DNA of 20,865 nucleotides from a virus. This document shows positions 1-20,865 of this stretch, one piece after another. The stretch lies in IMG/VR virus record IMGVR_UViG_3300042837_000031. One strand, written 5' to 3'. The notes under the pieces were generated by a model. The model had not been told where the DNA came from. It was given only the letters and a program-made list of their open reading frames with translations, and did not search any database. The stretch's first letter is position 1. Each line of letters opens with the position of its first letter. The position numbers and the translations under genes are program-made.

Positions 1-26
1 GTGTCGGGGTTCGGAACTTTTGGGAA
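1..26. repeat. Terminal direct repeat, left copy (GTGTCGGGGTTCGGAACTTTTGGGAA)
   Basis: Exact 26/26 identity with 20840-20865, read directly from the sequence. Consistent with circular closure or a direct terminal repeat; unique length 20839 bp. Confidence 0.9.
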
Positions 27-37
27 AAAATCGCGGA

Positions 38-145
38 TCAATCGAGACCTAGTGAGACCAGCACAATTGTGATTAACACAAGCGATAGTCCAACAATCAT
101 GATCAACGCATCAGTGGTGTGCTGGTCACGCTTAGCCCTAGCCAT
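38..145 (-). CDS. Tiny single-pass membrane peptide (35 aa, MARAKRDQHTTDALIMIVGLSLVLITIVLVSLGLD); possible moron
   Basis: C-terminal part of ORF 38..286, starting at the internal ATG 145. It has a 22-residue hydrophobic helix. The upstream part of the long ORF has poor third-position GC and overlaps the better 214-360 ORF. No clear RBS, and codon usage is lower-GC than the rest of the genome. Confidence 0.3.
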   Translation of the reverse strand: MARAKRDQHTTDALIMIVGLSLVLITIVLVSLGLD

Positions 146-213
146 CCACGCATGGTAGTGGCCCGCACCCACCACAACGTGGATGCGGGCCACATGCAGG
201 CCAGCCCTGGTGC

Positions 214-360
214 CTACCCCTGTCCGGACAGTACCAGGTGAAGCACTATGGCCAGGGCCACCAGGACCACCAGGCCAGGCGCCCATAGGACCAGCTTGAC
301 TAGCAGGACGAACAGGGTCACGGCCAGCGCTGCCGAGCAGACAGCACCCGCCACCAGCAT
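214..360 (-). CDS. Small two-helix membrane peptide (48 aa, MLVAGAVCSAALAVTLFVLLVKLVLWAPGLVVLVALAIVLHLVLSGQG)
   Basis: C-terminal part of ORF 214..699 from ATG 360, 40 nt after the Ltp-like stop. About 80 percent G/C at codon position 3, like the confirmed genes. Two hydrophobic stretches. No strong RBS. Confidence 0.4.
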   Translation of the reverse strand: MLVAGAVCSAALAVTLFVLLVKLVLWAPGLVVLVALAIVLHLVLSGQG

Positions 361-400
361 GCAGCCAGCGGCGGCGCCAGCGTCAAGCGATCGGCTCAAC

Positions 401-1084
401 TCAGTACACCTGAGCCACGGCGTAATCAGCTTCAGCCTTAGTGAAGCCCTCGCCATATTCGGACGTGAGCTGGCTACGTAGCTCGCGCTTTGAGAAGTGA
501 CCGCTCTCCAGGTAGGACTCAGCGGCCTCGACCGCCTCAGCCTTGTAGTCAGCGTCCACGTGGGCAAGAGCCCACTGAGCGTCTGCCTTGTCGAAGTCCT
601 CGCCGTATTTCGAGGTGAGCTGGTCCAGCAGGCCCTTCTTCGAGAAGTGACCGCTGTCCAGGTAGGACTCAGCGGACTCCAGGGCTTCCTTCTGCGCACG
701 CGTCACCTTGGCCTGAGGCTTAGGCGACACCGGGTCAGCGGGGTCAGTGTGGCCAGACTCAGGCGGGGCTGTGGGCTCGGCTTCCTGCGAGTGATACCCG
801 GTGCCCTGAGTGAACGCGCCTGACTCTTGCTCAACGGGCTGGCTTCCAACCGCGAAGCCAATGGCGCACCCGATCACGAATGTGATGATCAGCGCCAGCC
901 AGCCAAACCGCTTGTCCTTGACGCGCTGAGGCTTTGGCTGGCCTGGCGGGATCATGCCGCCGGGCCCTATGCCCTGGGTGATGGTGTCCGGGCCCTCAAG
1001 GTTCGGATTGTAGGGCTGTGGGTTGGCCGGAGAGCTGGTCATGAACCGCTGGCCGGGGTTGGGGTACTGCTGCGGGGTAGACAC
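401..1084 (-). CDS. ltp: Ltp-family superinfection-exclusion-like membrane protein. Layout: Pro/Gln-rich N-terminus, one TM helix, two tandem Ltp repeats.
   Basis: Two tandem repeats, AESYLDSGHFSKKGLLDQLTSKYGEDFDKADAQWAL and AESYLESGHFSKRELRSQLTSEYGEGFTKAEADYAV, match the Lipoprotein_Ltp signature (SYL..s.FSk.gL..QL....GF....A.yAv). TM helix FGWLALIITFVIGCAIGFAVG. Start chosen at GTG 1084, preceded by GAGAGGGG plus an 8-nt spacer. The ORF extends to GTG 1159, and ATG 1042 is also possible. Confidence 0.85.
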   Translation of the reverse strand: MSTPQQYPNPGQRFMTSSPANPQPYNPNLEGPDTITQGIGPGGMIPPGQPKPQRVKDKRFGWLALIITFVIGCAIGFAVGSQPVEQESGAFTQGTGYHSQEAEPTAPPESGHTDPADPVSPKPQAKVTRAQKEALESAESYLDSGHFSKKGLLDQLTSKYGEDFDKADAQWALAHVDADYKAEAVEAAESYLESGHFSKRELRSQLTSEYGEGFTKAEADYAVAQVY

Positions 1085-1161
1085 GTGATGTGCCCCTCTC
1101 TGGGTTGTGAGCCGAGTGGCTCGGTTTGGGCTGTCTCGCTGTCTCTCTGCCTGCTCCACTG

Positions 1162-1190
1162 CTCCCCTATGACTACGTCATATAGGGGAG
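1162..1190. promoter_or_regulatory. Inverted repeat / hairpin CTCCCCTATGAC-TAC-GTCATATAGGGGAG
   Basis: CTCCCCTAT pairs with ATAGGGGAG and GAC with GTC, giving about a 12-bp stem with a 2-nt bulge and a 3-nt loop. It lies in the leader between the helicase stop and the Ltp-like start. Confidence 0.5.
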
Positions 1191-1193
1191 TGC

Positions 1194-1329
1194 ACAGTGG
1201 ACAGAGCTGGCCGGGCCAGATTCCACAGAGGTGGACAGTGAGGAAACAGTGCTCATCATTGCACTGTTGACTAGGTGTTTCTCTGTATCCTCCGAAAAAG
1301 TTTGAGCTGTATACAGAGGTGGACAGAGG
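1194..1329. repeat. Iteron-like array of ACAG(A/T)G motifs with nested palindromes (candidate origin or operator region)
   Basis: ACAGAGGTGGACAG occurs exactly at 1225-1238 and 1313-1326, with a partial copy ACAGTGGACAGAG at 1194-1206. Inverted repeat AACAGTGC (1245-1252) / GCACTGTT (1261-1268) with an 8-nt spacer. Perfect palindrome CTGTATACAG at 1307-1316. Inverted copy CTCTGTAT at 1281-1288. GC is locally lower than in flanking genes. Confidence 0.6.
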
Positions 1330-1378
1330 CTTACTGCTGGCTCTTGAGTTGATCATGGGTGGTGTACAGACGTTTGCC

Positions 1379-2539
1379 CTAGTCAGCATCGGTTTCGGGC
1401 TCCTCTGTTTCCTCGACCAAATGAAGCGGAGGATACAGAGGAATCTGGGGCGCGGGCGGCTCCTCTGCTGGTCCATCCTCAGGTGGTGGTTCAGGGTTTG
1501 GGTCTGGATCGGGCTCTGGTTCGGGCTCTCGCGGGATGGTCCACTCAGTGCGGGTGCGGGTGCCCCAGGGTGTGTCAATGCGGATCACGAGCTTGCGGCG
1601 ATCGAGCTGGCCCAGGGCCTTCCACAGCCCGCTCCGCTGGTTCTGCTGGATGCCCATCCGCTCACCCAGGGCGCTGACAGACAGCGGGCTGGGATGGTCG
1701 CCCAGGATGTCTAGGCACTCGCGCTGGAGTGTGCTGAGAGGCCCTCCCACGCTGTCCGTGGTGATGCTCTGGAGGACTGCGCTCTCCCGATAGCTGATCA
1801 GGTCCAGCATGATCGGGTCCTGCTCAATCATGTCCTTCTGTTTCTTGGTCTGGATCTTCACCAGCGTGGCCCCTGGGTCCTTCTCGGTGCGTAGCACGGT
1901 GCTGGCGGCGCCCTCCAGGGCAGTGGAGCCCCGGAGATTCTCAGCGCCACGAGCCTCATGGTGGACCACCAGAATGCAGGCCCCGCAGGCCACACGGAGC
2001 CGCTCCAGCGCGTCCACGAACATCCCCATGTCTTTGCTGCTGTTCTCCTCCAGGCCCGCTGTGACGCGCGCCTGGGTGTCTATGACCAGCAGTGAGGGCT
2101 TCGCCTCGAACAGGATACGGCGCATGGCCTCCAGGCCCTCACGCTCGTGGAGCTGGACGCTCTCGGGCAAGATCACCAGCGGCCCGGGCTCCTGGCCTGT
2201 GTGATTGATCCAGGCGTCAATCCGCGGTGCGAGCCCGTAGGCGCCCTCCGCTGCCAGGTACAGGACGCGGCCCTGGGTGACCGGGTTACCCCGCCAGGGC
2301 CTGCCCGAGCTGACACAGCAGGCCAGGTCTACGGCTAGAAAGGACTTCCCGCTGCCTGGCCTGCCCCCGAGCCAGGCCAGGCTGTTGCGTAGCAGAAAGT
2401 TCTCTATGAGCGGTTCTGGTGGCGGGAGACCCCGGAGGGCCTCCACGTTCATCAGCCGCCGTTTCAGTCTCTCAAATAGCGGTCCATGCTCGGGGATCTC
2501 GTCGCCGGGCTGGAGGTCTTCAGGGCCGAGTGTGTCCAT
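1379..2539 (-). CDS. RepA/AAA_25-type (RecA-fold) replicative helicase/ATPase with a C-terminal winged-helix domain and an acidic Pro/Glu-rich tail
   Basis: Walker A GRPGSGKS and Walker B SLLVIDTQ. The VVHHEARGAENLRGSTALEGAAS segment is typical of plasmid RepA / AAA_25 proteins. The C-terminus LSVSALGERMGIQQNQRSGLWKALGQLDRRKLV is wHTH-like. The tail is PEPEPEPDPDPNPEPPPEDGPAEEPP...EETEEPETDAD. Confidence 0.8.
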   Translation of the reverse strand: MDTLGPEDLQPGDEIPEHGPLFERLKRRLMNVEALRGLPPPEPLIENFLLRNSLAWLGGRPGSGKSFLAVDLACCVSSGRPWRGNPVTQGRVLYLAAEGAYGLAPRIDAWINHTGQEPGPLVILPESVQLHEREGLEAMRRILFEAKPSLLVIDTQARVTAGLEENSSKDMGMFVDALERLRVACGACILVVHHEARGAENLRGSTALEGAASTVLRTEKDPGATLVKIQTKKQKDMIEQDPIMLDLISYRESAVLQSITTDSVGGPLSTLQRECLDILGDHPSPLSVSALGERMGIQQNQRSGLWKALGQLDRRKLVIRIDTPWGTRTRTEWTIPREPEPEPDPDPNPEPPPEDGPAEEPPAPQIPLYPPLHLVEETEEPETDAD

Positions 2540-2557
2540 GCGACGGACTCAGGCCCC

Positions 2558-3535
2558 TCAGACTCTTGGGCGGGCACGGGCCGCGCTCTTGATCGTCTGG
2601 GTTATCTCGCGATCGCTGAGCCCGATGGACTTAGCGGCCGCGTGGATCGGTGTGAGGTCCAGGCCCTTCTCGTGCGCCCGGGATGCCGCCCAGAACAGTG
2701 AGTGGTTCCGCTCGCCCTTGCTGGCGGCCGCCACGAACCTAACTAGTCCGTCGAGATCGGCCTGGCCGTCTCCTGGGCGCTTGGCCTGGGGGGCCGGCTC
2801 GGGCCTGGTCCCGTACCGCTCGGGGTCCAGGTAGGCCAGCGCACCATCCCAATCGAACGTAGCGCCGTATCTGTTGCCCAGGGTGAAATCCCACGTGTAC
2901 GGGCCAGCCTCCACGATGCTCGGGGCGCCCACGATGTACCCGCCGCGGCCGCGGAAGTCCAGGCCCGTCCGAGCGCTGGCATGGTTGCCGCCGCCACCCG
3001 GGGCGAAAAGGAGGTGCTTGCCACCCGTCGGAGTGCTCTGGACAGCGAACGCGCCACTGACATAGCCCAGCGCCTTAATCCGTCGCAGAGACTCCGCGCC
3101 TGGTGCCTCGCCCTTGACGTCCACGTCCAGCGCATCGAAGACAGCGCCACACGCGAGCCCGATATTGAAGCCCGGTTGCATGCCCCACCACCCGCGGATG
3201 GTGCCCAGGTCAGTGGTTGCATCCTTTACTCCCTCAGTTGTGGCTGGGACCTTGCTCCGACGCCTCAGCGGGTGCACGGGAATGCCTGCGATCGCGTATG
3301 CCATGGCGGCCTGGCCGAGCTGGAGCTGGTTCGTCTCGCGCAGGCGGGTGATACCCAGGGTGCGCGCCTTGGTCTGGATCTCGTGGTGGCACACCGGGCC
3401 GAACGTCCCGCCTGGACCAGCAGGCTCCTGGCCACACCGTGGGCAGTCTGGGATCTGGTCCTCTGGTCGGTAGTCAGGGTGGGGCTCGGCGGCGGCCATC
3501 GCCTGGATTGTGCTGGCCTCTTGATCTTCGCTCAA
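2558..3535 (-). CDS. Bifunctional DNA primase-polymerase (Prim-Pol, archaeo-eukaryotic primase superfamily)
   Basis: Motifs FDALDVDVK (DxD), TPTGGKHLLF and DFRGRGGYIVGAPS, plus an N-terminal CPRCG...CHH zinc-like motif. Start uncertain. TTG 3535 follows AGAGAGGGC plus a 6-nt spacer. ATG 3499 and GTG 3586 (the ORF maximum) are alternatives. Codons between 3586 and 3536 have low third-position GC, which argues against the longest form. Confidence 0.85.
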   Translation of the reverse strand: MSEDQEASTIQAMAAAEPHPDYRPEDQIPDCPRCGQEPAGPGGTFGPVCHHEIQTKARTLGITRLRETNQLQLGQAAMAYAIAGIPVHPLRRRSKVPATTEGVKDATTDLGTIRGWWGMQPGFNIGLACGAVFDALDVDVKGEAPGAESLRRIKALGYVSGAFAVQSTPTGGKHLLFAPGGGGNHASARTGLDFRGRGGYIVGAPSIVEAGPYTWDFTLGNRYGATFDWDGALAYLDPERYGTRPEPAPQAKRPGDGQADLDGLVRFVAAASKGERNHSLFWAASRAHEKGLDLTPIHAAAKSIGLSDREITQTIKSAARARPRV

Positions 3536-3607
3536 CGGGGTGCCCTCTCTAGTCTGATCAGTTGAAATAGAACGTGTCTTTGCCACGGCTCCAGCCGTAG
3601 GCCAGCG

Positions 3608-3693
3608 GCCCTAATCAGGGACTCGAACCCCCGAAAGTAGATCGCCCACGATGGCCCAACGCGAGGGCCGATTGTCAGTGGCGGGGTGTAGGG
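3608..3693 (-). ncRNA. tRNA-like structured element: T-arm-like GGGGGTTCGAGTCCCTG plus two upstream hairpins. Not a canonical tRNA.
   Basis: The minus strand reads GGCCC-TCGCGTT-GGGCC (3669-3653), ATCG-TGGG-CGAT (3652-3641) and GGGGG-TTCGAGT-CCCTG (3632-3616). CCCTA near 3693 pairs with TAGGG near 3612. No D-arm GG, position 33 of the anticodon-like loop is not U, and spacing is wrong for a cloverleaf. Confidence 0.25.
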
Positions 3694-3703
3694 TGCTCCG
3701 CTT

Positions 3704-4051
3704 TCACTCATCGCGGTAGCCAGCGTCGTACGCGTTGTCTTCCTGGGCGGGGGTAGCATCCACGGGGAGGCTGGGCGACCCCTGGACGAGCTGGTCCAGT
3801 ACCTCTCTCTTGAACCCGTGCACCTCATCCAGCTCGGCGCCGATCTTGACCCTGCCGTCCACGCTCACGTAGATCGGGCCCACCAGGGTGAGGTCCACCT
3901 GCGGAATGTTGGGCCCCGGGACCCGCTGGCCTGCCACGTATTTGGTGTCCGTGGAGTGGTGCACGGTGATGCTGCGCACGTAGTTGGCGATGTCCCGGCC
4001 GTCCACGATGATCTTGGACGCGCCGCTGCTTTTCAGCTCGATAACGATCAT
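3704..4051 (-). CDS. Hypothetical early protein (115 aa)
   Basis: ATG 4051 overlaps the upstream stop as ATGA, indicating translational coupling. High third-position GC. No recognisable motif. Confidence 0.7.
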   Translation of the reverse strand: MIVIELKSSGASKIIVDGRDIANYVRSITVHHSTDTKYVAGQRVPGPNIPQVDLTLVGPIYVSVDGRVKIGAELDEVHGFKREVLDQLVQGSPSLPVDATPAQEDNAYDAGYRDE

Positions 4052-4359
4052 GACTCTTGGGGCTCCTCTGGGTTGGGGTTGGGGCGGAAACGGTACATCC
4101 ACACGCCGTCAGCGAGATAGACGCGGCTCACCGTATGGCCGCCGAACTTGCGTTTGCGGAGGTCCCTGAGCCGGGCCGAGACGTCCGCGTGTGGGAGGTT
4201 GAGCGCCGTGCGGATGTCCTCCAGGGTGCGCCACTCGCCGTCTTCCATCAGCTTGTGGACGCGGACCAGGTGGCTGGCCAGCCGGTCATGATCACGCTCG
4301 GGGTCGTAGCTCTCGCCGTCGAAGTCCGGGACGTCGCCAAATAGCATGTCCATGCTCAT
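4048..4359 (-). CDS. Winged-helix DNA-binding protein
   Basis: WRTLEDIRTALNLPHADVSARLRDLRKRKFGGHTVSRVYLADGVWMYRF matches the common phage wHTH pattern (RLRDLRK..fGGH.V). ATGA overlap with the upstream gene. Confidence 0.7.
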   Translation of the reverse strand: MSMDMLFGDVPDFDGESYDPERDHDRLASHLVRVHKLMEDGEWRTLEDIRTALNLPHADVSARLRDLRKRKFGGHTVSRVYLADGVWMYRFRPNPNPEEPQES

Positions 4360-4739
4360 CGTGGCCCCCGAAGTTCTGTCAGACGCATCCTTAGCGTCTC
4401 GGTTTGCCGGGCGCCCAGCTCCGCGAGGAATGCCGCGTCCTGGTAGGCCTGGAGCAAGGCCAGCAGCTCCTCCGCGATCGCCTCGATGTGGTTCAGCACC
4501 CAGGCGTCTAGCTCAACCTGAGTGATCAGCTCAAGAGGGACGCGCTTGGCCTCTCCCAGGAGGATGGTGACCTTTCGGAGGTGTGAATAGAGCACCGTGG
4601 CGGGGATCGCTATGCTGGCCCCACTGCCCACGGTGCTTGGCTCTCTGGTCTCGCTGATTACAGAGCCCGCCGTGGGCCCTTCTGTGCCCGGGAGCATCGC
4701 GCATCCCATGGCGTGGCAACTGTGCTGTGAATGGTCCAC
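4356..4739 (-). CDS. Hypothetical early protein with a Cys/His-rich N-terminus and a helical C-terminus
   Basis: GTG 4739 is preceded by GGAGAGGAG plus a 6-nt spacer. It is the first gene after the 150-nt spacer that follows the lysin gene. Confidence 0.7.
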   Translation of the reverse strand: MDHSQHSCHAMGCAMLPGTEGPTAGSVISETREPSTVGSGASIAIPATVLYSHLRKVTILLGEAKRVPLELITQVELDAWVLNHIEAIAEELLALLQAYQDAAFLAELGARQTETLRMRLTELRGPR

Positions 4740-4761
4740 TGACCACTCCTCTCCGTGTCTG

Positions 4762-4795
4762 CCCTGCTCGATCGAGCGGGGTCCCTGGCGGGGTC
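4762..4795. promoter_or_regulatory. Near-perfect 20-bp palindrome CCCTGCTCGATCGAGCGGGG overlapping two GCGGGGTC direct repeats (candidate operator or leader structure)
   Basis: In the palindrome at 4762-4781, 9 of 10 positions are complementary. GCGGGGTC occurs at 4776-4783 and 4788-4795. The element lies between the putative promoter and the RBS of gene 4739. Confidence 0.4.
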
Positions 4796-4868
4796 AGGGT
4801 ATGGCAAACACGCTGAGTCGTGGTCAGCTTCAGTGAACTATGTGGGGTCCTGATCTCGCTGTGGGCAC

Positions 4869-4898
4869 ATTATCAAAGCCCAGCGATCGCTAGGTCAC
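4869..4898 (-). promoter_or_regulatory. Putative sigma70-like promoter for the early/replication gene block
   Basis: The minus strand has GTGACC (4898-4893), an 18-nt spacer, then GATAAT (4874-4869), with TG just upstream. Pattern match only. Confidence 0.3.
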
Positions 4899-6080
4899 TG
4901 ACGGCGTGTCGGGCTTCGGTGTGTCGATCTTGAACGACGCGCGCACCAGGTTGTGATCGCTGGCGTGGGGCTCGTACTCAGGCGTTCCGGTGATCACCAG
5001 AGTGCCCGCGTACGGAGTCACGGCGGGGCTCGTCAGGACGTCGTCTATCCAGATCCCCTCGCGGCCGGTGACACCCCAGCCGTTGCGGCTGTTGCGGCTG
5101 TCTCCGTCCATTTGGTTATCCGTGAGCCGGTCCCTGAGGTGGCGGTAACCAGCAGCGCCCAGGATCTTCCGGACACCAGCGTTGAATAGCTGGTCCTTCT
5201 GGGCGTCGTTCAGGTCACCGAAGATCACCACGCGCTCATGCTCGGGCAGCGTGGCCAGGTGGGCCACGATCTCCACGGCCTGGGCCTCGCGCAGCTTGGC
5301 TTCACCGGGCATATTGACGGCCAGGTGAGTGGCGACCGCCCAGAAGTCAGCGCCCGTGGCGATCGACTGGAGACGGACGCACGTCAGCGGCCGCGTGGAC
5401 GGGAAGCCGGGCAGCGCGGTGCTCTTGAGCTTGAACTCCTGGTGATCAATTGCCACCCACTTGTCAGCCCTCCATATGATCTTGGCCGTGCCCGAGCCCC
5501 AGAAATTCCAGTTAGGCCCGAGCCCATGCGTCAGCTCAGTAGCGCGGGCGTCGTTACACTCCTGGACCCCGAGCACGCTGGGCGCCACGTCGCGGATTAC
5601 CCGCACGAGCTGAGGGAGCCGAGCGGACCAGGCCCTGGGGCCCACGTCAAGGGGTGTCTTGTGGCGGATGTTGAACGATGCTGACCTGACTGAGGTGGAG
5701 GTGTCCACGGCGCCCGGTGCCTCTCTTCCGTAGCTGATGTGAATGTGCCCGGTGTGAGGGTCGGAGCCGGTGTATTCGCGGACGCCCTCAGCGGCCCGAG
5801 CGACTGACCAGATGCGCCGTCTGGTGATTATGTAGGTGGCGCCCAGGCGCTTGGCGTTGATCTTGAACCAGGCCAGGACTTGATCATGGTGAGCGGCGCT
5901 GTTGTCGTACAGCCAGAAGTCTGCCGCGTACCCGCCAGAGGGGACAGTGTCTTTCCCCGGGTCGCTGTGAGCGTGGTGAGGGTACGTGCCTATCTGGGTG
6001 TTGAATCGGTGCGCGATCTCCTCATTCGACTTGACCACCCAGCCCGGCCAGGGTCGGTAATTGTCGATGTACAGCCCCAT
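4890..6080 (-). CDS. Two-domain lysis enzyme: N-terminal LAS/M15-like zinc peptidase fused to a C-terminal endonuclease/exonuclease/phosphatase (EEP) domain
   Basis: N-terminal motifs: HHAHSD, GGYAADFW (GxAxD), and YIITRRRIWS...GSDPHTGHIHISYG (the Y.IW..rIW...H.dH.HvS pattern of cell-wall peptidases). C-terminal EEP motifs: LGVQECND, VIFGDLND, WIDDVL and HASDHNLV. It sits 2 nt after the holin-like stop; ATG 6080 is preferred over TTG 6086. Confidence 0.8.
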   Translation of the reverse strand: MGLYIDNYRPWPGWVVKSNEEIAHRFNTQIGTYPHHAHSDPGKDTVPSGGYAADFWLYDNSAAHHDQVLAWFKINAKRLGATYIITRRRIWSVARAAEGVREYTGSDPHTGHIHISYGREAPGAVDTSTSVRSASFNIRHKTPLDVGPRAWSARLPQLVRVIRDVAPSVLGVQECNDARATELTHGLGPNWNFWGSGTAKIIWRADKWVAIDHQEFKLKSTALPGFPSTRPLTCVRLQSIATGADFWAVATHLAVNMPGEAKLREAQAVEIVAHLATLPEHERVVIFGDLNDAQKDQLFNAGVRKILGAAGYRHLRDRLTDNQMDGDSRNSRNGWGVTGREGIWIDDVLTSPAVTPYAGTLVITGTPEYEPHASDHNLVRASFKIDTPKPDTPSVT

Positions 6081-6082
6081 GA

Positions 6083-6403
6083 TCAATAGCCCTTCTGTTT
6101 CGTCTGTTCGGCCAGGACCCTAGTGACGATCGACGCGATGCGCTCGTCCAACTGGCCATTGGTTTGGGTCTCCACGCGCTCAGTCACTTTCGCGGTGTCG
6201 CCCACGCGTGACCTGATCGACAGCCAGCCAGCAGCGATAGCCGCAAAGTTCGTTATCCACGCATAGTCGATCATCGCGCCAGGCTCGTGGGGTGCCCACT
6301 GCATGGCCGCACGGACGATCACGGCGATGCCGAATATCCACAGGCCCGCTTTGTCAGCGCCCGTGATCTTGAACTGGTCCCGCATATCGTTACTCACTAC
6401 CAT
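6083..6403 (-). CDS. Holin-like two-TM membrane protein
   Basis: TM helices GLWIFGIAVIVRAAMQW and AWITNFAAIAAGWLSI, followed by a charged C-terminal tail. Immediately upstream of the lysin. ATG 6403 is chosen and overlaps the HNH stop; ATG 6385 is possible. Confidence 0.65.
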   Translation of the reverse strand: MVVSNDMRDQFKITGADKAGLWIFGIAVIVRAAMQWAPHEPGAMIDYAWITNFAAIAAGWLSIRSRVGDTAKVTERVETQTNGQLDERIASIVTRVLAEQTKQKGY

Positions 6404-6702
6404 TGCCCCTTTGGTTCTGGATCGGCTGTTTCGTCCACGTGGGACAGGTTGCAGGGTGCACACGCTGCCCTGACGTTATCTGGGTGATCGGTCCCGCCTT
6501 GGGATTTGGGCACTATGTGCGCGGCCTGGGTGGCCAGCGTGGTGCATTTCGGGCCCCGGATCTGGCAGCGGTACTGATCGCGGCGCAGCACCAGGAGCCG
6601 AACACCGCGCCATGCTGCGGTGGAGCCACCAGCCCACGCCTTAGACACGGGGGCGCATTCTCCGGCGGCCGGGGAGATTCCACCAGCGTGGCCACAGGGC
6701 AC
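6397..6702 (-). CDS. HNH endonuclease
   Basis: WRGVRLLVLRRDQYRCQIRGPKC...AAHIVPKSQGGTDHPDNVRAACAPCN matches the HNH core, with N in the final CxxCN. GTG 6702 is the first in-frame start after TAG 6759-6757. Confidence 0.85.
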   Translation of the reverse strand: MPCGHAGGISPAAGECAPVSKAWAGGSTAAWRGVRLLVLRRDQYRCQIRGPKCTTLATQAAHIVPKSQGGTDHPDNVRAACAPCNLSHVDETADPEPKGQW

Positions 6703-6780
6703 ACGAGCCAGCGTGCCCCGCTGGACGAGCGCACCACCAGCCGGGGAGCTTGCGGCCTAGCCGGCACCACGTGGGGCTCA

Positions 6781-7374
6781 TCAGGCTGCCCTGTAAGTCA
6801 GGTTGCCCGCGAGAACGTCCCCGGCCGCCCACGGGATCGGGTCGTTTGAGTCAATGCGGCTATAGGGCGGCGTGAAGTTCGTGGGGCCAGTGTTGGGGAA
6901 TGGCGACACAGCGGCGGCGAAGTGAACGCGGTCAGACGCGGCAGCCCAGAGCCCGAGCGAGCCGCCGTAATGGCGCGGCGTGACCGCGGCACCACTGGCC
7001 GAATCGTCTCTGGCCGTCCAGGTGCCTATACACCCGGAGATACCCGAAGCGCCCCACACGAACGCGGGGACAGGCAGCACCAGGAGGAACGTGCCCGAGT
7101 CGATCGAGAATCCAGACGCCAACTCAACCCGGAATTCAGCATGGACCAGCTTTCCGCACTGCTGATAGAAACCCTGACTGCTGCCCGCGCCGCCCACGCT
7201 GAGGAAGCCGCCGCCGCTGGCCGTGTCCCACACGAGCGGCCAGTTATTCCAGACGTCATGGCGGGCGGTAAGCGCGGCCTGGGCAGAGGTAGCCAGGTTC
7301 TGGACATGCTGCCAGATGGAGGTCCCGCCGCTGGCGTCCGGGTAAGTCAGATTGTCGGGTGATGTTCCGGGCAT
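6781..7374 (-). CDS. Minor tail / tail fibre-like protein (candidate receptor-binding protein)
   Basis: The N-terminus MPGTSPDNLTYPDASGG..IWQHVQNLATSAQAAL resembles the conserved N-termini of actinophage tail fibres. ATG 7374 follows AAGGA plus a 7-nt spacer and overlaps the upstream stop (TAATG). It is the last gene of the tail block. Confidence 0.6.
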   Translation of the reverse strand: MPGTSPDNLTYPDASGGTSIWQHVQNLATSAQAALTARHDVWNNWPLVWDTASGGGFLSVGGAGSSQGFYQQCGKLVHAEFRVELASGFSIDSGTFLLVLPVPAFVWGASGISGCIGTWTARDDSASGAAVTPRHYGGSLGLWAAASDRVHFAAAVSPFPNTGPTNFTPPYSRIDSNDPIPWAAGDVLAGNLTYRAA

Positions 7375-8144
7375 TAGGAGATCCTTGTCCAATCGAGAGT
7401 GAGCACCATGCTGGAGGAGTAGCGCGAGCGGCCCGCCAGCCTTACGTGGGGCTGTGAATCATCGGAGACCCATATACCGATCCCACCCGCCAGCCCGTCC
7501 ACGATGTCTTGAGCGAGCGCGTTAGGAAGCGTCAACGTGTCCACCTCATTAACCGACAGGTTAGGGCCCAGGGTGCCTGAGCCGGTGCGTGTCGGGGCGC
7601 CGCTGGGCCGCGTGTTTTCCGCGATCCGATAGAACTCAGGTTTGCGGGCTGAGCTGTCCCCGCCCGCCACGCGTTTCATCTTGAGCCGGGCCAGGGTCAC
7701 CACGGCACCAGCCAGGGCCCGCGGGGCGGAGCCGTAGAACGCGCAGCCGGTGAACAGGTCGCCGCCCCATTCACTCTGGAGCAGATCGTCTGTGTCAAAC
7801 CGCCAGGCGTTGGGCCCTGGGCCCGTGTGATACGAGCGGGTCTCGACTGGCAGGAAGACGCTTTGACCCGAGCGGGATGCGCCCTCTGGTGACGGCGGGT
7901 AGCCCGTGGCGTCTGCGGCGCTGGGTGCACTGGCGTGCATACGGCCCAAGATCAGGATCTCGCCGCCCACCCGGACGCCCGCCACGATGTCACCCGCGGC
8001 CGTGGTGATGCCGCGGAGAGCACGGCAGACAATGACGGTCCCCATGATCTTGACGCTGACCGTTGCGGAGCCGCTCACCGCGCCCTGGGCAATCCCCTTG
8101 ATCACGCTAGTGCGGGGCGAGACCCGCAGCCCTGACCACTCCAT
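7374..8144 (-). CDS. Minor tail protein
   Basis: Lies in the tail block and is coupled to both neighbours by 1-nt overlaps. No specific motif recognised. Confidence 0.55.
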   Translation of the reverse strand: MEWSGLRVSPRTSVIKGIAQGAVSGSATVSVKIMGTVIVCRALRGITTAAGDIVAGVRVGGEILILGRMHASAPSAADATGYPPSPEGASRSGQSVFLPVETRSYHTGPGPNAWRFDTDDLLQSEWGGDLFTGCAFYGSAPRALAGAVVTLARLKMKRVAGGDSSARKPEFYRIAENTRPSGAPTRTGSGTLGPNLSVNEVDTLTLPNALAQDIVDGLAGGIGIWVSDDSQPHVRLAGRSRYSSSMVLTLDWTRIS

Positions 8145-9259
8145 CAGTCCTTGAGCCTCACCGTGAGGGGCGCCTGAGCGTTAGCAGGCTGATGGCCGAG
8201 CCCGTAGCCCTGGACCCTACCCAGGGCACCAGAGAGGCCCAGGCGTGCGCTGGTGACCGCCACAGCATCGCCGAGCTTGATTGCCGGGTGGGGGACAGCG
8301 TCGATCGAGACTGTGCGGCCGCTGGTGCCGCGGAGAGTCCGAAGCCTGGTGTTCGCGGCCGCCTGGACCATCGTGGGGTCAGTCATCAGCGGCGACTCGT
8401 AGCCAAACGGCACCAGGAACGGGCTGAACGGGCCGCCGTAGCGAAACGGCGAGGTGGCCACCAGGTCATAGCCCGTCGCCACGATCTCCTGGCCAGCGAG
8501 CCCACCAGCCGTGTCCGGGTATGCACCCCGGGCCACCACGGCATTGAACGCGCCGTCCCTGGACAGCTCGCTGCTGAACTGTTCCACGTTGACCGTGTCG
8601 GAGAACGTCATCAGGGCGCTGGTGGGCTCGGCCGGGACAGGGGTCACCTTGAGCACGCCGTCCACGGTGACCTCAGCCTGAGCTGGCCACGCATCGAGCG
8701 CGTTAGCCACGTTGTCCAGCCGGTTGTCCGACCAGGTCACATTGCTGGGAGCCGTCCGGTCAGTGGGAGCCGTGGTGAGGTCCACGATCAGGCCAGGTTC
8801 GACCAGAGCTCGAATGATGGAGCCGAGCGTGGCGCCCGCCTTGGGCTGATACTCGCTAACCAGGCTAGCCTCCTCCACCAGGTACAGCAGGCCAGCACAC
8901 TGGACGCTGACCGAGTCCCCAGAGGTCTCCGCACCGATCGTCAGGAACTGGCCGCGGGTCAGCCACTCAACCTGTCCGCTGTCAATCCCCACCCCCACCT
9001 GGGCCACGATGCGCTGGCCCCAGATTCCGAGCGGATGATCATACGAGCTGGGCACCCAGGACACGCCGCGGTCAAGGATCGGGACCTTAAAGCTCAGCGT
9101 CTCGGGCACCCGCAGGCTAGCGTCTGCCTCCTCGCGGACGTCCACGGCCGGGATGTCATCGGCCAGCACAACGCCAGCCTGGATGGAGATCAGCCGGTTA
9201 TAGAGCTTGTAGCTGTTCCCCGCCAGGATGCCCTTGAGCGTGTCCGAGATTGTGATCAT
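8144..9259 (-). CDS. Minor tail protein, baseplate hub / Tal-like by position
   Basis: The 371-aa gene directly follows the Dit-like gene with an ATGA overlap, which is the position expected for a siphovirus hub protein. Similarity is judged by eye only. Confidence 0.5.
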   Translation of the reverse strand: MITISDTLKGILAGNSYKLYNRLISIQAGVVLADDIPAVDVREEADASLRVPETLSFKVPILDRGVSWVPSSYDHPLGIWGQRIVAQVGVGIDSGQVEWLTRGQFLTIGAETSGDSVSVQCAGLLYLVEEASLVSEYQPKAGATLGSIIRALVEPGLIVDLTTAPTDRTAPSNVTWSDNRLDNVANALDAWPAQAEVTVDGVLKVTPVPAEPTSALMTFSDTVNVEQFSSELSRDGAFNAVVARGAYPDTAGGLAGQEIVATGYDLVATSPFRYGGPFSPFLVPFGYESPLMTDPTMVQAAANTRLRTLRGTSGRTVSIDAVPHPAIKLGDAVAVTSARLGLSGALGRVQGYGLGHQPANAQAPLTVRLKD

Positions 9260-10101
9260 GACCAGTCAGCCAGCGCAATGTCCAGAAGAGTCCCACCAGG
9301 GAACATGTCAGCCAGGTCCTGGAGATCGTTCGGTGGGCTAGGCAGCGCGGCCGCGATGTCACCCAGGGTGAATGACTTAGTGCCCAGGGTGGACGCCCAG
9401 CCCTCCACCTCGACCACCTCAGCCGCCACCACGCGGCGATCGTCAGAGCCATCCTGGCTCCAGCGGCGAACGCTGAGACCGACCACGGCCAGGTAGCAAT
9501 CCACGTCGTCGTAGCCGCCCGGGCCACGTAGCTGAACGATGCCCTGGGTGGCGTTGCGCAGCAGGTTGACCAGGTTCGTGCGGCTGTCCGTGGTCTCGCA
9601 GTAAAACTCAATCGTGGAGGTGAAGCCCACCAGGTCACCCAGGACAGCAATATTGCGGTCGCCTACCTGGAAGACAGTGGACGGCCGGGCCATGTCTTTG
9701 TCCGGCCAGGCCAGGATCACAGTCTCAGCAGCATTCCCCGCGATCGCGTCCGTGATTGCGACCTTGCCGCCGTCCAGGGTGAGCGTGACCATTTCGGTCT
9801 CCAGCGGGAGATCAATCCCGCTGACCTCCAGGAGGTACTCGAGCGGGATGCCATAGGGCGCTTCGTGGTCGTAGGCGATGATCGGGCCCGAGTCCGTACG
9901 CACCAGGTGGTCAGCACCACGCACGGCGACGCGGTCAGTCTGGCCAGCGACGCGGCGCCAGATGGTGACAGTGGTCCCGGCCACGTTCTCAGTGACCACG
10001 AGCTGGACGCGATCCGGGTAGACGTCCTGGACCGTCAGCGCAATATCGGTGTCGCCGCCGTAGACCCCGGAGCCGTAGATCCCGACGCCATAGATGCCCA
10101 T
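9256..10101 (-). CDS. Distal tail protein (Dit)-like minor tail protein
   Basis: ATG 10101 (MGIYGVGIYGSGVYGG...) overlaps the upstream stop as TAATG. The call rests on size and on position upstream of the hub-like gene. Confidence 0.5.
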   Translation of the reverse strand: MGIYGVGIYGSGVYGGDTDIALTVQDVYPDRVQLVVTENVAGTTVTIWRRVAGQTDRVAVRGADHLVRTDSGPIIAYDHEAPYGIPLEYLLEVSGIDLPLETEMVTLTLDGGKVAITDAIAGNAAETVILAWPDKDMARPSTVFQVGDRNIAVLGDLVGFTSTIEFYCETTDSRTNLVNLLRNATQGIVQLRGPGGYDDVDCYLAVVGLSVRRWSQDGSDDRRVVAAEVVEVEGWASTLGTKSFTLGDIAAALPSPPNDLQDLADMFPGGTLLDIALADWS

Positions 10102-10637
10102 TAGGCCACTCGCTGCATGTACAGGTGAGAGCCAGCCTTGAGGATCGTGCTCGCGGCTGCCACCACCTGGGCCCACTGGACCGTCAGCGTGCCAGCAGTG
10201 GCAGCGGTGGTGAGGTAGCCGCGGCCGCGCACATGACTGAAGACGCCAGCGCCTAGGCAGCCATGCTGGATGACAGTGGCAAGCGTGGGCGCGTCCTGGC
10301 TGATCGGGGCCACATTGGCCACGGCCGCGAGGTCCAGGCCGAGCGATGACCAGACCATCGCGGAGCCAGCCGGCCCAGTAAACGAATATTTAAAATCGTT
10401 GGCCTGCGGCCCGTCCATGCGGAACCACCACTCCACCAGATAGAACGCGTTCGCGGCCACTGGTAGCAACAGGTGATCATCGTTCTGGAGTGCGGTGGCG
10501 TTGATCGTCTCGTCTGCCGCCTTGCGGATCGCCAGAAGATCATCATTGATCTGGTTAACGGCCGCGTTGAGCGTGACCCCGTAGACGTCATTCGTGGCTG
10601 AGTCCCCCGGTGTCGGGAGAGTGATTGGCCTACCCAT
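10101..10637 (-). CDS. Minor tail protein (fibre-like N-terminus, beta-rich C-terminus) inserted between tape measure and Dit
   Basis: MGRPITLPTPGDSATNDVYGVTLNAAVNQINDDL resembles tail fibre N-terminal motifs. It starts 3 nt after the tape measure stop. Confidence 0.5.
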   Translation of the reverse strand: MGRPITLPTPGDSATNDVYGVTLNAAVNQINDDLLAIRKAADETINATALQNDDHLLLPVAANAFYLVEWWFRMDGPQANDFKYSFTGPAGSAMVWSSLGLDLAAVANVAPISQDAPTLATVIQHGCLGAGVFSHVRGRGYLTTAATAGTLTVQWAQVVAAASTILKAGSHLYMQRVA

Positions 10638-10639
10638 GG

Positions 10640-12358
10640 TTAGCGCCTTCCTATCCGGGCGCGGTATGCGTCACCCTTGTTAGCTTCACGAATCTCTGAC
10701 CTGACAATCGCGCGGATCTCGCGCGAGTCCAGGCGCACACTTACAGCCACGTTGGGCGCGGCCACGTTGACCTGAGCAGGGCCGCCAGTGCGAGCGCCGG
10801 ACATAGCTGACGCAGCCCAGGCCATGCCGTTAGCCCACGATTTAGAGCCGCCACCTGACCCGCCCGGGTTGCCGCTGGCCTTGGCCTTCAGGCCAGCTAT
10901 GCGGGCCACGGCGGCCGCGATCTTGTCAGCGAAACGCTGGACGCCGTCGAGAGCTGTCTGGAATGCGCCCTTCATGGCACCCCAGAGCCCGGACACAGCG
11001 CGGCCAGCAGCAGCAGGGATACGGCGGAGGAATCGAGCTACGCCGTCGCGGGCTTCCTTGGCTCGCTGCTTTCCACCACGCACCACCTCATCGAAGTGAG
11101 ATTTCATGCTGGCCCACAGCCGGGAGACCGCGCGGCCAGCCATGCCGGGCAGCCGCTTGAACCAGGTCACAACCCTATGAACTGTCCGAGAGGCGAAGTC
11201 GGAGGCCTTCCCATAAATCTTGTTCCACTGGCGTTGGATGCCGTTACCCAGCCCACGGATGCCCGTGAGGATCTTGGGCGCGTTGCGCTTCACCGCGTTC
11301 CACATGCCGCCCAGCGGGCCAGCCTTGCCGCTCGTGCTTTTCTCGAACGCGTCCACCCTGTCTGAGAATTTCTTGTACTTCTGAGAGATGGTGATCAGGG
11401 CGCCAGCAAGATCGACAGCAGAGTCAGCGGCGTCACGGAGCAAACCGGCCGTGTTGCGGACAGCATCCTCCACTTTCTTCGGGTCCTTCAGCAGCGCCGC
11501 GATCGCGTCACCGATGCCCTTGCCGATCTTGGGAGCCTCCTCGCCCCAAATTTTCATCCCGGTATTGATGCCCGGAATGGCTGGCTCCAGGGCTGTGATG
11601 AACGCCACAACGCCATCCATCACCCCGCCCACGAGCTTCTCAAATCCTGGCGCTAGCCCCTTCACCATGCGGCGGAATTTGGGGCCGAACTTATCGAGCA
11701 ACCGGCCAGCGCGATCCATCAGCCTGAACACCACAGGCTGGAGCGGCTCGGAAATGGTGTCCATGAAGCGGCGCGCGGAGCCCTTGAGCCGGTTGAAATG
11801 CTCGGCCTGCTTGCGGAGCACACCCAGGCGTTTCAGCTCCCCATCCATCTCCTCTTGGATGCGCTTTTTTGCGTCCTTACTCCTGGCCGTTTCGAGACGC
11901 CTGCGGAGACCCTCCAGCTTTTTGAGCGAGACCTCCTGCTCTTTCGCCGCGTTGGCTTGTTTCTTGAGGATGCCGATTAGCGGCAGGGCCAGGAGAGCCG
12001 GGCCCAAGATCAGCGGGAGCCCGGCCAGAATGATGTTGCCAGCCTGAGCCAGCACAGCGCCCGCTAAGCCCACAGCGAACACACCACCTAGGCGGATGCC
12101 CATCCGCGCGAACTGAGGCCCCATCTTGCTGTCCACTGTGGCGCCGAGCTTGCCGAATGTGAGCCCGCGGAGGAACGACTGGAAGAAAGCCTGAGCGCTA
12201 TCGGAGCCGCTTTTCAGCATTGACTTTTTGGTGTCCGTGTTGAATCGGGTCACCTTGCGGCGTAGCCGGTCCAGGTTGTTTCCGGCTGACCTGGTGGCGC
12301 GGCCGGTGTGATCGTTGCCCTCCAGGTTCAGCTCAACATCACGACTATTGACGCCCAT
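10640..12358 (-). CDS. Tape measure protein (572 aa)
   Basis: The largest tail gene. Hydrophobic block at aa 85-130, and Lys/Arg/Glu-rich helical regions. Internal repeat WFKRLPGMAGRAVSRLWASMKSHF / RFLRRIPAAAGRAVSGLWGAMKGAF (about 43-aa period, nt 10961-11164). It sits downstream of the chaperone genes. Confidence 0.85.
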   Translation of the reverse strand: MGVNSRDVELNLEGNDHTGRATRSAGNNLDRLRRKVTRFNTDTKKSMLKSGSDSAQAFFQSFLRGLTFGKLGATVDSKMGPQFARMGIRLGGVFAVGLAGAVLAQAGNIILAGLPLILGPALLALPLIGILKKQANAAKEQEVSLKKLEGLRRRLETARSKDAKKRIQEEMDGELKRLGVLRKQAEHFNRLKGSARRFMDTISEPLQPVVFRLMDRAGRLLDKFGPKFRRMVKGLAPGFEKLVGGVMDGVVAFITALEPAIPGINTGMKIWGEEAPKIGKGIGDAIAALLKDPKKVEDAVRNTAGLLRDAADSAVDLAGALITISQKYKKFSDRVDAFEKSTSGKAGPLGGMWNAVKRNAPKILTGIRGLGNGIQRQWNKIYGKASDFASRTVHRVVTWFKRLPGMAGRAVSRLWASMKSHFDEVVRGGKQRAKEARDGVARFLRRIPAAAGRAVSGLWGAMKGAFQTALDGVQRFADKIAAAVARIAGLKAKASGNPGGSGGGSKSWANGMAWAASAMSGARTGGPAQVNVAAPNVAVSVRLDSREIRAIVRSEIREANKGDAYRARIGRR

Positions 12359-12359
12359 G

Positions 12360-12821
12360 TCAGGCCCTCACGATCCTCTCGGCAGCGTTCTCACACGCCT
12401 CCAGCGTGGCGTCCAGTAGCTGGTCCATGCCCTCCTCCGACGCGCCCTCGCTGAATGAGCCGGCCACTACCGTCTGAGCGGACCAGGGCCTGTGCCCCCA
12501 GGTGAGGTGACGGACGCGGCCCATGCTGTCCAGGCGCTTCAGGTCCGAGCGCTTGCCGGTGCCCGAGTTGCGCCCCTGGACGACAGTCACCCCAGCGGAG
12601 CTAGCGCCGCGGCGTACGCGAGCGGTGATCTTGCCGCTCGCCATCCACTCGCCCAGCCCGCTGGGCAGGACTTCCACCTCATGGGCGCGGATCGCTTTAC
12701 GGAGTGGCGCCACGCCGCGGCGGATACCCGCGGCCATGTCATTGACGATCTTTCGATCAGCGCCCACGGACCGGACGGCGGCAGCTACCAGCGCGATCTC
12801 CTCCGCGCCTGTGACTCTCAC
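12360..12821 (-). CDS. Structural protein of uncertain role, tentatively HK97 gp10-like tail-completion/neck protein, in an unusual position just before the tape measure
   Basis: GTG 12821 is preceded by AAGGGGAG plus a 10-nt spacer. The resemblance to the gp10 family is loose and by eye only. Confidence 0.4.
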   Translation of the reverse strand: MRVTGAEEIALVAAAVRSVGADRKIVNDMAAGIRRGVAPLRKAIRAHEVEVLPSGLGEWMASGKITARVRRGASSAGVTVVQGRNSGTGKRSDLKRLDSMGRVRHLTWGHRPWSAQTVVAGSFSEGASEEGMDQLLDATLEACENAAERIVRA

Positions 12822-12827
12822 GTCCGA

Positions 12828-12974
12828 TCAACTCCCCTTGGCCGCGTCTTTCGCCGCCTTCTCCTGCTCCTCCAGCACCAGCGTGGCAGTGGCGAGAGCC
12901 TTGGGCTCCCACGTCATCAGCTCCGCTAGTGGCTGCCTGGTGGCCAGCGCCATGCGGACATACAAGTCCATCAT
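12828..12974 (-). CDS. Hidden 48-aa ORF (MMDLYVRMALATRQPLAELMTWEPKALATATLVLEEQEKAAKDAAKGS). It is either the T-part of a -1 frameshifted chaperone or a coupled small gene.
   Basis: Translated by hand; it is below the ORF-track length cutoff. ATG 12974 overlaps the chaperone stop as ATGA. Its frame is -1 relative to the chaperone and stays open back to 13016. Confidence 0.5.
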   Translation of the reverse strand: MMDLYVRMALATRQPLAELMTWEPKALATATLVLEEQEKAAKDAAKGS

Positions 12975-13270
12975 GGAGCCGGAATCGTAGGGTCCACCGT
13001 CTCCTGGGGCGCCTCCTCATCGGGCTCCTCAACAGAGACGACGTTCTCCTCCCAAGCCTCAAACGGCAGATCAGTGCGGCCGAGCCTGCGCAGCGCGCAC
13101 CACCCGATGTATCGCTGGAAGATCATCGTGGCCTCGCCCAGGGCGCGCGCCGTGCCGATCGAAAACTTGCGCTCGAACGCTGCCATGTCTCGCTGATCAG
13201 CCCTGACCAGCTCAGGCTCCTCAGCTCCGTCTTTCCAGATCTCCAGGTCAACGACCGTTGGGACTCCCAT
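12971..13270 (-). CDS. Tail assembly chaperone (G-like)
   Basis: A 99-aa acidic protein with DMAAFERKFSIGTARAL and an acidic C-tail, upstream of the tape measure. RBS AGAGGAG plus a 9-nt spacer. Confidence 0.65.
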   Translation of the reverse strand: MGVPTVVDLEIWKDGAEEPELVRADQRDMAAFERKFSIGTARALGEATMIFQRYIGWCALRRLGRTDLPFEAWEENVVSVEEPDEEAPQETVDPTIPAP

Positions 13271-13276
13271 GTCTCT

Positions 13277-13504
13277 CTACTCCTCTAAAGCGCGGCGGGG
13301 TACGGGTGTATTGCTGGCCGCCATCGTGTTGCCCGGTGCGACCAGGTATGCGAAGACAGCCACAGTGATACTCAGCCAGGTGGGCTGGGTGCCAATGGCC
13401 AGGTAAGCGATCTGGAGAGAGCCCACGACCACACCAGCCAGAGCCAAGATCATATAGACCCAGGCGCGAGCCTTGGGCGGGACGCTCTCCAGAATGGCGG
13501 ACAT
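13277..13504 (-). CDS. Two-TM holin-like small membrane protein embedded in the tail module
   Basis: The 75-aa protein has helices WVYMILALAGVVVGSLQIAYLAI and WLSITVAVFAYLVAPG. It is tightly packed between neighbouring genes. Confidence 0.6.
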   Translation of the reverse strand: MSAILESVPPKARAWVYMILALAGVVVGSLQIAYLAIGTQPTWLSITVAVFAYLVAPGNTMAASNTPVPRRALEE

Positions 13505-13505
13505 A

Positions 13506-13847
13506 TCAGGGAAGCCGCTTCACCATCGAAGTGATGCCAGCACCCTGAGCGGACGTGGTGACCGTGATAATGCCAGCACTGTCCGCGAACTCAGGCAGCA
13601 CCAAGATCTCGCGATCGCCAGTTGTAGCCGGGACGCTGACGCCAGCGTTAGAGCCAGAGCTACCGCCCGGAGTCTTGCCGTTGTCCACCACCGTGAACGT
13701 CACGGCTGAGCCCGTGGTGTTCTTCGCGTGGAGGATCGCCGGGCGGCCGCCCAATAGGTTCACGTCGATGGTGTCCGACGCGGCGGCCACAACCGGGGCG
13801 GGCGCCACGCCAGCCTTGCTGATTGTCGTTACTGGTAGTGCTGCCAT
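13506..13847 (-). CDS. Hypothetical beta-rich structural protein (113 aa)
   Basis: AGGAG plus a 9-nt spacer precedes ATG 13847. Gly/Thr/Val-rich. It follows the major tail protein. Confidence 0.6.
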   Translation of the reverse strand: MAALPVTTISKAGVAPAPVVAAASDTIDVNLLGGRPAILHAKNTTGSAVTFTVVDNGKTPGGSSGSNAGVSVPATTGDREILVLPEFADSAGIITVTTSAQGAGITSMVKRLP

Positions 13848-13892
13848 TTCTCTGGGCTCCTAGATCCAAAAATCGAACGGGTGGACGAGCGG

Positions 13893-14303
13893 TTACGGCT
13901 GAGTGCCCAGGGTGGGCTCACCGATGATCGGAAGCTCAAGCTGGATCTGGAGGAACTCGCCTTGCTTCCCACCCGCGGGAGGTGCCACGGCGATGAGCGT
14001 CCCGGAGAACTGAGCCAGGCCCGAGCCCTTGCGTGGCGCGAACACGAACGCCACCTGAGCGCCGCGGTTAGTCCACAGGAACTTGGCCAGACCGGTGGTC
14101 TCCCAATCCTGGAGGCCCTCCAGACTGATCTTGTAGAGCGCCGTGTCAACGTCGGAGATCCCACCGTCAGGCACAAGGGTGCGCTGCTGCTGGATGGGCG
14201 TGTCGCCCTCCATGCTGATCTCCCACGCCTGATTGGTGTAGTCCGTTCCGGACAACTTGAGCATGGCATCACGGAAGACGCGGGCTCCTGCGTAAGCGGG
14301 CAT
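13893..14303 (-). CDS. Major tail protein
   Basis: The 136-aa protein lies between the terminator-like gene and the chaperones. The sequence pattern (LKLSGTDYTNQAWEISMEGD..., ...QVAFVFAPRKG...) resembles small siphovirus tail tube proteins. Confidence 0.6.
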   Translation of the reverse strand: MPAYAGARVFRDAMLKLSGTDYTNQAWEISMEGDTPIQQQRTLVPDGGISDVDTALYKISLEGLQDWETTGLAKFLWTNRGAQVAFVFAPRKGSGLAQFSGTLIAVAPPAGGKQGEFLQIQLELPIIGEPTLGTQP

Positions 14304-14305
14304 GT

Positions 14306-14656
14306 CTAGCTCTCTCTCTTGAGTGTGATCTCAGCGCCGTACAGGACGCCAGCGTTTGGGATTTGGAAGTCAACCGGGAGCGCCGCCACCACGTACGCGA
14401 GCGGCGACACAGCGGACACCAGGAGCGAGAGGTGGGAGTCCAGGAAGTTCATTGCGTCAGTGGGCGTGCCCCCGGTGATCACGTCCACAAGCCACGTGGT
14501 CTCGAACAGTTCGAGCGGACCAGCAGCAAGCCAGCCGCCCCAGCGCACCCAGGCGTCGCCCACGTTGAGCATTGCGGGTTGGTCATCGTATCCAGTGATG
14601 TCCTGGACCGCGTCCACAGCCTGGGCGATCGCGAGCCTGTCAGCAGCGAGAGTCAT
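14306..14656 (-). CDS. Head-tail joining protein, tail-terminator-like by position
   Basis: The 116-aa gene is immediately upstream of the major tail gene, with an ATGA overlap to the adaptor gene. Confidence 0.45.
   Translation of the reverse strand: MTLAADRLAIAQAVDAVQDITGYDDQPAMLNVGDAWVRWGGWLAAGPLELFETTWLVDVITGGTPTDAMNFLDSHLSLLVSAVSPLAYVVAALPVDFQIPNAGVLYGAEITLKRES

Positions 14657-20865: not shown

Follow-up and report, generated by a model that had tools for sequence, protein, structure and literature searches.

The lysis gene described here encodes a VldE-type LAS zinc peptidase joined to an endonuclease/exonuclease/phosphatase (EEP) domain with an intact catalytic set, and its product belongs to a class of EEP-bearing phage lysins that is recurrent and undescribed. 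The window, by which is meant the whole stretch of 20,865 nucleotides that was analysed, comes from an uncultivated soil actinobacterial phage with a siphophage genome of about 21 kb. We give an even chance to the proposal that the gene product is a holin-dependent bifunctional endolysin, in which the EEP domain hydrolyses a phosphate ester of an envelope polymer as its presumed substrate. The original prediction had presented the gene as a single oddity, a framing that gives way here to that of a class. The relevant features are:

6397..6702, minus strand: HNH endonuclease gene, flanked by tail genes and lysis genes
6083..6403, minus strand: holin-like gene with its ATG at 6403, product of 106 aa
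4890..6080, minus strand: endolysin gene, 396 aa, ATG at 6080 and stop at 4890-4892, VldE-type peptidase plus predicted EEP phosphoesterase
5706..6080, minus strand: VldE-type LAS zinc peptidase domain, aa 1-125 of the lysin
4902..5699, minus strand: EEP domain, aa 128-393, catalytic residues N137, E174, H252, D289, N291, D346, D375 and H376

The mechanically called open reading frame of the lysin runs over 4890..6086 on the minus strand, while the actual start is the ATG at 6080. This follows from the Shine-Dalgarno motif GAAGGG 9 nt upstream of the ATG, from the position of the ATG 2 nt past the stop of the upstream holin-like gene, to which the lysin is translationally coupled, and from the homologues, the N-terminus of which is likewise MGLY. 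With this start, the coordinates that had been proposed from the sequence are exact. The ATG of the holin-like gene, in turn, overlaps the stop of the HNH gene (the mechanical frame reaches 6463), and the HNH gene matches PF01844 with E=2.7e-7 and phrog_333 with E=5.8e-17. According to its hydropathy, the holin-like protein contains hydrophobic segments, and its C-terminal tail is charged; its positional orthologue in the related contig L001 has two clear transmembrane domains. It matches nothing in Pfam or PHROG, and its putative holin role is assigned from topology and position alone. The lysis genes are placed after the tail module, and the predicted position of the lysin in a lysis cassette is supported.

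The features by which the gene product is classed as an endolysin are all present: a holin-like neighbour in the late region, a peptidoglycan-hydrolase domain, and a sequence in which signal peptide and transmembrane domain are both absent. The exact protein (P0001) carries both PF26571 and PF03372 in precomputed annotation, and full-length orthologues with 71-76% identity occur in syntenic phage contigs. A mis-fused or chimeric reading frame is excluded, since the same fusion is seen in at least five related contigs and both halves are under purifying selection.

The N-terminal domain, which begins at residue 1 of the lysin (MGLYIDNYRPWPGW...), had been described as a LAS-type zinc peptidase, and the assignment can now be narrowed to the VldE type. 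PF26571 ("VldE") is precomputed for P0001 and its orthologues; a Pfam copy that does not include the PF26571 model, and NCBIfam, give no match for this domain. When the AF2 model of aa 1-130 is compared with the PDB by Foldseek, the only significant matches are five VldE structures (9flk, 9flj, 9flh, 9fln and 9flm), with E=8e-5 to 7e-4 and probability 1.0, and they head a list in which no other structure has E<1e-3; weaker matches are LdcB, the RB49 L-Ala-D-Glu peptidase and LysECD7. By profile alignment, the domain can be matched to 9flh over its full length at E=0.12. In this alignment, AAD54F and H109xxH112xH114 line up with D308 and H370/H373/H375 of VldE, so that D54 corresponds to D308, H112 to H373 and H114 to H375, and none of D54, H109, H112 and H114 varies among 21 homologues. 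The first zinc-ligand histidine of VldE, H301 (with H-x6-D spacing), is aligned with K43 in the window protein, a position at which 15 of 20 homologues have His. All 19 sequences that cover the column of H36 have this nearly invariant residue, and H38 covaries with H43 being lost. Residues 37-49 form the loop with the region of the first zinc histidine, which is poorly modelled (pLDDT <50). The zinc and catalytic residues would be D54 and H114 as zinc ligands and H112 as the catalytic histidine, together with either H36 or H38. The dN/dS ratio of the domain is 0.07-0.17, and aa 1-125 are a VldE-type LAS zinc peptidase, for which peptidase activity is predicted.

VldE itself (Spr1875 of Streptococcus pneumoniae) is an L,D-endopeptidase with LAS fold in MEROPS clan MD, and it carries PF26571 (PMC11667670). 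It shares with the window domain the fold, as the sole significant PDB match, the Pfam family, the zinc-ligand Asp (AAD54F versus LAID308F) and the H-x-x-H-x-H motif, at an identity of about 22-24%. The two differ in setting, in that VldE serves cellular remodelling, bears LysM and has a C-terminal catalytic domain, while the window domain stands at the N-terminus of a phage lysin; the window domain also has a longer first-zinc-His loop, and K43 where most homologues have His.

The C-terminal domain scores 34.4 bits (E=2.5e-8; cutoff 24.5 bits) with Pfam PF03372 (Exo_endo_phos), in a match that extends over aa 136-378 and profile positions 1-225 of 225, and no PHROG family matches this part of the protein. 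When the family profile is aligned to the EEP structure 3G6S, the alignment extends end to end with E=8.5e-11, and when the PDB is searched with the single sequence, 3G6S alone is returned, at E=5e-6. The AF2 model has a pLDDT of about 90 across most of the domain and shows the four-layer alpha/beta sandwich of EEP proteins, and from this model Foldseek returns BT3783 (3MPR/4C1R) and 3G6S on top, with E=1e-17 to 1e-14, probability 1.0 and TM 0.75-0.81 on the target. TDP2, neutral sphingomyelinase (nSMase) and nocturnin match at E about 1e-13; TDP2 and nSMase lie some four orders of magnitude below BT3783 and 3G6S, yet are strong matches.

The catalytic motifs SFN137, QE174, TH252, GD289LN291, ID346D and SD375H376 are all found, and their catalytic residues are in register with those of 3G6S and TDP2. 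Among relatives that align over 200 residues or more, these residues are nearly invariant: N137 in 84/84, E174 in 99/99, H252 in 97/99, D289 in 99/99, N291 in 97/99, D346 in 94/99, D375 in 87/87 and H376 in 85/87. The profile search, the structure search and the residue alignment that had been proposed as checks therefore all agree with the earlier reading of intact QE, GDLN, D and SDH motifs, and a degenerate EEP domain is excluded by the intact catalytic residues. The dN/dS ratio of the domain is 0.10-0.31, with 0.10 against a phage of 96% identity and about 0.30 against relatives of 71-74%. Residues 128-393 are, in other words, an EEP domain with an intact catalytic set under purifying selection, and they would constitute a catalytically competent, Mg-dependent phosphoesterase. 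The EEP catalytic residues are common to nucleases, lipid phosphodiesterases and phosphomonoesterases, and sequence and fold do not separate these here.

The nearest solved enzyme of known function, BT3783 of Bacteroides thetaiotaomicron, is an EEP-fold phosphatase that acts on phosphorylated yeast-wall mannan (PMC4978465). It is Mg-dependent, and the phosphate ester that it attacks is part of a cell-wall glycan. No structure matches the EEP domain better than those of BT3783 and the related BVU_0621 (3G6S), but identity is only 17-21%; moreover, BT3783 serves nutrient acquisition in a Gram-negative gut bacterium, where it is secreted or periplasmic, whereas the window domain sits in a phage lysin, and as a phosphomonoesterase BT3783 gives no evidence for cleavage of phosphodiesters by the phage domain.

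Further information comes from the company that EEP domains of this clade keep. The search for the same architecture in related phages, which the original prediction had called for, returned the full-length orthologues described above and a series of further fusions. LysM is joined to an EEP domain of 50% identity in P0030, the N-terminus of an endolysin PHROG in P0031 and P0087, other LAS/VldE domains in P0036, P0062 and P0190, LAS with PG_binding_1 in P0126, an amidase-like domain with M23 in P0083, GH25 lysozyme in P0104, an F5/8C carbohydrate-binding domain in P0174, and Phage_RBD_prop in P0138, which is a receptor-binding protein in a tail module. The clade is thus found in fusion with at least five types of peptidoglycan hydrolase, with modules that bind the wall and with a receptor-binding platform. 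The more distant fusions (RBD_prop, F5/8C, M23 and GH25), which have about 27-35% identity, may differ in specificity. Several of the fusion genes have holins as neighbours. Directly after the gene of P0062, a distant VldE + EEP homologue in an unrelated phage, comes a gene with a match to Pfam Phage_r1t_holin, and the gene of P0104 is followed by one for an 87-aa protein with two transmembrane domains. A protein search with an alignment of diverse EEP domains, limited by its word index, added only the LAS + EEP fusion of P0190 and distant Tat-secreted EEPs. The latter are actinobacterial proteins of about 310 aa that carry Tat signal peptides and are, for this reason, secreted.

Cultured phages contribute no relatives. 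In a tblastn search of the 50,697 INPHARED genomes, nothing related to the whole protein was found at E≤1e-5, nothing matched the EEP domain alone at E≤1, and nothing matched the EEP domain of P0083 at E≤0.01; consequently, no annotation can be transferred from any isolate. An IMG/VR scan with P0083 returned nothing either, and PADLOC matched neither the phage protein nor the standalone EEPs of cells to a defence system.

Consider now how the two domains would act together. The holin-like protein would first permeabilise the membrane. The VldE-type peptidase would then cleave the peptide part of the peptidoglycan, probably as an L,D-endopeptidase on cross-linked stem peptides by analogy with VldE, and the EEP domain would act on a phosphate ester in an extracytoplasmic component of the envelope. 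Its likeliest target would be a phosphate-containing wall glycopolymer, teichoic-acid-like or of sugar-phosphate type, or the phosphodiester link by which such a polymer is joined to peptidoglycan, and removal of the polymer would strip or loosen material that shields or stabilises the wall. An envelope target, which had been suggested from the sequence, is supported both by the fusions of the clade to GH25, M23, amidase-like, LysM, PG_binding_1 and receptor-binding modules and by the relation to the mannan phosphatase BT3783; the suggestion is strengthened by them and keeps its conditional form. An endolysin builds up in the cytoplasm beside the phage DNA and the inner leaflet of the membrane, where an enzyme with an envelope-specific substrate should be harmless, while a non-specific DNase or a general phospholipase should not be.

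According to the first alternative, which we consider unlikely, the EEP domain acts as a DNase I-, ExoIII- or TDP2-type nuclease, late-acting or released at lysis, that degrades host or extracellular DNA and thereby, for instance, makes the lysate less viscous or clears extracellular DNA from biofilms. The catalytic set is identical to that of nucleases, TDP2 is among both the profile and the fold matches, and viral EEP folds in BFVD are mostly annotated as nuclease or TDP2-like. The closest non-phage relatives, with 45-48% identity, are standalone proteins from Propionibacteriaceae and other Actinomycetota MAGs. Their gene neighbours vary (epimerase, MarR, aminotransferase, arginase, RibD_C, FAD oxidoreductase, BadF-type ATPase), and neither a conserved operon nor a prophage was found in these neighbourhoods, which give no hint of function. 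The lack of a signal peptide, the housekeeping neighbours and a pI of 9-10.3, as in nucleic-acid binders, point to a polyanionic cytoplasmic substrate, such as nucleic acid, for these cellular proteins. The EEP domain of the window protein is, in contrast, near neutral, with pI 7.9 and 30 K+R against 29 D+E; its best folds are BT3783 and 3G6S rather than DNase I or ExoIII; and recurrent fusion to peptidoglycan hydrolases, to wall- and carbohydrate-binding modules and to a receptor-binding platform is hard to square with a DNase, which, if non-specific, would also endanger the phage DNA from within the cytoplasm. The released nuclease that had been named as an alternative is weakened by this, although the closest non-phage relatives are still cytoplasmic, very basic standalone proteins.

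A slightly smaller probability is assigned to a lipid phosphodiesterase of phospholipase C or sphingomyelinase type, which would attack phospholipids or lipid-anchored glycopolymers (lipoteichoic acid, lipomannan, PI-anchored lipoglycans) and serve as a membrane accessory comparable to LysB. Human neutral sphingomyelinase is a strong fold match (E=1.4e-13), actinobacteria bear PI-anchored lipoglycans, and in phage L004 a standalone EEP gene adjoins genes for small membrane proteins, as is often the case for accessory lysis genes. Sphingomyelinase is, however, ranked below the group of BT3783 and 3G6S, a non-rigorous check identified no hydrophobic element for membrane insertion, a general phospholipase would be expected to hit the inner leaflet before the holin is triggered, and fusions to LysM, PG_binding_1 and carbohydrate-binding domains point to the wall and not to the membrane.

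Least probable of all, in our estimate, is that the EEP domain recognises a phosphate-bearing wall polymer without turnover and leaves lysis to the VldE peptidase: lysin wall-binding domains commonly recognise teichoic acids, and in sibling lysins with the same N-terminus (67-83% identity) the C-terminal slot holds different, non-catalytic-looking modules, in agreement with the earlier remark that this position usually has a binding or second lytic module, but the catalytic residues are all kept and nearly invariant in about 100 divergent relatives, which is unusual for a degenerate binder, P0190 has PG_binding_1-type repeats besides its EEP domain, P0126 already holds a wall-binding module of this type, so that its EEP domain is not merely for binding, and standalone EEP genes are present in phage lysis and tail regions.

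We return to the reading of the EEP domain as an enzyme that hydrolyses envelope phosphate esters, and compare it with known lysis systems. LysA-type endolysins of actinobacteriophages are modular, with a peptidase, an amidase or glycosidase and a wall-binding domain. The window lysin has in common with them an N-terminal peptidase, exchangeable C-terminal modules and a holin-like neighbour after the tail genes, and it is set apart from them by the EEP domain, which was not found in the cultured-phage genomes searched. Mycobacteriophage LysB is a mycolylarabinogalactan esterase, a cutinase-like serine esterase that has a gene of its own and is specific to mycolata. What LysB shares with the window lysin is the concept alone, i.e., a second lysis enzyme that cuts an envelope linkage outside peptidoglycan; the window protein has the EEP fold, with no match to cutinase-like alpha/beta-hydrolases in Pfam or PHROG and no kinship with LysB in sequence or fold. 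Staphylococcal and enterococcal phages have tail-associated lysins with GDPD (glycerophosphodiester phosphodiesterase) domains, which are thought to attack wall teichoic acids (PMC10194240, PMC13433997). They provide a precedent for a phage phosphodiesterase combined with a peptidoglycan hydrolase, and the EEP domain of P0138 is similarly located in a tail receptor-binding protein. GDPD, however, is a TIM barrel (PF03009) with a fold unrelated to EEP, no GDPD match is found in the window protein with Pfam, and the GDPD lysins are virion entry enzymes of Firmicutes phages and not endolysins.

To our knowledge, the catalytic domains of endolysins are regarded as acting on the bonds of peptidoglycan alone (glycosidic, amide and peptide), and we know of lysin chemistry outside peptidoglycan only in the form of the LysB esterases and the GDPD domains of tail lysins. 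A literature search on EEP, Exo_endo_phos or PF03372 domains in endolysins or lysins found no relevant paper, and within the literature searched the pairing of a peptidase with an EEP domain in phage lysins has not been described before. A broader proposal, to which we assign somewhat less than an even chance, is that EEP modules are an unrecognised class of active domains in lysins and receptor-binding proteins of soil Actinomycetota phages, where they cleave phosphate-ester or phosphodiester bonds of wall glycopolymers, either by depolymerising teichoic-acid-like or sugar-phosphate polymers or by detaching them from MurNAc-6-phosphate; the window gene would then encode a VldE-peptidase/"teichoicase".

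The breadth of the EEP fusions suggests that many uncultivated actinobacterial phages may need to cut a phosphate-ester linkage of the envelope, both for exit and for entry. If this is true, a third lysin chemistry would join the cleavage of glycosidic and of amide or peptide bonds. Its confirmation would add a new class of enzymes to the lysin toolbox, in which the stripping of wall polymers could aid enzybiotics that are blocked by teichoic acids, and it would give a function to a large set of proteins now annotated as "EEP family metal-dependent hydrolase". It would also mean that wall polymers are barriers or receptors for phages in the poorly known, Propionibacteriaceae-like hosts of soil.

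The 396-aa protein encoded by the target gene is very probably an endolysin, in which an N-terminal VldE-type LAS peptidase is joined to a C-terminal domain of the endonuclease/exonuclease/phosphatase (EEP) superfamily. The window, a small phage genome (GC about 65%), has all genes on the minus strand, in the order large terminase, portal/protease/capsid frame, tape-measure and tail proteins, HNH endonuclease, small membrane protein and lysin, followed by PrimPol and helicase and then by an Ltp-type lipoprotein. Its terminase shares no more than 36% identity with counterparts from cultured actinophages, with Arthrobacter phages as best matches, and in IMG/VR the lysin gene has a counterpart at 96% identity on a 20.8 kb contig and further relatives at 69-74%.

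401-1159 (-), Ltp-type superinfection-exclusion lipoprotein (phrog_4980, E = 1.2e-42)
4890-6086 (-), lysin frame as called mechanically; the true start codon is the ATG at 6080
6083-6403 (-), upstream holin-like gene, 106 aa, hydrophobic segments and a charged tail
6397-6702 (-), HNH endonuclease, between tail and lysis genes and not beside the terminase
14653-15657, 334-aa frame next after the portal/capsid frame, no PHROG match
16122-19193 (-), 1023-aa frame, PHROG portal at aa 38-387 and head-maturation-protease/major-head at aa 439-1019

Portal and capsid functions apparently lie within the one 1023-aa frame. The lipoprotein, whose counterpart in the syntenic phage contig L001 carries PF07553, hints that the phage is temperate or protects its host; no integrase was seen in the window.

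The original prediction placed the gene in a lysis cassette of HNH, holin-like and lysin genes, and the gene order and the HNH assignment are confirmed. The ATG at 6080 is preceded by a GAAGGG ribosome-binding site and comes 2 nt past the stop of the holin-like gene, the ATG of which overlaps the HNH stop. Since the 106-aa protein matches no family in Pfam or PHROG, we infer a holin from topology and position; its positional orthologue in L001 has two clear TMDs. In L001, gene calling gives two small genes (71 and 81 aa) in the region corresponding to HNH.

The N-terminal domain, predicted to be a zinc peptidoglycan peptidase, was identified as one of the VldE type. Local copies of Pfam and NCBIfam gave no match to it, and precomputed Pfam matches place PF26571 (VldE) on the exact target protein and its relatives. 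VldE (Spr1875), an L,D-endopeptidase of LAS fold from pneumococcus, has Zn ligands H301, D308 and H375 and an extended H-x-x-H-x-H motif (PMC11667670). When an AF2 model of residues 1-130 (pLDDT 79.7) was compared with the PDB, the only significant matches were five VldE structures (E = 8e-5 to 7e-4, probability 1.0), followed by weak matches to LdcB, a T4-like L-Ala-D-Glu peptidase and LysECD7. The profile built from 21 homologues spans the whole VldE domain (E = 0.12) and pairs D54, H109, H112 and H114 of the lysin with D308, H370, H373 and H375 of VldE, the four lysin residues being invariant in the 21-homologue alignment. In the column of the first Zn histidine the lysin has K43 and most homologues have His; H36 is nearly invariant (19 of the 19 sequences covering that column). 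The active-site loop (aa 33-44; window 5950-5985 (-)), which AF2 models poorly, occurs in two covarying versions: R34/D38/H43 in most homologues and P34/H38/K-or-A43 in the lysin, P0021 and P0024. The latter may reflect a relocated Zn-ligand histidine.

The same N-terminus, at 67-83% identity, is found with other C-terminal modules in sibling lysins (P0021, P0024, P0026, P0029, P0176-P0188; e.g., 10001-10828 in contig L003). These modules, one a beta-rich domain about 150 aa long and the other a 70-90-aa segment with a conserved 'DAKLDAILA' motif, have no family match. The L003 lysin is flanked by a separate gene for an M23 peptidase before it and by a multi-TMD holin-like gene after it.

That the C-terminal domain has intact EEP motifs is borne out by profile, structure and alignment. 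Its Pfam PF03372 score exceeds the gathering threshold, and 3G6S, an EEP structure, is matched end to end by the family profile (E = 8.5e-11), which also aligns to TDP2 over the GDxN and SDH motifs. An AF2 model of the full-length protein (pLDDT 82.5) matches BT3783 of Bacteroides thetaiotaomicron (3MPR/4C1R) and 3G6S with E = 1e-17 to 1e-14, with TDP2, neutral sphingomyelinase and nocturnin next at about 1e-13. BT3783, of which 3MPR is the apo form, is a phosphatase with phosphorylated yeast-wall mannan and N-glycans as its substrates (PMC4978465). All eight catalytic residues (N137, E174, H252, D289, N291, D346, D375 and H376) are present and are near-invariant (84 of 84 to 99 of 99) among relatives in which 200 or more residues align. 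The dN/dS ratios of peptidase and EEP are 0.07 and 0.10 against the 96%-identical orthologue, and 0.14-0.17 and about 0.30 against orthologues at 71-74%. From these low values follows that both halves are under selective maintenance, which rules out the fusion as an assembly artefact. The EEP half is predicted, with good probability, to be catalytically active.

HMMER, run exhaustively over 1.84 billion representatives with the EEP part, gave 298 relatives at E<=1e-3, of which 14 reach E<=1e-30; they fall into three groups. When the architecture of the lysin was sought among relatives, VldE/LAS plus EEP was found both in group (a), full-length orthologues in syntenic phage contigs, and in P0036, P0062 and P0190. 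Group (b) consists of standalone EEPs of about 260 aa (45-48% identity; clusters of up to 281 member sequences; pI 9-10.3; no signal peptide), encoded by chromosomal genes of soil Propionibacteriaceae/Actinomycetota MAGs (contigs L008-L019, L005, L006) among unrelated housekeeping genes, with no conserved neighbours in these contigs. Their first-codon-position GC is below that of neighbouring genes. One standalone EEP, P0017, lies in phage contig L004 between tail genes and small membrane proteins. Beside it (11049-11438, 11441-12537) are genes for a soluble protein of 129 aa, a protein of 143 aa with about four TMDs, another of 107 aa that has a TMD at its N-terminus, and a hydrophobic peptide of 45 aa; with an M23 peptidase 3 kb downstream, the region looks like a split lysis cassette. 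The short contig L007, which encodes the EEP protein P0027, also has a glycerophosphodiester phosphodiesterase (GDPD) gene at 5847-6752. Group (c) contains fusions:

LysM + EEP: P0030
endolysin-PHROG N-terminus + EEP: P0031, P0087
other LAS/VldE + EEP: P0036, P0062, P0190
LAS + PG_binding_1 + EEP: P0126
amidase-like + M23 + EEP: P0083
GH25 + EEP: P0104
Phage_RBD_prop + EEP: P0138
EEP + F5/8 type C: P0174
double EEP, T9SS-secreted: P0124

P0062, from an unrelated temperate phage, has a Phage_r1t_holin gene immediately after it, P0104 comes after tail genes and before a two-TMD protein, and P0138 lies within a tail-fibre module, contexts that fit lysis or entry roles.

We give an even chance to the EEP half being an envelope phosphoesterase, with a wall glycopolymer as its most likely target. 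An envelope target is favoured by the fusion partners (wall hydrolases, wall- or carbohydrate-binding modules and a receptor-binding platform), by the BT3783/3G6S structural neighbourhood, by distant EEP relatives in cultured actinobacteria, which are Tat-secreted, and by the argument that a lysin stored in the cytoplasm until lysis would have to spare phage DNA and the inner leaflet. What speaks against it is that the nearest relatives in cells appear to be cytoplasmic and to bind polyanions; the domain fused in the phage, with pI 7.9, has lost their basic character. A nuclease is unlikely, and a lipid phosphodiesterase slightly more so. With the catalytic residues in place, a module that only binds seems the least probable reading.

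No relatives of the EEP part were detectable among 50,697 cultured-phage genomes, it matched no PHROG family, and our full-text literature search found no paper tying EEP/PF03372 to endolysins. In BFVD, EEP folds occur in a few cultured phages, all with generic annotation (Streptomyces phage Yosif, Citrobacter phage CrRp3 and Citrobacter phage CR8, 'tail fiber'). Known wall-acting phage phosphodiesterases are GDPD or metallophosphatase domains of virion proteins. From this follows that the protein is a modular endolysin whose EEP half is a presumptive catalytic domain of a new class, and that it is one of a broader, undescribed group of lysins and receptor-binding proteins that carry EEP domains.
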